A model generated the notes under the pieces. It had not been told where the DNA came from. It searched no databases and saw nothing but the letters and a program-made list of their open reading frames with translations. 64,000 bases of DNA, from assembly GCA_963692865.2 (NCBI GenBank), contig OY843592.1, positions 736,001-800,000 of the forward strand, read 5' to 3'. Source of the stretch: a bacterium. GTDB taxonomy: Bacteria > UBA8248. The position numbers and the translations under genes are program-made. Position 1 is the stretch's first letter, and each line of letters opens with the position of its first letter. This document shows, one piece after another, positions 1 through 64,000 of the stretch.

Positions 1-337
1 CGCCATCGCGCAGAGGTTCCACATTCCCGCCGAACTGCTCGCGAAGACAATGCAGCTTCTGGCCAAAAACGGCCTCGTGGAATCGAGAAACGGCCCCAAG
101 GGCGGCTACGTGCTCTCCCGCAGGCCCGAGAGCATCTCGGTGGCCGAGGTCATCCGGGCCATCGAGGGGCCCATCGCCATGGCGACGTGCCAGATCGGCG
201 ACGCCGCGGGTTGTGAACAATACGAGAAATGCACGATTTTTTATCCCATGGAGAGGATCCAGAAAAAGGTGACCGACGTGCTTGAGGGAATGACCCTTCA
301 GGACATGGTGGGTACGCCGGCAGGAGAGATCAGATGA
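1..337 (+). CDS. iscR: Rrf2-family Fe-S cluster regulator (IscR-like), 5'-truncated by window edge
   Basis: Frame open from position 2 ([20 protein letters not shown]...). Contains the [11 protein letters not shown] Rrf2 motif and three Cys ([15 protein letters not shown]). Stop overlaps the iscS start. Confidence 0.85.
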
Positions 338-1554
338 GCTTGAAGTTCCCTATTTACATGGATTACCAGGCGACGACGCCCATGGACCCGCGCGTCCTCG
401 AGGAAATGAATCCCTACTTCGACGACAAGTTCGGCAACGCCGCGAGCCGCAACCACAGCTTCGGCTGGGAGGCGGAAAAGGCCGTGGACGACGCCCGGGA
501 GAAACTCGCCGCCGTCATAGGCGCAGACCCGCGCGAGATCATCTTCACGAGCGGGGCCACGGAGTCGGACAACATGGCGCTCAAGGGCGTCGCCGAGATG
601 TACAAGAAAAAGGGCAACCACGTCGTCACCTCGGCGATCGAGCACAAGGCCATCATCGACTCCGCCAAGCGCCTGGAGACGTGGGGCTTCGACGTCACCT
701 ACATCGAGCCTCCCGAGGACGGCATCACGACGGCGGAGATGGTCGAGAACGCCCTGCGCGACGACACCATACTCGTCTCCATCATGGCGGCGAACAACGA
801 GGTCGGCGTGCTGAACCCCATCGCCGAAATCGGCGCGCTTTGCCGGGGCCGCGGCATCCTCTTTCACACCGACGCCACGCAGGGCTACGGCAAGATTCCC
901 ATCGACGTGGACGAGATGAACATCGATCTCCTCTCGGCCACCGCCCACAAGCTCTACGGACCGAAGGGCGTGGGGCTGATATACGTTCGCAGGCGCAGGC
1001 CGCGCGTTCGCCTTTCCGCCATCATTGACGGCGGCGGCCACGAGCGTGGAATGCGCTCGGGCACGCTGAACGTCTCTGGCATCGTCGGCTTCGGCAAGGC
1101 GGCCGAGTTGTGCATGGAGGAGATGGAAGAGGAGAACATCCGCCTGACGAACCTGCGCGACAAGTTCAAGGCCACCATGTTCGAGAGCCTCGAAGAGGTG
1201 TACGTGAACGGCCATGAGACCAAGCGCCTCTCGGGCAACCTGAATTTGAGTTTCCCGTACGTGGAGGGTGAATCGCTCATCATGGGGCTGAGCGACGTGG
1301 CCGTATCTTCGGGTTCGGCCTGCACCTCGGCGAGCTTGGAGCCGAGCTACGTGCTCAAATCCATGGGCCGGGGCGACGAACTGGCGCATTCGTCGATTCG
1401 CTACGGCTTCGGGCGTTTCACCACCGAGGAGGAGATAGACTACGTGGCCGAAAAAACGACGGACATCGTGAACCGGCTTCGCGAGATGAGTCCGCTTTAC
1501 GAGATGGTGAAAGAGGGCGTGGACCTCTCCAAGGTGGAATGGCAGTCGCATTAA
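334..1554 (+). CDS. iscS: Cysteine desulfurase IscS
   Basis: [17 protein letters not shown] (PLP lysine), SSGSACTS catalytic Cys loop, C-terminal [10 protein letters not shown]. Confidence 0.97.
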
Positions 1555-1638
1555 AGAAGCGTTAAGCTTATTTTGATATAGAGCCTGCGGCTCAGGGCAA
1601 TCTGGAATCGCAGCGATTGGAAAAAGGAGAACGGGAAA

Positions 1639-2049
1639 ATGGCTTACAGCGACAAGGTGGTCGATCACTACAACAACCCGCGCAACGTCGGCTCGCTCGA
1701 CAAGAACGACCAGACGGTGGGCACGGGCATCGTGGGCGCGCCCGAATGCGGCGACGTGATGAAGCTCCAGATCAAGGTGGACGACGGCGGCCTCATCGAG
1801 GATGCGAAGTTCAAGACCTTCGGCTGCGGAAGCGCCATCGCGTCGAGTTCCCTGGCCACCGAGTGGCTCAAGGGCAAGTCGGTGGACGAGGCCGAGGAGA
1901 TCAAGAACACGCAGATCGTCGAGGAGCTGAACCTCCCGCCGGTGAAGATCCACTGCTCGGTGCTGGCCGAAGACGCCATCAAGACCGCGCTGAACGATTT
2001 TCGCGAGAAAAACGGGATGCCGGTCGTCGAGCGCAAGGGCCACCACTAG
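1639..2049 (+). CDS. iscU: Fe-S scaffold IscU
   Basis: MAYSDKVVDHYNNPRNVG, CGDVMKLQI, FGCGSAIASSS, LPPVKIHC. Confidence 0.98.
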   Translation: MAYSDKVVDHYNNPRNVGSLDKNDQTVGTGIVGAPECGDVMKLQIKVDDGGLIEDAKFKTFGCGSAIASSSLATEWLKGKSVDEAEEIKNTQIVEELNLPPVKIHCSVLAEDAIKTALNDFREKNGMPVVERKGHH

Positions 2050-2080
2050 AAGCGGGCGATTCACCTGTAAGAGGCAGGAT

Positions 2081-2437
2081 ATGGAAACCGCTGCGAAAAG
2101 ACTGAGCATCGAGATTACCGACAAGGCGGTGGAGCACGTGAACCGCTTCATGGAACAAGAAGGAGCGCAGGGCCGCGTTCTCCGCGTCGGCGTGAAGGGG
2201 GGTGGTTGCTCCGGACTTTCCTACGTCCTCCAGTTCGAGGGAGAGGAGCGCATCAATCCGCTCATGGATGAGGTGTTCGAGAAAGAGGGCGTCCGTGTGG
2301 TCGTGGACAAGAAGAGCCTCTTTTTCCTGGCGGGCACGACGCTCGATTTCGAAGACGGGCTGATGGGCAAGGGGTTTGTGTTCAAGAATCCCAACGCGCG
2401 CCAGTCCTGTGGTTGCGGGGAAAGTTTTTCCGCGTAA
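2081..2437 (+). CDS. iscA: A-type Fe-S carrier IscA/HesB
   Basis: GGGCSGLSY and NPNARQSCGCGESF motifs; position in isc operon. Confidence 0.95.
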   Translation: METAAKRLSIEITDKAVEHVNRFMEQEGAQGRVLRVGVKGGGCSGLSYVLQFEGEERINPLMDEVFEKEGVRVVVDKKSLFFLAGTTLDFEDGLMGKGFVFKNPNARQSCGCGESFSA

Positions 2438-2542
2438 CGGGACCGAACCCGAACGCGCCGCGCCCATACCGCATGGGATAGCGACGCGTTTTTCTTTTGA
2501 GTTCAAATCGCCCGGCGGTTCATGCGGGCCTGGAATCGCGAG

Positions 2543-3184
2543 ATGAGCGAAGCGACGAAAGAAAAGCCTTTTTCCGTTTTCAATGAGGATGGCGAAATTG
2601 AGGCGATTCCCGCCGGGGTGGATCATTTCGCCCTGCTGGGACTGGAGCGCAGGTTCGGCATCGACGCCGGTGCGCTCGAATCGAAATTCTACGAACTGAA
2701 CCGGAAGCTTCACCCCGATTTTTTCATGGATGCGCCCGTCGCGGTGCGGATCAGGAGTCTCGACGCTACCGCGCGCATCAACGAAGCGTACCAGACGCTC
2801 AAGGATCCTGTTGCGCGCGTCGTCTACCTCGTGCAGCTCGAAAGCGGAAGGCTCGAGGAGAACGAGCGGACGCCCCCGCCGGAATTGTTCGAGGAGATAT
2901 TCGAGGCCCAGGAGGCGGCGGAGGAGTTTCAGTGCTGCGCGGACGAGGAAGAAGCCGAGAATCTGCGCGAGCGACTCAACGCGGCCATGGAGTGCTTTTC
3001 GACACTTCGGGACGGACAACTCATGGCACTCGAAATGCTGGGCGCCGACTGGGACGAAGCGATCGAAAAAGACGAACCCGCCCCTTCTGAAGTGATAAGG
3101 AGGATGCGCTCTATTCTCGGACTGAGGAACTACATCGAGAACACCCTCGCGAGCCTCAAGCGCGCCTTGGAGGAGAGCGAATGA
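2543..3184 (+). CDS. hscB: Fe-S co-chaperone HscB
   Basis: J-domain HPD motif (KLHPDFF), INEAYQTLKDP; overlaps hscA start. Start could be 2522. Confidence 0.9.
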   Translation: MSEATKEKPFSVFNEDGEIEAIPAGVDHFALLGLERRFGIDAGALESKFYELNRKLHPDFFMDAPVAVRIRSLDATARINEAYQTLKDPVARVVYLVQLESGRLEENERTPPPELFEEIFEAQEAAEEFQCCADEEEAENLRERLNAAMECFSTLRDGQLMALEMLGADWDEAIEKDEPAPSEVIRRMRSILGLRNYIENTLASLKRALEESE

Positions 3185-5016
3185 GCGGGATCGTCGGGAT
3201 CGACCTGGGCACGACGAACAGCCTGGTCGCTTCCGTGTCGGAGGGCGAGCCGGCGATACTCGCGCCCGAGGGCGAGCGCGGCATCGTGCCCTCCGTGGTG
3301 AGCTTTCGCTCCGACCGCGTGCTCACCGGCGATGAGGCGCAGGACGAGCGCGTCTCCAACAGCCGGAACACCATTTTTTCCATCAAGCGATTCATGGGCA
3401 GGGGCTATGAAGACGTGAAGGATGATATGCGCCACCTGCCCTTCGACGCGGACCCCGATGAGCCGGAAGTCGCCCACGTGCTGGCGCAGGGGCGCTCCTA
3501 CAGCGCGCCCGAAGTCAGCGCCCTGGTGCTGAGGCGCCTGAAATCCCGCGCGGAGAAAACGCTCGGCAGGCCCGTTCTCCGGGCGGTGGTGACGGTTCCG
3601 GCGTATTTCAACGACGCGCAGCGCCAGGCGACGAAAGACGCTGGAAAGCTCGCGGGCCTGGAAGTGCTCCGCATCATCAACGAACCCACGGCGGCCTCGC
3701 TCGCCTACGGCCTCCATGAGCGAAACCGCGGCGTCGTCGCGGTCTACGACCTGGGCGGCGGCACGTTCGACATCTCGCTGCTCAGGATCAAGGACGGCGT
3801 GTTCGAGGTGCTCTCCACGGGTGGGGATACCCGCCTGGGCGGAGACGATTTCGATCGGGCGATCTCCCGCCGCATTCAGGAAGAAGTCCTGAAAGAACGC
3901 GGCGTGGATTTGAGCGAAACGCCCGGGGCGCTGGCCGAACTCGCTCTGGTGGCCGAAAACGTCAAGAAGACGCTCTCGGACAGCGAATCTACGGAATATA
4001 TCCTCGAAAACCCCGGCGGCGTCCCGCTCTCTCACAAGGGGAGTCTCACCCGCGAGGAGACGGAAGCGCTCCTCTGGCCCATCGCCCGGCGCACGCTGGC
4101 GCCTTGCAGGCGCGCGCTCTCGGACGCGGGCCTCACGCCCGGGGAAGTGGATGAGGTCGTTCTGGTGGGCGGTTCCACCCGCATGCCCCTCATCCGCCGC
4201 ATGGTGGAGGAGTTGTTCCAGAAAAAGCCGCACGCGGACCTGGACCCCGATGAGGTAGTGGCCCTGGGCGCCGCCGTGCAGGCGGACATCCTCTCGGGCG
4301 GCAGGAAGGACATGCTGCTTCTCGACGTGACGCCGCTTTCTTTGGGCATCGAGACCATGGGCGGCGTGATGGGGTGGATCATTCCGCGCAACACCACCAT
4401 CCCCACGAGCGCCAGGGAGACCTACACCACATTCAAGGACAACCAGACGGGCGTGGACATCCACGTACTCCAGGGCGAGCGTGAACTCGTGAGGGACAAC
4501 CGCTCGCTCGCGCGTTTCCGCCTCGCGGTCGATCCGGCGCCCGCAGGCCTCGCCCGGGTGGAAGTGACGTTTCTGCTCGACGCCAACGGCATCCTGAACG
4601 TTACCGCCCGCGACCTCAGAAGCGGCAAGGCGGCCTCGGTGGAGGTGCAGCCTTCCTACGGGCTGACGGATGAGCAGGTCGAGCGCATGCTCATCGAATC
4701 GTTCGAACACGCCGAGCAGGACATCCGCTCCCGACAGGTTCTGGACGCCAGAACGGAGGCGGAGACCATCCTCATGGCGGCGGCCCGCGCGATGAACGAT
4801 TATGGAGAAGACGTTGTCTCTCCCGAGGAGCGCGCGAAGATTCATGAGGCGGTGAGCGCACTGGAAGAGTCCTGCCGGGGCGAGGACGCAGGCCGGATTC
4901 GCGATATGGTCGACGCACTCAACGAAGTCACGATGCCGCTCGCGGAGCGGATGATGGATAATGTTTTAAAATCTGCCCTGGAGAACAAGAGGGTGAGCGA
5001 AGCCCTCAAAGACTAG
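3181..5016 (+). CDS. hscA: Fe-S chaperone HscA (Hsp70 family)
   Basis: [43 protein letters not shown]; isc context. Confidence 0.95.
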
Positions 5017-5055
5017 AAACCGCGGGGCGACTCGAGCGGAGTGCAGGGGAAGAAA

Positions 5056-5412
5056 ATGGCGAAACTTTATTTCAAGGAAGAGAAACAGACGATAGAGATC
5101 CATGAGGGCGAGAACATTCTCGAAGTGGCGCTTGAAAACGGCTTCGACCTGGATCATGCCTGCGGCGGCGTGTGCGCCTGCTCGACGTGCCACGTGAAGA
5201 TCCGGACCGGAGCGGATTGTTTCAACGAATCCACCGAGGATGAGGAAGATCAGCTCGACGACGCGCGCGACGTGGACCTCGACAGCCGCCTGGCCTGCCA
5301 GGCGACGCTGGAGACCGACACGGACGAGGTCATCGAAATCGAGGTGCCGTTCTGGAACGTGAACCTCGTGCAGGAAGGCCCGGACGCCGCCCGGGAGCAG
5401 CACGCCCATTAG
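5056..5412 (+). CDS. fdx: ISC-type [2Fe-2S] ferredoxin
   Basis: HACGGVCACSTCHV and SRLACQ motifs. Confidence 0.95.
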   Translation: MAKLYFKEEKQTIEIHEGENILEVALENGFDLDHACGGVCACSTCHVKIRTGADCFNESTEDEEDQLDDARDVDLDSRLACQATLETDTDEVIEIEVPFWNVNLVQEGPDAAREQHAH

Positions 5413-5437
5413 CAAATTCGGTTCAGGAGAAAAACCG

Positions 5438-5656
5438 GTGGACACGTTTGGCTGGGAAGACGCCGAGGACATCGGCATCGCGCTGTATGAGAAATTTCCG
5501 AAGATCGACCCGCTCTCCGTCCGTTTTACCGATCTGCACGAGTGGGTGTGCGGACTCGAGGAGTTCGAAGACGAGCCGATGTCCTCGACGGAGGGCAAGC
5601 TCGAGGCCATCCAGATGGCGTGGCTCGAAGAATACAAGGATGCGCAGGAAGCGTAA
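5438..5656 (+). CDS. iscX: Fe-S assembly protein IscX
   Basis: WEDAEDIGIAL...DPLSVRFTDLHEWV...LEAIQMAW; last gene of isc operon; AGGAG RBS upstream of GTG. Confidence 0.92.
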   Translation: MDTFGWEDAEDIGIALYEKFPKIDPLSVRFTDLHEWVCGLEEFEDEPMSSTEGKLEAIQMAWLEEYKDAQEA

Positions 5657-5747
5657 GCACATTTCCCTTTTATAGAGCGACGGTGCGATCTTCCGGCTAC
5701 GCCATGAGGCGGGTCGAACCTGTAGAGATTGATTCGGGGCGATTGAC

Positions 5748-6557
5748 GTGAGCGAAGAACGACGCGCGGACGGAAAAATACTGCTCTCCCGCAAGGACGC
5801 GGTGGCGACCATCACCTTCAACGCGCCCGAGCGTCTGAACGCCATCGAGTACGAGATGTGGGTGGAAATCGGAAGCCTCATGCCCGAACTCGATGCGGAC
5901 GATTCGGTGCGCGCCGTCGTCTTCAGGGGCGCCGGCGAGCGCGCCTTCTCGGCCGGGGCGGACATCTCGCGCTTCAAGCAGGAGCGCTACAGTTCAGCGC
6001 AAGCGAAACATTTCTCGGAAACGGGCTTCCTGCGCGGCCTCGATGCCGTCGATGCGTTTTCCAAGCCCGTCATCTGCCTCATTCGCGGCGCCTGCGTGGG
6101 CGGGGGCGTGGAGCTCGCCGCCGCGACGGATCTGCGGGTCGCGGGCGAGAGTTCTCGCTTCGGCATACCGGTGGCCAAACTCGGCCTCGTGGCGGGTTAT
6201 TCCGAACTCAGGCGCTTCGTGTATTCCATCGGCCCCGCGCGCACGCTGGACATGCTGCTCACCGCCAAGCTCTTCACGGCCCGGGAGATGCTCGACGCCG
6301 GTTTTCTGGCGCGCGTCGTGCCGGACGAGGAAGTGGAAGCGGCGGCGTATGAGATGGCGGAGCGCATCGTTTCCCTGGCGCCCCTCGTTCACAAGTGGCA
6401 CAAGGGTTTCGTGAAGAAGGTGCTGCTCGACCCGGGCCTCTCCACGCTCACCGAAGAGGAGAAGGCGCGCGAGTTCGCCTGCTTCGACACCGAAGACTTC
6501 AGAGAGGGCGTGGAAGCGTTTCTGAACAAGCGCGCGCCCGAGTTCCGGGGAAAATAG
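5748..6557 (+). CDS. Enoyl-CoA hydratase/isomerase family protein
   Basis: AFSAGADI, CVGGGVELA, DFREGVEAFLNKRAPEFRG crotonase motifs. Confidence 0.92.
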   Translation: MSEERRADGKILLSRKDAVATITFNAPERLNAIEYEMWVEIGSLMPELDADDSVRAVVFRGAGERAFSAGADISRFKQERYSSAQAKHFSETGFLRGLDAVDAFSKPVICLIRGACVGGGVELAAATDLRVAGESSRFGIPVAKLGLVAGYSELRRFVYSIGPARTLDMLLTAKLFTAREMLDAGFLARVVPDEEVEAAAYEMAERIVSLAPLVHKWHKGFVKKVLLDPGLSTLTEEEKAREFACFDTEDFREGVEAFLNKRAPEFRGK

Positions 6558-6562
6558 AACAG

Positions 6563-7765
6563 ATGAGCCGGAAGACCGGCGGGCCGCTCGAGGGCGTTCG
6601 CGTGCTGGAGGTCTGCCAGGTGATGGCCGGCCCGTTCTGCGGTTGCCTGCTGGCGGATATGGGTGCTGACGTCATCAAGATCGAAAACCCCGACGGCGGC
6701 GACAGCGCGCGTCATCTGGGCCGCTATTTCGAAGGCGGCGAGGCGCACGGCTTCATGAACCTGAACCGCAACAAGCGCAGCGTGGCGGTGAACATGAAAT
6801 CGCCCGAAGGCGCCGCGCTCATGAAAGAACTGGCGCGAGGGGTCGACGTGTTCGTCGAGAACATACGGCCCGGCATCATGACCAGGCTCGGCCTGGGTTA
6901 TGAGGACCTGAAAGAAATCAACCCGGGCCTCGTCTACGCCTCCATCTCGGGCTACGGCGATACGGGGCCATTCGCGGGCAAGGGCGGGTTCGACCTCGTC
7001 TCACAGGGGCTTTCGAGCCTCATGAGCTTCACGGGCGAGCCGGGCGGCGCGCCCGCGAAGATTCCCGTTCCGATCTGCGATCTGAACGCAGGGATGTACA
7101 CGGCGCTCTCGATTCTCTCCGCCTACATCCACAAGCAGCGCACCGGCCAGGGTCAGCGCATCGACATGGCGCTGACCGACGCAGGGCTGGGCTACACCTT
7201 CTGGCAGGCGTCCCAGTTTTTCCCCTCCGGCGAGCCGCCGGAACCCCTAGGCTCCGCGCACGAGATGACGGCGCCCTACCAGGCCTTTCAGTGCAAAGAC
7301 GGCTACATGGCCCTAGGCGCCGCCAACCAGAGGAACTGGGAGCTTTTCTGCGCGACCATCGGGCGAGAAGATTTACTGGAGCGTGAGGAATACGCCACCG
7401 ACGGCTTAAGGCGCGAGAACTATCTCGCGCTCGCGGGGGAGCTCGAAGAGGTGTTCATCGGGAAGACGCGGGATGAATGGGTGGCGCTTCTGGATTCGGG
7501 CGGAATCCCCTGCGGGCCGATTCTCAACATGGCGGAGACCTTCGCGCATCCCCAGATTCAGGCCAGGGAGATGAGCGTCGAGATGGAGCACCCCGCGGCG
7601 GGCCGATTGCGGGTTCTGGGCTTCCCGCCCAAGCTCTCTGCGACGCGCGTCGGCGTGAGGACGCCCGCGCCCCTATTGGGAGAGCATACCGACGAGGTGC
7701 TGCGCGAGTTCGGAACGAGCGAGGATGAAATAAAGAACCTGCGGGCTGCGGGCGTCGTGGCCTGA
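6563..7765 (+). CDS. CaiB/BaiF family III CoA transferase
   Basis: PLEGVRVLE, LADMGADVIKIE, NRNKRS, PAPLLGEHTDEVL. Confidence 0.93.
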   Translation: MSRKTGGPLEGVRVLEVCQVMAGPFCGCLLADMGADVIKIENPDGGDSARHLGRYFEGGEAHGFMNLNRNKRSVAVNMKSPEGAALMKELARGVDVFVENIRPGIMTRLGLGYEDLKEINPGLVYASISGYGDTGPFAGKGGFDLVSQGLSSLMSFTGEPGGAPAKIPVPICDLNAGMYTALSILSAYIHKQRTGQGQRIDMALTDAGLGYTFWQASQFFPSGEPPEPLGSAHEMTAPYQAFQCKDGYMALGAANQRNWELFCATIGREDLLEREEYATDGLRRENYLALAGELEEVFIGKTRDEWVALLDSGGIPCGPILNMAETFAHPQIQAREMSVEMEHPAAGRLRVLGFPPKLSATRVGVRTPAPLLGEHTDEVLREFGTSEDEIKNLRAAGVVA

Positions 7766-7769
7766 GCGC

Positions 7770-8483
7770 ATGGGCAAACCGCCGCCGCCCCTCTCCCCCG
7801 GCGTCTACCTCGTCGCCACGCCGATTGGAAATCTCGAAGACATCACGCAGCGCGCCTTGAGAGTCTTGCGCGAATGCGATCTCATCGCGTGCGAGGACAC
7901 GCGCCACACGGGCAGGCTGCTCTCGCGCTTAGGCATAAAGAAACCGCTCGTTAGCTATCACGAACACAACGAGGCGAGGCGCGCGGGCGAATTGGCCGGG
8001 CGCGCGTTGGGCGGCGAGCGCATCGCCGTCGTGTCGGATGCGGGCACGCCGGGCGTCTCAGACCCCGCATACCGGGTGGTTCGCGCCGCCATCGAGGCGG
8101 GCGTCGCCGTCGTCCCCGTACCGGGGGCGTCTTCGGTTCTGGCCGCGCTCACCGCCTCGGGTCTCCCCACCGACAGCTTCGTCTTCGAGGGGTTCCTTCC
8201 CCCCAAGGGCCGGAAGAGGCTTCAAAAAATCGAGGCGCTGCTCGATGAGGAGCGCACGGTCGTCGTGTTCGAATCGCCCCATAGAACGCCAAGGCTGGTT
8301 GGCGAAATCGCCGACCTGGCGCCCGCGCGGCCCCTGGCCCTTGCGCGCGAGATCACGAAACTCCACGAGGAGATCCTGAGAGGCGCGGCGCGTGAACTGG
8401 GCGAGAAACTCAAAGACAAAAAGATAAAGGGCGAATGCGTCCTGCTCATCGGCCCGAAGCGGATGGAGAAGACGGAGGATTGA
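7770..8483 (+). CDS. rsmI: 16S rRNA (cytidine1402-2'-O)-methyltransferase
   Basis: LVATPIGNLEDIT, ACEDTRHT, VSDAGTPGVSDP, FESPHR, REITKLHEE. Confidence 0.95.
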   Translation: MGKPPPPLSPGVYLVATPIGNLEDITQRALRVLRECDLIACEDTRHTGRLLSRLGIKKPLVSYHEHNEARRAGELAGRALGGERIAVVSDAGTPGVSDPAYRVVRAAIEAGVAVVPVPGASSVLAALTASGLPTDSFVFEGFLPPKGRKRLQKIEALLDEERTVVVFESPHRTPRLVGEIADLAPARPLALAREITKLHEEILRGAARELGEKLKDKKIKGECVLLIGPKRMEKTED

Positions 8484-8562
8484 TGGGGCAAGGCAGCCCT
8501 GAGCGATTTGATGTATGATCGCCGTTTCCCGAATGACCCGCCACGCCTTCAGGAGACACCTC

Positions 8563-9423
8563 ATGACGCGCCCGCCCATCGCCGCGATCGCCCTCACGAT
8601 TTTTCTTGCTTTCATCGCCGCCGCATTCGCCGCGCCCAAGAGCGGCTCGAAGAAGGCCGGAGAGACCGTCGTCGCGCGTGTCGGAGACATGCCGATAACG
8701 CTCGGGGCATTTAACGCCTTCATCCGCCAGTTGCCCGCCAACATGCAGGCGCAGGCGCAAGCGAACAAGCCGGCGTTCCTGGAAGCCCTCATTCAGCGCA
8801 TGCTCATGCTCCGCCATGCGGATGAGAGCGGTTTCCTCGCCACCGAGCGGGTGAAGATGCAGATCGAGCGCGCGCGGCGCGAGATTCTCATCGGCGAGGC
8901 GCTTCGCAGAATCGAGGAGGGCGCGAAACCCAAGGCGTCCGAGATTCGCGCGGAGTATGAGCAAAACAAGGCGAAATACACGGAAGGGGGCAAGGTAACC
9001 GCGTCGCACATCATGGTGGCGACGGAAAAAGATGCGAAGGATTTGCTTGCGAAGATTGCGAAAGGAGAGGATTTCGCCGAACTCGCGAAGCAGTATTCCC
9101 TGGCGCCCGAACGCGCGCTCGGCGGGAGCCTGGGCGAGATGAGCCGGGGCCACAGCAAGAGGACGGGCCTGCCCGAGATCATCGAGCAGACGGCGTTTTC
9201 GCTGGGGCCGGGCGCGCACAGCGGCGTGGTGCGCAGCGTCTACGGCTGGCACGTCGTGAAAACCTCCAAAAAGGAGGGGGGAAGACAACTCGGCTTCGAC
9301 GACGTCAAAGAGAAAATCACCAAGGAGATGGGCGAGCGGTACAGGCGGGATGCGATGCAGAAGAAGTTTCTGGAACTCACCGGGCGCTACAAGGTGAAGA
9401 GGTATTACGAAAACCTGAAATAA
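8563..9423 (+). CDS. Exported parvulin-type peptidyl-prolyl isomerase (PrsA/PpiC-like)
   Basis: Signal peptide, ASHIMV, FAELAKQYS, GGSLG, YGWHVVK; AGGAG RBS before 8563. Confidence 0.88.
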   Translation: MTRPPIAAIALTIFLAFIAAAFAAPKSGSKKAGETVVARVGDMPITLGAFNAFIRQLPANMQAQAQANKPAFLEALIQRMLMLRHADESGFLATERVKMQIERARREILIGEALRRIEEGAKPKASEIRAEYEQNKAKYTEGGKVTASHIMVATEKDAKDLLAKIAKGEDFAELAKQYSLAPERALGGSLGEMSRGHSKRTGLPEIIEQTAFSLGPGAHSGVVRSVYGWHVVKTSKKEGGRQLGFDDVKEKITKEMGERYRRDAMQKKFLELTGRYKVKRYYENLK

Positions 9424-9429
9424 CCCCTC

Positions 9430-10743
9430 CTACCTCGGCTCGAGGCCGTGTTTTTTCATGTAGGCCTGCAGCCAGAGCGCCAGGGCTAACGAGACGAACA
9501 TGAAGGCGATGATCGTCAGGAAGGGAATGAGGTAGCTTTTCGTGTAATCGAACATGAAGCCCGCGAACGGAGCGCCGATGACGCCTCCCAGCCCGTAGCA
9601 GATCTCCATGAAGCCGATGATGACGCCGTAGGTGCGGCCCCCGAAGCAATCCCCCGCCAGGGCGGAATAGCACGCGCTCATGGCGCCGATGCCGATCCCG
9701 TACACGAGCGCAAAGGCGTAGCCCGGCAGGATGCCCCCGCCGAAGTAGGGGATGAGAATGAGGAGCGTCAGGCCCGCCGCCACCACCACGGCTGCGAGCG
9801 CCACCCCGCGCCCGCGCCCGATGATGTCGCCCACCCATCCGCCGCCGATGCTGCCGAACGTCCGGATGAAGCCGACGGAGCCGAAGATGACCGCCGCAAG
9901 GGCGGTGCCGTATCCCACGTCGACGAGATAGAGCTGCAACTGGCTCATGATGGTGTTGTTGTTGAGCCCGATGGCGAAGACCATGAGGATGAGGCACCAG
10001 AAGCGGATGTCGTGCCTCACGACGGAGAAGACTTCCCACACGCCCTTGCCCTCGCCGCCGTGGCCGACGCCCGCTCTCGCCAATTCCTCGGGCGTGCGCG
10101 GCGGACCGCCGTCCGGCCCCTGGCCGACGTCTTCGGGTACGTCGCGCAGGAGCAGAAATGCGGCAGGCGCTACGACGCACAACAAGACCAGGCCGTAAAT
10201 CACGTACGTGTAGCGCCAGCCGACGGACGCGATGAGCCGCTCGATCAGCGGTGCCAGTATGAGAATGCCGATCCCGATGCCGGAGAGCGCGATGCCCGTG
10301 GCGCGGCCTCTCTTCCTCACGAACCAGCGCGGCATGATGGCGCTGTGCGTGGAGAAGCCGCTCAGCGAGAGGCCGTAGCCAGCGAAAAGCCCGAACAGGA
10401 CGTAGAGGTGCCAGAGCGAGGAGACGAAGAAACACGCCATGAACGTGAGGCCGAGTATCACCGAACCCCAGGGCATGATGGCGCGCGGGCCTTTTTTCTC
10501 GAGAAGCGAGCCCGCGAACGGCGCGCCGAAGGCGTAGGTGGCCATCGAGAGCGAGAACGCCCCGCTCAGAAGGCCCCGGCTCCAGCCGAATTCCTCCAGC
10601 AGCGGAACCTGGAAGATGCCGAAGGAAAACCGCGTGACGACGTGAAACGCCAGCGTGGCGAAAGAGAACCAGACGATGAGCCAGCCGTAATAGAATCCGG
10701 GCTTATTGGCGGAGCCGCTTCCTGGGGGTTTGGACATGCGCAT
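9430..10743 (-). CDS. MFS transporter (OFA/monocarboxylate-like)
   Basis: About 12 hydrophobic segments, FYYGWLIV start, RWFVRKRGRATGI loop. Confidence 0.9.
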   Translation of the reverse strand: MRMSKPPGSGSANKPGFYYGWLIVWFSFATLAFHVVTRFSFGIFQVPLLEEFGWSRGLLSGAFSLSMATYAFGAPFAGSLLEKKGPRAIMPWGSVILGLTFMACFFVSSLWHLYVLFGLFAGYGLSLSGFSTHSAIMPRWFVRKRGRATGIALSGIGIGILILAPLIERLIASVGWRYTYVIYGLVLLCVVAPAAFLLLRDVPEDVGQGPDGGPPRTPEELARAGVGHGGEGKGVWEVFSVVRHDIRFWCLILMVFAIGLNNNTIMSQLQLYLVDVGYGTALAAVIFGSVGFIRTFGSIGGGWVGDIIGRGRGVALAAVVVAAGLTLLILIPYFGGGILPGYAFALVYGIGIGAMSACYSALAGDCFGGRTYGVIIGFMEICYGLGGVIGAPFAGFMFDYTKSYLIPFLTIIAFMFVSLALALWLQAYMKKHGLEPR

Positions 10744-10830
10744 CCTTGCTCTGATGAATCACGTTCGTGGTCGTATCCCGAAAAACGGGGGGAGTATACA
10801 CGCCGCCCGCGCTTCGGGAGAAGCGATGTC

Positions 10831-11733
10831 TCAAACCTCCCCAAAGCACATCGCCGTCTGGACGTGGATGTCCACGGTGTCCGCGGGGTTCACGGAGTAG
10901 CCCCCGCCGAGCGTTCCCGCGACCGGAATCCCGCGCGCACGGCATTCTGCGAGTATGTAAGCGTCGCGCCGCTTGAGGCCTTCTTTCGAGAGCTTGAGCG
11001 TTCCGAGCTGATCCCCGGCATAGGGGTCCGCCCCCGCCTGGTACATCACCAAGTCGGGCTTGTGTTCATCGAGAACCTTCGGGATGTGCTTTTCGAGATG
11101 CGGCAGGTATTCGTCTTCCGTCGCGAGGTCGTAGAGGCCGATGTCCAGATCGCTTCTTTTCTTTTGCGGGTAGATGTTCTCCTGGTGGATGGAGAACGTG
11201 AACACCGCCTCCTCGCGCCTGAAGATGACGGCGGTGCCGTTTCCCTGGTGCAGGTCGCAGTCGATAATGGCAGCTCGCTCGATGACGCCCTCTTTCATGA
11301 GGACGCGCACGGCGACCGCAAGGTCGTTCACGTAGCAGAACCCCTCGGCCTGATCGGCGAAGGCGTGGTGGAAGCCCCCGGTGAGGTTGAGCGCGCGGCC
11401 CCTTTCGAGCGCCTCGCGCGCGGCGAGAACCGTGCCGCCCGTCGCGAGAAAGCTCGCGTCCACGATCTGCTTGCTGATGGGGAGTTCGCTCGGCGCCGTG
11501 CGCGCGGTATGGACGCCCGAGCGCAGGTCCGCCAGATATTCCTGCGTGTGGACGAGGGCCAGTTCCTCTTCGCCCGCCATGCGCGGCGCGAGAAAGGCGC
11601 TCTCGGGCAGCCCGGCCTCTCTGAGTTTGGCGTGGGTTTTCTGGTATTTCCCGGCCTGCAGGACGTGCCGGCCGATGTAGGCGTAATAGCCTTCGTGAAA
11701 GATGAAAACGCAGTGCTCGGGAGGCGCTCTCAT
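10831..11733 (-). CDS. Histone deacetylase-family (Zn-dependent) deacylase
   Basis: GGFHHA, GFCYVND, DCDLHQGNGT, QAGADP, LGGGY. Confidence 0.93.
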   Translation of the reverse strand: MRAPPEHCVFIFHEGYYAYIGRHVLQAGKYQKTHAKLREAGLPESAFLAPRMAGEEELALVHTQEYLADLRSGVHTARTAPSELPISKQIVDASFLATGGTVLAAREALERGRALNLTGGFHHAFADQAEGFCYVNDLAVAVRVLMKEGVIERAAIIDCDLHQGNGTAVIFRREEAVFTFSIHQENIYPQKKRSDLDIGLYDLATEDEYLPHLEKHIPKVLDEHKPDLVMYQAGADPYAGDQLGTLKLSKEGLKRRDAYILAECRARGIPVAGTLGGGYSVNPADTVDIHVQTAMCFGEV

Positions 11734-11740
11734 CGCGGGG

Positions 11741-12940
11741 CTAGATGACGCCCTTGTCTCTTAAGCCGGCGATGGCCGAGGCGTCGTAGCCGATTCCCTC
11801 CAGCACCTCGTCGGTGTGCTTGCCCATCGGCGGCCCCGCCCAGCGGATCGTGCCCGGCGAGCCGTTCAGCCTGGGGATGACGTTCTGCATCCTGATGGGG
11901 CCGAGCTCCTCATCCTCCACGGTGGTGATGGTCTCGCGCGCCTGCACTTGGGGGTCCGCCATGAACTGGGCCACGTCGTAGATGGGACCCAGCGCGCATT
12001 CGTGCGCCTCGAAGTGGGCGATCGTCTCATCGAGCGTGCGCTCGCCTATCCAGCCCTGGATGGCGTCGTCGAGCTCATTCATGTGCTCCACCCGGCCCGC
12101 CTGGGTGATCATCCGGGGGTCGTCGCCCAGGTCCTCGCGCCCCACGGCGCGCATGACGCGCTTGAAGATGTTCTCCGCACTCGCCGATATCACGACGTAG
12201 CGCCCGTCCTTGCAGCGGTAGGCGTTTCTGGGCGCGGCGAAGGGAATGGCGTTTCCGGTGCGGGTCTGGACGTAGCCGAGCTGGTCGTATTCGAGCGGCT
12301 GGGGGCCCAGCACCATGGTGATGGGCTCGTAGATGGCGATGTCGATCTCCTGGCCGGGCGCGTCGTGCACGTCTCGGTGGTAGAGCGCCATCATCACGGC
12401 GTAGGTGCCGCACAGCGCGCTGATGCCGTCGGCCAGGGCGAAGGGCGGCAGCGTGGGCGGCCCGTCGGGAAAACCCGTGATGTGCGCGAAGCCGCTCATC
12501 GCCTCCGCCAGCGTGCCGAAGCCGGGCCTTTGCGCGTAGGGGCCCTTTTGCCCGAAACCGCTCGTCCGCGCGAGGATGAGCTTGGGGTTCAAGGCATGGA
12601 GGCTCTCCCAGGAAAGGCCCCATCTTTCCATCGTGCCGGGGCGGAAGTTCTCCACCAGGACGTCCGCGCTCTCGCACAGCCTGCGGAGGATATCCTGCCC
12701 CTCGGGCGAGGAGATGTTGCAGGTGATGGACTTCTTGTTGCGGCTCGCGAGCTTCCACCAGAGCGAGACGCCGTCTTTCTGGGAGGCGAAGTTTCTCAAG
12801 GAATCGCCGCGCGGGTGCTCGATCTTGATCACCTCGGCGCCGAAATCCGCCATGTAGGTGGCAATCCAGGGGCCGGCGAAGAGGGTTCCGATGTCGATGA
12901 CCCGCACGCCCTCGAGCGGCATTTTTTTGGTTTCGTTCAT
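11741..12940 (-). CDS. CaiB/BaiF family III CoA transferase
   Basis: PLEGVRVID, DFGAEVIKIE, RNKKS, ENFRPGTMERWGL. Confidence 0.93.
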   Translation of the reverse strand: MNETKKMPLEGVRVIDIGTLFAGPWIATYMADFGAEVIKIEHPRGDSLRNFASQKDGVSLWWKLASRNKKSITCNISSPEGQDILRRLCESADVLVENFRPGTMERWGLSWESLHALNPKLILARTSGFGQKGPYAQRPGFGTLAEAMSGFAHITGFPDGPPTLPPFALADGISALCGTYAVMMALYHRDVHDAPGQEIDIAIYEPITMVLGPQPLEYDQLGYVQTRTGNAIPFAAPRNAYRCKDGRYVVISASAENIFKRVMRAVGREDLGDDPRMITQAGRVEHMNELDDAIQGWIGERTLDETIAHFEAHECALGPIYDVAQFMADPQVQARETITTVEDEELGPIRMQNVIPRLNGSPGTIRWAGPPMGKHTDEVLEGIGYDASAIAGLRDKGVI

Positions 12941-13178
12941 GGAATCGGCGCTTCCTTGGGTTCGGGGGCCGACGCCTTACGGCCCCGGACGGGTTCACGA
13001 AACGCGTTTCGCGGGACGCCCCGATGGTAGCAAAGCGCGGATGCCCCGGCAACGATTTGCGGGGATTCTCATCAACGTCCTTGTCGTTTGTTGGCAATGG
13101 ACTTGGGCTTCCGATATTGGGATAATCGGGAGAGTCGAGAGGCTCCTTTCCGGGCCTTGCCGCATTCGGAGGTTTCGC

Positions 13179-14291
13179 ATGAAGTCTATTCTCATCGCCG
13201 TAATGTTCGCGTTTCTGTTTCTGGCCCCCGCGCACCTCGGCGCGCCCGCGCGCACCTCGGACGGTCTGGTTCTGGCGACACAGGACGCCGAGGCGAGGCG
13301 CTTCGGCGGCTTTCGCTCCTTTGGCTTCCGCGGCTCGCGCGGGTTCGGCAGCTTCGGGCGCAGGGGTTTCTCGAGGCGCTCGTTCGGCGCTCGCCCCCGG
13401 GCGCGCAGCTTCTCACGCAGGCCGCTCCAGAGGTCCTCGTTCCTGGGCGGCGGATTCGGCTCGGGCCTGTTCGCGGGCATCGGCGGGTTCCTGCTGGGCG
13501 GAATGCTGGGGCGCATGATGTTCGGCGGCATGGGCGGGATGGGAATGGGGGGAGGTTTCGGGATTCTCGAGATTCTCCTGATCGGCGGGGTCATCTTCTT
13601 CATCTTCCGGATGATGCGAAACCGCGCCGCCGCCTCCTACCAGGAGCCCCGCTATTCGGGGGACCGCTACGCCGAGGCCGACCCCTACGGCGTGGGGGGC
13701 TACGAGGAGGAGCCGCGCGACACGCACGAAGCGCCCGGCAGACAAGAGAGGTCGGGCGGCGTGTACCGCGGCCCGGACATCGGCGCGGCGGGCGGCGCGA
13801 CCCGTTCGGCAAGCGGCTCCGGCGATAGCCCGCGCCGCGATTCGGCGAGCGATGCCGCGCTGCGGCAGATGGCCGAAGGCGACGCTTCTTTCTCGGAGCA
13901 GGCATTCATCGGTCTGGCGAAGGAGAACTTCATCCGCTTCCAGAACGCCTGGACGGCGCGCGATCTCTCCCCCCTGCGCGACCTGATGGACAAGGAGATT
14001 TACGGCGAGGTCCAGCGCGACATCGAGGGCTTGAGGAGCGAGGGGAAGATCAACAAGCTCGACGACGTGGACGTCAAGAGCGCCGAGATCGTCGAGGCCT
14101 GGAGCGAGGAGGGCTTCGAGTTCATCACCGTGCGCTACGAGGCGAGCCTTTGCGACTACGTGGTGGACGAGCGGAGCGGGGATCTAATCGAGGGCAGCCG
14201 CACGCAGCGCGTGAATTTCGCGGAGCACTGGACGTGGGCGCGGCCCGAGGGGCCGAACCAGTGGTTCCTCTCCGCCATCGAGCAGGCGTGA
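13179..14291 (+). CDS. Tim44-like domain membrane protein with Gly/Arg-rich N-terminus
   Basis: GGAGG RBS, signal-like N-terminus, Gly-rich TM segment, C-terminal Tim44-type pattern (FSEQAFI...FQNAW...EHWTWAR...WFLSAIEQ). Confidence 0.85.
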   Translation: MKSILIAVMFAFLFLAPAHLGAPARTSDGLVLATQDAEARRFGGFRSFGFRGSRGFGSFGRRGFSRRSFGARPRARSFSRRPLQRSSFLGGGFGSGLFAGIGGFLLGGMLGRMMFGGMGGMGMGGGFGILEILLIGGVIFFIFRMMRNRAAASYQEPRYSGDRYAEADPYGVGGYEEEPRDTHEAPGRQERSGGVYRGPDIGAAGGATRSASGSGDSPRRDSASDAALRQMAEGDASFSEQAFIGLAKENFIRFQNAWTARDLSPLRDLMDKEIYGEVQRDIEGLRSEGKINKLDDVDVKSAEIVEAWSEEGFEFITVRYEASLCDYVVDERSGDLIEGSRTQRVNFAEHWTWARPEGPNQWFLSAIEQA

Positions 14292-14304
14292 ATCCGGGAA
14301 AATC

Positions 14305-14667
14305 CTAAGGCGCGGAGACCTCCTCCTCATCGGGGGAGGAAGCTTCTTCCTCCTCCTCGCCGTAGCGCCTCCCGCCTTCCAGATCCTTGAGCGACCACCA
14401 GAAGTAGATGATGCTGCCCATGATGGCCGCCATGACCAAGGCGAAACCCGCCACGAAATACGGGGGCAACAGGGAGCGATAGGTGTAGGGCGGAGCGTTT
14501 GCGCCCGGCGCGGCGGCGGGCGCTTTCGGCGCGGGGGCCTTCGCCTGCGTCATGGCCTGTTCGGCCTGGAACGCCGTGTAGCCCCAATAGATCATCCCGC
14601 CCAGGAGCGCGAGAATCAGGATGGTGCATACGGGCCATTTGAGGCCGGCTTTTTTCGTCTCGCTCAA
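14305..14667 (-). CDS. Hypothetical two-TM membrane protein
   Basis: Two hydrophobic helices and an acidic tail; start overlaps the stop of the upstream LLM gene. Confidence 0.7.
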   Translation of the reverse strand: MSETKKAGLKWPVCTILILALLGGMIYWGYTAFQAEQAMTQAKAPAPKAPAAAPGANAPPYTYRSLLPPYFVAGFALVMAAIMGSIIYFWWSLKDLEGGRRYGEEEEEASSPDEEEVSAP

Positions 14668-15614
14668 TTTCTCACCTCGGGTATCACCTCTTCCGCCAGA
14701 AGCGCCATCTGATCCATCTCCTCATCCGCGGGACCCGCGTGCTTGAAGATGAAGTGCGTTGCGCCCGCCTCCTGAAACGCCGCTATCTGCTCCAGGCAGC
14801 GCTCGCGCGGCCCATAGAATAAATACTTTTGGGCGATGCCGTCAAAATCCATGTTGTAGCGCCTCGAGAGATTCCTGATGCCCTCGCGCAGGGCGTGTTC
14901 CTCATCTTCATGAACGTAGATGAACGCGTGGTGCGCGGGCGTCCACGCGCCGCCTTCGATGTCGAGAGGCCTGCCCGCCGCCTCCGCCCATCGTTTCATG
15001 TCTTCCAGCCCCTTGGCGAAGCGCGGCGCCGAGAACATGTAGGAGAGGTAGCCCTCGCACGTGAGCGCCGCTCTTTTGCGGGCGGCGTCGCTGCGGCCCC
15101 CCACCCAGATGGGCGGCCCGCCGGGCGTCAGCGGGGCGGGCGTCTGGCGCGCGTCCTCGAAACGCCAGAAGCGACCCTCGTGGCTCACGGCCTCGCCGCT
15201 CCAGAGTTTTCGCACGATTTCGATGGACTCGTCCGTCCGCGCGCCGCGCTCATTGACGGGCACGCCGCAAAGCTCGAACTCGGTCTTTCCCTCGCCCCCC
15301 ACGCCGACGCCGAAGACGAAGCGCCCGCCGCCCGTCAGATAGTCCACCGTGGCCGCGGTCTTGGCGGCGATGGCGGGGCGTCTCAGCGGCAGGAGGTAGA
15401 CGCCCGTCCCCAGTGTGATGCGGCCGGTGCGGGCCGCGAAGGCGGCCAGCGTGGTGAGGCTCTCGGTGTAGTGGCCGTAGAAGGAGACGTGATCGCCTAT
15501 CCACAGGGAATCATATCCCAGCGCTTCGGCGGATTCGGCGAACGCATACGTTTCCTCGGGCGTGTAGATGCGCTCGGGGTGCATGCCGAAGCTGACGCCG
15601 AATTTCGTCTTCAT
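14664..15614 (-). CDS. LLM-class flavin-dependent oxidoreductase
   Basis: GYDSLWIGDH, TGRITLGTGV, GRFVFGVGVG, GPPIWVGG. Confidence 0.92.
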   Translation of the reverse strand: MKTKFGVSFGMHPERIYTPEETYAFAESAEALGYDSLWIGDHVSFYGHYTESLTTLAAFAARTGRITLGTGVYLLPLRRPAIAAKTAATVDYLTGGGRFVFGVGVGGEGKTEFELCGVPVNERGARTDESIEIVRKLWSGEAVSHEGRFWRFEDARQTPAPLTPGGPPIWVGGRSDAARKRAALTCEGYLSYMFSAPRFAKGLEDMKRWAEAAGRPLDIEGGAWTPAHHAFIYVHEDEEHALREGIRNLSRRYNMDFDGIAQKYLFYGPRERCLEQIAAFQEAGATHFIFKHAGPADEEMDQMALLAEEVIPEVRN

Positions 15615-15823
15615 CCCTGGCTTCCTCGTTCCTGAGATTGATCGCAGCCCATACGGCCCCGTGAATAATGCTGTGGAAACTAGAGCACCCGCCCGCCCCG
15701 GTCAACTCACCCGCCCGAAAAGCCGGAGCGGGAGTGAATATTTAATACGACATCCACCAGTAGGGGGGGGTCGCGAACCGCCACTACTGCTACGGCGACC
15801 AACGTGAGAGCAAGAACCACTTC

Positions 15824-16120
15824 CCCCTTGAGGGGGTTGTTGAAAAAGTTCTCCTCGCTCGGAATTGGCCACCGCCGTCATTCCGGCGAAAGCCGGAATC
15901 CATTTTCAAGCAGAATGACAATGCTCCGGCTTTTCATCTCCCCGTCATTGGTGAGAACCAATTAGAAAAAACAAAGGCAAAGTCAAAATGGATTCCGGCT
16001 TTCGCCGGAATGACGAACAAAACCCCGCCAACTCTTGTAAGGACAGGTCGCGACCTGTCCCTAGAAACCACCTACTTGCAGGCTCCCCTTAAGGGCTTTT
16101 TCAACAACCCCCTCAAGGGG
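15824..16120. mobile_element. Composite MITE-like element with 25-bp perfect terminal inverted repeats and nested palindromic modules
   Basis: CCCCTTGAGGGGGTTGTTGAAAAAG (15824-15848) is the exact reverse complement of 16096-16120. Inside is a 31-bp inverted pair CGTCATTCCGGCGAAAGCCGGAATCCATTTT (15876-15906 / 15985-16015) and a GTAAGGACAGGTCGCGACCTGTCCCT palindrome. No transposase ORF. Confidence 0.8.
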
Positions 16121-16330
16121 TGAGTGATTATTTTGCGCTCCGGAAGAGGGGAATGCCGTCTCCTGCCTCCCCGGCAAGCTAACCCGCCCGAATCGCCGAA
16201 ACGCGCGAGCGGGGGCTTCGCAAATTGTTTATTGTTCCGGTTTTGTTTTGACAGCCTCGATGCGCGACCTTAATATCCCCCTCGCCGCTGTTCTCATCGT
16301 TTCGTGTCGTTTTCCTGAAAGGGGTTTTCC

Positions 16331-17644
16331 GTGGTCGAGGTAAGGGCGTTTCGCGCGCTGAGGTATTCGAACGTCGCACCCGAAGAGATGGGAGAGGTCT
16401 CCTCCCCGCCTTATGACGTCTTTACGCCCGATATGAGACGCGCGTTTTACGAGCGACACCCCCTGAACATCGTGCGGCTGATTCAGGGCGAGATCCTGGA
16501 TGGCGAGGACGGGGACGCGGGCCGCGTGGGCCGCGCGGTCGAGCATCTCGAAAACTGGCGCGCGAGCGGAGCGATGGCGCTGGACGATACGCCCGCGCTC
16601 TACCCCTACCGCCAGCGCTTCTATCTTCCCGATGGAACGCGCCTGGAGCGGAACGCGTTTTTCGCAGTGGTGAAGCTCGAACCCTACGGCGCGGGCGAAA
16701 TCCACCCCCATGAGCAGACCTTCCCCAAGCCCAAGGGCTACCTGTTCGACCTGTGGGGGCGGAGCGGCGCGCACCTGGGGCCGATCTTCGGCTTCTACGA
16801 CGAATCCCGGGAAACGGCGAACAGGGCCCTCAAGAGCGCGGACAAGGGCGCGCCCATCGCCGATTTCGAGGACGACGGCGTGCGCCACACGCTGTGGCGG
16901 TGCGATGACGCGCAAGTCATCGCGCTCGCGCAGGAATCGCTCCAGGACAAGGAGGTGTTCATCGCCGACGGCCACCACCGCTACGAAACCTCCCTGGACT
17001 TGCGGGACGCCGCCCGCTTGGGGGGCGCTCCCGAAGGCGCTGAGGCGGATTACACGCTCATGTGCCTCGCCAACGTCGCGGACCCGGGCATGGTGATTCT
17101 GCCCACCTACAGACTCCTCAAGAAAGTTTCCGCAACGACCGAAGAAGCCCTCGCGGCCCTCGCCGGGAAATACGACATCGTGGAAGAGGCCGCGCCCGAG
17201 GCGGGCGCCGGCAGTCGGGTAGCGGAGCGTCTGGCGGCGTTATCCGGAGAAAACGGGGGAGCAAGCGTGTTTTGTCTCTATGACGGCGGAGCGAGCGTCC
17301 GCTATCTCATCGGCAGGCATAGCGGCGATGCCGCCTCCGTGGATGAGGCTGTCGCGGCGCTCGACGTGAGCCGCTTGCATAAAGATATCGTGGACGGCGC
17401 GTACGGCGCGTCTCACGAGGAAGGAGACATCGCTTTCACGCCCGATCCGGAGTTTGCGCTCTCCTGCGCCAGGAGCGGGGAGTGCGCGGCGGCCATTTTG
17501 CTGAACCCCACGCCCCTCGAATCGGTATGCAATATCGCCAAGGCGGGCGGCAAGATGCCGCACAAGTCCACCTATTTCTATCCCAAGATACGCACCGGCC
17601 TCGTCGTTCACGCATTCGCTCCCCCGGCGGGGGATTCGGCCTGA
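16331..17644 (+). CDS. DUF1015 family protein
   Basis: AFRALRY, PPYDV, IHPHEQT, IADGHHRYET, MPHKSTYFYPKIRTGL. Confidence 0.9.
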   Translation: MVEVRAFRALRYSNVAPEEMGEVSSPPYDVFTPDMRRAFYERHPLNIVRLIQGEILDGEDGDAGRVGRAVEHLENWRASGAMALDDTPALYPYRQRFYLPDGTRLERNAFFAVVKLEPYGAGEIHPHEQTFPKPKGYLFDLWGRSGAHLGPIFGFYDESRETANRALKSADKGAPIADFEDDGVRHTLWRCDDAQVIALAQESLQDKEVFIADGHHRYETSLDLRDAARLGGAPEGAEADYTLMCLANVADPGMVILPTYRLLKKVSATTEEALAALAGKYDIVEEAAPEAGAGSRVAERLAALSGENGGASVFCLYDGGASVRYLIGRHSGDAASVDEAVAALDVSRLHKDIVDGAYGASHEEGDIAFTPDPEFALSCARSGECAAAILLNPTPLESVCNIAKAGGKMPHKSTYFYPKIRTGLVVHAFAPPAGDSA

Positions 17645-17654
17645 CGCCCGCGGC

Positions 17655-18281
17655 ATGAGAATCCAGAACGCACGGTTCATCAAAAGCGCCGCCGAGCGGG
17701 CGGGCTGGCCGAGGGCGGATCTGCCCGAGGTCGCCTTCGCGGGAAGGAGCAACGTGGGCAAATCCTCGCTCATCAATTTTCTGACCAACCGCAAGAGTCT
17801 CGCCAAAACGAGCGCCACGCCGGGCAAGACGCAACTCGTCAATTTTTTCGGCGTCGATGATCGCTTCAACCTCGTGGACTTGCCGGGCTACGGCTACGCG
17901 CGGGTGCCGCTTGCCGAAAGGGCCCGCTGGCGGCCCATGATCGAGACCTATCTCGAACACCGGGAGACGCTCCAGGGCGTGGTGGTGCTCATCGATTCGC
18001 GCCGGGGGGCGCGGGAGATGGATTTGCACCTGCTCGAATGGCTCGCGGCGGTGAACCTGCCGGCCTGTCTGGCGCTCACGAAGGCGGACAAGCTGAAACA
18101 GAACGAGCGCAGAGGCGTTCTGGACGCGCTCGTCAAAACCATGGTTGACGGGGGAGGGCTGTACGGCCACTGGTCCGGCCCGATTCTTTGCAGCGCGAAC
18201 ACGGGGCTCGGCAAGCGGGAGATTCTTGCCCAGATGGCCGAGTGGCTGAGCGAGCCGCCCCGCGACGCGCCCGCCGCCTGA
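17655..18281 (+). CDS. engB: Ribosome biogenesis GTPase YihA/EngB
   Basis: GRSNVGKSSLIN, PGKTQLVNFF, DLPGYGYA, TKADK. Confidence 0.95.
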   Translation: MRIQNARFIKSAAERAGWPRADLPEVAFAGRSNVGKSSLINFLTNRKSLAKTSATPGKTQLVNFFGVDDRFNLVDLPGYGYARVPLAERARWRPMIETYLEHRETLQGVVVLIDSRRGAREMDLHLLEWLAAVNLPACLALTKADKLKQNERRGVLDALVKTMVDGGGLYGHWSGPILCSANTGLGKREILAQMAEWLSEPPRDAPAA

Positions 18282-18403
18282 GTTCTGAGGGGAGGTTTCT
18301 CGCAGCATGCGCGCATATCTGCTAGAGTGGGCAATCGACCGCCTGAAAGAGCGTTCCGACAAAAAAACAGCGCCCTTGCGCAACGAATCTAAAGAGGACG
18401 AGC

Positions 18404-19408
18404 GTGCCGGAGAAGAAAAAAGCGGCTCCCAGGGCAACCGCGAAAAAGAAAGCGGCGAAGCCAAAAGCTGACGTGCGCGGCTGGGCGCCGGGGGTTCCGC
18501 AAGAAAAACCGAAGGGCAGGACCTATGACGGCCCCCTGAACGTGAACGCGAAGCCCAGGCGGGCGGACAGGATTTTCTTCGGCACGGGCGGCGTCCCGCA
18601 TTCGGCCAAGCCGCAGACCCACCCGGCGGCGGTGCGCAGGCTTCATGAGTTGGGCCTCGGCGTCTACGAGATGGAGTTCGTCCACGGCGTACGCATCAGG
18701 GAGGAGACCTGCGATGAGGTGAGGGCCGCCCAGGCGGAGACGGGCGTTCAGGTCACCGCGCACGGCCCCTATTACGTGAACCTTTATTCGCTGGAAGAAG
18801 AAAAGGTGGCGGCGAGCCGAAAGCGCGTGCTCGACACCGCGCGCGCCCTGGCGAAATGCGGGGGCGACGGCGCGTGCTTTCACCCGGGTTTTTACCAGAA
18901 ACGAGACCCCAGGGAGGTCTACGACTTCATCTGCAACCAGATAGGAGAACTCGCCGACATCCTGGAGGATGAGGGTTGTCCGGTTCGCCTTGATCCGGAG
19001 ACGACGGGCAAGGGCACCCAGTTCGGTTCGCTCGAGGAAATCGCCGATATGGGCGGCACGCTCAAGGATAAGAACGTCGGCTTCACGATAGATTTTGCGC
19101 ACATCCATGCGCGCTCGGCGGGGGCGCACAACACGTACGATGAGTTCGGCGCGCAATTGGAACTCCTCAAGAACAAGATGGGCGACGACGTTCTCAAGAC
19201 CATGCACATTCACCTCTCGGGCATCGCGTATTCGGACAAGGGCGAGGCGCATCATTTGGAGCTCGACGAGTCGGACATGAATTACAAGGACTTGTTCCGC
19301 GCGCTCATCGATTTCGGCGCCGAAGGCAGGGTGGTGTGCGAGAGTCCGGCGCTCGAATACGACGCGCTCATCATGCAGCGAGCATACAGAAAGCTGAACG
19401 GCGGCTAG
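18404..19408 (+). CDS. nfo: Endonuclease IV-family TIM-barrel protein
   Basis: HGPYYVNL, FHPGFY, ETTGKGTQFGSLEE, DFAHIHAR, HIHLSG metal-binding motifs. Confidence 0.8.
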   Translation: MPEKKKAAPRATAKKKAAKPKADVRGWAPGVPQEKPKGRTYDGPLNVNAKPRRADRIFFGTGGVPHSAKPQTHPAAVRRLHELGLGVYEMEFVHGVRIREETCDEVRAAQAETGVQVTAHGPYYVNLYSLEEEKVAASRKRVLDTARALAKCGGDGACFHPGFYQKRDPREVYDFICNQIGELADILEDEGCPVRLDPETTGKGTQFGSLEEIADMGGTLKDKNVGFTIDFAHIHARSAGAHNTYDEFGAQLELLKNKMGDDVLKTMHIHLSGIAYSDKGEAHHLELDESDMNYKDLFRALIDFGAEGRVVCESPALEYDALIMQRAYRKLNGG

Positions 19409-19494
19409 CCCGCGCGCATCCTCTCTCGCGGGGATTCGGTGCATGCCGGGCGAGTGAATTCCCTTACAATCCGGTTCGAAGAAGGAAAGACGAC

Positions 19495-20865
19495 ATGACG
19501 ATTGTGGAGCAAATGGCGGCGTTTGCCGCGAACAGCAGTTTCGATGACCTCACCGACGAGATGCGCACCCAGATGAAGACCCTCATGGTCGACACCATCG
19601 GGTGCGCCATCGGCTCGCTGGGCGAAGGCCCCGTCCGCTACCTGCGCGAGCAGGCGGATGATTTCGGCGGCGCGCCGCATTGCACGCTCATCGGCGGCGG
19701 CAAGAGCGCGCCCGACGCCGCGGCCTTCTACAACACCTCGCTCATCCGCTATCTCGATTTCAACGACGGCTTCATGGGCAAGCTCGCCACCTCGCATCCG
19801 AGTGACAACACGGGCGCCGTGATGGCGGCGGCCGAATACGCCGACGCGAGCGGAGCGGACTTCATGACGGCGCTCGCCCTCTCGTATGAGGTGCAGTGCC
19901 GTCTCTGCGACAGCGCCCCCTATGAGAAAAGAGGCTTCGACCAGCCCATGGCCGGCGCCTACGCCGTGGCGGCGGGCGCCTCGCGCGCCCTGGGGCTGGA
20001 CGCGGAGAAGACGGCCAACGCCGTCGCGATCAGCGGCGTGCGCCAGAACCCCCTGCTCATCACGCGCACGGGCGAGCTCTCCCACTGGAAGGGCTTCGCC
20101 TATGCGGCGGGCTGCCACACCGGGGTGCACTCGACGTTTCTCGCCATGCGCGGGGTGACGGGGCAGCTCCTGCTGATGGAAGGCCCCCTGGGCGTTTTCG
20201 AGTCCGTGACGGGAGAGTTCGAGGTCGACTGGTCGGACACTTCCTTGAGCAAGATGCTCGAGATCAGCGTGAAGCGCTACAACGCGGGCCTTCACTCCCA
20301 GACGGCCATCGAGGGCGTCATCGGCATGAAGCGCGCGCACGGCTTCCGTCCCGAGGAGGTCGAGGACGTCGAGATCGGGATCTACGAGCGCGCCTACTTC
20401 ATCATGGGCGGGGGCAAGGCGGGCGCGCGCGAGCACGTGCTGAACAAGGAGACGGCGGACCACAGCCTCCCCTACGTGCTCGCAGCCGCCATCATCGACG
20501 AGCAGGTGCTGCCCGCCCAGTACGAGGAGGCGAGAATCCGCGCGGACGACGTGCAGGCGCTGCTCAAAAAAGTGCGCACCACCAACTCCGATGAGATGAC
20601 GGCCAGGTATCCCGCCCAATCGCCCGTACTCATCACCATCACGCTCAAGGACGGGAGCGTCCACAAGCTGGACAAGCCCGCCTGGGAGGGGCATTTCTCG
20701 ACCCCGATGAGCTGGGCGACGGTGAACGAGAAGTTCGAGGCATTGAGCGAGGCGCACGCGGACGCCTCGTTGCGCGGGGAGATCGTGGACGCCGTATCGA
20801 GGCTCGATTCGATACGGATCAAGGAGCTGACGGCCCTGCTCGAGCGGGTGAACACGCCGAAGTAG
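19495..20865 (+). CDS. MmgE/PrpD family protein (2-methylcitrate dehydratase-like)
   Basis: RYLDFNDG...HPSDN, RTGELSHWKG, KETADHSLPY. Confidence 0.9.
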   Translation: MTIVEQMAAFAANSSFDDLTDEMRTQMKTLMVDTIGCAIGSLGEGPVRYLREQADDFGGAPHCTLIGGGKSAPDAAAFYNTSLIRYLDFNDGFMGKLATSHPSDNTGAVMAAAEYADASGADFMTALALSYEVQCRLCDSAPYEKRGFDQPMAGAYAVAAGASRALGLDAEKTANAVAISGVRQNPLLITRTGELSHWKGFAYAAGCHTGVHSTFLAMRGVTGQLLLMEGPLGVFESVTGEFEVDWSDTSLSKMLEISVKRYNAGLHSQTAIEGVIGMKRAHGFRPEEVEDVEIGIYERAYFIMGGGKAGAREHVLNKETADHSLPYVLAAAIIDEQVLPAQYEEARIRADDVQALLKKVRTTNSDEMTARYPAQSPVLITITLKDGSVHKLDKPAWEGHFSTPMSWATVNEKFEALSEAHADASLRGEIVDAVSRLDSIRIKELTALLERVNTPK

Positions 20866-20867
20866 GC

Positions 20868-20948
20868 GGCTGTTGAATAAGTCCTGGTTTCGTGATTTGG
20901 TGTATGCAGGTGGCCGACGAGACAGGAGACGATACTCCCCCTTGAGGG
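20868..20948 (+). repeat. Left-end copy of the local MITE/repeat family
   Basis: GGCTGTTGAATAAGTCCTGGTTTCGTGATTTGGTGTATG...GACGAGACAG...CTCCCCCTTGAGGG resembles 43095-43175 and 29183-29225. Confidence 0.7.
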
Positions 20949-21015
20949 TCGGGCATCCCGAGGGAAATGCTCAGATGAGCAAAAAGCCTTCGAACCTTCC
21001 AAAAGTGGGTGGAAT

Positions 21016-21978
21016 GTGAGCGACAAGAACCTGCAAGCGATATCATCTGCAAGTCGTCAGATTGCGCTTGTCGGGCGTTCCGGACAACCGTCTCCACAAG
21101 TAGGGAACGAATCGCAAGAACCTCATGTTCGAGTTGACTCGTTGAACAGAGCGCCATTCGAGGCTATTTCTCGCCCAATGGTGATTTGTGGCGATGCCAC
21201 GCAAGCTCTGAAGCTTCTCCCTGAAAAGTCCATTCAAACGGTTGTCACGTCACCGCCCTATTGGTCATTGCGCGATTACGGGGTTGAGGAACAGATTGGG
21301 CGGGACGACAGTCTGCGGAGCTATGTCAAGAGCATCGTTTGCACCTTCGAGCAGATAAGGCGCGTCTTGCGCGACGATGGCACTGTTTGGCTGAACGTTG
21401 GTGATTCCTACACATCCGGCAACCGGAGATATCGTGCGCCAGATCGGAAAAACCGTGCACGCGCCATGTCAGTGCGACCGCCTACGCCAGAAGGACTGAA
21501 ACCAAAAGACTTGATAGGTGTTCCTTGGAGATTGGCGTTCGCTCTGCAAGATGCGGGTTGGTGGGTACGAAGTGAAGTCATATGGCACAAGCCGAATGCC
21601 CATCCGGAGTCCGTTCGAGACCGACCGACCAAAGCTCATGAGACGGTTTTCCTCTTGTCAAAGGACAAGGGCTATTACTACGACCACGAAATCGTCAAGG
21701 GGCCGCGCGACCGTCGCCTGCGAACGGTTTGGGAGATTCCCACTGAACCGGTGAAGCGCGTGAATGGGAAAGCAGATGACCATCCCGCGATGATGCCTCT
21801 CACGCTTGCTCGATGCTGTGTAGCCATTACAAGCCGCGATGACAGTATCGTACTCGACCCGTATGCGGGTTCGGGAACAACGCTTCTGGCGGCGCGTGAA
21901 CTCGGGCGAAGGTGGGTTGGGATTGAAATCAAGCCCGCTTTCGTGGACCTGATTGAACGGCGGTTGTGCGTGTCATGA
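21016..21978 (+). CDS. Beta-class DNA methyltransferase (N4-cytosine type, M.SmaI/M.Cfr9I-like)
   Basis: Motif IV TSPPYW precedes motif I DPYAGSGTT; LNVGDSY...TPEGLKPKDL...PWRLAFALQ...PESVRDRPT matches the M.SmaI/Cfr9I pattern as I recall it; codon usage unlike neighbours. Confidence 0.9.
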   Translation: MSDKNLQAISSASRQIALVGRSGQPSPQVGNESQEPHVRVDSLNRAPFEAISRPMVICGDATQALKLLPEKSIQTVVTSPPYWSLRDYGVEEQIGRDDSLRSYVKSIVCTFEQIRRVLRDDGTVWLNVGDSYTSGNRRYRAPDRKNRARAMSVRPPTPEGLKPKDLIGVPWRLAFALQDAGWWVRSEVIWHKPNAHPESVRDRPTKAHETVFLLSKDKGYYYDHEIVKGPRDRRLRTVWEIPTEPVKRVNGKADDHPAMMPLTLARCCVAITSRDDSIVLDPYAGSGTTLLAARELGRRWVGIEIKPAFVDLIERRLCVS

Positions 21979-22730
21979 CGCTCGATGAACTCAAGGCGAC
22001 TCTCGATTCGTTCTCACCGGTCAAGATCGAATTCGTTGCAAGGGTTATGGAATCTTTGGCGAATCCTCCGAGTGCTAACATTCGATCCAGAGGAACATGG
22101 CTGACAAGCGAGCCGGACTGGATTGAATACTTCGGGCTTGCTTTATCGGTTCACCATGGAGCTACTACTGAGCCGCTGGGGCTCTCGTCGTTTGAGGCGG
22201 TGTTCAGAAACGCTTGTGAGCACCTTGGCTGGCCGATTGATCCTCCGGGCTCACGAACCCGGCGATTCGTTGATATGGTCGTTCGGCCTAAGTCAGGCAA
22301 CCGTCGGCGATTGTCTCTAAAGTCCACTGCCGCCAAGAACTTATCCAGGACAACGTTGCATATTTCCAAACTGACGGAGGCAGCATGGGTTCAGGACGCA
22401 CGTACCGCCAGAGATCGACGAGCCCGTACACTTGAGTTATTCAGGGAATACCAGAGGGCCGTTAAGCAGATAGTCATGCTCCGTGCGTTTCGGGAAGACA
22501 TTGGCAAGATACCGTATAAGTATCAGCTCGTTGAGGTTCCAGTCCGCATCTTTGATTCCATTCAGGAGGTACCGCTGAGAGTCTTTGAACGGGATGCGCC
22601 AGTAATCGAATGTACCGTTGGAGATCGCGTGGTGGCAGTTGTGGCCATCGACCGGTCCGATGCAAAGATTACAGTCCGGCGAGTTCAACTTTCTGCCTGC
22701 ACCGTTCATGTGGAATGGGATAGAGCGTAA
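21975..22730 (+). CDS. Putative type II restriction endonuclease (SmaI-like)
   Basis: ATGA overlap with the MTase. Segments FGLALSVHH, SRTRRFVD...SLKSTAAKNLSRTTLHISKLTE, YQLVEVP and CTVHVEWD resemble R.SmaI from memory (not computed). Confidence 0.7.
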   Translation: MTLDELKATLDSFSPVKIEFVARVMESLANPPSANIRSRGTWLTSEPDWIEYFGLALSVHHGATTEPLGLSSFEAVFRNACEHLGWPIDPPGSRTRRFVDMVVRPKSGNRRRLSLKSTAAKNLSRTTLHISKLTEAAWVQDARTARDRRARTLELFREYQRAVKQIVMLRAFREDIGKIPYKYQLVEVPVRIFDSIQEVPLRVFERDAPVIECTVGDRVVAVVAIDRSDAKITVRRVQLSACTVHVEWDRA

Positions 22731-22808
22731 CGGGGGACGTAGTGCCAGTGAAGTCCGCCGGCGCATCGGCGGGGAATGAAACGCCGCCGTTTATTCACCC
22801 GCACCCGC

Positions 22809-22881
22809 AAATGGATTCCGGCTTTCGCCGGAATGACGGCAGTGGTCGATTCCGACCGATGAGGGGTTTTTCAACAACCCC
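22809..22881 (-). repeat. Right-end copy of the MITE/repeat family
   Basis: AAATGGATTCCGGCTTTCGCCGGAATGACGGCAGTGG...TTTTTCAACAACCCC is an inverted, diverged copy of about 15832-15905. Confidence 0.8.
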
Positions 22882-22972
22882 GGGTAGCGGAGATTCACGC
22901 CCGGAGCGATATTGAAAATGAAGCGCGTCCTGCCGCCGGGCGGTTCTTGTGGTTTTTAAGGGAGATTTGCCG

Positions 22973-23218
22973 ATGTCGGACGCAGAAGTGACGGTCTATT
23001 CGTCCACGTTCTGAGCGCCGTGCAAGGCGGTGAAAGAGTTTCTTTCCCATCACGGCGTGGCGTATACGGAAAAACTCGTTGATCAGGACGAGGAAGCCCT
23101 GGAGGAACTCTTCCGGCGGGCGAACATGCGGGCCACGCCCGTCATATTCATCGGCGAGGAGAAAGTGGTCGGTTTCGACCGGGCGAAGCTCCAGGCGCTT
23201 TTGGGGCTCGCCGCGTGA
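22973..23218 (+). CDS. Glutaredoxin/NrdH-like selenoprotein (UxxC; Sec at TGA 23012-23014), 81 aa
   Basis: AGGGAG RBS, then MSDAEVTVYSSTF-TGA-APCKAVKEFLSHHGVAY...ATPVIFIG...VGFD. The UGA occupies the first Cys position of the CxxC, and a SECIS-like hairpin follows. The ORF track reports only the part from 23030. Confidence 0.88.
23015..23058 (+). promoter_or_regulatory. Putative bacterial SECIS element for the glutaredoxin UGA
   Basis: Outer stem GCGCCGTG/CACGGCGT, inner stem GAAAGA/TCTTTC (23032-23046), apical loop GTT starting 23 nt after the UGA. Confidence 0.7.
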
Positions 23219-23514
23219 ACGGGAGGCGGAAGACGCTTCCCTGCCCCGGCTGAGGGCAGCGCATACCCGTCCCGTGGGGCGCGAAGCCGCGCGATCTGAT
23301 CGATTGCGAGAACTGAGCGGGCGTCAGGTTCCGCCTGGGCCGGGCGGAGGGGGCGGAAGCGCTCACCGTCGCGCAGATGGTCTCATGCCCCCTTTGCGGT
23401 GAGTACGTTCCGGTGGATGAGGATACCCCGCCAGGCGCCGTCGTGGAGCACGACGGAAAGAAGCTGCGACTCGAAAAAGAGTTCGGCGCGTTCATCCTCA
23501 CGCCTGCGGAGTAG
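23215..23514 (+). CDS. Putative two-selenocysteine tandem zinc-ribbon-like protein (C10xxU13, C31xxU34, C58xxC61, H79), 99 aa
   Basis: GTGA overlap with the glutaredoxin stop. Read-through gives MNGRRKTLPCPGUGQRIPVPWGAKPRDLIDCENUAGVRFRLGRAEGAEALTVAQMVSCPLCGEYVPVDEDTPPGAVVEHDGKKLRLEKEFGAFILTPAE*, with TGAs at 23251 and 23314. Absent from the ORF track. Confidence 0.8.
23268..23281 (+). promoter_or_regulatory. Putative SECIS hairpin after UGA 23251
   Basis: CGTCC-CGTG-GGGCG; 5-bp stem with one G-U pair, loop with GU starting 19 nt after the UGA. Short stem. Confidence 0.45.
23329..23349 (+). promoter_or_regulatory. Putative SECIS hairpin after UGA 23314
   Basis: TTCCGCCTG-GGC-CGGGCGGAG; 9-bp stem with a G-first loop starting 21 nt after the UGA. 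Confidence 0.6.
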
Positions 23515-23646
23515 AGGCGGTTTGTGCGGGAACACAAGCGCAGGGCAAGCAATGGGGGTTATTTTCTTCGCAATGGATTCTTTGATAGAGTGTCTTTGCG
23601 CTCGTGGAGAGCGCATTCAGGGCGATGAAGCGCAAGGGAGCAAGCG

Positions 23647-24039
23647 ATGGCTTCTCAACCGCAGGCCGCTGTCCGACCAGCCCGGATTGGCAAATTGAAC
23701 CGGGATTTGCTCGCGCAATTGAAGGAGTTCGAAAATACTCCCGAGGAGGAGCGCTGGCCGGGCGCAACGTGGCCTACGCCTCAGGCGTTTCGGGACGCGG
23801 AGGCGTTCGTTCGTAAGCTGCCGCTGGATTCGGTTCCCATGCCCGATATAGGGCTGGCCGATGACGGAGAAGTCAATTTTCTGTGGAAAAAAGACGGGGT
23901 TCACGTTGATCTGGGATTTTACGGGACGGGCGCCTACTCCTATTTTGCGCGCGGGAAATCGGGGAACAAAATTTATGAAGAGGATGCTCTCGTATCGGAT
24001 GATTTTCCCGGTGAAATTCTAGCATTGTTCAAAAACTGA
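23647..24039 (+). CDS. Hypothetical protein (possible antitoxin/partner)
   Basis: 130-aa ORF with GGGAG RBS; W-x-G-A...P-x-IG...DGEV..LW pattern; closely followed by the next ORF. Confidence 0.7.
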   Translation: MASQPQAAVRPARIGKLNRDLLAQLKEFENTPEEERWPGATWPTPQAFRDAEAFVRKLPLDSVPMPDIGLADDGEVNFLWKKDGVHVDLGFYGTGAYSYFARGKSGNKIYEEDALVSDDFPGEILALFKN

Positions 24040-24046
24040 CAATACG

Positions 24047-24550
24047 TTGCCGCTCCCAGTATTACACCTCGATGAGTCGAAGAGCGCCGCGCCGGAAATT
24101 TCTCCCGGAATCGTTGAAGACGAAGAACATCTGATTCGCGAAATGTTCAATCCGCAACATATCAACGAAGAAGGGGAAGTAATCGAAAGAGCCATTTCCG
24201 TGAATGAACTGCTTGCAGACGGTTTTTCCGTTCATAGAATACGACATGTTTCGAAGGAATTCGTGGAAAAATCCATACAGGCGAGATTGTCGAGAAAAAG
24301 GAAAGAGCCCTGGACGAGTGAAGGCGTGTCCAGACTAAAGACTCTGGCGGTTCGTCAGATTCTCCTGGACAACGAAAGGGCGTTTGTCGTTATCGATACG
24401 GCCACGGAAGACAATCCCGGACATGCGAGCATCTATTTTGCCGCGCCTCAAAAAGGCAAGGCGTATGCGCGCGATGCGCGTGGTTTCCTTTTGCCGCTTC
24501 TTCAAAACAGGGTCACCCTCGATGAGGCGTATGAGGGCGCAACCGGTTAG
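24047..24550 (+). CDS. Hypothetical protein, possibly RES/ADP-ribosyltransferase-like fold
   Basis: 167-aa AT-richer ORF with LIREMFNP, GFSVHR and DNPGHASI segments; fold assignment is inference. Confidence 0.6.
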   Translation: MPLPVLHLDESKSAAPEISPGIVEDEEHLIREMFNPQHINEEGEVIERAISVNELLADGFSVHRIRHVSKEFVEKSIQARLSRKRKEPWTSEGVSRLKTLAVRQILLDNERAFVVIDTATEDNPGHASIYFAAPQKGKAYARDARGFLLPLLQNRVTLDEAYEGATG

Positions 24551-24604
24551 TCATTCGGAGCAACATTGTATATAATCCCTTTTCCTTAATTTTGGAGATT
24601 CATA

Positions 24605-25561
24605 GTGGCTGAACGCGATTTTGAAATCATCATCATCGGGGCGGGGCCGGCCGGGCTGACGGCGGGGCTGTATACGGCGCGCTCGAAGCTGAACGTGGTC
24701 TGCTATGAAAAACTCGCGCCCGGCGGCGAGATTCTCAACACCGAGCACGTGGAGGACTACCCGGGCTTCGAGCTGGTCGGCGGCCAGGAGCTGGCGGCCA
24801 AATTCGCCGATCACGCCATGAAGTTCGGCCTCAAGATCGAGATGGAGGAAGTCACCGAGGTCAGAAAGGACGGGGACGATTTCATCGTCACGACCGACAT
24901 GGGCGTGCGCCGCTGCGGCGCGGTGATCTACACGCCAGGCGGGCATCCGAAGAAGCTCGGCATTCCGGGCGAGGAGCAATACGCCGGCAAGGGCGTGAGC
25001 TACTGCGCGCTCTGCGACGGCGCGTTCTTCCAGGACGAGGTCATCACCGTAATCGGCGGCGGGAACAGCGCCGTGGAAGAGGGCCAGTTCCTCACGAAGT
25101 ACGGCACGAAGGTCTACATCATCCACCGCCGCGACCAGTTCCGCGCCCATGCGGTCCTGGTGGACAAGATCCGCGAGAACCCGAAAGTCGAGATCATCAC
25201 CGACTACGTGGCCGAAGAAGTCGTCGGCGACGACCGGGAGATGAAGAAACTGCGCATCCGGAACGTCAAGACCGACGAGACGAAAGAGATCGACGCGACG
25301 GGCCTTTTCGTCTTCATCGGTTTTATTCCGAACACGGATTTGATAAAAGATCACGTGGAAAAGGACGATGCCGGTTTCATCCTCACGGACCAGAACATGG
25401 AGACCAACGTTCCGGGCCTGTTCGTGGCCGGTGATTGCAGAAGCCAGTTGATTCGCCAGATCACCAACGCGTCGGGCGACGCGACGACGGCGGCGGTGGC
25501 GGCGGAGAAATATCTCGAAGCCCAGGAAGAGGCCAGGAAACAGGCCGCGGCGGCTTCCTAG
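24605..25561 (+). CDS. trxB: Thioredoxin-disulfide reductase
   Basis: IIGAGPAGLTA, GKGVSYCALCDG (redox CxxC), GGGNSAVEEG, IHRRDQFRA, PGLFVAGD. Confidence 0.95.
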   Translation: MAERDFEIIIIGAGPAGLTAGLYTARSKLNVVCYEKLAPGGEILNTEHVEDYPGFELVGGQELAAKFADHAMKFGLKIEMEEVTEVRKDGDDFIVTTDMGVRRCGAVIYTPGGHPKKLGIPGEEQYAGKGVSYCALCDGAFFQDEVITVIGGGNSAVEEGQFLTKYGTKVYIIHRRDQFRAHAVLVDKIRENPKVEIITDYVAEEVVGDDREMKKLRIRNVKTDETKEIDATGLFVFIGFIPNTDLIKDHVEKDDAGFILTDQNMETNVPGLFVAGDCRSQLIRQITNASGDATTAAVAAEKYLEAQEEARKQAAAAS

Positions 25562-25583
25562 CGTTCAAGGCGAGGAGAGGGAA

Positions 25584-26132
25584 ATGGAGTTCACCAGAGG
25601 GATTCAGAAGTTCTTTCTCTGGGACATCGTGAAGGGCATGTCCGCCACGCTGCGGCACATGTTCAAGAAACCCGTCACGCTGCAATACCCGACCGAGCGG
25701 TGGGAGCCGCCCGAGCGCTTCCGCGGATTCTTGGGTCTGACGCGCGACTTCAAGACGGGCGAGGAACTCTGCATCGGCTGCCTGAACTGCGAGAAGGCCT
25801 GCCCGGTCGACTGCATCACCATCGTCACGGCGGGCAAGGGCCGCGAGATGTACGCCAAGGAGTTCTACATCGACTACATGCGCTGCATGTACTGCGGGCT
25901 CTGCACCGAGGCGTGCCCCACGACGCCCAAATCCATCGTTCACACCCACCAGTACGAGACGCCCGGCTATTTCCGCGACGATCTCGTCTACGAGAAAGAG
26001 CGCCTCTACGACGTCTGGGAGAAAGAGGTGAACTACACCGGCCCCAGGCCGTGGGGCAAGCTGTTCGGCCTGAGGAACCAGGAGGCGGACACGCGGCCCG
26101 AAACCCCCGCCGAGACGGCGCCCGCCGAATAG
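25584..26132 (+). CDS. nuoI: NuoI-like 2x[4Fe-4S] subunit
   Basis: VTLQYP, RFRG, CIGCLNCEKACP, RCMYCGLCTEACP. Confidence 0.85.
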   Translation: MEFTRGIQKFFLWDIVKGMSATLRHMFKKPVTLQYPTERWEPPERFRGFLGLTRDFKTGEELCIGCLNCEKACPVDCITIVTAGKGREMYAKEFYIDYMRCMYCGLCTEACPTTPKSIVHTHQYETPGYFRDDLVYEKERLYDVWEKEVNYTGPRPWGKLFGLRNQEADTRPETPAETAPAE

Positions 26133-26155
26133 CGGGCTTCCCTGGCGGAATCCCC

Positions 26156-27328
26156 TTGAATCTTTTTACCGCCGATTTCGACGACATCCGTTCGGGCAAG
26201 GTGGCGGACGTCTACTTCGAGCGCACCCTCAAGATTCTCGAAGCAAAAGGCGTCCGAAAGAACGTGCGCGCGGAATTCGCGGTCAAGTCGCTTCCGTCGG
26301 GCTGGGGCGTGTTCACGGGTCTCGAGGAAATCCTGCGCCTTCTCGAAGGGTTCCCCGTGGACGTTCGCGCCGTTCCCGAGGGAACGGTTTTCCGGTCCTC
26401 CCAGCCCGTTCTGGAAATTTCGGGAACCTACAACGATTTCTGCAGGCTGGAGACCCCCGTCCTGGGGCTGATGTGCCAGGCGAGCGGGGTCGCCACCAAG
26501 GCGGCGCGGTGCCGCATCGCGGCCGAGGGCAGGCAACTCGTGAGCTTCGGCGCGCGCAGGATTCATCCCGCCATCGCGCCGATGGTCGAGCGCGCGGCCT
26601 ACGTCGGCGGCTGCGACGGCGTCGCCCTCGTCAAGGGCGCCGAGCTTCTGGAGATACCGGCGGCGGGCACGATGCCCCACGCGCTGGTGATTCTCATGGG
26701 CGGCCTCGTCCCTGCGGCCAAGGCGTTCGATGAGGTCATCGAGCCGGAAGTGGGCCGCGTCGCGCTTGTGGACACGTTCGCCGATGAGCGGTTCGAGGCG
26801 CTGGAGGCGGCGCGCGCGCTGACGGATCGCCTCTCGGCCGTGCGGGTGGATACGCCTGCGTCCAGGCGGGGGGATATGCGCCAGATTCTCGAGGAAATCC
26901 GCTGGGAGCTCGACCGCGCGGGATTCCCGCACGTGAAGCTCTTCGTGAGCGGGGGGTTGAGCGAGGAGAAGATTCTGGAACTGAACCCCGTGGTGGACGG
27001 CGGCTACGGCGTGGGCACTTCCGTGAGCGCGGCGGCCACGATCGATTTCTCGATGGACATCGTCGAGGTGGACGGCGAGGCAATCGCCAAGCGCGGCAAG
27101 CGCTCCGGCGGCAAGCACCTGCTGCGCTGCCGCGACTGCGGGGCGGAGCGCGTCATCCCGATGGACAAACCCTACGGGGATTGCGCATCCTGCGGCGGCG
27201 TGGTGGAGCAGCTCCTCGCCGAAGTGATGAAAGGCGGCGAGCGCACGGACTCCGCGCCTTCCGCGAAGGAGATCAGAAGCTACGTCTTGCGCCAGATACA
27301 CCGCGTGAGCCTGGATTCATCCGCATGA
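26156..27328 (+). CDS. pncB: Nicotinate phosphoribosyltransferase with C-terminal CxxC...CxxC
   Basis: DVYFERT, SFGARR, GTMPHA, LVDTF, VRVDTP, YGVGT, MDIVEVDG; TTG start inferred. Confidence 0.88.
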   Translation: MNLFTADFDDIRSGKVADVYFERTLKILEAKGVRKNVRAEFAVKSLPSGWGVFTGLEEILRLLEGFPVDVRAVPEGTVFRSSQPVLEISGTYNDFCRLETPVLGLMCQASGVATKAARCRIAAEGRQLVSFGARRIHPAIAPMVERAAYVGGCDGVALVKGAELLEIPAAGTMPHALVILMGGLVPAAKAFDEVIEPEVGRVALVDTFADERFEALEAARALTDRLSAVRVDTPASRRGDMRQILEEIRWELDRAGFPHVKLFVSGGLSEEKILELNPVVDGGYGVGTSVSAAATIDFSMDIVEVDGEAIAKRGKRSGGKHLLRCRDCGAERVIPMDKPYGDCASCGGVVEQLLAEVMKGGERTDSAPSAKEIRSYVLRQIHRVSLDSSA

Positions 27329-27341
27329 GCAAAGAAACAGC

Positions 27342-28382
27342 ATGAGCGCGGAGACGGAAGAAAGCCCGAGCCGCTTTCAGCCCTTAAGAGATTTCCTCGC
27401 AAAACACCAACGCTTCCTGCTTCTCACCCACATCGGACCCGACGGCGACGGCCTCCTCGCGTGCGTTGCGCTCAGCCGCTACCTCCGCGGGATCGGCAAA
27501 CACGCCACCGTCGTCACCGAGGACAGGGTGCCCGCCTTCGCCGCGCCCTTCGATCCGGAGGGCCTCGTGCGCTCGCGGAAAGATATTCTCGCGCTGGAGG
27601 ACTGGGCGGAGCGCTTCGATGCGTGCCTCATCCTGGACACCGGCAAGGCGAGCCGCCTGGGCAGGCTGGAGGAGCCGCTCAAGGCCGGTGGGCTGCCCCT
27701 GGCCGTGGTGGATCACCACATCCGCGAGGAGGACAACATCGATTGCCCCTCCGTCATCGACCCGAAGGCCGCCGCGGTGGGCGAGATGATCGCGGATTAC
27801 CTGGATGAGGAGGGCCACCCGTTCGATGACTTGCTCATCACCCGCGCGCTCATGGCGTGCCTCGTCTACGACACGGGCCAGTTCCGCTTCACGAACACGA
27901 CCAGGCGCACGCTTGGCTGGGCGTCGCGCTTCGTCGCGCTCGGCGCGAGTCCCGGGGAAGCCTACTCGATCTTCTGGGAATCGAACGGCGCTGGCTCGGT
28001 GAAGCTGCTCGGCGCGCTGATGAGCCGCATGGCGCTCGACTGCGGGGGGCGCCTCGCCTGGTTCACCCTGAGCGCGCAGGAACTGGACCGCTTCGGGGTC
28101 TCGCGCTCCGAGACGGAGGAATACATTTCGGTTCCCCGCTCCATAGAGTCCGTCGAGGTCATCGCCTTTTTGTCCGAACTCGAGAACGGGCGAATCCGCG
28201 TGAGCATGCGCTCGAAGGGCCGGGTGGAGATTCACGACGTGGCGCGCACCTTCGGCGGCGGCGGCCACGCCTTCGCCGCGGGCGCGCGCATGCGGCCCCC
28301 GCTCGAAGAGGCGGCGCGGCTCGTCAGCGCCGCGCTCGCCGAGAAGATACGCGACGTCCTCGGCCCCGACCAGGGCGCCTAG
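27342..28382 (+). CDS. DHH/DHHA1 phosphoesterase (NrnA-like)
   Basis: HIGPDGD, VDHH, YDTGQF, VSMRSKG, GGGGHAFAAG. Confidence 0.9.
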   Translation: MSAETEESPSRFQPLRDFLAKHQRFLLLTHIGPDGDGLLACVALSRYLRGIGKHATVVTEDRVPAFAAPFDPEGLVRSRKDILALEDWAERFDACLILDTGKASRLGRLEEPLKAGGLPLAVVDHHIREEDNIDCPSVIDPKAAAVGEMIADYLDEEGHPFDDLLITRALMACLVYDTGQFRFTNTTRRTLGWASRFVALGASPGEAYSIFWESNGAGSVKLLGALMSRMALDCGGRLAWFTLSAQELDRFGVSRSETEEYISVPRSIESVEVIAFLSELENGRIRVSMRSKGRVEIHDVARTFGGGGHAFAAGARMRPPLEEAARLVSAALAEKIRDVLGPDQGA

Positions 28383-28756
28383 ACGCCGAACTCCTTGAAC
28401 ACGCGAAGCGACTCGTCCGTCGCGCCCACGGCGTTGGGAGCGCCCGCGTAGATCGCGCATATCAGGATGATCTCCTGGATTTCCTCTTTCGTCATGCCGA
28501 TGCGGAGCGCCGCCTTGGCGTGGTAGCCGAATTCCCTGTCCCGGCCCTGGGCGCACAGGACGGAGAGGATCACGGTTTCGCGGGTCTTGTCGTCGATGCC
28601 GTCTCGCGCGTAGAGATCGCCGTACACGGATTCGGTGACGAACTGCGCGAACGCGGGGCTCGCCTCCGCGAACGCCTGGCGCCTCTCCTCGCCTTCTTCG
28701 CCGAAGATTCTCGCGCGGGTTTTCAGTCCTCTCTCGAGGCGTGTTTCTTCACTCAT
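28379..28756 (-). CDS. Carboxymuconolactone decarboxylase family protein
   Basis: YGDLYARDGIDDKTRE, HAKAALRIG, IYAGAP. Confidence 0.88.
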   Translation of the reverse strand: MSEETRLERGLKTRARIFGEEGEERRQAFAEASPAFAQFVTESVYGDLYARDGIDDKTRETVILSVLCAQGRDREFGYHAKAALRIGMTKEEIQEIILICAIYAGAPNAVGATDESLRVFKEFGV

Positions 28757-28919
28757 CTAACCGACCTCCTGTCTTGGGACGGGCGAAAAAGCCCATCCGG
28801 AATGAAAACGGGCGGCCCCCCACCGGGGGCTCGCGGGTGGTTTTGCCGGGATGCTTCTGTGGGCTTATATTGAATAGCGTATGTGGATGCGCATTTCCAC
28901 GCCATCAGGGAGATTCGAC

Positions 28920-29171
28920 GTGAAACTGGACGCCGTGAAATTCGGCCTGGCCGCCGGCATCATCTACGGGGCCATGTTTTTTCTCTACGCCCTCTTGGGC
29001 GCGCTGTTCGGCGTGGGCGGAGAGATGCTGAGGGTGATAGGCGATTTCTACCCGGGCGTTTCCCCCACTTATCCGGGCGCGATCATCGGCGCGGCCTGGG
29101 GGTTCGCGATAGGTTTTCTCTTCTTCACGGTTCTGGCGTGGATCTACAACCGCCTGCTGGGGGAGGAGTAG
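28920..29171 (+). CDS. Small two-TM membrane protein (family often labelled holin-like)
   Basis: MKLDAVKFGLAAG...YPG...GAIIG...AWIYN; GGGAG RBS before GTG. Confidence 0.7.
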   Translation: MKLDAVKFGLAAGIIYGAMFFLYALLGALFGVGGEMLRVIGDFYPGVSPTYPGAIIGAAWGFAIGFLFFTVLAWIYNRLLGEE

Positions 29172-29182
29172 CGGATCCTGGC

Positions 29183-29518
29183 GGGGTTGTTGGAAAAGCC
29201 TGACTTCGTGATTCGGCGTATGAAGCCGACCGGTGAGGATGGGTCCGTAGGGGCGGCCCCCTGTGGCCGCCCTGACTCCGTAGAGCGCCAACCAATCACT
29301 CCCGCCTTGAGGGGGAGTCGAAGAGGCCAAGCCCTTGGGCGAAGGCCGATTCGGTGGGGGGTAAAACGCGTTTCATTGCCATTCCGAATTATACCCCCCA
29401 CCGATTCGCTTTCGGGCTTACGCCCTCAGCTCATCGTCGGTCTCCCCCGAGGGAGACCGACCCTCAAGGGGGGAGTGAAAATTAGCACGCTCCTTCTGTG
29501 GGCTTTTTCAATAATCCC
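29183..29518. mobile_element. Composite MITE-like element
   Basis: Ends GGGTTGTTGGAAAAGCC / GGCTTTTTCAATAATCCC. Contains a GTAGGGGCGGCCCC..GGCCGCCC REP-like palindrome and a TCACTCCCGCCTTGAGGG...CCCTCAAGGGGGGAGTGA inverted pair. Confidence 0.75.
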
Positions 29519-29540
29519 GTAGATGCGGCCCATGAAGGGC

Positions 29541-29580
29541 GACGAAAAAAGCCGGGTCGCATGTATGCGACCCCTACAAC
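29541..29580 (-). repeat. GTAG-type REP-like palindrome
   Basis: GACGAAAAAAGCCGGGTCGCATGTATGCGACCCCTACAAC; inverted diverged copy at 34007-34044. Confidence 0.7.
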
Positions 29581-29651
29581 AGAAATGGCAATGACGCTGG
29601 AATGTCGTTGGGGGATGAATTCTGAGCGAGCACGACTTTTCTCAACACCCC

Positions 29652-30104
29652 CTACCCCAAAGACTTGGCGAGGGCTTCTCCCTGCGCGCGCATCTCGGGC
29701 GTCATGGACTCGTTGTGGGGCAGGAACGCCATGGCGACGTATATGTTCTCGGTTCCGTCCCCCTTCGAGAGGTTGCGGTAGAGCGGCTGGGGGTAGAAGT
29801 CGTTCATCGGCTCCGCATGGCCGATGCGCTCCTCGTTACTCGCGAAATAATACGCCACCACCGCCCTCGGGGGCACCCACCGCACGCGCTCCTCGCCTTC
29901 CGCGTCCACGTCGCGCACAAAGCCGCCGAAGCCCTTGGTGAACGAATCGCCGTACACGAATTGCGCGTTGGCCGCCTCGTCGCAGGTGTCCATCTCCGCG
30001 AGCTGGATGTAGGGGATTTCGTTCGGATCATCTATTCCATCGAGGGGCAGTTCGGTTATTCCGCATGCAGGGCAGATGAAGAAGACGTTTTGGTTTTCAG
30101 CCAT
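29652..30104 (-). CDS. Hypothetical protein with N-terminal CPAC
   Basis: MAENQNVFFICPACG...; AGGAA upstream; host-like codon usage; no family recognised. Confidence 0.7.
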   Translation of the reverse strand: MAENQNVFFICPACGITELPLDGIDDPNEIPYIQLAEMDTCDEAANAQFVYGDSFTKGFGGFVRDVDAEGEERVRWVPPRAVVAYYFASNEERIGHAEPMNDFYPQPLYRNLSKGDGTENIYVAMAFLPHNESMTPEMRAQGEALAKSLG

Positions 30105-30269
30105 GTCGGTGTTCCTGTGCAAGGGGCGCCCGGAAAATCCTCCGGGCCGGCGCGGTGTCATGTATTTAGAGTATTCCGACGATATCGAATCGTGCCAGAG
30201 GTCAATCTCCGGCGCAAGGATGAAAGCGCATTCCGGCTCGTGAAAGCGTGGACGCAATGTCGGTGGCGC

Positions 30270-31142
30270 TCAGCCCCGCGCCCGGGGGTCGAGCGCGTCG
30301 CGCAGCCCGTCGCCCACGTAGTTGATGCTCAGCACGGTGAGTGAAATCGCGAGGCCGGGCCACAAGACGCGCCCGGGGTATTGCTGGAGGTAGTCGGTCG
30401 AATCGTAGAGCAGCCTCCCCCACGTGGGGAAATCCGGCGGAAAGCCCAGCCCCAGGAACGAGAGCGCGGATTCGGTGATGATGGCGTCGCCCACGCCCAG
30501 CGCCGCCGAGATCATGATGGGCGAGACGACGCCCGGCAGGACGTGGCGGAAGATGATGCGCCCCGTGGGCGCTCCGAGCGCGCCCGAGGCGAGCACGAAC
30601 TCGCGCTCTTTGAGAGCGAGCACCTCTCCGCGCACGATGCGGGCGGTCTTCATCCAGGAGGTCAAGCCGATGACCGAGGCGATGAGGATGAAGATGCCCG
30701 TCTCGGGCCCGAAGGCGGCGCGCAGCGCGTCGCGGAAGAGCGCGATGATCACGAGCAGAAGGGGCAGGAGCGGAAGCGCCAGGAAGAGATCCGTGAGCCG
30801 CATGAGCGGGCCGTCGAGACGCCGGAAGTAGCCCGAAGCCACGCCTACAACTGCGCCCAAAGAGAGGGCCAGGCCCATGGCGGCGCCCGCCACCGCGAGC
30901 GAGACGCGCCCGCCCGCCAGCATGCGCGCCAGGGTGTCGCGGCCCAGGCGGTCGGCGCCGAGCGGATGGGCGAGGCTGATGCCCTGGTTGCGCGCGCGGA
31001 TGTCGATGAGGTGCGGGTCGGTTGTCCAAAGGAGCGGGCCGAACACCACGGCGAGCGCCGCTGCGAGCAGGATCCCCGCCCCTATCACCGCCCCCCGGTG
31101 GGTGCGGAACTGCGCCCATGTCCCGCGCCTAGCGCTGGTCAT
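30270..31142 (-). CDS. Peptide/nickel ABC transporter permease (OppC/DppC-like)
   Basis: HPLGADRLGRD, ARIVRGEVL, ESALSFLGLG. Confidence 0.93.
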   Translation of the reverse strand: MTSARRGTWAQFRTHRGAVIGAGILLAAALAVVFGPLLWTTDPHLIDIRARNQGISLAHPLGADRLGRDTLARMLAGGRVSLAVAGAAMGLALSLGAVVGVASGYFRRLDGPLMRLTDLFLALPLLPLLLVIIALFRDALRAAFGPETGIFILIASVIGLTSWMKTARIVRGEVLALKEREFVLASGALGAPTGRIIFRHVLPGVVSPIMISAALGVGDAIITESALSFLGLGFPPDFPTWGRLLYDSTDYLQQYPGRVLWPGLAISLTVLSINYVGDGLRDALDPRARG

Positions 31143-32142
31143 AGCGGATGGTGGGGTCCAGAACCCCGTAGAGGATGTCGGCGGCGAGGTTGAACGCCAC
31201 GATCAGCCCCGCGAAGATGAAGGTCAGCGTCTGTACGGTCGGCAAATCTCCCCCCTGGATGGCGACGATGAGCAACTGCCCCAGCCCGTTCACCTTGAAA
31301 ATCTGTTCGGTGATGATCGCGCCGCCGAAAACCTGCGGCGCGCCCAGCGCGATGATGGTGACGACGGGGATCATCGAGTTGCGCAGCACGTGGACGAAGA
31401 GGATCCGCCGTTCGTGGAAGCCCTTGCCCCGGGCTGTGCGCACGTAGTCGTGGCCCAGGTTCTCGAGCATGGAGGCGCGCATGAAGCGGGCGATCTGCGC
31501 CGCGTTGTAGAGGGCGAGGACGAAGACCGGCATGGCCATCTGGCGCGCCTGGACGAGGAAGCTGCTCCAGTCCGTCACGCGGTGCGTGGTGTCGTAGATG
31601 GAGGGGAACCAGCCGAGTCCCACCGAGAACACCACGATCAGCAAAACGCCGGTGAAGAACGTCGGCACCGAAAACCCCACGGTGGAGACGAAGGCGCCGA
31701 TCTGGTCGAACCAGCCGTATTGCCGGTAGGCGGAGAAGATGCCGATGGGTATCGCGATCAGCACGCCGATGACGTAGGAGAGCCCCACGACCCACAGGGT
31801 CTGCGGCAGGCGCTCGACGATGAGGTCCACGACCGGGGAGCGCGTCTGCCAGCTCAGCACGCGGAGCCGCTCCGAATCGCCCGCGTAGCCGAGCAGGGCG
31901 TCGAGCACGTTCAGCGGCTCGTTGATGAAAAACTGCTTGCACCACAGCAGGTAGCGGACGTGGATGGGCTGGCCCAGCCCCAGGGACTCGCGGATTTTCT
32001 GGCGCACCTCGGGCGGAATCGTGAGGGGCAGGTTCGCCGTGGGGTCGCTGGGCGCGAGGTCCAAGAGCAGGAATATGACGAGGCTGATGAAGAGCAGCGT
32101 GGGAACGGCGAAGAGCAGCCGCCTGATCGTGTAGGTTCCCAT
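31129..32142 (-). CDS. Peptide/nickel ABC transporter permease (OppB/DppB-like)
   Basis: YTIRRLL, DYVRTARGKG, HVLRNS, DILYGVLDPTIR. Confidence 0.93.
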   Translation of the reverse strand: MGTYTIRRLLFAVPTLLFISLVIFLLLDLAPSDPTANLPLTIPPEVRQKIRESLGLGQPIHVRYLLWCKQFFINEPLNVLDALLGYAGDSERLRVLSWQTRSPVVDLIVERLPQTLWVVGLSYVIGVLIAIPIGIFSAYRQYGWFDQIGAFVSTVGFSVPTFFTGVLLIVVFSVGLGWFPSIYDTTHRVTDWSSFLVQARQMAMPVFVLALYNAAQIARFMRASMLENLGHDYVRTARGKGFHERRILFVHVLRNSMIPVVTIIALGAPQVFGGAIITEQIFKVNGLGQLLIVAIQGGDLPTVQTLTFIFAGLIVAFNLAADILYGVLDPTIRYDQR

Positions 32143-32186
32143 CGCCCGTATGCCTCGCTCGCCTGGGCCTTAAGCGGCGCGCGGGC

Positions 32187-33884
32187 CTATTTGACGCGGC
32201 GCCAGTCGGCGATGTTCCAAAGCTCCGAATCCCAGGTGTTCAGAACCACGCCGCCCAGCGATTTCGCGTGGGCCGATACGCGCCCCCGGTCGACCAGCGG
32301 GATGAGCACGTAGGCCTGCACCACCATGTCGTTCATGGCCTTGGCGAGGCGGGCCCGTTCTTTCAGCGCGCCGGCGCGCGCCATTTTGGCGATGAGCGCG
32401 TCGTAGGCGGGGTCGCAGAAGCGCGGCACGTTGTTGCCCTGCCACTGCGTTTCGGGACGCGGCGCTTCCTTGCACGCCCAGTTCGCCATGTAGGATTCCG
32501 GGTCCGTGCCGTCGAAGTTGTTGGCGTACATCTGCACGTCGGCCTGGAATTTCTGGAACGTGTCGCCGCTCGCCGGGTCGCCGCCGAAGAACACCGAGGC
32601 GCTGATGTTGCGAAGCTCGGTCTCCACCCCGATCTTCGACCACCATTGTTTTATCAGCGCCTGGAAATCCTGGCGCACGGCGTTGGTGGAGGTCTGGTAG
32701 AGGATCGAGAGCTTGACCCCGTTCTTCATGCGCACGCCGTCCGGCCCGCGCTTCCAGCCCGCCGCATCAAGCAGCCTGTTCGCGCCGGGGATGTCCTGCT
32801 TGAGGCACGTATCGTTCGCCGTGGACTTGTAGACGGCGGGGGCGGGGAGGACGTTGCAGGTCGGCCTGCCCGCCGGGCCGTAGCCGATCTCGACGAGCAG
32901 CTTGCGGTCTATCGCCATCGAGAGCGCCTTGCGCACGCGGACGTCCGAGAGGAACGGGTGGGGGTGTTTGGCGGTGGAGCGCTCCTTGCCGAGTCCGGGA
33001 GCCGGGTTCGTCAGGTTCACGACGATGCGCTCGACGAGCGTGCCGAACGAGGAGATGACCACTCCCTTGCCCGCCTTTTTCATGTTCGCGAGCACGTCGG
33101 GTGCGAGTTGCAGGTTCCAGGCGTAGTCGAACTCGCCGGTCTCCAGGACCGCGCGGGCCGCCGCCGCCGCGTCGCCCCCTCCCTTGAAGGTCACCCGGGC
33201 GAAGGCCGGCTTGGCCGGCTCGCGGTAGTTGGGATTGGCGACGAAGGAGATGACGTCGTTCGGGCGGAACGCGGCCACGGAGAAGGGGCCCGTTCCGATG
33301 GGCTTGAAGTTGGCGTCGGTGCAGCGCGGCGCCTTGGCGCCCAGGCAATCGGAGAACTGCGCCGCCTGGATGATCGGCGCCTGCGCGCCGACGAACGGCC
33401 CGTAGGGAAAGGGTTTCGCGACGCCGAAGGTCACGCGCACCGTTCGCGCGTCCAGGGCCTCCACGTTCTTCACGTCGTTGTATTTCTCGCTCTGGGAGCA
33501 GCCCCCCCGGGGATGGGTGCAGTATTTCCAGGTGAACACCGCGTCGCGCGCCGTGAGGGGCGTTCCGTCCGCCCACTTGAGGCCGCTCCTGAGCTTCCAG
33601 GTGATGGCGCGCAAATCCTTCGAGACGCCGCCGTTTTCCAGCGTGGGGACCCGCTCGGCGAGCCAGGGCGTCATGTTCCCGTTCTGGTCGTAGCGCGCGA
33701 GGGGCTCCAGAACCAGCGACGCGGCCTCAACCTCCTTGGTGCCGCCCGAGAGGTACGGGTTCATGGTGGAGGGCGCCTGCCAGTAGATGATGCGCAGATG
33801 CCCGTCGGCCCCGCGCGCGGCATGGGCGGCCTGCGCGGTGAGGAAAACACCAAGGGCGGCGATGAGAGCCAGTGCGGTTTTCAC
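32187..33884 (-). CDS. Peptide ABC transporter substrate-binding protein (family 5)
   Basis: Signal peptide from GTG 33884, WKLRSGLKWADG, PIGTGPF, DVRVRKAL, WNIADW. Confidence 0.92.
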   Translation of the reverse strand: MKTALALIAALGVFLTAQAAHAARGADGHLRIIYWQAPSTMNPYLSGGTKEVEAASLVLEPLARYDQNGNMTPWLAERVPTLENGGVSKDLRAITWKLRSGLKWADGTPLTARDAVFTWKYCTHPRGGCSQSEKYNDVKNVEALDARTVRVTFGVAKPFPYGPFVGAQAPIIQAAQFSDCLGAKAPRCTDANFKPIGTGPFSVAAFRPNDVISFVANPNYREPAKPAFARVTFKGGGDAAAAARAVLETGEFDYAWNLQLAPDVLANMKKAGKGVVISSFGTLVERIVVNLTNPAPGLGKERSTAKHPHPFLSDVRVRKALSMAIDRKLLVEIGYGPAGRPTCNVLPAPAVYKSTANDTCLKQDIPGANRLLDAAGWKRGPDGVRMKNGVKLSILYQTSTNAVRQDFQALIKQWWSKIGVETELRNISASVFFGGDPASGDTFQKFQADVQMYANNFDGTDPESYMANWACKEAPRPETQWQGNNVPRFCDPAYDALIAKMARAGALKERARLAKAMNDMVVQAYVLIPLVDRGRVSAHAKSLGGVVLNTWDSELWNIADWRRVK

Positions 33885-34006
33885 GCTTTTGTCCTCGCGT
33901 TTTTGGGTAGTTGACGGGTTCGCGGCGCGAGTGCGCCCAAGCGGGAAATATCCTAGAAGGCGGGGCGGGGAATTGCAACAGGAAAATAAAGGGGTGAGAA
34001 GCCTTG

Positions 34007-34044
34007 GTAGAGGTTGTATACATGCGACCCGGCTTTTTTTCGTC
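34007..34044 (+). repeat. GTAG-type REP-like palindrome (degenerate)
   Basis: GTAGAGGTTGTATACATGCGACCCGGCTTTTTTTCGTC; inverted partner of 29541-29580. Confidence 0.65.
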
Positions 34045-34120
34045 GGACCCGGCAAAGGAACGCATTTATGTGTCCCCTATGGGTTGATGAGCAGCGAATG
34101 ATGACGTTCTATCTAAATTG

Positions 34121-34215
34121 CCGTCATTCCGGTGTCAGTCCCGACTGAGGAAGGAGGGGCTGCGGAATCCATTTTCAAGTGGAATGACAATACTCCGGCT
34201 TTTCATCTCCCCGTC
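34121..34215 (+). repeat. Left arm of GTCATTCCGG...GGAATCCA element
   Basis: CCGTCATTCCGG[insert]CGGAATCCATTTTCAAGTGGAATGACAATACTCCGGCTTTTCATCTCCCCGTC closely matches 15875-15946. Confidence 0.75.
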
Positions 34216-34249
34216 CAATGGCAAACTCAATCCGATGGGCGGTGACAAA

Positions 34250-34732
34250 TCAAGGCAACGAAAGATTCTTCCGCACACTTGAAATACCGCTTTGGCTGAG
34301 TTGCCGGGCTTGACGGGAATTCTTTAGAATATTGACACCAGAACTGGCAATCCACACGAAACGAAAGTCGTCTTTGGCGAAAATTGTCATTTTCTTGAGT
34401 TGCTCGGCTTCGCTATTCAGCCAGTCCCGCAACCACTGCAGTTTGTTGACAACCCCAGAAACTTCCCTTGTCGTCGCCGAGTGCACTTCTACCCAAACTG
34501 CGCATTCCCGTCCGTTTTCCGGTTTATAGCCGAGACCGTAATCCCAGCGCGGTTTATCGGCGTAACCCGGCTCTTGCGCCAAGGCCGAGTCCAGAAAGAT
34601 GCTCCCGGTCAGCCGTCGTGAATCGGCGCATGTCACGAGTCTGCGATGCCTGTTCTCCAATGCCTGTTTTCCTTGACAATACGCGCGATTCACCGGGGAC
34701 GGCGCGGCCTCGACCGCCTTCTTGAAGGTCAT
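34250..34732 (-). CDS. Hypothetical protein coupled to AAA ATPase (possible PD-(D/E)xK-like nuclease)
   Basis: ATGA overlap with the ATPase stop; RWDYGLGY...VWVEVHSA pattern. Confidence 0.7.
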   Translation of the reverse strand: MTFKKAVEAAPSPVNRAYCQGKQALENRHRRLVTCADSRRLTGSIFLDSALAQEPGYADKPRWDYGLGYKPENGRECAVWVEVHSATTREVSGVVNKLQWLRDWLNSEAEQLKKMTIFAKDDFRFVWIASSGVNILKNSRQARQLSQSGISSVRKNLSLP

Positions 34733-35913
34733 GACGCATCGGTCGGCAGGCGGTTAACGACTTCAGCGACAATATCCCCTACATTGCCGGAGAATTCGGT
34801 GAGGCCGCCCCAGCCTCCTTCCGCGATATCATCCGAGCCGGGGTCGAGGTCGGATATGTCATGAACAACGCCGTCCCGTTTGAAATAGTATGTTCTGAAT
34901 TCGCTCTTTAGAGCAGTATCAGCCAATTCCTTCGTTTTGTTATTGCGGGCAAGACCGAGAAGCTTCAGGACATCTCCGATTTCTCCGCCGTTTTCCTGAA
35001 AGAAGCGCAGCGCCCATACGACGTCGAGGACATGGGGCGAGTGCGTGGAGATGCAAACGCGGTATCCGCGCAACTGCAATTCCATGATGAGATTTAGTAC
35101 CGCTCCGATTCCGTTCGGATGCAGTCCCATTTCCGGTTCTTCGATTACGACCCATTCTATATCGTTGCGGGTCGGTACTTTGGACGGCGGTAGAAGCCAG
35201 TACAGCCCGAGCAACAGCGGCACGAATTCACGTTGCCCGGCCGACCATACGAGATAAGGCAAAGAGTTACCGGAACTCTGATTCAGAACCAGACGCCCCT
35301 GGTGACCCGACGTATCCGTGCGCAGCCCGAAATCTCCAAAAATATGTTTTTCCAAAGGCTTCCGCAGGGTCGCCGCCAAACGTTGCGAACGTGGGAAGAT
35401 ATTTTGATCGAGACCGATTTCATTTTGTACGATGTTGTGGAGCTTTTCACTGAAATCCCGAAGAACGAAGGGATCTCCAGCCCGGTAATCATTAAACGGT
35501 CGGGTCATTCCGTCTCGCAGGCTCATGACTCGTTGAGCGGGTATATAAAACAATTTTTCCGAAGCTTTGGATCGACTACGGCGTGTGTAGCCCATTAGAT
35601 CGGTAGGCTTGAGATCAGAAGGCTTGCTTTTCTGGCCCAAGAACAATCTGCTGTTCTCTTCCGACCAGATCGACGCCATCCCTTCACCGAAATACAGATC
35701 GAAAAAGGTTTTCGAATCGCTACTCTGCGCCAAACTAAAGTGCTTCATGGTCTTGTGTATTGCAGATTTGTCTACAAGCAGTTTCAGGAGTTGCAAGAAG
35801 ATACTTTTTCCGGTCGCCTGCGGGCCTACGAATATTGTTATGTCACCAAAGCGGATGTCCGCTTCTTTGACCGGCCCGATATTGGAAGCTCTTATTCGCT
35901 CGACCATACCCAA
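34729..35913 (-). CDS. AAA_15/AAA_21-type ABC-like ATPase (AbiEii/OLD-related)
   Basis: NIGPVKEADI, Walker A GPQATGKS, YIPAQR, SAGQRE, Walker B IEEPEMGLHP, H-loop STHSP; no TM partner; atypical codon usage. Confidence 0.88.
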   Translation of the reverse strand: MGMVERIRASNIGPVKEADIRFGDITIFVGPQATGKSIFLQLLKLLVDKSAIHKTMKHFSLAQSSDSKTFFDLYFGEGMASIWSEENSRLFLGQKSKPSDLKPTDLMGYTRRSRSKASEKLFYIPAQRVMSLRDGMTRPFNDYRAGDPFVLRDFSEKLHNIVQNEIGLDQNIFPRSQRLAATLRKPLEKHIFGDFGLRTDTSGHQGRLVLNQSSGNSLPYLVWSAGQREFVPLLLGLYWLLPPSKVPTRNDIEWVVIEEPEMGLHPNGIGAVLNLIMELQLRGYRVCISTHSPHVLDVVWALRFFQENGGEIGDVLKLLGLARNNKTKELADTALKSEFRTYYFKRDGVVHDISDLDPGSDDIAEGGWGGLTEFSGNVGDIVAEVVNRLPTDAS

Positions 35914-36067
35914 ACTGCCTTCGAGTTAAGAGTTTTTGCTCATCATGAGCACCACTGTTTTGATGCTATTGTGTCAAAAAACCTGGCGTTCCACCAACCT
36001 TGCTAAATCTTGAAAGCGATATCCCGGTTCAAGCTCGGAATACAGAATCGATGTGTCTCTGATCCAC

Positions 36068-36184
36068 ATGGATTCCGGCTTTCGCCGGAATGACGGGAAA
36101 AAACCGTAAGCCCTTTTGCATTGACTGGCACAATCCCTCTGCCAGAAAAACAGGGGCGACCCCCGTTGGAGGCCGCCCCTACAA
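36068..36184 (-). repeat. Right arm of GTCATTCCGG element plus REP-like palindrome
   Basis: ATGGATTCCGGCTTTCGCCGGAATGACGG (36068-36096), then GGGGCGACCCCCG..GGAGGCCGCCCCTACA. Confidence 0.75.
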
Positions 36185-36242
36185 ATGTTCGTTGTTTTGC
36201 TGCGAAGAGGCCGTTCTTGTGAACGGCCCCTACAGAGTTATC

Positions 36243-39200
36243 CTACCAGCGCAGGGAGCCGCGCAGCGCCACGCCGTGGACGGGGTCGTCGTCCTGGCGT
36301 TCGCGCACGCCGCCCTCGACGCTCATGCTGAGGCGTTCGCCCACCCTGAAGCGGCCGCCCAGGCGGTAGGCGCCGCCGTCCTCAGAGGCCGAAAGCCCCG
36401 CGTAAGGCGTGAGCAGACCGCCCCAGGCGGCGAGCCCGTAGCCCACCTCCGCGCGGACGCGGGGGTCCGTGTCCCCGGCCTCCTCGCGCGCCAGGCGCGA
36501 GGCGTCCTCGACGCCCCACAGCCGCCCGGCGCCGCCCGCCGTCTCGCCCACGGCGGGCTCCACGGTGAGGGCGAGCCCCCGGCCCGCCTCGCCCGGGTCG
36601 ATGCGGATCATGCCGCCCGCGCCCCAGTCCGCCGCGTCTTCCCCTTCATGCGTTATCAGCCCGCGCGCCCTGAGCTCCAGCGTGAGGCCCCAGGCGGGGT
36701 TCGCGAAGTGGAGACTTCCCCCCACCTCCACGCCGACGCCCTCGTCCGCGTCGCCCCCGTCGTGGCGGAGGCCCGCCTCCACCGAGGGCGTGAACGCGCC
36801 GCCATTCTCCATCGCCACCTCGCGCGAGGCCTCCAGCATCAACCGAAGCCGCGTCGCCTCCGCCGAGACCGCCGCGAGGCCGCCGGCCGCGTCCGCGTCC
36901 GTCTGCGCGAGTAGGGCGTCGGACTTGAGCGCCAGATCGAACCCGCCCACCTTGGCCAATTCGCCCCGGACCCCGAACGCGCCCATGCGCGTCTCGAGAT
37001 CCGTCTCGATCTTCCGTCCCTTCTCCTCCAGCGTCATCTCGCCCCGGCCCATGCCGAGGACGCCCCATACCGATATCCGCTCGTTCAGCGCGAAGCGCAG
37101 GTAGGGGTGCGCGCTCACGAGCTTCGCCTCCACCCCGCTGCGTCCCGCGCTCCCGAAGCCGCCCTTGCCCCTGGCGTGGGAGAGCGCCACGCCCAGGAGG
37201 ACGCCGTCCTTCTCGTAGTCCATCCCCAGCATGGCCGTCGTCACGTCGCCTTGGGCGCCGCCGCCCTCGAACGAGGTTTGCGCGCCGCGTCCCCACATCG
37301 ACCAGCGTCCGCCCGGGACGGCCTCGGCCTCCTTCGCCGAGGCCAGGTGGAACGAGCCGCCACGGAGGAGTTCGCTCACCGTCGTCTCGCGGTATCCAGG
37401 TCCGCCGGCGGTTCCCCGCCGCGCGAGGCCGCCGGAAGCCCCGCCTTGTTTCGCCAGGAGACGCTCTATATCCTCGTTCAGGTCCACGCCATGCCCGCCG
37501 ATAGTCATCTTCGCCCCCTCGGGCGCGGGGGCGTTCATGCGGCCGGTGATCATCTCCACCGCCCCGCTCCCCGCCGCCCGGCCGAAGCGCGCCAGCCAGC
37601 CGGTGGGCGGCGCCGCGGGCGCGGCAGGCGTCGCGGCGGCGGATTCGGGCGAGGCCGCGCCCGCGCCCACCGCGTTCACCGCGCGCACCTTGAAGCGGTA
37701 GGCCACGCCGTTCGTCAGGCCCGTGACGGTGTGGCTCCTCGTGGACGCCCCGCTGTCCGGGACGTCTCTCCAGATCGTCTCGAAGGGTTTGCCGCCCTCC
37801 TTCCTGACGTACTGCCACTTCGTGATCGCAGAACCGCCGTCGCCGCCCGGGGTCCACGACAGCGCGACGCGCGCGTCGCCCGCCGCCACTCCCGGCATCG
37901 AGGGCGCGAGGGGCGCCGTGGTCGTCGGACCTGCCTCCGGCGCACCCCCCGCCTCGTTCGACCACGCCCCGTCGCCGGTTGCGTTCACGGCCGCCACCCG
38001 CAACGTGTATTCCGTCGCGTTCGTCAGGCCGGTAATCGTGTGCTCCGCGCCCGTGGCGCCCGCCTGGCGGCTCGTCGCGTCCCAGCTCTCGTTCCCCGAC
38101 TTCCACTGCACCTTGTAGCTCGTCGCGCTCCGGACGTCCGTCCACGACACCCTGAGTTGCTCGTTGAGGGCGGCGACGATCACGACGCCGGTCGTCTTGC
38201 CCGGCTTCGTGAGGAACGGTGGCGCGCTCGCAAGTTCCACGAGGCAGTCCTTGTCGCCGTAGGCCTTGAAGGCGTAGTCCGTCCCCGGCGTCAGGTTCAC
38301 AAGGCTCGCCGTCAAGGTTCCGATGTCGATCTTCGAGGAACAGGCCCCGCCCGCCGGCGAGACGTATCGGTACCACCAGTCGCCCGCGTGGTTGGCGATG
38401 GTGAGCGTCGCCGTCGCCGCCTCGATTGAATTTGCGGTCAGGGTCGATGCCACCGGCATCACGGAGGCCGACTCGTCCGATTCCTCGCCGTCGCCCGAGG
38501 CGTTCACGGCGCGCACCTTGAAGACGTAGTCCGTCCCGTCCGTGAGGCCGGAGACGACATGGTTCAGCGTCCGCGACGTGGCGTCGACGCCGGTCCAATC
38601 CGGGTCGAAGTTTCCGTTCTCGGGCTTCTTCTTGTACTCCCACCTCCTCAGGTCGGCGTTGCCCGTCACCGAGGAGGCGAGGGTGAGCTTGCCGTTGCCC
38701 GCGCCCGGCATCGCCGTCGGTTTGGCCGGCTTCGGCGGGAGGGTCGGGAACGCCACAGCCGTAGCCACCGCTGTCGCGCAACTGTCGCTGTAGGCCGTGA
38801 AGGTGTAGCTGGTGTTCGCCGCCAGGTTCGTCACGCTCGCCGTCGTCCCGGTCTGCTCGGTGGAGCAGGTCCCGGAGGCGTGCTTGTAGTGCCAATTGCC
38901 CGGATAGTTGCCGATGGTGAGGGTCGCCCCGTTCTTCGTGACGTTCGAGACCGTCAGCGTCTCGTCCGCCGGCGCCGCCGCAACCGACTCGTCGGACTCC
39001 TCGCCGTCGCCCGAGGCGTTCACGGCGCGCACCTTGAAGACGTAGTCCGTCCCGTCCGTGAGGCCGGAGACGACGTGGTTCAGCGTCCGCGATGTGGCGG
39101 CGACGCCGGTCCAGTCCTGATCGAAGTTGCCGCCCGCCTCTTTCTTCTTGTACTCCCATCTGCTCAGGTCGGCGTTGCCCGTCACCGAGGAGGCGAGGAT

Positions 39201-42200
39201 GAGCTTGCCGCTGCCCGCACCCGACGCCGCCGTCGGCGTAGCCGGCTTCGGCGGGAGGGTCGTGAACGCCGCCGCCGTCGCCACCGCTGTCGCGCAACTG
39301 TCGCTGTAGGCCGTGAAGGCGTAGGAGGTGTTCGCCGCCAGGTTCGTCACGCTCGCCGCCTTCCCGGTCTGCTCAACGGAGCAGGTCCCGGAGGCGTGCT
39401 TGTACCACCAGCCGCCCAGGTGGTTGCCGATGGTGAGCGTGGCCCCGTTCTTCGTTATGCCCGAGACCGTCAGCGTCTCGTCCGACGGCGTCACCCCATC
39501 CGACTCCGGCGAGGCCGCGCCGTCGCCTTTCGCGTTTACGGCGCGCACCTTGAACTTGTAGGCCGTCCCGTTGGTCAGGCCGCTTACCGTCGCCGTGATC
39601 GGGCCGGTCCCGCTCGTGGTCAGGCCCTTCCAGGTCGCCTCGAAGGGGTTGTTCCCCTCTTTCTTCACGTACTGCCACTTCGTGATTGCCGATCCGCCGT
39701 CGCCGCCCGAGGTCCACGACAGCGCGACGCTCTGGCTCCCGGCGGTCACCCCCGGTTTGCCCGGCGCGGGCGGCGTCGTGGCCGGCGTTATCAAACCGGA
39801 CTCGGGCGAGGCCGCGCCGTCGCCAATCGCGTTTACGGCGCGCACCTTGAACTTGTAGGCCGTCCCGTTGGTCAGGCCGCTCACCGTCGCCGCGATCGGA
39901 TTCGTCCCGTTCGTGGTCAGGTCCTTCCAGGTCGTCTCGAAGGGGCTGTTCCCCTCTTTCTTCACGTACTGCCACTTCGTGATTGCCGATCCGCCGTCGC
40001 CGCCCGAGGTCCATGACAACTCGACGCTTTGGTTCCCGGAGGTCGCCCCCGGCTTGCCCGGCGCGGGCGGCGCGGTTGGCGCCTTCGTCGTGAAGTTTGC
40101 GGTTGCGCCTGGGATGAGCTCCGAGGAGTTGCAACTCGGACTGCTGTAGGCGATGAATCTGTATGACGTGCTCGGCTTCAGAGTGGTTAGCGTCGCCGTC
40201 GTCGCCGGAGAAACGACCTTGACGCAGAGTGGGTTTGTTGTTGTCGGCAAATCTTGGCTATACCACCAATCCCCCGGCTGGCCCGAGATCGTCAGCGTCG
40301 CGCTCGTTATGTTCACGGCGCCGGACGTCAACGACCGCGTCGCCGCCGGCGTCCCCTCATTCGACTCGGGCGAGGCCGCGCCGTCGCCTTTCGCGTTCAC
40401 GGCGCGGATCTTGAACTTGTATTTCGTCCCGTTGGTCAGGCCGCTCACCGTCGCCGTAATCGGGCCGGTCCCCTGGACGGTCAGGTCCTTCCAGGTCGTC
40501 TCGAAGGGGCTGCTCCCCTCTTTCTTCACGTACTGCCACTTGGTGATCGCCGAGCCGCCGTCGCCGCCCGAAGTCCACGACAACGCTGCGCTTTGGTTCT
40601 CGGCGGTCATCCCCGGTTTCGTCGGCGCAGGCGGCGTCGTCGCCGGCGTTATCGAATCAGACTCAGGCGAGGCCGCGCCGTTTCCAATCGCGTTCACGGC
40701 GCGCACCTTGAACTTGTAGGCCGTCCCGTTGGTCAGGCCGGAGACGGTGTAGCCGATCTTGCTCGGGCAGTTCGAATCGTTCGTGGTCGTGCAGATGTCG
40801 GTCCAGCTGCCGTAATTGTCCGTCGATTCGGCGTATTGCCACTTGGTGATCGCCGAGCCGCCGTCGCCGCTCGAAGCCCACGACAGCGCGGCACTTGCGG
40901 CGCCCGCCGTCACCCCCGGTTTCGTCGGCGCGGGAGGCGCGGAAACCGCCGCCGTCGTGAAGGCCTCATCCGCGCCTTCGATTGTGAGCGTGGTCGGGCA
41001 ACCCGAAGCGCTGTACCCGGAGTATTCGTACGTCGTGCTCGGCGTGAGATTGGTGAGGTTCATCGTCGTCCCCGACGCCTTCGTGCAGGGACCCTCGGGC
41101 GTCGGTTTCTTCTTTATGTACCACCAATCCCCCGTATGGCCCGTGAGCGTCAGCGTCGCCGACTTCGCCTTGACGTTGGTCGCGGTCAGCTTCGCCGCCG
41201 CCGGCGTCACCACGTCCGACGCGGGCGAGGCCGCGCCGTTGCCCACCGCGTTCACGGCGCGCACCTTGAAGATGTAGGGCGTCCCGTTGGTCAGGCCGCT
41301 CACCGTCGCCGTGATCGGGTTGGTCCCGCTCGTGGTCAGGTCCTTCCAGGTGATGAAATTGTCCGCCGATATGGCGTATTGCCACTTGGTGATCGCCGAG
41401 CCGCCGTCGCCGCCCGAAGTCCACGACAGCGTCACGCTCTGGTCATCGTAGTCCACCCCCGGCTTCGACGGCGCGGGGGGCGCGGTCGGTGTGGTGAACG
41501 CCGCCGCGGTGGCCAGCTCGGTCACGCAGCTGTCGCTGTAGGCCGTGAAGGTGTATTCCGTCCCCGGCGTCAGGGTCGACACGTTCGCCGTCGAGTTCCC
41601 GGCGCTTACCTTCGAGGAACAGGTGCCGGAGGCGTGCTTGTACCACCACTCGTCCGTATGACCGGAGATCGTCAGCCTCGCCGTGGTCCCGGTGACCGCG
41701 TCGACGGTCAGCGCGACTATCTCCGTGGCATCGACGCTGAACAGGCCGGAGCCCATGGAGTTGTCGCTGTACCATTGGGGCGGGGTGCGCTGGTATTTGT
41801 CGTCGTTTCCGATCGACCAGCCGTTGTTCGCCGGCGTCTGCGTCTGAGCGTCGGACGTCGTATTCCTCCAGGCGTAGTGGTTGGTCCCATCCGCGCCGTC
41901 CGGCGCCGCGAACACCAGCCAATAGGTCGTGCTCCCCTTCAGGTCGCATCCCGAACCCGAGCAGGTGTAGGTATAATCCCCCCGGGTGTCGGGGGCGTTG
42001 CCGCTCAGCGTCACGACCTCCGACCCCGGGCTGCCCGCGGAATCCGTGAAGATGCCGGCTTTGAACCCTGCCGGGCTTCCCACCTTGTTCGCGAACTTGG
42101 TCGTGATGCTGTTCAGCGTGTGGCCGACGGCGGCGGGGCCGGTCGTGAAGGACGTGGCGTGTTTCCGCAAGTCGACGACTTTGATCACGTGGCCTACGAG

Positions 42201-42467
42201 ATTCTTGCCGACGCGCATGGAGGTGGCGTTCTCGCTCTCGCTCATGTTGCTGACGACAGTGGCGGCGCGGGCGTCCGGCGGGGCGAGCAGGTCCCCGGCC
42301 GGCAGCAGGATCAGGGCGAGGAGCGAAGCGAGCGCGAGGGCCGGGAGACGAACAAGCGTCGGGATTCGGGGTTTGGCGGTGCAACCGTTCGATGTCAAGA
42401 TGTTTCTCCTTTCGTCGTTCCAGGAATTTTTTATTTTTTTCGACTCCCGGTTCGGAAGCGGACACAC
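36243..42467 (-). CDS. Large fibronectin type III-repeat autotransporter/adhesin (~2000 aa)
   Basis: Hydrophobic signal segment, about 9 FN3 modules (GGDGGSAITKWQY...GLTNGTAYKFKVRAVN) plus about 6 Cys-pair FN3-like modules, and a C-terminal beta-barrel (WLARFGR...WSMWGRG...GSLRW). Exact start uncertain. Confidence 0.88.
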   Translation of the reverse strand: MCPLPNRESKKIKNSWNDERRNILTSNGCTAKPRIPTLVRLPALALASLLALILLPAGDLLAPPDARAATVVSNMSESENATSMRVGKNLVGHVIKVVDLRKHATSFTTGPAAVGHTLNSITTKFANKVGSPAGFKAGIFTDSAGSPGSEVVTLSGNAPDTRGDYTYTCSGSGCDLKGSTTYWLVFAAPDGADGTNHYAWRNTTSDAQTQTPANNGWSIGNDDKYQRTPPQWYSDNSMGSGLFSVDATEIVALTVDAVTGTTARLTISGHTDEWWYKHASGTCSSKVSAGNSTANVSTLTPGTEYTFTAYSDSCVTELATAAAFTTPTAPPAPSKPGVDYDDQSVTLSWTSGGDGGSAITKWQYAISADNFITWKDLTTSGTNPITATVSGLTNGTPYIFKVRAVNAVGNGAASPASDVVTPAAAKLTATNVKAKSATLTLTGHTGDWWYIKKKPTPEGPCTKASGTTMNLTNLTPSTTYEYSGYSASGCPTTLTIEGADEAFTTAAVSAPPAPTKPGVTAGAASAALSWASSGDGGSAITKWQYAESTDNYGSWTDICTTTNDSNCPSKIGYTVSGLTNGTAYKFKVRAVNAIGNGAASPESDSITPATTPPAPTKPGMTAENQSAALSWTSGGDGGSAITKWQYVKKEGSSPFETTWKDLTVQGTGPITATVSGLTNGTKYKFKIRAVNAKGDGAASPESNEGTPAATRSLTSGAVNITSATLTISGQPGDWWYSQDLPTTTNPLCVKVVSPATTATLTTLKPSTSYRFIAYSSPSCNSSELIPGATANFTTKAPTAPPAPGKPGATSGNQSVELSWTSGGDGGSAITKWQYVKKEGNSPFETTWKDLTTNGTNPIAATVSGLTNGTAYKFKVRAVNAIGDGAASPESGLITPATTPPAPGKPGVTAGSQSVALSWTSGGDGGSAITKWQYVKKEGNNPFEATWKGLTTSGTGPITATVSGLTNGTAYKFKVRAVNAKGDGAASPESDGVTPSDETLTVSGITKNGATLTIGNHLGGWWYKHASGTCSVEQTGKAASVTNLAANTSYAFTAYSDSCATAVATAAAFTTLPPKPATPTAASGAGSGKLILASSVTGNADLSRWEYKKKEAGGNFDQDWTGVAATSRTLNHVVSGLTDGTDYVFKVRAVNASGDGEESDESVAAAPADETLTVSNVTKNGATLTIGNYPGNWHYKHASGTCSTEQTGTTASVTNLAANTSYTFTAYSDSCATAVATAVAFPTLPPKPAKPTAMPGAGNGKLTLASSVTGNADLRRWEYKKKPENGNFDPDWTGVDATSRTLNHVVSGLTDGTDYVFKVRAVNASGDGEESDESASVMPVASTLTANSIEAATATLTIANHAGDWWYRYVSPAGGACSSKIDIGTLTASLVNLTPGTDYAFKAYGDKDCLVELASAPPFLTKPGKTTGVVIVAALNEQLRVSWTDVRSATSYKVQWKSGNESWDATSRQAGATGAEHTITGLTNATEYTLRVAAVNATGDGAWSNEAGGAPEAGPTTTAPLAPSMPGVAAGDARVALSWTPGGDGGSAITKWQYVRKEGGKPFETIWRDVPDSGASTRSHTVTGLTNGVAYRFKVRAVNAVGAGAASPESAAATPAAPAAPPTGWLARFGRAAGSGAVEMITGRMNAPAPEGAKMTIGGHGVDLNEDIERLLAKQGGASGGLARRGTAGGPGYRETTVSELLRGGSFHLASAKEAEAVPGGRWSMWGRGAQTSFEGGGAQGDVTTAMLGMDYEKDGVLLGVALSHARGKGGFGSAGRSGVEAKLVSAHPYLRFALNERISVWGVLGMGRGEMTLEEKGRKIETDLETRMGAFGVRGELAKVGGFDLALKSDALLAQTDADAAGGLAAVSAEATRLRLMLEASREVAMENGGAFTPSVEAGLRHDGGDADEGVGVEVGGSLHFANPAWGLTLELRARGLITHEGEDAADWGAGGMIRIDPGEAGRGLALTVEPAVGETAGGAGRLWGVEDASRLAREEAGDTDPRVRAEVGYGLAAWGGLLTPYAGLSASEDGGAYRLGGRFRVGERLSMSVEGGVRERQDDDPVHGVALRGSLRW

Positions 42468-42839
42468 TTATAAATGACTATTCAATTAAATTTCGGCCCC
42501 TCGTCGTCGCCCAGCCGTTTTCGCTCCCCGCCCTTGCATACCGGAAAGCGCCGCCGCCGGATCCGGCGCCTTGCGCGTTTCGCCGGGGAATCGGACGCCT
42601 TGAAGGCGCAATCCCCCGAATCACCGCACGAAACGGCGTCCTCGAAACTCCCGGACGCATTTCAGGCCGTTCGGCGCACAGTCCATGACGGGGAATGGAA
42701 GGGGGGCTTCCGCTTTTTCGGCCCCCGCAGGAGCCGCCTCGCGATCAGCGGAAATCCGTGAAACAACCTTGCATGGATTATATGCCAAGTATAATTTTGG
42801 GCGATTCGATTCGAGTTGTCAAGCGGGGATAATGAGGAG

Positions 42840-43400
42840 GCGTTGAACAACTCTTCTCCGCCTCATCCCGAGTAGCGGCGAAGCCGCGTATCGAAGGGCG
42901 AAATTCGCGTCCCGCCGGTTGGATGCGTTCCCCCATCCTTCGATACGGCGCTTGCGCGCCTGCTCAGGATGAGGAAAGAGGCGTCGGCGGTTCGCGGGGG
43001 GTCGAAGAGGGGGGTTTTTCAACAGCCCCTTGTCAGGGGGGTAAAAAAACAACGCCCTCCTTGACGGGGAGGCGAGAAAAAACCCCTTTGTCGGGCCTGT
43101 TGAAAAACCCTGTTTGCGTGATTCGGCGCATGTAATCGACAGACGAGAGAGAAGATACGCTCCCCCCTTGAGGGGGCTGTTGAAAAAGCCGGAGAGAGAC
43201 AATTTGTTTGCAGGTGACAACCCCTCCTCGGGGTTGTCCCACGCATATCGAACGGCGATGGGCCGCATGATATGTCAGACATATATGTCCGACCCGCGCC
43301 ATCCTCGCGTTTTGCGTAGCAGGACAGGCGCGGAGGCCTGTCCCTGCGGTTGCCATCCGCAAAAAAACCGGGCGGACACATCGGTCCGCCCCTACAAGCC
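42840..43400. repeat. Cluster of composite palindromic repeats/MITE ends
   Basis: CTCATCCCGAGTAG...TATCGAAGG / CCTTCGATAC...CTCAGGATGAG inverted pair, TTTTTCAACAGCCCC, two GG(C)CTGTTGAAAAA ends, CCCCCTTGAGGGGG, and REP-like GGGCGGACACATCGGTCCGCCCCTAC. Confidence 0.8.
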
Positions 43401-43437
43401 GAACTGATCGATCAGAGAGAATACGAACCCCGAAACC

Positions 43438-44535
43438 CTAATACACGTCCGTCGTGCTCTCGCCGACGGCCTGCTGCTTGGGACGCCAGCGCAGGAGGTA
43501 GCGCTCCAGCCAGTTCACCGCCGCGTTGGCGATCAAGACAATGAACATGAGCAGGATGAGTCCCGCGAACGAGCCCGCGATGTTGAAGAGGTTGCTCGTG
43601 TGCTGGATCATGAAGCCCAGACCCTTGCTCGCCGCCATGAACTCGCCCAGGATGGCCCCGATGATGGCGAAGGGAACGCCGATCTTGAGGCCCGTCAGTA
43701 TCCAGGGCATCGCGGCGGGCAGGGTTACCTTCCAGAGAACCTGCATCTCGTTCGCGCCCATCACCTGGGCGAGGTTCTTGAGGTTCGGGTCCACGCCCCT
43801 GAGGCCCGAGTAGGTGTTCATGAAGGTGAGGAACAACACCAGGCTCACCGCCAGCACGATCTTCGACTCCACCCCGATGCCGAACCAGATGATGAGGATC
43901 GGCGCCATCGCCACGCGCGGGATGCCGTTCACCGCGACGATGAAGGGGTCGAGAATCTCGGCCAGGGTCTCGAGCCGCGCCAGTATGAAACCTAAGGCTA
44001 TCCCCAACGCCGCGCCCAGGACGTAGCCCAGGAACGCCTCGTACATCGTCGTCCACGTGTCGATGAAGAGGCTGCCCGAGAGGGTTATCTCCACCAGGTA
44101 GCTCAGGACGCGCAGGGGGGAGCCGAACCAGAACGGATCGACGCAGAGCCACTGCTTGGGGCCGATCTCCAGGGCGCTGAGTTCCCACATGGCGAGAAAG
44201 CCGACGGCGAATGAGGCCCGGTAGGCGAACATGCGCATCTTCTGGTTCTTGATGATGCGCCCGGTGCGCGTGATGGATACGTCCACGAACGCGATGGCGT
44301 GGAAGAACATGCCCGTCACGGAGCACATCATGTAGCCCGCCGCGGCGAGGCCCAGCAGGAGCGCGCCTATCAGGTAATCGCCCCGCCAGAGCTGCGGAAC
44401 GCCAGGAAGGGGGATCGTCAGGAGAAACTCGCCCCACTTGGGCAGCCTGACGCGGGCGGCAGCCGCCTGCGCGGCCTGCTCCGCATCGTTCGTTCCCTTC
44501 TCCCCGCTCGCCTCTTTATCGATCATGTCGGCCAT
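43438..44535 (-). CDS. Nitrate/sulfonate/taurine-type ABC permease with N-terminal extension
   Basis: NGIPRVAMAPILIIWFG, VTLPAAMPWILTGLK, GAILGEF, GLGF. Confidence 0.9.
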   Translation of the reverse strand: MADMIDKEASGEKGTNDAEQAAQAAAARVRLPKWGEFLLTIPLPGVPQLWRGDYLIGALLLGLAAAGYMMCSVTGMFFHAIAFVDVSITRTGRIIKNQKMRMFAYRASFAVGFLAMWELSALEIGPKQWLCVDPFWFGSPLRVLSYLVEITLSGSLFIDTWTTMYEAFLGYVLGAALGIALGFILARLETLAEILDPFIVAVNGIPRVAMAPILIIWFGIGVESKIVLAVSLVLFLTFMNTYSGLRGVDPNLKNLAQVMGANEMQVLWKVTLPAAMPWILTGLKIGVPFAIIGAILGEFMAASKGLGFMIQHTSNLFNIAGSFAGLILLMFIVLIANAAVNWLERYLLRWRPKQQAVGESTTDVY

Positions 44536-44552
44536 GTCAATTCCCCTCTCAT

Positions 44553-44889
44553 GGGGCTGTTGAAAAAGCCCTGTTCACCCGGAACTCACCCTCCACCGGC
44601 TCGGCTGCGGACTGCGCTCATGAGCAGCATCGCCGACCGACGAGAGAGAAGAGAACCACTCCCCTCTTGTTGAGGATAAGGCACAATCAACGAGAGAGGA
44701 AATTCACTCCCCCCTTGAGGGGGTTGTTGGTAAAACCGGAGAGAAACAATTTGTTTGTAGGGGTCGCATATCATGCGACCCTGATTTTCGCCTCCACAAG
44801 GCGGGCCGCATGATATGCGGCCCCTACAAAAACCATTCCTCCCCGGTCACGTAAAACACTCTTCGTCAGGACCTTTTTCAACAACCCCC
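44553..44889. mobile_element. Composite MITE-like element inside ABC operon
   Basis: GGGGCTGTTGAAAAAG ... CTTTTTCAACAACCCC ends; internal CCCCCTTGAGGGGG and an inverted GTAG-REP doublet (GTAGGGGTCGCATATCATGCGACCC / GGGCCGCATGATATGCGGCCCCTAC). Confidence 0.8.
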
Positions 44890-45705
44890 TCATCCGCTCT
44901 CTGAACCCGCGGACCCGTTTTTCATCCAGTCCTCGCTGCGCTGGACCTCCTCGCGCAATTCCTGCCACAGCTGATCGTAGGTCTTGCGAAACGCCTCCTC
45001 GCTGTGGATGGTGAAAACGTCGCGCGGACGCGGAATGTCCACTTCGGCGACGCTCCTCAAGTTTCCGGGCCGGCTCGTCATGACGACCACTCGATCGGCC
45101 AGGGCGATGGCCTCGACGAGATCGTGCGTGATGAAGATGACCGTCTTACGCGCCTCGCGCCAGAGTTTCAATAGTTGATCCTGAAGGATGATGCGCGTCT
45201 GCGCGTCGAGCGGCCCAAACGGCTCGTCCATCAGGATGACATCCGGATCGTAGATAAGAGTGCGGATGATGTTGGCCCGCTGGCGCATCCCGCCCGAGAG
45301 TTCGTGGGGGTAGTGATCCTCGAACCCCGCGAGGCCGACGCGCTGGATGAGTTCACGCGCCTTGTCGTGTCTGGTCTTCTGGTCGACGCCCCGCATCTCC
45401 AGCGGAAAGGCGACGTTGTTGATGAGCGTGCGCCAAGCGTAGAGATAGTCCGACTGCGGCACGTAGCCGATATCGGTGTTGATGCCGTGCAGCTTTTTAT
45501 CCTTGTAAGTGATGGTTCCCGAGGTGGGGTGCACGAGCCCGATAATGCAGTTCAGGAGCGTGGACTTCCCGCAGCCGCTTGGCCCCACGATGGTGATGAA
45601 CTCGCCGTCTTCGATATCGAGGCTCAAATCCTCGACGGCGAGAACGCGGTTTCCCCGCGAGAAGAATTCCTTTTGCAGGTTCTTGATCGAGAGAATTGGA
45701 GGCAC
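44890..45705 (-). CDS. Nitrate/sulfonate/taurine-type ABC ATP-binding protein
   Basis: GPSGCGKST, LSGGMRQR, LMDEPFGPLD, FITHD. Confidence 0.95.
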   Translation of the reverse strand: MPPILSIKNLQKEFFSRGNRVLAVEDLSLDIEDGEFITIVGPSGCGKSTLLNCIIGLVHPTSGTITYKDKKLHGINTDIGYVPQSDYLYAWRTLINNVAFPLEMRGVDQKTRHDKARELIQRVGLAGFEDHYPHELSGGMRQRANIIRTLIYDPDVILMDEPFGPLDAQTRIILQDQLLKLWREARKTVIFITHDLVEAIALADRVVVMTSRPGNLRSVAEVDIPRPRDVFTIHSEEAFRKTYDQLWQELREEVQRSEDWMKNGSAGSESG

Positions 45706-45721
45706 CGGGCATGAATCTCCG

Positions 45722-45759
45722 CCGCCGGGGAGGGGCTTCTGACGGCCTCTCCCCGGCGG
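45722..45759 (-). terminator. Strong hairpin between SBP and ATPase genes (mRNA-stabilising or attenuating)
   Basis: CCGCCGGGGAGGGGC...GGCCTCTCCCCGGCGG directly downstream of the SBP stop. Confidence 0.5.
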
Positions 45760-45783
45760 TTTTACAGAGTCAGTAGTTTCCGC

Positions 45784-46830
45784 TCACATCTTGCCGGGCA
45801 GATATTCGTCCGTCACCAGGGTGCTCCTGGGGAACGCCTTCTTGAGCTTGCCGGCAGCGATGAGCAGGTTCTGCGTAATGTCCACCGCGCGCTGCGTGAT
45901 TTTCCCGTCGAGCGAGACGGCCGTCTTCACCGCCTCGATGCTCACGCGCAGCAGGTTCTTGTCGGTCTTGGCGAAGTATAGCTGGATCTTCTTGCGAATA
46001 TCCTCCGCGCTGTGCTTGGCGATCCAGTTGTTGGCCTTGAGAAGCGCCCGGACCACCTTGCGGACGGTCTCGGGGTTTTTCTTCGCATATTCGGGCCGCA
46101 CGAGCAGGACCTCCATCATGAACTGGTCCATCTCCGGGTCGTCGCCCGCGGAGTTCGTAACGAAGGGAATGCCGATGCCCTTGAATATGGCCGTCTCCGG
46201 TACGGGAATCGTCTGGATCGCGATTTGAATCTTGTTGCGCTGCAGCGCGGCGACGAGCACAGGCCCCGCGCCCGCGCCGATGAGCTTCACCTCTTTGTTG
46301 GGCGTGTAGCCGGCCTGGCGGATCCAGTATTCACCCTGGTTGTAGGTGAGCGCGCCGGGACGCGTGGCGCCCACGGTCAGGCCCTTCATCTTCTTGATCT
46401 TTTCCTTGTAGGGCGTCTTGGCGGTGATGCCGAGCTTCTTGGCGACGTCCTTGCGGATGGCGGAGTTGACGATGCTGCGGTTGAGACAACTCATCACCGC
46501 CACGAGGGCGCCGCCCGCCTTGACGGCGTTGATCTGGTAGGTGCCCGCGGCGATGGAGAAATCCGCCTGGCCCGCGAGGTTGGCCTTGATGTCCGGCCCG
46601 CCGCCCCGCGTGGAGATGACCTCGGCGGCCAGTCCCTCCTCGGCGAAGTAGCCGTTCGCGCGCGCCACGTAGTTGCTGACGAAGGCGAGACTCTCGACCG
46701 CCTGGGTGATGACGACCCGTTTGACGGCCGACTCCGAAGGCGTGGCGGCGGTGAAGACGAGCGCCACTCCCAGGATGACCGCCAGAACCGACTTGATGAT
46801 GAAACCCCTTAGGTTCGTTCTCGTATCCAC
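45784..46830 (-). CDS. NMT1/SsuA-like ABC substrate-binding protein
   Basis: Signal peptide, GYFAEEGL, NPETVRKVVRALLKA. Confidence 0.9.
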   Translation of the reverse strand: MDTRTNLRGFIIKSVLAVILGVALVFTAATPSESAVKRVVITQAVESLAFVSNYVARANGYFAEEGLAAEVISTRGGGPDIKANLAGQADFSIAAGTYQINAVKAGGALVAVMSCLNRSIVNSAIRKDVAKKLGITAKTPYKEKIKKMKGLTVGATRPGALTYNQGEYWIRQAGYTPNKEVKLIGAGAGPVLVAALQRNKIQIAIQTIPVPETAIFKGIGIPFVTNSAGDDPEMDQFMMEVLLVRPEYAKKNPETVRKVVRALLKANNWIAKHSAEDIRKKIQLYFAKTDKNLLRVSIEAVKTAVSLDGKITQRAVDITQNLLIAAGKLKKAFPRSTLVTDEYLPGKM

Positions 46831-47115
46831 GATTTCAGCCTCCCCTCTGGGCCGCAGGATTCGCGGCTTGCGTCATGGACTCATTCAACGCCCCGAGGCG
46901 GGGCGCACTCAGTGTATCGGGAATATATGATTCTCCTTCGATTCCTCTGCATCGGAAACACAGTAATACCGAAAGAGCATTGGATGATTTTATGATGATG
47001 ATAATGCCAGAGAATACCACGTTTCTCAAAATCGCCGCAACTTCATACGGACATTCCCGCATGAGCGAAAAGACCATCGGTCGCGAAGTTCCCGGCCGTG
47101 AAGCCTGCGTGAGCG

Positions 47116-47684
47116 GGGCCCTTGAAAAAGCCCCCCCCCCGACAAGGGTGATTGGGGGTAGAACGCGACCCAGGAGGGGCTGTTGAAAAAGTCCCGTCTT
47201 CGACCCCCGCAAACCGCCGACGCCTTTTTCCTCACCCTGAGCAGCCGCCGGAGGTCAAACGCGGCTGAGAAGGGGCTGTTGAAAAAGCCGGAGAGAGACG
47301 ATTTGTTTGTCGGTGACAACCCCGAGGAGGGGTTGTCCCACGCATATCATGCGGCCCTGCCTTTTCGCCTCCACAAGGCGGGCCGCATGATATGTCGGAC
47401 ATATATGTCTGGCCTGCGGGTAAAACGTGGTTGATGCGAGAGGGATAAGTTTTTCAACAACCCCCTCAAGGGGGGAGTGAACTTCAAAAGCGTGCGCACA
47501 ACCCAAAATCACTTCCCGGGGGTTTTTCAACAGGTCCGCATCGGTCGGGATCGACCTCCCTCATTGGCCGGAATCGACCTCCCGCATCGGTCGGGTTCGC
47601 GCCTTCGATACGCGGCTTCGCCGCTGTTCAGGATGAGGCGGAGAGGGCTTTTTCAACAACCCCCAAAGCCCGCGCGCCCCGCCC
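47116..47684. repeat. Cluster of composite palindromic repeats/MITE ends
   Basis: Several GGGGCTGTTGAAAAAG and TTTTTCAACA(A)CCCC ends. 47273-47410 repeats 43173-43290, and 47601-47683 is an inverted copy of about 42841-42898. Confidence 0.8.
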
Positions 47685-47807
47685 GGGGCCGCCCTTTCCG
47701 CCGCCGGGGGAATTCGTGAAAATATGGATAAATTCGGATAAATTCACGACGTTTTTCGACAAAAAACGGAAAATTTATCATATTGATTTATATGGAGTTA
47801 CGGGATA

Positions 47808-48254
47808 TCAAGGCCCAATCGGGGGGCCGGCGGGCGACGGCTCGGGAAGTCGCCAGATGCGCGGCGAGGCGAGTTCCACGCTGTTCCCCGCCGGGTCCCG
47901 GAAGTAGACGGAGCGCCCCCCGCCGGGCCATTCGATCTCCTTCTCGACGGCGACGCCCCGCTCGGCCAGCCGCTCCCGCCAGGCGGCCGTCTCGGCCTCC
48001 CGGACGGCGAACGTCACGTGCCCCGGCCCCGCCGCGCCGTGCGTCGGCACGCCGAGCTTCGCGTCGGGCCTGGCCGTCGCCTCGGGGTTGAAGACGAGGA
48101 AGACCGCGCGCGGCCCGCAGCGAAAGAACACGTGGCGGCCCGGCGCTTTCTGAAAGGCTTCGAGGCCCAGCACGGAGCGGTAGAACGCCTCGGCCGCTTC
48201 GAGATCATCGGCGTAGACGCACGTTTCCAGGACGCCTGCGACTTCGAGGCTCAA
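47808..48254 (-). CDS. VOC (glyoxalase/bleomycin resistance) family protein
   Basis: VLETCVYADDL..AEAFYRSVLGL, GHVTF, SVYFRDPAGNSVEL. Confidence 0.9.
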   Translation of the reverse strand: MSLEVAGVLETCVYADDLEAAEAFYRSVLGLEAFQKAPGRHVFFRCGPRAVFLVFNPEATARPDAKLGVPTHGAAGPGHVTFAVREAETAAWRERLAERGVAVEKEIEWPGGGRSVYFRDPAGNSVELASPRIWRLPEPSPAGPPIGP

Positions 48255-48255
48255 C

Positions 48256-49032
48256 TCATCTGCCCTTCCATTCGGGCTTTCTCTTCTCCAGAAAGGCGCG
48301 CAGGCCCTCCGCCTTGTCCTCGGTCTCGCAGAGCGCGCCCTGGGCGAACTTCTCGAGCGCCAGGCCCGCCGTCATGCTCCCCTCCATGCCGTAGTGCACC
48401 ATGGCCTTCATGAACTGGGGCACGAAAGGCGCGTAGGCCGCGAGTTTTTCGGCCATCTCCCTGACGGCGGGCATGAGTTCGCCGGCCTCGACCAGCCGGG
48501 TGATGAGGCCGATCTCCAGCGCGCGCGCCGCGTCGATGGTCTCCCCCATCAGGAGCATCTCCATCGCCCAGGCGCGTCCGACGAGGCGGGGCAGGCGCTG
48601 GGTGGCGCCCCCGCCGGGGATGATGCCGATTCTCCCCTCCGGCGTGGCGAACCTGGACTGCGGCGTCGCGACTCTCAGATCACAGCCGAGCGCCACCTCC
48701 AGCCCGCCGCCCATGCAATAGCCGTTGATGGCGGCTATCGTCGCCTTGGGCGTTCTCTCCAGCCGCTCCGCCACGCCCTGCACCAGCGGGGTGAGCGCGA
48801 CCGCGAGGTTCCTGCGCTCGACTTCCTCGAGGTCCGAGCCCGAGGCGAACGCCTTCTCCCCCGCCCCGGTGACGGCGATGGCGCGCACGGCCTCGTCCCC
48901 CGCCGCCTCGGCGATGGCGGCGTGCAGATCGTCCAGCGTGGCCAGGGATATGGCATTATGCCGCTCGGGGCGGTTGATGGTGATCAGGGCGAGGGGCCCC
49001 TCGACTTCATAGAGCACGTTTTCGTATGGCAT
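48256..49032 (-). CDS. Enoyl-CoA hydratase/isomerase family protein
   Basis: INRPERHNA, MGGGLEVALGCD, PGGGATQRLPRLVG, AFLEKRKPEWKGR. Confidence 0.92.
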   Translation of the reverse strand: MPYENVLYEVEGPLALITINRPERHNAISLATLDDLHAAIAEAAGDEAVRAIAVTGAGEKAFASGSDLEEVERRNLAVALTPLVQGVAERLERTPKATIAAINGYCMGGGLEVALGCDLRVATPQSRFATPEGRIGIIPGGGATQRLPRLVGRAWAMEMLLMGETIDAARALEIGLITRLVEAGELMPAVREMAEKLAAYAPFVPQFMKAMVHYGMEGSMTAGLALEKFAQGALCETEDKAEGLRAFLEKRKPEWKGR

Positions 49033-49096
49033 GATCGTCCTTTCTCGTGAGTGACCTGGAGGCCATTGTATTTCTCTTTTCGGGGGAAGGAAAATC

Positions 49097-49624
49097 ATGC
49101 CGCCTCAAAAGGTGCGGGAAGTGACAGGGTGCGCGCCCCGGAAATACGGGCGGTACCGCTATTTTCTGGAGGTGCGGATCGCCGAAGAACACGCGCGGAC
49201 GCTCACCGTTATCCTCAAGAACCCCTCCACGGCGTCCGCCGAGAGGAGCGACCCCACCGTGGGGAAAGTGGAAGCCTGGGCGCGAAAGAGGGGTTTCGGG
49301 CGCATCCGGTACGTGAACCTCTTCGCGCTGCGCTCGCCTTATCCCGAGGTGTTGAACGCCCATTCCTGCCGGGTGATGGTGGGGAGAGAGAACGATGCCT
49401 GGATAGAAAGAAGCCTGACCGGCGCGGACGTGGTGCTGGCCGCCTGGGGGAACCCGAACGGCGTCGATCCCGAGAAATACGAGAGAAGAATCACCGAGGT
49501 CTCGCGCCTGCTGAAAGGAGTCCGCGTCCGCGCCCTGGGGCCTCCGACCCGGCTGGGGCATCCCCGGCACGGCCTCATGTGGAACGGGGCGCTCAAGCCG
49601 CGCGAGTGGCGGTTCGCGTCTTAA
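49097..49624 (+). CDS. DUF1643 family protein
   Basis: YRYFL, NPSTA...DPT, VNLFALRS, ENDAWI, AAWG, GHPRH. Confidence 0.8.
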   Translation: MPPQKVREVTGCAPRKYGRYRYFLEVRIAEEHARTLTVILKNPSTASAERSDPTVGKVEAWARKRGFGRIRYVNLFALRSPYPEVLNAHSCRVMVGRENDAWIERSLTGADVVLAAWGNPNGVDPEKYERRITEVSRLLKGVRVRALGPPTRLGHPRHGLMWNGALKPREWRFAS

Positions 49625-50613
49625 GCCTCTCTGACTATCTTGTTCTTGAGAACGCCGATTCCCTCGATTTCGAGTTCGACCACGTCGCCGGGCTTGATCC
49701 ATTTATCAAGATCCGCCCCGCATCCCGTGGCCACGGTGCCCGAGCCGAACATCTCGCCCGGAACGAGTTCTTCCTCCATCGAGGCGTACTCGATCATCCT
49801 CTCCCAGGAGTAGTAGGCGTCGCCCGCGTTGCCCCGGCTCCATTCCTCGCCGTTGACGCGGGCGATCATCACCGCATCGGCCGGGTCGAATTCATCCGCC
49901 GTGACGACGCACGGGCCTATCGCCGTTCCGAAATCCTTGCCCTTGTGGGGCCCCAGCCAGTTTTTCATCTCCTCAATCTGGATGTCGCGGGCGCTGAAGT
50001 CGTTCAGCACGCTGAAGCCGAAAACGTGATCCATCGCGTTTTCCTGCGAGATGTCCTTGCCGCGCTTGCCGATGAACATGGCGAGTTCGAGCTCATAGTC
50101 GAGCTTTTCGGTGTAGCGCGGCCATTCGAGGTCGTCATCCGGGCCGATGATGGTCAGGCGGTTTCCCTTGTAGCAGGAGGGGAGCTCGTACCAGACGGGG
50201 TCGATGGCGGTGTTCCGGCGCCGCGCGCCGGCGGCCTTGTGGCCCTCGTGGATCAGAAAGTCGCGAAACGTGACGGGCCGGGGCACAGGGGGGCGCAAAC
50301 GCGCCTCCTCCAGGGAGAAGACGAGTCGCTCCCCGTCCGGCCCGCGCCTGTCCGGGTTCGCCAGGATGAATTCCTGCGCCGCCCGGGCGGCTTCGAGCGA
50401 GGGTTCTCCGCCCGCCATGAGTTCGCACATATCCTGGGGCAGCCTGAAATCGGCGTATTCGCGAAAACGCGGCTCCCGGCCTTCCTCCTGAAGGAGCGCG
50501 GCGTAGCCGTGGGCGAGGTCCAGGGCGATGGGTCCGCCTACGCCTTCCGCCAGAGCGCCGACGCGCGAGACGTTTCCGAGGAGGGTGGCGACTTCGAACG
50601 TGACGAATTTCAT
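49621..50613 (-). CDS. Fumarylacetoacetate hydrolase family protein
   Basis: FRDF..HE.H, YKGN, LDYELEL, NDFSARDIQ, KGKDF, GSGT. Confidence 0.92.
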   Translation of the reverse strand: MKFVTFEVATLLGNVSRVGALAEGVGGPIALDLAHGYAALLQEEGREPRFREYADFRLPQDMCELMAGGEPSLEAARAAQEFILANPDRRGPDGERLVFSLEEARLRPPVPRPVTFRDFLIHEGHKAAGARRRNTAIDPVWYELPSCYKGNRLTIIGPDDDLEWPRYTEKLDYELELAMFIGKRGKDISQENAMDHVFGFSVLNDFSARDIQIEEMKNWLGPHKGKDFGTAIGPCVVTADEFDPADAVMIARVNGEEWSRGNAGDAYYSWERMIEYASMEEELVPGEMFGSGTVATGCGADLDKWIKPGDVVELEIEGIGVLKNKIVREA

Positions 50614-50936
50614 TGCGCTCTCCATGAACGAGGCAGGCGATACGAGCGTTTTCGGATTGTCCGGAAAATAGCACAAATCCCCGTGCGCGAGGAGGCAAGG
50701 CGCGCCGAAGACGTGAGATCGAACGCCCCGAATCCGAGAAGTTGCAAAAAATCCCTCCGGGGCTTGACTTCGGCCATGGCTGTGGGTAGTTTTAAGCGTT
50801 TTTCGGGGCAGGAGATCAAGCCATGCCCTTGAAAACCATAGGAATTCATACGCCATTCCCCGACGGTTTTCGTGGAAGCGCCTGAACCCCTTGGGGATGA
50901 GTTTGCGCCCTGCGGGGGCAGGATGCAGAGGAAACG

Positions 50937-51515
50937 ATGGTCCGCCTTTTCCATTTGAAACGATTCGCTTTCGGTGTGACGCCGATACTGATGCTGCTGG
51001 CCGCGCCGTCCATCTCCTGGGCGGCGAGCGCTCCCACGAGCGGTTTCGGCGCCTGGCTCGCGGGCTTCAACGTGGGAAGCGGCGCCCTGGTCATCAACCC
51101 GGTCGTCATCCTGATTCAGTGGGTCAACTTTCTGATCCTGCTGATCGTCCTCAACAAGATTCTGATCAAACCCCTGCTGGGCCACATGGAATCGCGCGAC
51201 GCGCAGATCACCGGCGACCTCCAAACCGCCGAGCGCGACAGGGGCGAGGCGGCCGGCTACATCAGCCAGTACGAGGACGCGCTGGCGGAAATTCAGCGCG
51301 AGAACACCGAGGCCCTCATCGCGCTCCAGCAGGAGATGACCGAGGCGACCCGCAAGCGCCTCGATGAGGTTCGCGAGAGAACGAGCCGCGAGATCGAGGA
51401 GACGCGCCAGTCCATCGCGGCGCAGGCGAAACAGGCGGCTTCCGAACTCGAGAGCGGGGCCGGTCGGCTGGCGGGTGAAATCGCCACGAGGCTGGCGGGC
51501 CGCAGCATCGCATAG
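50937..51515 (+). CDS. atpF: ATP synthase F0 subunit b'
   Basis: IQWVNFLILLIVLNKILIKP TM segment followed by coiled coil; first gene of atp cluster. Confidence 0.85.
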   Translation: MVRLFHLKRFAFGVTPILMLLAAPSISWAASAPTSGFGAWLAGFNVGSGALVINPVVILIQWVNFLILLIVLNKILIKPLLGHMESRDAQITGDLQTAERDRGEAAGYISQYEDALAEIQRENTEALIALQQEMTEATRKRLDEVRERTSREIEETRQSIAAQAKQAASELESGAGRLAGEIATRLAGRSIA

Positions 51516-51530
51516 AGGATCCGAATAGCC

Positions 51531-52133
51531 GTGCTTTCAGAGAAAAAATTCATCAGCCTTTCGGGCCTCCTGGTTCTGGCGGCGGCCCTGCCAGGCGCGG
51601 AATGGGCCTTGGCCGCGGAAGCCGGGGCGCATGCAAAAGCGTTCAGCTTTACCGAGGAGCTCTTCAAGCTCGTCAACACGCTCATCGTCGTGGGCATTCT
51701 CTACAAGGTCGCGTATCACCCCATCAGGAACTTCCTCAAGGACAGGCGGGAGGGCATTCGCAAGGCGCTCGAAGAATCCCGGGCCGCCCGCGAGGAGGCG
51801 GAAAAACAGCTTGCCGAGCAGCGCTCGAAGGTGGCCGATCTCGAAGCCGAACTCGTGCGCGTTCGCGAGCAAGGCGAGAAAGAGCGCGCCGCTATGCGCG
51901 AAAGACTTAAAGAAGAACAGGAGAATCAGGCGCAGCGCCTGCTCGCTCAGACAAGAACGACTATCGAGCTCGAAGCTTCCAAGGCGCGCGCGGACCTTCA
52001 GAACCAGGCGGCGAGCCTGGCGTTGAACCTCGCCGAGGAGATGCTCAACAAGGAGTTGGGCGAGGCGGATCAGGAAAGATTCGTCGAGAACTATCTCGCC
52101 AGGCTCGAGGATAGAAACGGAGGTTCGCTGTGA
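51531..52133 (+). CDS. atpF: ATP synthase F0 subunit b
   Basis: TM segment, PIRNFLKDRREGI, coiled coil. Confidence 0.88.
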   Translation: MLSEKKFISLSGLLVLAAALPGAEWALAAEAGAHAKAFSFTEELFKLVNTLIVVGILYKVAYHPIRNFLKDRREGIRKALEESRAAREEAEKQLAEQRSKVADLEAELVRVREQGEKERAAMRERLKEEQENQAQRLLAQTRTTIELEASKARADLQNQAASLALNLAEEMLNKELGEADQERFVENYLARLEDRNGGSL

Positions 52134-52672
52134 TTGGTGGCGAAGCTGCGCGCCGCTATGCGCGGGCATTGGTGGACATCGCCGAGAGCCGCGGCGTTCT
52201 GGACGAAACCGGAGAGGCGCTGACGGAGATAGCGGGCGAATTTCAGGGAAACCGGGAGTTGCGGCGCGTTTTGCTGAACCCGCGTTTCGCGCGCGCCGAA
52301 CGGGTGAAAATACTCGATGAGATAATGGCCGCATCGGGCGCGAACGAGTTGTTGCGCAGTTTCGTGCGCGTGGTGGCCGAGAAAGACCGCATCGGCGAAC
52401 TCTCCGACATGGCGCACAGCTACCAACGGCTTGCGGACGAGAGGCGCGGGCGGGTTCGCGCCCAGGTCAAGTCGGCCTATGATCTGGACGCAGAGGCCAT
52501 CGAAGGGTTGCGCGAAAAACTCTCCAAGATCACCGGAAGCGAGGTGCTCATGGAGGTAGAGACGGACGAGACGCTGATTGGCGGGCTGGTCTGCCGCGTG
52601 GGCGGCGTCGTGATGGACGGCAGCATCAAGAACCAGCTACGCAATTTAAGGAATACGTTGATTACGAATTGA
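52130..52672 (+). CDS. atpH: ATP synthase subunit delta
   Basis: [21 protein letters not shown]...DGSIKNQL. Confidence 0.95.
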
Positions 52673-52710
52673 TACTCTCTGAACAAGTTGAAGCATCGAG
52701 GGGGCAATCC

Positions 52711-54252
52711 ATGCAGATTCGCGCCGAAGAAATCAGCCAGATCATCCAGAAACAAATCGAGGGATTCGACGCCTCGGTCGAACTCGCGGAGACCGGCAGC
52801 GTCATCTCGGTGGGCGACGGCATCGCCCGCGTCTATGGTCTTGAGAAGTGCATGGCAGGTGAATTATTGGCCTTCCCGGGCGATTTATACGGAATGGCGC
52901 TCAACCTCGAAACCGACAACGTCGGCGCCGTGCTTCTGGGCGATGACCGCGCCATCAAGGAAGGCGACGAGGTCCGGCGAACAGGGCGCATCGTGCAGGT
53001 GCCCGTCGGCAAAGCGCTGGCCGGCCGCGTCGTGAACGCGCTGGGCCAACCCATCGACGGAAAAGGCCCCATCGAGACCGATGACACCCAAAACCTGGAA
53101 GTCATCGCCCCCGGCGTGGTGGATCGACAGCCCGTGAAGGAGCCCTTGCAGACCGGAATCAAGGCCATCGACGGCATGGTTCCCATCGGCCGAGGACAGC
53201 GTGAACTCATCATCGGCGACCGCCAGACCGGCAAGACCGCCATCGCGGTCGACGCCATCATCAACCAGAAAAACACCGACGTGTACTGCATCTACGTCTG
53301 CACCGGCCAGAAGCGCTCCACGCTCGCGCAGGTGGTGAGCACGCTCGAGGAATACGGCGCGATGGACTACACCGTCGTCGTGGCGGCTACGGCCTCCGAC
53401 CCCGCGCCTTTGCAGTACATCTCGCCCTATGCCGGTTGCGCCATCGGCGAGTATTTCCGAGACAACGGCATGCACGCGCTGATCATCTACGACGACCTGT
53501 CGAAACAGGCGGCAGCCTATCGTCAACTTTCCTTGATGCTCAGGCGTCCGCCGGGCCGCGAAGCCTATCCCGGAGACGTTTTCTACCTCCACTCGCGCCT
53601 GCTGGAGCGAGCGGCGAAGCTGAGCGACGACTTGGGCGGCGGTTCGCTGACGGCCCTGCCCATCATCGAAACGCAGGCGGGCGACGTGTCGGCCTACATC
53701 CCGACGAACGTGATCTCCATCACCGACGGGCAGATTTATCTCGAATCCGCCCTGTTCCACTCGGGCATCCGGCCGGCCATCAACGTGGGGCTTTCCGTCT
53801 CCCGCGTGGGCGGCGCCGCACAGAACAAGGCCATGAAGAAGGTGGCCGGCACCTTGCGCCTCGATCTGGCGCAGTACCGCGAAATGGCGGCTTTTGCGCA
53901 GTTCGGTTCCGAACTCGACGCGGCCACGCAGGCGCAGTTGTCCCGGGGTTCGCGTCTGACGGAACTGCTCAAGCAGCCCCAGTATGCGCCCGAGATAGTT
54001 CATCGCCAGATCATGTCGATATTCCTGGGTACGCAAGGCTATCTCGACAGCGTGGACATCAACGACATCCAGAAGGTGAACAACGACTTCCTGACCTACA
54101 TGGAGACGAGCCACGCGCAGTTGGTGAGCGACTTGGCGGAAAAACGCGAGTTGACCGACGAGATCACCGAGGGATTGCGGGCTGCGTGCGAAGAGTTCGT
54201 GAAGACGCTTCAGGCGGCGGAGCCCGAGACGGCGGCCGCGGCGGCGGAATAG
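52711..54252 (+). CDS. atpA: ATP synthase subunit alpha
   Basis: [40 protein letters not shown]. Confidence 0.98.
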
Positions 54253-54259
54253 GTGGAAA

Positions 54260-55141
54260 ATGGCCTCTACCAGAGATTACAAGCGCCGAATACGCAGCGT
54301 TAAGAACACCCAGCAGATCACGCGGGCGATGAAGCTCGTGGCGGCTTCGAAGGTGCGCAGAGCGCAGGAGCGCATCGAGAGCGCCCGGCCCTACAGCGAG
54401 AAGATAGAAGAGCTGGTGAACTCGCTGGCCGCGAAAGTCTCGGCGGACACGCACCCCCTTCTCCGCGACGATATGAAGGACGATAGGGTTCTTTTGCTCG
54501 TCATCACCTCGGACAAGGGCCTTTGCGGCGGCTACAACACCAACCTGCTCCGCCAGGCGCTTCAGTTTTTGAGGACGCGTGAGGAGCAAGGCAAGGAGAC
54601 GGAAATCATCGTCGTAGGCCGCAAGGGCCGCGATTTCCTGGCCCGCCGGGAATTTTCCTTCAAGGAGCAGTTCACCGAAGTATACGGAAAGATAGACTTC
54701 GACCTCGCCACCCGACTGGCCGAGATGATGACCAGGGCGTATCTCGAAGAAAGCTTCGATGAGGTCCACATCATCACCACGGAGTTTCGAACGATTCTGA
54801 GCCAGAGCCCGAGGCTCTCGCGGCTTCTGCCTCTGGCGCCTCCGGTGCCTGAGTCTATCGACGCGCAAGGCGAGCCCGTGGCGGCGGAATACATTTACGA
54901 GCCTTCGATGGAGGGCGTGCTGGACAGCATCCTGCCGAGGCACGTGCGGGTGCAGATCTACAGGGCGCTTCTCGACGCGGAGGCGAGCGAGTTCGGCGCC
55001 CGCATGACGGCGATGGACAACGCGTCCAGAAACGCCGAGGAGATGATCGGGACGCTGACCCTGCAGATGAACCGCGTGCGCCAGGCTTCGATCACCACGG
55101 AGTTGCTCGAAGTGGTGGCCGGCGCAGATGCGCTGGCATAG
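54260..55141 (+). CDS. atpG: ATP synthase subunit gamma
   Basis: QITRAMKLVA, SDKGLCGGYN, ARMTAMDNA, RQASITTEL. Confidence 0.98.
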   Translation: MASTRDYKRRIRSVKNTQQITRAMKLVAASKVRRAQERIESARPYSEKIEELVNSLAAKVSADTHPLLRDDMKDDRVLLLVITSDKGLCGGYNTNLLRQALQFLRTREEQGKETEIIVVGRKGRDFLARREFSFKEQFTEVYGKIDFDLATRLAEMMTRAYLEESFDEVHIITTEFRTILSQSPRLSRLLPLAPPVPESIDAQGEPVAAEYIYEPSMEGVLDSILPRHVRVQIYRALLDAEASEFGARMTAMDNASRNAEEMIGTLTLQMNRVRQASITTELLEVVAGADALA

Positions 55142-55187
55142 AGGTTTCGAGAAAGAGAAAACATTTCCGAACAGAGCCGCTCGATGA

Positions 55188-56648
<1,461 letters not shown>

Positions 56649-56652
56649 GAGA

Positions 56653-57078
56653 ATGGTTGAAGGCAAGATGATGCTCGACATCGTAACGCCCGAGAGAAAG
56701 CTCGTCTCCGCCGAGGTGGACGAGGTGACGGCCCCGGGGTTTTACGGGGAGTTCGGCGTGTTGCCCCAGCACACGCCCTACCTGTGCCAACTGGGCGTCG
56801 GCGTGCTCAGCTATCGCACGGGGAGCGCGCGGTATTTCGTCTCCATCATCGAGGGGTACGCCGAGGTGGGACCCGACAAGATAACCATACTGGCGGAGCA
56901 CGCCGAACGGGCCGAGGACATCGACGCCGAGCGCGCGCAGGATTCCCGCCGGCGCGCGCAGGAGCGCATGGCGGGCCAGAAGAGCGAAGAAGAGCTTGAT
57001 TTCGATCGGGCCGAGTTGGCCCTCAAGCGCGCCATCACCCGCATTTCCGTGGCGAACCAGAGCGGCCTCAGCAACTAG
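56653..57078 (+). CDS. atpC: ATP synthase subunit epsilon
   Basis: LDIVTPER, GEFGVLPQH, ALKRAITRI. Confidence 0.95.
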   Translation: MVEGKMMLDIVTPERKLVSAEVDEVTAPGFYGEFGVLPQHTPYLCQLGVGVLSYRTGSARYFVSIIEGYAEVGPDKITILAEHAERAEDIDAERAQDSRRRAQERMAGQKSEEELDFDRAELALKRAITRISVANQSGLSN

Positions 57079-57241
57079 CGGATTTTTCGCACGAGGGCCG
57101 TCGCTTACCCCATGGGGTGAATGACGGCCTTCTTTTTTTGTCGTATACATGAGCCTGAAAGCCGCGTTCGTCCGCTCGGGCGTGCGCCCATTTCCAGATA
57201 CGCCGCCTTGAGTGAAAGTTTCGTTTTCAGGAGATGACGCC

Positions 57242-57685
57242 ATGAAAATCGTATCCTTGGCCGTGTTCGCGTTCGTGATATCGCTCCTTCTGGCGGCGCC
57301 CTCTTATCCGGCGGGCGACCCCAAGCCCCAAATGGCCGGAGAAAATTATGCGCAAGGAGAGGCAAAGGCGCGGGAGGGAAAATGGGCCGAAGCGGCGGAG
57401 TTGTTTCGTAAAGTCATCGAAGAAGACGGCGGGCACTACAAGGCCTGGAACATGCTGGGTTATTCCCTGAGGAAAATGGGCAAGGCGAATGAGGCCATCG
57501 CCGCCTACGACAAGGCGCTCTCCATCAAGCCCGATTATGCTCCCGCCCTGGAATATCGAGGCGTCGCCCACGTGATGGCCGGGAACAAGGCGGCCGCACT
57601 GGCGGATCTGCAAAAGCTCAAGAGCCTGGGTTCTCCGCTTGCCGAAGACTTGGGCAAGGCGATAGCGGCCATGCCGGCCAACTGA
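57242..57685 (+). CDS. Exported tetratricopeptide-repeat protein
   Basis: AGGAG RBS, signal peptide, AWNMLGYSLRKMG...AYDKALSIKPDY...EYRG. Confidence 0.85.
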   Translation: MKIVSLAVFAFVISLLLAAPSYPAGDPKPQMAGENYAQGEAKAREGKWAEAAELFRKVIEEDGGHYKAWNMLGYSLRKMGKANEAIAAYDKALSIKPDYAPALEYRGVAHVMAGNKAAALADLQKLKSLGSPLAEDLGKAIAAMPAN

Positions 57686-57702
57686 TTTGCTCTGTCATTA
57701 TA

Positions 57703-57737
57703 GCCGCCCCGCAGGTTCTCCCCGCGGGGCGGTTTTT
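57703..57737 (+). terminator. Rho-independent terminator
   Basis: GCCGCCCCGC...GCGGGGCGGT followed by TTTT between convergent genes. Confidence 0.7.
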
Positions 57738-58926
57738 ATATGCGCATGAACTTCATGGGGAACTTCTGGAGTGCGCGCGCGCCCGTTTTGGTGACCTCCA
57801 CGAGGTTTCCCACCTGGAGACCGCGCTTGCCGTCCGCCGTGCAGACGTTGGGCTGAATCACCATGAGCATCCCCTCCTTGAAGGTGATCTCGTTCTGGGG
57901 ACGCTTGAGGATGGTGGCGGCCACGTCGACGCGGGGATTTTCGATGAGCAGCCCCCAGCCGTGGAAGGTGGTGTCGAAGGTCGTGAAGCCTTCCTCCTCG
58001 ATGATGGAACCCGCGCTCCGAATGTCCTCATGCGTGTTGCCCGGCTTCAATGCCTTGAGGATGCGCTCGTAGGCCTCCACGCCCACTTCGTAGAGCTTCC
58101 GGTAGATGGGGGTCGGCGCCACGCCGACGGAGATGGGCCGGTGCGCCTGGCCGGGGTGCATCTCGTAGTCGGCGGATAGCTCCGTGAGCACGATGTCGCC
58201 TTTTCTGATCTTGCGGTGGGACGGAAACTGGTTGGGGAAGATCAGCTGCGGCCTCGCCATGGAGGTCGAACCCACGAAGATGAGCTGCGGGCTCCCGCCC
58301 CTGGGCACGTATGCGCCGGAGATGGTGGCGGCGAGTTCGAACTCGCTCATCCCAATCTTTGCTTTTTTATCCAGCGCCTCGAAGGCCATGTCCGTGAGCG
58401 CCGCCCCGCGCCGGAACCACTTGAGTTCCTCTTTGCTCTTGATGAGCCGCACTTCGGCCAGGATGTCCGATGCGTCGGTGAAATTCGCGCCCTTGAGAGC
58501 CTCGCGCCAGTAGTCCACCACGCTGAACGGCAGGGAGACGGGCAGAATGCCGCGAAAGCCGACCAGGCCGATGGTTCCTTTCTCAAGCCCCAGTTCGCGA
58601 ATGCGTCCTTCGACCTTGGGTCCCGGCTCGTAGTCCACGGCTTCGGTCTTCGCGATGATGCTCATCCTTTTGGCGTAGGGCAGGTAGAGCCTGTTCGATA
58701 TGAAAAGAGCGGGCGCGCCCCTGAGCGGAAAGACGAAGAAGCTGCTCACCGGGTCCTTGTAGTTCGTGACGTATTTGAGGTTGGCCTGGTTGCCGCCCTG
58801 CATTCCCGAATCCCCGTAGAAGATGAGGACGTCGATGCCCCGCGCGCGCATCCTTTTTCTGATCTCGCGGTAGCGGCGCGCGTATTCGGCTTTCGGGTAG
58901 CGGGGGAAGTCTCTGGTCGAGGCCAT
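57736..58926 (-). CDS. M24/creatinase-fold protein
   Basis: Creatinase-type N-domain, RLIKSKEEL, pita-bread domain; AAGGAG RBS. Confidence 0.88.
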   Translation of the reverse strand: MASTRDFPRYPKAEYARRYREIRKRMRARGIDVLIFYGDSGMQGGNQANLKYVTNYKDPVSSFFVFPLRGAPALFISNRLYLPYAKRMSIIAKTEAVDYEPGPKVEGRIRELGLEKGTIGLVGFRGILPVSLPFSVVDYWREALKGANFTDASDILAEVRLIKSKEELKWFRRGAALTDMAFEALDKKAKIGMSEFELAATISGAYVPRGGSPQLIFVGSTSMARPQLIFPNQFPSHRKIRKGDIVLTELSADYEMHPGQAHRPISVGVAPTPIYRKLYEVGVEAYERILKALKPGNTHEDIRSAGSIIEEEGFTTFDTTFHGWGLLIENPRVDVAATILKRPQNEITFKEGMLMVIQPNVCTADGKRGLQVGNLVEVTKTGARALQKFPMKFMRI

Positions 58927-58955
58927 GTTGGTGTCTCCTTGGAGGTTCGAAAGTC

Positions 58956-59963
58956 CTATGCCTTCAGTGCGGGCATGAGTTCGTCGGATATGAGCCGCGC
59001 GCTCTCCATCGCCGAGGAGGCGGGCATGCCGATCCAGTGCGTTCGGATGATGAGGTGGTTCACGCCCATGTCCTTGTAGGGTTTTAGTTGCTCGTAGCAA
59101 TCCTCCGGCGAGCCGATGACGAAGCGATCCTTGAGCAAATCCTCGAAGGGCTGATCGAAGGTCTCATCCTCGGGAAGAGCCTTGTCCTGCCCCCAGCGGG
59201 CGTAGTCCCTGTATTTCTGCCCGAGGTAGGGACCTGCGAGTTCGAGCGCCGTTTTCCTGTCCCTGGCGCAGAAGACCTCCTTCATGCAGGGGAGCTCCTC
59301 AGGCATGGATTTTCCCGCCTCGTCCAGCCCCTCGCGGTAGACGTCCATCTGGCGTGCGATGGTCTGCGTGGTGGCGTGGGGGTTGATGAAGAGCGTGTCG
59401 CCCATGTGCGCCGCGCGCTTCACGGCCGGGTCGTTGTTCGCCGCGAACCAGATGGGCGGATGGGGCTTCTGCACGGGGCGCATGTTCATGCGCACGTCTT
59501 CGAGCGAGCAGTATTCGCTCTCGAACGAGACGGACTCTTCCGTCCAGAGGCGTTTCACCAGTTCGAGGCAGTCCACGAAGCGCTTCACCCGCTCGCCGCG
59601 CCTGACGCCGAAGGCGTCGAACTCCACGTCTCGGTAGCCGAGGCCGACGCCGAACACCATGTTGCCCTCGGCGATGACGTCCATGGTGGCGACTGTCTCC
59701 GCTACGTAGACCGGGTTGTGCAGGTTGATGAGCAAGACGCCGATGCCGAGCGTCATGTCGCCCGCCTCCGCCTTCAAGCGCGCGAGAAAGGGCAGGTTCT
59801 GAAGATGCTGTACGTTCCCCTCGCTCAAGTAGTGCTGGCCGGTGAAGAAAGAATCCCAGCCCTTGTCCCGTGTAAGGCGAACAAGATCTATTTGAGAGTG
59901 AAAGGCTTCGACCAGATTGGCGTCCAGGGTCTGTTGCGCGGACAGAAAGATGCCGAATTTCAT
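58956..59963 (-). CDS. LLM-class flavin-dependent oxidoreductase
   Basis: MKFGIFL, HNPVYVAE, GVGLGYR..EF, PVQKPHPPIW, IGSPEDC. Confidence 0.92.
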   Translation of the reverse strand: MKFGIFLSAQQTLDANLVEAFHSQIDLVRLTRDKGWDSFFTGQHYLSEGNVQHLQNLPFLARLKAEAGDMTLGIGVLLINLHNPVYVAETVATMDVIAEGNMVFGVGLGYRDVEFDAFGVRRGERVKRFVDCLELVKRLWTEESVSFESEYCSLEDVRMNMRPVQKPHPPIWFAANNDPAVKRAAHMGDTLFINPHATTQTIARQMDVYREGLDEAGKSMPEELPCMKEVFCARDRKTALELAGPYLGQKYRDYARWGQDKALPEDETFDQPFEDLLKDRFVIGSPEDCYEQLKPYKDMGVNHLIIRTHWIGMPASSAMESARLISDELMPALKA

Positions 59964-60002
59964 GTCTGAACCTCAGAAAAGGCGGTTTATCCGTGAAGGT
60001 GT

Positions 60003-60039
60003 AAAAAAACCGCGGGGGGCGTTGAGCACCCCCCGCGGC
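60003..60039 (-). terminator. Rho-independent terminator of SBP copy 1
   Basis: CCGCGGGGGG...CCCCCCGCGG hairpin followed by T7 on the minus strand. Confidence 0.75.
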
Positions 60040-60061
60040 TTGGTGCAGCGAAAACGCCCGC

Positions 60062-61591
60062 TTAGTTCATGCCGAGCACTTCGATCTCCCAGGGGAGAAG
60101 CGTCTCGTCGTGGCGCGGGGTCCACCTGAGGTTCGCCCGGTGGCCGAGCACGTCGTGGATCTTCACGACGATTTTGTGCGTTGCCAACGCTTTCATCTTG
60201 TCGGTCACGGCCTCGAACGCCATCTGCTGTTCTTTTTCGTCAACGGTGGCGTTGGCCTTGTCGATCATCGCATCCAGTTCCTTGAAGCACATGCCGCTCC
60301 AGGCGCCTTTGCAGCTCGACGTTCCGCGAAGCACGCCGGAGGAATCACCCCCGCCGTTGCCGAAGCCCATGTAATAGGCGGCGGCGCCCTTCTTTTTGCC
60401 CGCCTTGTAGGCGCGGTGCAGCTTCTTGAAGAGCGGGAAGCGCTGGGAGTTGCACGTGGCGTTCACGCCGACTTTCTTGACCATGCCGGCGATGGCCTCA
60501 CACGTGGGCTTGTCGCCCGGGTAGCGGCCGTTCGTGGCGACGAGTTCCATCTTGAAGCCCTTTTCGTAGCCAGCTTCCTTCAAGAGGGCCTTCGCCTTGG
60601 CCGGGTCGTAGCCGTACCATTTTTTCTTCGGGTTGTAGCCCGAGTAGTTCCAGGGGTGGAGCATCTGGCCGAAGAGGTCGGCGCGCCCGCCCAGGATGGT
60701 TGTGCGAATGGCTTCTGCGTCGATGGCGTAGTTGATCGCCTGGCGCACCTTCACGTTGGCCATCGGACCGCCATGTCTCGTGAAGAAGCCCATGTGCATG
60801 ATGCGCACGGCCGGGACGACGGCGACTTTCGTCTTCGGGTTTTTCTCGAGCTGGGGGATGAACTGCGGCATGATGCCCCAGGCCACGTCGATCTCGCCCG
60901 CCTGAAGCGCCTTGGCGCGCGTGGCGCTCTCGCGGATGCGGCGGAGGACGATGCGCTGCGGACGTTTCGGGAAGTTCTTGTTGTTCCACCAGTTCGGGTT
61001 CGCGTCGAACACCATCTTCTGGCCCTTGGTCCAGGACTTGAGGACATAGGGTCCCGTGCCGTAGGTGTTGCGCGAGATATGGGCGAGTTCCATGCCCTTG
61101 GTCTTCAGGCTGATGGAGCCGGCCCAGCGGGTCAGACGGTTCCACATGCCGCTGTCGGGCTGTTTGTTATGGTAGATGAAGGTGTTGTCGTCGAGAATTT
61201 CGATTTTATCGAAGTTCTTGAAGTAGGTTCTCTGGCGAGCGGATTTCAAGACACGGGTCATCGTGTACTTGAAGTTTTCCGCCGTCAGGCGCGTGCCGTC
61301 CGAGAACTTGACGCCCTTTCTCAGATGGAACTTCGCGCTCTTTGGGGATACCTTCACCCACTTCGTGGCGAGCCAGGGCTTTTTCGCGCCCGTTCCGGTC
61401 TCGGCGTGAATCAGGGTGTCGTAGCTCCAACGCCAGACCATCGCGCCGATGAAGTTCGAGACTCGGTGCGGGTCCATCGTCGGGGGTTCGCCCGTCAGGG
61501 CGATGGTGACGGTGCTTTTCGCGTCAGCCGTCACGGGCGCGCCCATCGCCAGTATGGCGAAGACGGCCAGGATTACGAGAAACTTCCGCAT
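60062..61591 (-). CDS. Family 5 ABC substrate-binding protein, copy 1 (509 aa)
   Basis: Signal peptide, LRKGVKFSDG, GTGPY, VRQAINYAID, YDPAKAKALLKEAG. Confidence 0.92.
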   Translation of the reverse strand: MRKFLVILAVFAILAMGAPVTADAKSTVTIALTGEPPTMDPHRVSNFIGAMVWRWSYDTLIHAETGTGAKKPWLATKWVKVSPKSAKFHLRKGVKFSDGTRLTAENFKYTMTRVLKSARQRTYFKNFDKIEILDDNTFIYHNKQPDSGMWNRLTRWAGSISLKTKGMELAHISRNTYGTGPYVLKSWTKGQKMVFDANPNWWNNKNFPKRPQRIVLRRIRESATRAKALQAGEIDVAWGIMPQFIPQLEKNPKTKVAVVPAVRIMHMGFFTRHGGPMANVKVRQAINYAIDAEAIRTTILGGRADLFGQMLHPWNYSGYNPKKKWYGYDPAKAKALLKEAGYEKGFKMELVATNGRYPGDKPTCEAIAGMVKKVGVNATCNSQRFPLFKKLHRAYKAGKKKGAAAYYMGFGNGGGDSSGVLRGTSSCKGAWSGMCFKELDAMIDKANATVDEKEQQMAFEAVTDKMKALATHKIVVKIHDVLGHRANLRWTPRHDETLLPWEIEVLGMN

Positions 61592-61888
61592 GATTCTTCC
61601 TCCTGAAAAAGAAATGTGCCGTTCCAAAATGTTACTGTTTCGAAGATGGGCTATCCATCTTCTTTCATCAATCACCGAAACTGCTGGCGATGTTCTATTC
61701 TCTATAGATGTATATCTGAATTTATCATGGATACGAATCAAGCGTCAAAGCAGGAAAACGACCTGTCGCCGCCTGGATTCCTGATGGACGTGGGGTGCTT
61801 AAGTTGTGCAGGCCGGGGCATCGTATGGATGTTCCCCGCGTCGCGAAATGTATGAATGCGTCCGACGTTTCAACGAGGATCAGGCTTC

Positions 61889-61967
61889 ATGGTGGAGAGT
61901 AGAACCGGTTCGTGGTTTTGGTATTTTCGGCGAGCACTATCTTTGGCCGCAGTGGATGAGCGGACAG
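61889..61967 (+). pseudogene. Decayed 5' fragment of the gene starting at 63887
   Basis: Reads MVESRTGSWFWYF, frameshift, then EHYLWPQWMSGQ, versus MAAENIIGSWFRYFPEHYLWSQLMSGQ at 63887. Confidence 0.8.
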
Positions 61968-62024
61968 AAAGATGCCGAATTTCATATTTGAACCTCAGAA
62001 AAAAAGTGATGTTCGTGAAGGTGT

Positions 62025-62061
62025 AAAAAAACCGCGGGGGGCGTCGTGCCGCCCCCCGCGG
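62025..62061 (-). terminator. Rho-independent terminator of SBP copy 2
   Basis: Duplicate of the 60003-60039 hairpin plus T7. Confidence 0.75.
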
Positions 62062-62085
62062 CGTGGTGCAGCGAAAAACACCCGC

Positions 62086-63615
62086 TTAGTTCATGCCGAG
62101 CACTTCGATCTCCCAGGGGAGAAGCGTCTCATCGTGGCGCGGGGTCCATTTCAGATTCGAGCCATGGCCGAGCACGTCGTGGATCTTTACGACGATCTTG
62201 TGCGTGACCAGATTTTTCATCAAGTCGGTTACGCCCTCGAAAGCCATCTGCTGTTTTTTCGGATCGACGGTGGCCGTGGCCGCGTCGATGGCCTTGTCCA
62301 GCTCCGGGAAGCACATGCCGCTCCAGGGGCCTTTGCAGCTCGACGTTCCGCGAAGCACGGAGGTGGAGTCGCCCTGGCCGTTGCCGAAGCCCATGTAGTA
62401 GGCGGCGGCGCCTTTTTTCTTGCCGGCCTTGTAGGCGCGGTGCAGCTTCTTGAAGAGCGGGAAGCGCTGGGAGTTGCACGTTGCGTCCACGCCGACTTTC
62501 TTGACCATGCCTGCGATGGCCTCACACGTGGCCTTGTCGCCCGGGTAGCGGCCGTTCGTGGCGATGAGTTCCATCTTGAAGCCCTTCTCGTGGCCGGCTT
62601 CCTTCAAGAGGGCCTTCGCCTTGGCCGGGTCGTAGCCGTACCATTTCTTTTTGGGGTTGTAGCCCGAGTAGTTCCAGGGGTGGAGCATCTGGCCGAACAG
62701 GTCCGCGCGTCCGCCCAGGATGGTCGTGCGAATCGCTTCCGCGTCGATGGCGTAGTTGATTGCCTTGCGCACCTTCACGTTGGCCATCGGGCCGCCGTGT
62801 CTCGTGAAGAAGCCCATGTGCATGATGCGCACGGCGGGGACGACGGCGACTTTCGTCTTCGGGTTTTTCTCGAGCTGGGGGATGAACTGCGGCATGATGC
62901 CCCAGGCCACGCCGATTTCGCCCGCCTGAAGCGCCTTGGCGCGCGTGGCGCTCTCGCGGATGCGGCGGAGGACGACGCGCTGCGGCCGCTTCGGGAAGTT
63001 CTTGTTGTTCCACCAGTTCGGGTTCGCCTCGAACACCATCTTCTGGCCCTTGGTCCAGGACTTGAGGACGTAGGGACCCGTGCCGTAAGTGTTGCGCGAG
63101 ATGTGTGCGAGTTCCATGCCCTTGGTCTTCAGGCTGATGGGGCCGGCCCAGCGGGTCAGGCGGTTCCACATGCCGCCGTCGGGTTCTCTGTTGTGATAGA
63201 TGAAGGTGTGATCGTCGATGACTTCGATTTTATCGATGTTCTTGAAGTACTGTCTCTGCCGCGCGGACTTCATGATGCGGCTGATGGTGTACTTGAAGCT
63301 CTCCGCCGTGAAGGGTGAGCCGTCGGAGAATTTCACGCCCTTTCTCAGCTGGAACTTCCACTTCAGGGGAGTGAGTTGGGTCCACTTCGTGGCGAGCCAG
63401 GGCTTTTTCGCGCCCGTTCCGGTCTCGGCGTGAAGAAGGGTGTCGTAGCTCCAACGCCAGACCATGGCGCCGACGAAGTTCGAGACGCGGTGCGGGTCCA
63501 TCGTCGGGGGTTCGCCAGAGAGGGCGATGGTGACGGTGCTCTTCGCATGAGCCGTCAGGGGCGCGCCCATCGCCAGTATGGCGAAGACGGCCAGGATTAC
63601 GAAAAACTTCCGCAT
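62086..63615 (-). CDS. Family 5 ABC substrate-binding protein, copy 2 (509 aa)
   Basis: Highly similar paralog of 60062-61591, offset 2024 bp at both start and stop. Confidence 0.92.
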   Translation of the reverse strand: MRKFFVILAVFAILAMGAPLTAHAKSTVTIALSGEPPTMDPHRVSNFVGAMVWRWSYDTLLHAETGTGAKKPWLATKWTQLTPLKWKFQLRKGVKFSDGSPFTAESFKYTISRIMKSARQRQYFKNIDKIEVIDDHTFIYHNREPDGGMWNRLTRWAGPISLKTKGMELAHISRNTYGTGPYVLKSWTKGQKMVFEANPNWWNNKNFPKRPQRVVLRRIRESATRAKALQAGEIGVAWGIMPQFIPQLEKNPKTKVAVVPAVRIMHMGFFTRHGGPMANVKVRKAINYAIDAEAIRTTILGGRADLFGQMLHPWNYSGYNPKKKWYGYDPAKAKALLKEAGHEKGFKMELIATNGRYPGDKATCEAIAGMVKKVGVDATCNSQRFPLFKKLHRAYKAGKKKGAAAYYMGFGNGQGDSTSVLRGTSSCKGPWSGMCFPELDKAIDAATATVDPKKQQMAFEGVTDLMKNLVTHKIVVKIHDVLGHGSNLKWTPRHDETLLPWEIEVLGMN

Positions 63616-63886
63616 GGGATTTCCTCCTTTAGGGAATAGAACAGGTTTCAAAAACCTACTCCGGTGAAGATGAAAATCACCTTCTCAATCACTGAAAACT
63701 TTTATGGTATTCCGATTTTATGCCCTTATATGGCGGAATTTATCATGGTTGCGAATACAGCGTCAAAGCTTGGGGCGGGTGATCCGCCATGAAGTTTCCT
63801 TGTGAACGCGAGGGCGTTGCGTGTATGTTCCCCGCATCGCGAAATGAATGAATTTGTTAAATGGTTTAATTGAGGGGAGGCTTTTC

Positions 63887-64000
63887 ATGGCGGCTGAGAA
63901 CATCATCGGCTCGTGGTTCAGGTATTTTCCCGAGCACTACCTGTGGTCGCAGTTGATGAGCGGGCAGATCAACATCGCCCCGATGGGGGGATCGAACTTC
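63887..64000 (+). CDS. 5' end of a gene truncated by window edge (possibly alpha/beta hydrolase)
   Basis: GGGGAGG RBS; MAAENIIGSWFRYFPEHYLWSQLMSGQINIAPMGGSNF. Family guess rests on the short N-terminus only. Confidence 0.55.
   Translation, partial: MAAENIIGSWFRYFPEHYLWSQLMSGQINIAPMGGSNF

Follow-up and report, generated by a model that had tools for sequence, protein, structure and literature searches.

The window, a 64,000-nucleotide stretch of bacterial DNA, carries two translationally coupled selenoprotein genes, one encoding a glutaredoxin-like redoxin (grx) and the other a small protein (ribbon) that is composed of two LysW-like zinc-ribbon domains in tandem but is not LysW. Together, the Sec-glutaredoxin and the ribbon protein form a conserved two-gene unit that is found in several phyla. 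This pair probably handles a toxic soft metal, because nearly all relatives place it among genes of the mercury-resistance type. The features of the locus are collected in Table 1.

Table 1. Features of the grx-ribbon locus and its downstream flank (positions in the window)
Feature	Position	Strand	Remarks
grx, glutaredoxin-like selenoprotein, 81 aa	22973..23218	+	ATG at 22973, TGA stop at 23216-18; active site U14-A-P-C17
TGA as Sec, grx codon 14	23012..23014	+	aligns with first Cys of glutaredoxin-profile CxxC
SECIS-like hairpin of grx	23029..23049	+	GGUGAAAGA / GUU / UCUUUCCCA; loop begins 23 nt past UGA
GTGA overlap, ribbon start codon and grx stop codon	23215..23218	+	
ribbon, 99-aa tandem LysW-like zinc-ribbon selenoprotein	23215..23514	+	GTG at 23215, TAG at 23512-14
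TGA as Sec, ribbon codon 13 (CPGU)	23251..23253	+	U 13/19, C 6/19 orthologous loci
Hairpin past first ribbon UGA	23268..23281	+	CGUCC / CGUG / GGGCG, read by eye
TGA as Sec, ribbon codon 34 (CENU)	23314..23316	+	U 9/19, C 10/19 orthologous loci
Hairpin past second ribbon UGA	23329..23349	+	UUCCGCCUG / GGC / CGGGCGGAG; RNAfold of 48 nt
orfA, 130 aa, first ORF of low-GC insert	23647..24039	+	outside module
orfB, 167 aa, second ORF of insert	24047..24550	+	outside module
Promoter-like site TAGTCA-17-TATAAT	24548..24576	+	10/12, consensus match only; directly upstream of trxB
trxB, low-Mr thioredoxin-disulfide reductase	24605..25561	+	TIGR01292 362.2 bits, cut-off 343.45

The product of grx is a glutaredoxin by its Pfam score (PF00462, 57.5 bits, cut-off 22.9), and the profile alignment places its CxxC-type site at the start of helix 1. 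The closest NCBIfam match is to YruB (TIGR02196), at 79.9 bits under a cut-off of 88.55, and the score for NrdH redoxins (TIGR02194) is 50.7 bits under a cut-off of 85.75. Positions C14 and C17, with U read as C, are invariant among 23 sequences. The gene occurs with a single in-frame TGA in 20 of the 22 other genomes of the genus. Codon 14 is U in all grx genes seen beside ribbon, and no Cys orthologue was seen among the grx copies of the genus and its relatives. Sec-containing glutaredoxins with a UxxC site, including the Clostridium oremlandii enzyme, are listed in Table 1 of PMC13188914, and this protein shares with them the PF00462 fold and the Sec at the first Cys of CxxC. In contrast to these enzymes, the subfamily described here is nearest to the YruB/NrdH-type redoxins while scoring under their cut-offs, carries Sec throughout the copies seen, and invariably has a zinc-ribbon gene as its partner.

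Domain 1 of the ribbon protein reads C10-P-G-U13...C31-E-N-U34, and its four putative metal ligands are Cys-x-x-Sec plus Cys-x-x-Sec. Domain 2 reads C58-P-L-C61...H79-D. The sequence-only reading of this region had described two UGA-containing genes coupled by a GTGA overlap, with three Sec codons in about 300 nt, co-oriented with trxB and separated from it by an AT-richer block of two ORFs. Each of these observations stands. The two genes share the GTGA and lie on the same strand as trxB, the three in-frame TGAs fall within 305 nt, and the GC content of the insert ORFs is 0.47-0.53 vs 0.64-0.69 over grx and ribbon. The same two genes with an NTGA overlap recur in 12 further genomes within the genus and also outside it, the overlap being kept in the genus and in loci L039-L041 and L043.

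Conservation of the pair extends well outside the genus. A grx gene adjoins or overlaps ribbon in 13 of 13 in-genus loci and lies directly upstream of ribbon in 23 of the 26 loci outside it. At the three remaining loci, grx is 1.1 kb upstream in one, is degraded in one, and would fall beyond the contig end in one. Another 11 loci of the family (one of them already included above) all have grx adjacent to ribbon. The genes are adjacent or overlapping over at least six phylum-level labels, a sample of other phyla that is biased because the pattern used to search for related loci required Cys at the second knuckle. The record titles include Nitrospinota, Rokuibacteriota/Methylomirabilota, Limnocylindria, Actinomycetota, Myxococcales, Binatia, and Acidobacteria. 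These data uphold the earlier proposal that the redoxin and the ribbon protein constitute one functional unit.

Outside the genus, genes resembling MerT, MerE, MerR, or MerB are found beside the pair in 33 of 36 loci. The MerB-like genes score 62-100 bits against PF03243 (cut-off 27) and the MerE-like genes 35-44 bits against PF05052 (cut-off 22.8). Matches for the MerT-like and MerR-like genes are under the curated cut-offs; the best match of the divergent regulator is to MerR (TIGR02051), at 124.9 bits under a cut-off of 150.85. The MerB-like genes have an in-frame TGA aligned to the catalytic Cys159 and keep C96 and D99. In the family to which the window belongs, the gene order is MerT-like, grx, ribbon, MerR-like, MerE-like, trxB. 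In some loci, the pair has thiol-disulfide oxidoreductases (TlpA/ResA-like and Prx-like) in its neighborhood, and these agree with a redox reading too.

These relatives' loci resemble a canonical mer operon in their MerR-, MerT-, MerE-, and MerB-like genes, and NmerA of that operon is likewise a small Cys-rich cytosolic protein able to receive Hg(II). However, neither the redoxin nor the ribbon protein is a known mer gene product, the relatives' MerB-like enzyme has Sec at position 159, and no MerA over cut-off was found in five genomes with the module (best 411.1 bits vs 454.45). An importer without a reductase is an incomplete detoxification path, and this counts against a mercury reading. 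MerA-like proteins just below the cut-off do exist (411 vs 454 bits), which counts against it also. The genome that contains the window differs further from the canonical arrangement: MerB-, MerE-, MerT-, and MerR-like genes were looked for in it and none was found, and its best MerA score is 359.2 bits (cut-off 454.45). The case for a metal role therefore rests on the relatives, and the function in this genome may have shifted from theirs.

The mercury-type context moves the most likely function away from a pure redox relay and toward the handling of a soft metal. The explanation that we favor, with an even chance of being right, is that grx and ribbon encode a selenol/thiol exchange-and-carrier pair for a soft metal (Hg), and that this genus has lost its mer partners while ribbon decays. 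Judging from context, the module would act on some thiophilic metal, with Hg(II) the likeliest candidate. Ligand exchange (or Se-S/S-S exchange) would be catalyzed by the Sec/Cys redoxin, which would accept the metal from a donor. In other phyla, this donor could be the MerB-like lyase that has Sec where MerB has Cys159, or else the pair of cytosolic Cys residues in a MerT/MerE-like transporter. As a carrier or sink, the ribbon protein would then bind the metal at its tetra-thiolate/selenolate site, replacing the NmerA/MerA route that relatives' loci lack. Among the roles offered for the ribbon protein before relatives were compared, that of metal carrier is the best fit to this wider context. 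The MerT/MerE/MerR-like partners, which the family's other genera still have at this chromosomal site, would have disappeared from the genus. In the present genome, the Sec-redoxin would have been kept beside trxB, and its reduced state may be maintained by TrxB, as happens with NrdH and Cp9-type redoxins.

A different explanation begins from trxB. The TrxB translation contains C-A-L-C, which we take to be the redox-active CxxC, and HRRDQFR, presumably the NADPH motif. NrdH redoxins are substrates of thioredoxin reductase. A relay from NADPH through TrxB and the UxxC redoxin to the CxxU ribbon protein can be drawn, in which the latter is a redox-switched zinc site or an oxidant sensor and the redoxin reduces its selenylsulfides. 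We consider this relay unlikely, although several observations speak for it. Where an in-genus locus shows both genes, grx adjoins trxB (17 of 17), even with ribbon deleted, and TlpA/Prx-like genes are close to the pair in some loci. The redoxins nearest grx, of the YruB/Cp9 and NrdH types, are thioredoxin reductase substrates (for Cp9, a figure legend in PMC3720550).

Between ribbon and trxB lie the two insert ORFs. GC3 is 0.58 for orfA and 0.53 for orfB, vs 0.77-0.91 for native genes nearby. No family was found for orfA in Pfam, NCBIfam, PADLOC, or PHROGs, and the orfB matches in Atlas are to "hypothetical protein" clusters only. Of 12 ribbon-bearing in-genus loci with trxB, eight carry orfA and orfB. 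The other four are free of the insert and have grx, ribbon, and trxB contiguous. Contiguity where the insert is missing was a check that the sequence-only reading proposed, and it holds in those four. Sister genera have MerR-, MerE-, and MerT-like genes between ribbon and trxB. The link of ribbon homologues to redoxins persists elsewhere, but their link to trxB is confined to the family. There, the proximity goes back to a single inherited location on the chromosome, flanked by two conserved housekeeping blocks; outside the family, none of 24 loci has trxB close to the pair (0 of 24). The proposal that trxB belongs to the system is thus unsupported in the form given. Further arguments against the relay are that trxB has its own promoter-like site and that a pure redox relay leaves the mer-type neighbors without a role. 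The link between trxB and the pair is weak, and it is by analogy only (NrdH, Cp9) that TrxB is a plausible reductant of the redoxin.

Reynolds et al. 2002 is reportedly the reference for the Cp34/Cp9/Cp20 system. As given in the legend of Figure 6 of PMC3720550, the cp34-cp9-cp20 operon of Clostridium pasteurianum encodes TrxR-like, Grx-like, and peroxiredoxin proteins, and it is a precedent for the reduction of a Grx-like redoxin by TrxR. To the extent of that legend, both loci have a gene for a YruB-type small redoxin adjoining a thioredoxin-reductase gene. The window redoxin differs in being a selenoprotein whose fixed partner is the ribbon protein and not TrxR. No AhpC/TSA match indicating a peroxiredoxin gene beside the redoxin and reductase was found among the ORFs scanned from 21016 to 26132.

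The association of the two genes could also be incidental, with the redoxin acting as a general TrxB-dependent disulfide reductase (NrdH/Cp9-like) and ribbon being a functionally unrelated small zinc-ribbon gene that travels along. This is improbable. The ribbon gene does appear dispensable in the genus, where it is present in 12 of 22 genomes vs 20 of 22 for grx, and deletion remnants of it are found in G002, G011, and G013, a pattern from which we infer that ribbon is an accessory gene here that is decaying or being lost. In opposition to an incidental pairing, overlap or tight spacing and a fixed gene order are kept across phyla, and no ribbon without a neighboring grx was found among loci whose flank permitted the check.

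Even less probable, and very unlikely, is that the UGAs are plain stops in a region of short or dead ORFs. Databases do hold truncated forms only (public protein sets and gene callers give ribbon products of 63-75 aa). Against this stand orthologues with Cys at exactly these codons, purifying selection across the UGAs, a conserved hairpin in grx, and complete Sec machinery in the genome (tRNA-Sec 76.7, SelA 567.2, SelB 391.7, and SelD 334.6 bits, every score over cut-off). At ribbon positions 13 and 34, the combinations in 19 loci are UU in 8, CU in 1, UC in 5, and CC in 5; among 30 genomes of the phylum with a ribbon gene, nine have two TGAs, nine have one, and 12 have none. The pN/pS values in frame are 0.46 for codons 1-34 and 0.26 for codons 35-99, and are 1.58 and 1.34 in the two other frames.

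All 36 grx genes compared (36 of 36), which come from several phyla, keep the grx hairpin. In its alignment, 88.9% of cells are paired vs no more than 69.2% with the partner slid, and both-sided (compensatory) changes occur at two pairs. The ribbon hairpins have loops 18-21 nt past their UGAs, coincide with sequence that encodes conserved peptide motifs, and are still present in Cys forms. Both sides of the first are changed in L036 and L039 (GUC..GAC to AUC..GAU), although this hairpin is not decisive because the sequence encodes the conserved peptide VPWD and the structure is also kept in Cys forms. Its by-eye pairing differs from the RNAfold minimum-energy fold of the window. The second hairpin is kept in the genus, recent Cys forms included. 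Given the Sec machinery, the Sec/Cys alternation, the low in-frame pN/pS, and the conserved grx hairpin, the three UGAs are most likely Sec codons.

LysW and ArgW have an acidic C-terminal tail with an EDWGE motif, whose final Glu carries the substrate. That the ribbon protein is such an amino-group carrier can be dismissed as the least probable explanation of all: its sole family matches are to LysW and Glu ends the in-genus proteins, but it scores under both cut-offs (PF21344, 26.6 bits vs 27; NF041070, 40.6 bits in two stretches vs 75), has no EDWGE-type tail (the window protein ends ...FILTPAE, and the C terminus is unconserved outside the genus), has a redoxin and not an ATP-grasp ligase as its partner, and is encoded in a genome with no LysX over cut-off (best TIGR02144 match 137.9 vs 275.6 bits, ∼150 kb from the window). 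LysW/ArgW identity was rejected since the defining features tested already fail. What the protein shares with LysW/ArgW (PDB 3vpb_E, 5k2m_E, 3wwl_A) is the globular zinc-ribbon domain with a CPxCG knuckle. Its closest PDB relative is LysW 3vpb_E (E 9.8e-6), and domain 2 aligns to this Sulfolobus protein with the His ligand included. It is unlike LysW in its tandem domain, Sec ligands, and gene context.

No NCBIfam selenoprotein model matched the ribbon protein. In Table 1 of PMC13188914, an FmdB-family zinc-ribbon protein (TIGR02605) is given as a predicted UxxU selenoprotein. It too is a small zinc-ribbon protein with Sec in knuckles, but its UxxU lies within one knuckle, a motif other than that of ribbon, and TIGR02605 is absent from the NCBIfam matches of ribbon at E values up to 0.01. 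The words "ribbon" and "LysW" are absent from the main text, including Table 1, of a 2026 review of prokaryotic selenoproteins. If our assignment is true, a zinc-ribbon protein in which Sec ligates the metal would represent an uncatalogued selenoprotein family.

Among the known systems close to the relatives' loci is the selenocysteine-assisted organometallic (SAO) system of anaerobes which, in the description by Haft & Gwadz 2022 (10.1101/2022.07.06.499078) drawn on here, also combines a MerB-like selenoprotein lyase with a UxxC selenoprotein of the thioredoxin fold and with small, Cys-rich proteins that bind metal. In contrast, the relatives' MerB-like proteins score 51-62 bits against SaoL (NF040728, cut-off 140), have the motif SL-U instead of CU, and are under MerR-type control, and their hosts are labeled as from soil, groundwater, marine, or sponge sources and are not strict anaerobes. 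No SaoL (NF040728) is present in the window.

A bolder form of the metal explanation, which we advance only tentatively and consider doubtful, is that mercury and organomercurials are handled by an undescribed route that depends on selenium but not on MerA, with the pair at its core. The MerB-like lyase whose position 159 holds Sec would cleave the C-Hg bond, the Sec-glutaredoxin would strip Hg(II) from the lyase via selenolate/thiolate exchange, and the tandem ribbon, with Cys4 or Cys2Sec2 ligands, would serve MerT/MerE-like transporters by carrying or locking the metal. Christakis et al. 2021 (PMC8261052) state in one passage that MerB-encoding organisms without MerA need another way to deal with the Hg(II) produced, and the route could be an answer to this question. 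No selenoprotein is known in mercury resistance according to the pertinent part of Haft & Gwadz 2022 (10.1101/2022.07.06.499078).

If these proposals are true, a selenoprotein glutaredoxin gains in the ribbon protein a fixed partner that would be its concrete client. The route would bring selenoproteins into mercury resistance for the first time, and ribbon would be the first zinc-ribbon selenoprotein with a defined role. The pair and the Sec-bearing MerB-like lyase mark MerR-controlled clusters without MerA in several uncultured phyla, and three or four small proteins would then suffice for a direct test of mercury-selenium chemistry in environmental and symbiotic bacteria.

The glutaredoxin-like gene (grx) and the downstream gene for a tandem LysW-like zinc ribbon (ribbon) share the sequence GTGA, which holds the start codon of ribbon and the stop codon of grx. 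Further 3' lies a co-oriented gene for thioredoxin reductase (trxB), separated from the pair by an AT-richer block of two open reading frames, orfA and orfB. This layout, including the two overlapping UGA-containing genes, is as the sequence-only reading had described it. The native genes flanking orfA and orfB have GC3 values of 0.77-0.91. Selenocysteine (Sec) read-through of the grx stop codon was ruled out because the residues that follow are not conserved. An antisense open reading frame at 23148-23552 is taken to be a GC-rich artifact.

Features of the grx-ribbon locus and the neighboring trxB gene, in window coordinates
Feature	Position	Description
grx	ATG 22973 to TGA stop 23216-18	81 aa; U14-A-P-C17, Sec codon TGA 23012-14
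ribbon	GTG 23215 to TAG 23512-14	99 aa; C-P-G-U (TGA 23251-53), C-E-N-U (TGA 23314-16), followed by C-P-L-C and a His that is conserved
orfA/orfB	23647-24039, 24047-24550	GC 0.47-0.53; GC3 0.58 and 0.53
Promoter-like site	24548-24576	directly 5' of trxB
trxB	24605-25561	same strand as grx and ribbon; 362.2 bits with curated TrxB model (cut-off 343.45)

The region upstream of grx carries other elements. A REP-like short palindromic element is located at 22806-22845, and contigs from RNA libraries stack on positions 22812-22840 with a summed depth of up to 488; most are 31 letters long, and they probably derive from many organisms. At 21016-22730, between a conserved upstream block and grx, are inserted an N4/N6 DNA methyltransferase (PF01555, 161.5 bits) and a SmaI-like endonuclease reading frame (PF17411, 23.7 bits, under the cut-off), with low GC3 values of 0.56 and 0.54, respectively. 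This insert is absent from the same place in relatives within the genus.

The redoxin has a glutaredoxin fold (PF00462, 57.5 bits) and represents a new subfamily within a known class of proteins. Its nearest families are YruB (79.9 bits, cut-off 88.55) and NrdH (50.7 bits, cut-off 85.75), and it scores under both cut-offs. The ribbon protein's only family matches are zinc ribbons of the LysW type, and these fall in two stretches (PF21344, 26.6 bits versus 27; NF041070, 40.6 versus 75). Among solved structures, Sulfolobus LysW is the closest (3vpb_E, E 9.8e-6); the alignment takes in the second domain and the His ligand there. A role as a LysW carrier was ruled out on three defining features: both profile scores fall under their cut-offs, the protein has no acidic carrier tail and an unconserved C terminus, and no LysX scores above the cut-off in the same genome. 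The family is small, with 90 proteins at E ≤ 0.001 and 38 at E ≤ 1e-10 in a profile search of 1.84 billion representatives. The Atlas clusters closest to an all-Cys homolog are LysW-like proteins of Rokuibacteriota and Methylomirabilota. Public protein sets hold the ribbon only as forms of 63-75 residues that start past a UGA, and therefore the full-length genes have gone unannotated. Apparently, ribbon is an uncatalogued selenoprotein family.

Several observations bear on the reading of UGA as Sec. The genome encodes tRNA-Sec, SelB, SelA and SelD, each above its cut-off. Its selD gene (G000:C1:65915-66877) has one in-frame TGA, and this SelD is probably a selenoprotein itself. Two tRNA-Sec matches with identical scores lie on two contigs (G000:C1:1207504-1207596 and G000:C4:29719-29811), and could be a true duplication or an assembly duplicate. 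At the two Sec/Cys positions of ribbon, all four combinations occur among 19 orthologous loci (UU 8, CU 1, UC 5, CC 5). Of 51 sampled genomes of the phylum, 30 carry the gene, with two TGAs in 9, one in 9 and none in 12. Eleven pairwise comparisons within the genus, when summed, give a pN/pS of 0.46 for the stretch with both UGAs (codons 1-34) and 0.26 for codons 35-99, versus 1.58 and 1.34 for the other two frames. Every grx found beside a ribbon has Sec.

Downstream of the grx UGA lies a hairpin (GAAAGA, loop GUU, UCUUUC), its loop beginning 23 nt after the UGA. This hairpin is present in 36/36 grx genes from several phyla; 88.9% of its cells are paired, compared with 69.2% or less once the partner is shifted along. 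Two of its pairs are altered on both sides, in one case by a Lys-to-Arg change (AAA to AGA) together with a synonymous change of CUU to CUC. Both UGAs of ribbon also have downstream hairpins, of which the one after the first UGA was identified by eye. Since these hairpins coincide with peptide motifs that are conserved, and remain in the Cys forms, they are consistent with Sec but not decisive.

The conserved unit is the redoxin together with the ribbon. In all 13 loci within the genus, the two genes either abut or share an NTGA overlap, and in 23 of 26 loci outside it, grx lies directly upstream of ribbon. Of the three others, one has grx 1.1 kb upstream (L056), one has an internally deleted grx (L071), and one is on a contig that starts 78 nt before ribbon (L061). 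The pair also occurs in all 11 loci added from other genera of the family, one of which (L087) repeats the already counted L051. The distant loci carry record titles that mention Nitrospinota, Rokuibacteriota/Methylomirabilota, Limnocylindria, Actinomycetota, Myxococcales, Binatia, Deltaproteobacteria, Vicinamibacterales and Acidobacteria. The search pattern for these loci demanded Cys at the second knuckle, a known bias by which any forms from other phyla with Sec there would have been missed.

Short contigs of relatives from RNA libraries span grx into ribbon, covering window positions 22985-23310 (run X23, record 26) and 23157-23399 (runs X20 and X21, record 4). The X20 and X21 runs come from different studies but have identical contigs and figures, and should count as one data set. 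These bridging contigs are a weak hint of transcription from grx into ribbon, as such libraries can contain DNA; gaps in their coverage carry no information. DNA runs labeled as sponge or coral reef hold at most 0.45 of the sampled words, most of them <0.2, and a near-full share is found in four other runs, whose organism names are codes only.

The sequence-only reading had further proposed that electrons pass from NADPH through TrxB and the UxxC redoxin to the CxxU ribbon. The gene order on which this relay drew is seen within the genus, where grx, ribbon and trxB are contiguous without the insert in four loci (L010, L029, L035 and L038), and are split by orfA/orfB in eight (the window, L030-L034, L036 and L037). 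Locus L039 lacks trxB within 7 kb of the pair. Other genera of the family use the same chromosomal site, between the same conserved blocks, in the order MerT-like, grx, ribbon, MerR-like, MerE-like and then trxB. There, trxB borders the site in 9 of 11 loci; in the remaining two, the contig stops short of that point. Of 24 loci outside the family, 0 have trxB near the pair. The adjacency was inherited once, and therefore gives no independent support for a link to TrxB. The relay, drawn otherwise by analogy with NrdH and Cp9 (PMC3720550), is the least secure element of the sequence-only reading, and we consider it unlikely.

Within the genus, the redoxin outlasts the ribbon. Among 22 other genomes, 20 have Sec-grx and 12 have ribbon, and five genomes without ribbon still have Sec-grx beside trxB. 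The ribbon gene is cut after CPGU in G002 and absent from G001 and G007, all of which keep Sec-grx. In G011 an internal deletion fuses the first knuckle to the C-terminal LEKE..AF motif, and G013 has a short remnant. Where ribbon is a remnant (L074 in G013, L075 in G002 and L076 in G011), the Sec-redoxin gene upstream is intact.

The orfA/orfB cassette is present in 8 of the 12 ribbon-bearing loci of the genus that have trxB, and also in two genomes without ribbon. Its identity to the window copy is 59-98% in relatives, below that of the flanking genes. Neither reading frame has a match in Pfam, NCBIfam, PADLOC or PHROGs, and their Atlas matches are "hypothetical protein" clusters only.

Outside the genus, the pair is nearly always located among genes of the mercury-resistance type. 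A search with proteins from the loci (tblastn) found a MerB-, MerE- or MerT-like gene flanking the pair in 33 of 36 loci; the flanks examined at L059, L066 and L089 (a 3-kb contig) have none. Neighbors score 62-100 bits for MerB (PF03243, versus 27), 35-44 for MerE (PF05052, versus 22.8) and 22-24 for MerT (PF02411, below the cut-off of 32.9). The top match of a divergent regulator near the pair is MerR (TIGR02051, 124.9 versus 150.85). Rokubacteria-type loci have the order MerR-like (divergent), MerB-like, grx, ribbon, MerT-like.

The MerB-like genes have an in-frame TGA followed by ∼48 conserved residues (...S-L-U-T-T-L-N-F-F...), as in L057:5328-5993, L058:6124-6753 and nine further loci. 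These proteins align their Sec with Cys159, the catalytic residue of MerB, and retain Cys96 and Asp99. Full-length scores fall under the cut-offs for both MerB and SaoL, and these proteins therefore form a separate MerB-like branch. Their genes lie upstream of the Sec-redoxin, and in L058 the MerB-like stop codon overlaps the redoxin start codon.

Two other components were observed in these islands. Downstream of the MerT-like gene in L071 (∼2650-2900), a heavy-metal-associated domain reads G-M-T-U-G-A-C, with Sec in a MerP/CopZ-type metal motif. Two lineages have a glutathione-reductase-like class I flavoprotein without a C-terminal Cys pair (L080:∼3700-5060, minus strand; L041:11065-12081), and the L041 copy appears frameshifted.

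No MerA scores above the cut-off in five genomes with the module (best 411.1 bits versus 454.45) or in the window's own genome. Likewise, MerB-, MerE-, MerT- and MerR-like genes were found neither in that genome nor in 17 loci of the genus.

Anaerobes have an SAO system with two selenoproteins, one MerB-like with a CU motif and one thioredoxin-like, and no selenoprotein was known in mercury resistance, according to Haft and Gwadz (10.1101/2022.07.06.499078), in whose text the terms "Ribbon" and "LysW" do not occur. A 2026 review (PMC13188914) includes Grx (UxxC) and a UxxU protein of the FmdB family; neither "ribbon" nor "LysW" appears in its main text, Table 1 included. Among the titles and abstracts listed for selenoproteins, zinc ribbons and mer genes, none describes the redoxin-ribbon pair; supplementary tables may list it.

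The pair is a marker of mercury-type gene clusters in a variant that is rich in selenium and lacks MerA. How organisms with MerB only handle Hg(II) is a question raised by Christakis et al. (2021; PMC8261052). In canonical operons, NmerA/MerA holds the place that the pair would fill here. In such a role, the UxxC redoxin would exchange a thiophilic metal, or the Se-S bonds left behind, between a donor and the ribbon, whose first domain would offer four Cys/Sec ligands. In the genome of the window, the module would be a remnant in which the redoxin persists beside trxB while the ribbon is being lost, and TrxB may reduce the redoxin that is retained.

Follow-up and report, generated by a model that had tools for sequence, protein, structure and literature searches.

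The window, a stretch of 64,000 nucleotides from contig OY843592.1 (assembly GCA_963692865.2), carries on its forward strand a glutaredoxin-like gene followed by a small gene, here called the ribbon gene, whose frame runs through two TGA codons. Neighbouring genes in the window encode MmgE/PrpD, a DNA methylase, a nuclease-like ORF, the glutaredoxin, two ORFs without a family, a thioredoxin-disulfide reductase and a NuoI-like protein. The features discussed below are as follows.

22973-23218, forward strand: glutaredoxin-like (YruB/NrdH-like) predicted selenoprotein of 81 aa (PF00462, 57.5 bits).
23215-23514, forward strand: predicted ribbon selenoprotein gene, 99 codons plus TAG; putative tandem LysW-like zinc ribbon.
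23242-23316, forward strand: N-terminal ribbon, predicted ligands C10, U13, C31 and U34, followed by conserved A35-G36.
23251-23253, forward strand: UGA1, codon 13, predicted Sec13; second ligand of knuckle 1 (C10-P-G-U13).
23267-23283, forward strand: candidate SECIS hairpin 1; 6-bp stem with one bulge, loop CGUG starting 19 nt past UGA1.
23314-23316, forward strand: UGA2, codon 34, predicted Sec34; second ligand of knuckle 2 (C31-E-N-U34).
23329-23349, forward strand: candidate SECIS hairpin 2; 9-bp stem UUCCGCCUG/CGGGCGGAG, loop GGC starting 21 nt past UGA2.
23386-23454, forward strand: C-terminal ribbon, C58, C61, H79 and D80.
23647-24039 and 24047-24550, forward strand: two ORFs without a family, between the ribbon gene and trxB.
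24605-25561, forward strand: thioredoxin-disulfide reductase with a CALC motif (TIGR01292, 362.2 bits, above the cut-off of 343.45).

An earlier note on this DNA had proposed that a single frame leads from a GTG through the TGAs at 23251 and 23314 to a TAG, and translation confirmed this, yielding 99 residues that end at TAG 23512-23514. The GTG start (23215-23217) overlaps the TGA stop of the glutaredoxin-like gene (23216-23218) in the tetranucleotide GTGA, suggesting coupled translation; relatives have ATG instead of GTG with the start position unchanged. A fusion of the ribbon protein with the glutaredoxin was ruled out because the two genes occupy different frames. The motifs CPGU-x17-CENU and, in the second half, CPLC-x17-H are both present in the translation, as are the paired segments RIPV/YVPV and GVRFRL/GKKLRL. 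The internal duplication that these repeats had implied was recovered when the two halves were aligned with each other (29% identity over 45 residues, E 1e-5 in this single comparison). At the C-terminal ribbon the relatives vary, with H or C at position 79 and D, C or G at position 80.

Homologues of the ribbon gene were found in 30 of the 51 genomes searched within the phylum. Nine of these 30 genomes have two in-frame TGAs, nine have one and 12 have none. Of the 26 aligned homologous loci, 15 have TGA and 11 have TGT/TGC at codon 13; at codon 34 the split is 10 with TGA to 16 with TGT/TGC. The only three invariant columns of a 75-sequence alignment are Cys/Sec13, Cys/Sec34 and G74, with C10 and C31 conserved in at least 90% of the sequences. 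Sec is confined to the second ligand of either N-terminal knuckle and never occupies the first. On a poorly resolved tree, at least five Cys/Sec changes were counted at site 13 and at least four at site 34. Two further candidates, a weak match with two TGAs in G038 and a second match in G041, proved spurious once translated.

All 26 homologous loci retain the frame, free of frameshifts and of any other stop: in 18 of the 30 genomes, belonging to at least three genera, the stops are TGA only and lie only at the two Cys ligand positions. Among 12 same-genus genes, variable sites at codon positions 1, 2 and 3 number 38, 35 and 78. The pN/pS ratio comes to 0.33 for the stretch bounded by the two TGAs and 0.24 for the part beyond UGA2. 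Purifying selection acts upstream of, between and past both TGAs. Cys or TGA at positions 13 and 34 with conservation beyond them, which the earlier note had named as the support to look for among homologues, was therefore found across the 26 loci. The ribbon gene is dispensable, being absent from 10 of the other 22 same-genus genomes. Three of the genomes that lack it were inspected (G002, G007 and G013), and two of them, G002 and G013, retain just the first ~13 codons.

The genome carries the complete machinery for Sec insertion, the absence of which would have pointed to a pseudogene: tRNA-Sec with anticodon TCA (76.7 bits), selA (567.2 bits; cut-off 267.9), selB (391.7 bits; cut-off 242.25) and a selD that itself has one in-frame TGA and would be Sec-containing (334.6 bits; cut-off 125). 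UGA 23251 and UGA 23314 would be read as Sec by SelA/SelB/SelC/SelD, aided by hairpins close downstream, with translation starting at the GTG that overlaps the Sec-glutaredoxin stop and ending at TAG 23512. At UGA2 such a hairpin is clear; at UGA1 it is no more than plausible. Hairpin 2 has a consensus energy of -17.4 kcal/mol over 10 Sec forms. Its mean MFE is -16.7 for the 10 Sec forms and -11.5 for the 16 Cys forms, and in L038 its pairing is kept through G-C to C-G and U-G to U-A changes. The consensus of hairpin 1 reaches only -4.7 kcal/mol, and Sec forms are not more stable than Cys forms (mean MFE -10.8 vs -12.2). The two forms resemble each other here because the conserved VPWD motif encodes the hairpin, which is compatible with a SECIS and does not discriminate.

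Sec/Cys alternation, coding conservation downstream of the TGAs and the complete sel machinery all bear out the claim that this is a genuine selenoprotein. We therefore consider it highly probable that the ribbon gene is a real Sec-decoded gene and, with the decoding read from sequence, that 23215-23514 on the forward strand is very likely a functional selenoprotein gene.

The gene had been described as invisible to gene callers, and this holds in the databases: entries for Sec-form relatives are truncations of 51-75 aa that start past a TGA. Named entries of the family read "hypothetical protein", save for two JGI entries called "YacG-type gyrase inhibitor". In three RNA runs, library contigs cover 22985-23134, inside the glutaredoxin gene, and none lies on 23215-23514, a result we treat as neutral. 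RNA runs X21 and X22 have identical figures and probably represent a single data set. A separate study's DNA run, X5, has contigs that extend across the two TGA codons (record 22, 23230-23317); none of the differences listed for them falls on either TGA, and as 47 further differences exist this is a weak check on the two codons.

An AF2 model of the ribbon protein (pLDDT 86.2) has one convincing PDB neighbour, LysW (3vpb chain E, Sulfolobus tokodaii), which it matches with probability 1.00, TMt 0.76 and an rmsd of 1.1 A over 47 columns at 36% identity. Profile positions 54-96, the C-terminal half, align with residues 4-47 of 3vpb_E (E 4.6e-6). It is this half that most resembles the Sulfolobus protein (CPVC...EHEC), with CPxC and the His of the EHEC knuckle aligning. 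Alignment and model both show the ribbon protein as a LysW-like zinc ribbon in two internal copies. The LysW-like character proposed earlier is borne out by this fold and by the profile matches, and the structure prediction that had been called for returned a LysW-like double zinc ribbon. The LysW domain model NF041070 is matched by all 75 members of the ribbon family.

The likeness to LysW/ArgW (PF21344, NF041070) is one of a small zinc-ribbon fold. LysW and ArgW have an acidic C-terminal tail ending in EDWGE that carries the substrate, whereas the ribbon protein ends in ...FILTPAE and so, as had been claimed, has no such tail. Unlike LysW, it has two ribbons in tandem, the second ligands of its N-terminal knuckles may be Sec, and its gene is always paired with a Sec-glutaredoxin. 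Its scores fall below the LysW cut-offs (26.6 vs 27 for PF21344; 40.6 vs 75 for NF041070), and no LysX/ArgX ATP-grasp or Lys/Arg pathway gene was found among the neighbours examined in the window and in relatives.

The glutaredoxin-like protein has the active site F-U-A-P-C, with its predicted Sec codon at TGA 23012-23014, and scores 79.8 bits against TIGR02196, under the cut-off of 88.55. A glutaredoxin lies directly upstream of the ribbon gene on the same strand in all 26 loci and is a UxxC selenoprotein in every one; its stop overlaps the ribbon start in 19 of 24 loci. Within the phylum, 43 of 51 genomes have a Sec-glutaredoxin, with one TGA each, and these include all 30 genomes that bear the ribbon gene, although the converse is false. 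On the downstream side, the thioredoxin reductase gene adjoins the ribbon gene in most same-genus loci and lies within 1.6 kb in 12 of 13. The centre of the reductase match is ~0.75 kb downstream in five same-genus loci and 1.36-1.57 kb downstream in seven, including this one. The ORFs at 23647-24039 and 24047-24550 have no Pfam or NCBIfam match, and in L051 the same pair stands behind a remnant of the ribbon gene; the pair is probably an insertion and outside the module. The thioredoxin reductase (24605-25561) is likely the reductant of the Sec-glutaredoxin.

Neighbours in relatives include Mer, CopZ-like, YnfA and redoxin genes. In tblastn searches with families confirmed by model searches, MerE/MerT/MerF were found in nine of the 11 loci outside the genus; tblastn also placed MerR in six and a metallochaperone resembling the N-terminal part of CopZ in four. 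Ten of the 11 have a neighbour for metal transport, sensing or chaperoning, among them L033 with MerR and a CopZ-like gene. The G030 operon runs Grx, ribbon, CopZ-like, MerT, a 448-aa class-I flavoprotein disulfide reductase, MerR and TrxR. The flavoprotein scores 302 bits against the MerA model, below its cut-off; its length and C-terminal ending, judged by eye, suggest that it has no NmerA domain and no C-terminal Cys pair. MerT/E/F, MerR and CopZ-like genes were found at none of the 13 same-genus loci, this genome's included, nor elsewhere in this genome (tblastn, E 1e-5). At least one Sec is present in all 13 loci of this Mer-free genus vs three of the 11 loci with Mer context. A canonical MerA above cut-off occurs in three of 61 related genomes, none of which has a true ribbon homologue.

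The earlier note had suggested that this is probably an undescribed selenoprotein family, a suggestion that finds support. The ribbon protein matches no curated selenoprotein model, and the family is absent from the accessible part of a 2026 review table of prokaryotic selenoprotein families (PMC13188914). It is likewise undescribed in the literature covered on Nitrospina selenoproteins, Sec zinc ribbons and mer-glutaredoxin operons. Sec in a zinc ribbon does have a precedent: as far as the accessible text of the review goes, an FmdB-family (TIGR02605) UxxU double selenoprotein, a "putative regulatory protein" predicted from ocean metagenomes, has two Sec in a CxxC-type zinc-ribbon knuckle and hence at zinc-ribbon ligand positions (PMC13188914). 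The ribbon protein differs in having CxxU in each of two knuckles, where the FmdB motif given there is UxxU in one, and scores 9.2 bits vs the TIGR02605 cut-off of 31.3; eight of the 75 members match that model at E up to 0.01, a count by E-value only and not by cut-off.

Two other groups in the same partly accessible review invite comparison (PMC13188914). NF041197 (OS_HP3, "hypothetical protein DW"), a dual CXXC motif small (seleno)protein, is likewise small and rich in Cys, a predicted selenoprotein in which CxxC occurs twice, but its Sec number (one) and Sec motif (RxU/GxU) differ from those seen here; the ribbon protein did not match it at E up to 10, and the families listed for the 75 members do not include it. 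Small two-Sec proteins linked to mercury or metal genes, in which Sec is proposed as a soft-metal ligand, have other folds and motifs (UxxU or CU), and their models are matched neither by the ribbon protein nor by its 75 members. We conclude that the ribbon protein is probably a new selenoprotein family outside the curated lists.

On balance, we favour an explanation in which a Sec-decoded ribbon gene supplies a metal-relay component to a glutaredoxin/thioredoxin reductase pathway. The ribbon protein would be an accessory partner or client of the Sec-glutaredoxin/thioredoxin reductase module, with reducing equivalents passing from NADPH to thioredoxin reductase, to the U-x-x-C glutaredoxin and to the Cys2Sec2 site of the ribbon. 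That site would bind a soft metal ion of the Hg(II)/Cd/Zn type and pass it on by thiolate/selenolate ligand exchange, and the glutaredoxin would either keep the ribbon ligands reduced or take over the metal. The relay function with the glutaredoxin is the tentative part of this explanation and is suggested by the neighbouring genes. For Synechocystis, a MerA-like enzyme that depends on glutaredoxin is reported (PMC8261052). In this proposed role the ribbon protein would resemble MerP/NmerA, a small soluble Cys-pair protein that passes Hg(II) between MerT-type transporters and a flavoprotein reductase, and its relatives also share the MerT/E/F and MerR neighbourhood. It differs from MerP/NmerA in having a zinc ribbon rather than a ferredoxin-like HMA fold and four ligands rather than two, and this genome differs from those with mer operons in having no Mer genes.

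A purely redox role, by selenylsulfide or diselenide, suits the glutaredoxin/thioredoxin reductase context equally well. The N-terminal site would then be a redox centre, in which a CxxU selenol/thiol interconverts with a selenylsulfide or with a U13-U34 diselenide. The protein would shuttle electrons at low potential, or be the last substrate of the TrxR/Sec-Grx chain, and might for instance supply a peroxidase or reductase; any zinc would be released upon oxidation in the fashion of a zinc-redox switch. The core of the locus is indeed redox, with the Sec-glutaredoxin upstream in all 26 loci and TrxR downstream. In L039, among the most distant loci, the downstream gene encodes an AhpC/TSA-redoxin family thiol oxidoreductase, and the genus without Mer genes at the locus has the most Sec. 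CxxU is also a usual redox motif of selenoproteins in the accessible part of the review (PMC13188914). Against these points, the four positions are conserved jointly, and this, along with the zinc-ribbon spacing and the LysW-like fold, is what characterizes a metal site. With a redox CxxU pair the second knuckle would be superfluous, and metal genes adjoin 10 of the 11 loci outside the genus. We regard the redox reading as possible though unlikely.

A bolder version of the metal relay is that Sec-glutaredoxin, Cys2Sec2 ribbon and flavoprotein reductase form a selenium-dependent "split" mercuric-ion relay/reductase. The ribbon's two selenolates, lying at its surface, would take Hg(II) from MerT/MerE/MerF and hand it to the U-x-x-C glutaredoxin, and from there it would reach the flavoprotein, either TrxR or the MerA-like core of operons of the G030/G042 type. 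The small proteins would then take the place of the metal-handling arms that canonical MerA carries within itself. We hold this extension to be doubtful; if true, it would be the first case of a selenoprotein with a zinc-ribbon/LysW fold and also of a metallochaperone pair based on Sec.

The site might instead hold iron, as a rubredoxin-like Fe(Cys)2(Sec)2 one-electron carrier with its potential tuned by both selenolates, a reading that we find improbable. A rubredoxin-type site would agree with the knuckle pattern CPxCG...CxxC(A)G and with Sec occupying second ligands in a pseudo-twofold arrangement, two of the 75 members weakly match a rubrerythrin-like archaeal model, and the best-scoring model for the upstream gene is the YruB glutaredoxin-like family (TIGR02196). 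YruB takes its name from a Clostridium rubredoxin operon. Yet no rubredoxin family appears among the best 25 of the ribbon protein's 31 Pfam matches at E up to 10, the nearest protein by both sequence and fold is zinc-binding LysW, and the neighbouring flavoprotein, with its CxxC disulfide centre and a score above the curated cut-off, is a genuine TrxR rather than a rubredoxin reductase.

Very improbable is the view that 23215-23514 is a decaying pseudogene or chance frame, with only a C-terminal ORF of 45 to 63 aa, or nothing, being made. It would agree with the dispensability of the gene and its 5' remnants in two of three inspected genomes, with the lack of an RNA contig over the gene and with the C-terminal piece that is all gene callers predict; it is strongly disfavoured by the placement of the TGAs, the intact frames, purifying selection and the Sec machinery. 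A LysW/ArgW-type amino-group carrier holding a biosynthetic intermediate on its C-terminal Glu is scarcely credible and was rejected, for although sequence and fold are LysW-like and 12 of 13 same-genus proteins end in Glu, the C-termini outside the genus vary (G, A, V, I or longer tails), the EDWGE-type tail is absent, scores lie under the curated cut-offs and Lys/Arg neighbours are lacking.

The ribbon family would be an addition to the curated selenoprotein models and to the 2026 family lists, in whose accessible part no such entry occurs, and its Sec-using members are truncated everywhere by automatic annotation. Its two predicted Sec residues would lie at the metal-ligand positions of a LysW-type zinc ribbon rather than in a thioredoxin-fold active site. 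Cys4, Cys3Sec and Cys2Sec2 versions coexist in nature and offer a ready series for work on selenium at a tetrahedral metal site. The strict pairing with Sec-glutaredoxin and TrxR, together with MerT/E/F and MerR in related genera, hints at a candidate thiol/selenol route for soft metals. As a separate observation, a protein-atlas search with the natural all-Cys homologue P0010 matched only PF21344 clusters of 93-101 aa labelled Methylomirabilota/Rokubacteria, which we give as leads only.

With the TGA codons at 23251 and 23314 read through, the gene that follows a glutaredoxin-like gene in the window becomes a continuous frame of 99 codons (hereafter the ribbon gene), with TGA at codon 13 (UGA1) and codon 34 (UGA2). 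The genes considered here are:

22973-23218, + strand: glutaredoxin-like gene (Glutaredoxin family PF00462, 57.5 bits)
23215 (GTG) to TAG 23512, + strand: ribbon gene
23647-24039: ORF of 130 aa without a family in Pfam or NCBIfam, between the ribbon gene and trxB
24047-24550: adjacent ORF of 167 aa, likewise without a family
24605-25561, + strand: trxB, thioredoxin-disulfide reductase (TrxR)

The GTG start overlaps the TGA stop of the glutaredoxin-like gene (23216-23218), and it is supported by relatives, which have ATG at this position. The product reads ...LPCPGUGQRIPVPW...IDCENUAGVRFRL..., followed by ...SCPLCGEYVPVD...VVEHDGKKLRL..., where U is selenocysteine (Sec). The GTG-to-TAG frame and the CPGU and CENU knuckles described in the earlier note match the sequence, and its suggestion that the second half repeats the first is borne out by an alignment of the two halves (29% identity over 45 residues, E 1e-5 in a single comparison).

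The source organism uses Sec. The earlier note named the absence of sel genes as a finding that would make this frame a pseudogene; the organism's genome contains selA (567.2 bits, cut-off 267.9), selB (391.7 bits, cut-off 242.25), selD (334.6 bits, cut-off 125), which has one in-frame TGA of its own, and tRNA-Sec with anticodon TCA on two contigs. The two tRNA-Sec matches (C1:1207504-1207596 and C4:29719-29811) have equal scores (76.7 bits) and E-values and may be an assembly duplicate; estimated contamination is 6.7%.

When 61 related genomes were searched in six frames, 27 gave matches to the ribbon gene; two weak matches proved spurious once translated. In a profile search, the family was found in 30 of 51 phylum genomes, with two TGAs in 9, one in 9 and none in 12. 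We aligned 26 extracted loci, or 75 sequences once 50 database homologues were added. None of the 26 loci contains a frameshift or a stop other than TGA, and every in-frame TGA falls at codon 13 (TGA in 15, TGT/TGC in 11) or codon 34 (TGA in 10, TGT/TGC in 16). All four pairings of the two sites (U/U, U/C, C/U and C/C) are present, and positions 13, 34 and G74 are the only invariant columns among the 75 sequences. On a quick tree of poor resolution, with strong support for 1 of its 23 inner branches, at least five Cys/Sec changes are needed at site 13 and at least four at site 34. For 12 same-genus genes (L024 was excluded for a one-codon deletion), pN/pS was 0.50 ahead of UGA1, 0.33 from UGA1 to UGA2 and 0.24 past UGA2, and variable sites at codon positions 1, 2 and 3 numbered 38, 35 and 78; overlapping alternative frames are thereby ruled out. 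The homologues thus show what the earlier note had named as support, Cys or TGA at both sites (26 loci) and coding conservation past each (pN/pS 0.24-0.33 in the 12 same-genus genes), and these comparisons strongly support a real Sec-decoded gene. Sequencing runs compared with the window supplied no usable sign of expression.

Candidate SECIS elements were found downstream of both codons. After UGA2, the ten Sec forms have in common a 9-bp hairpin whose GGC loop begins 21 nt past the codon (consensus -17.4 kcal/mol), and in the sole Sec form at this site from another genus two of its pairs are kept through changes. The mean stability of this stretch is -16.7 in Sec forms (n=10) versus -11.5 in Cys forms (n=16), a descriptive comparison of related sequences. 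The predicted hairpin after UGA1 (6 bp, bulged, CGUG loop) is weak (consensus -4.7 kcal/mol). It falls on the codons of the conserved VPWD motif, and Sec forms have no stronger version of it than Cys forms, so that it is at most compatible with a SECIS role.

The best Pfam match of the ribbon protein is Zn_ribbon_LysW (26.6, threshold 27), and the best NCBIfam match, made by all 75 members, is the archaeal LysW/ArgW domain (40.6 versus 75). The structure prediction proposed in the earlier note gave a confident, all-beta, LysW-like AlphaFold2 model (75-row alignment, pLDDT 86.2). The only structure in the PDB that resembles it convincingly is 3vpb chain E, the LysW of Sulfolobus tokodaii (prob 1.00, TMt 0.76, rmsd 1.1 Å). 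The same chain came up when PDB sequences were searched with a profile (E 4.6e-6), with the C-terminal half aligned to the CPVC...EHEC of LysW. Together, the family matches, the model and this likeness strongly support a predicted tandem of two ribbons of the LysW type. In the first, a predicted four-ligand site is strictly conserved (C10, U/C13, C31, U/C34), and the alignment strongly supports Sec as the second ligand in each of its knuckles; the other ribbon has C58, C61, H/C79 and D/C/G80, and distant relatives have a full Cys4 or Cys3His site there. While the ribbon-like fold is common to both proteins, the EDWGE tail of LysW is absent, as the earlier note had observed. Identity with LysW was rejected on this ground and because the C-terminus is unconserved, the scores stay under the thresholds and the neighbouring genes examined include none of the Lys/Arg pathways.

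Database relatives of the Sec forms are 51-75-aa proteins that start just past a TGA, in keeping with a family invisible to gene callers. Only 39 of 1.84 billion cluster representatives matched at E <= 1e-10. Among 83 database clusters, labelled Nitrospinota/Nitrospinae, Tectomicrobia or 'bacterium', all named ones are 'hypothetical protein' except two JGI entries (YacG-type gyrase inhibitor). No NCBIfam selenoprotein model matches. In the available part of a 2026 review's table of prokaryotic selenoprotein families, known and predicted (PMC13188914), nothing is LysW-like or listed under PF21344; what comes closest is a predicted double selenoprotein of the FmdB zinc-ribbon family (UxxU), the dual-CXXC small protein NF041197 and metal-binding proteins with two Sec. 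The available part of the BSepDB paper counts 111 families, not all named there, and gives 48-54 selenoprotein genes for MAGs that carry the label Nitrospinota (GTDB phylum UBA8248). The earlier note's observation is thus confirmed and its main inference upheld: the ribbon proteins are a real selenoprotein family, truncated by gene callers and apparently undescribed so far as the available family lists and curated models go. The family is a new one of a known kind, the Cys/Sec-interchangeable selenoproteins, and is unusual in having two Sec at predicted metal-ligand positions of a zinc ribbon.

The linkage of the ribbon gene to a Sec-glutaredoxin is obligate. In the window, the in-frame TGA at 23012-23014 gives the glutaredoxin an F-U-A-P-C active site. 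A same-strand glutaredoxin gene lies immediately upstream in all 26 loci, with Sec in its UxxC motif in each (24 by script, 2 by eye), and the two genes overlap by stop and start in 19 of 24. Across the 51 phylum genomes, the Sec-glutaredoxin occurs in 43, always with the TGA and with no Cys version among the matches; every ribbon-bearing genome (30) has it, and the converse is false. Two genomes (G007 and G026) pass directly from glutaredoxin to trxB. In two other, same-genus genomes that lack the gene (L048 in G002, L051 in G013), the first ~13 ribbon codons, including CPG-TGA, remain right after the glutaredoxin stop, which points to recent deletions.

Same-genus loci are ordered MmgE/PrpD, Sec-glutaredoxin, ribbon gene, TrxR and NuoI-like ferredoxin. 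TrxR, which scores above its curated cut-off, lies no more than 1.6 kb away in 12 of the 13 loci, as does PrpD in 10. We propose that TrxR would reduce the glutaredoxin, which would act on the ribbon protein, whose Cys2Sec2 site could bind a soft metal and exchange it via two selenolates. A redox role instead, with a selenylsulfide or diselenide at this site, fits the core locus context equally well. An Fe(Cys)2(Sec)2 site, as in a carrier of the rubredoxin type, is a much less probable alternative.

Among the 11 loci outside the genus, tblastn (families confirmed) shows MerE/MerT/MerF at 9, MerR at 6, a CopZ-N-terminal-like metallochaperone at 4 and TrxR at 2. Against mercury specificity, the genus that lacks Mer genes makes the most use of Sec (13/13 loci versus 3/11 outside), and the ribbon gene is dispensable. 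No Mer-type genes were detected in the source genome by tblastn with Mer queries, and canonical MerA is above cut-off in just 3 of 61 genomes, none with a true ribbon homologue. The boldest reading, a split relay or reductase for mercuric ions that is based on selenium, we consider improbable. In G030, the operon of the glutaredoxin/ribbon pair further includes a 448-aa class-I flavoprotein disulfide reductase, after which come MerR and TrxR. This flavoprotein, which shares an operon with the pair in both G030 (L052 2059-3405) and G042 (L053 2377-3745), has the active site CALRGC and, with 302 bits for MerA and 323 bits for glutathione reductase, falls below both cut-offs. The G042 copy is split in two ORFs, and ORFs ~0.7 kb upstream appear transposase-like by eye. 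Downstream of the ribbon gene in L037 (~1845-2240), a MerT-like membrane protein, broken by an in-frame TGA that lies within a C-U motif as seen by eye, probably belongs to the mercuric-transporter family already known to contain Sec.

The window locus has two probable insertions, a methylase/nuclease pair and the two family-less ORFs. Between MmgE/PrpD and the Sec-glutaredoxin (21016-22730) lies an N6/N4 DNA methylase (PF01555, 161.5 bits), overlapped by an ORF with a weak, below-cut-off match to a SmaI-type endonuclease. Since PrpD is only ~1.06 kb upstream in same-genus loci, this looks like an inserted restriction-modification pair. The two ORFs at 23647-24039 and 24047-24550, which also occur behind the ribbon-gene remnant in L051, may together form a mobile cassette. 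A palindromic REP-like repeat, TTCCGGCTTTCGCCGGAATG, closely precedes the glutaredoxin gene (22816-22835, and 22767-22900); the 20-mer has 171 copies in the genome, 4 of them in the window, and contig depth in a DNA sequencing run from another study (X5) is very high at the repeat.
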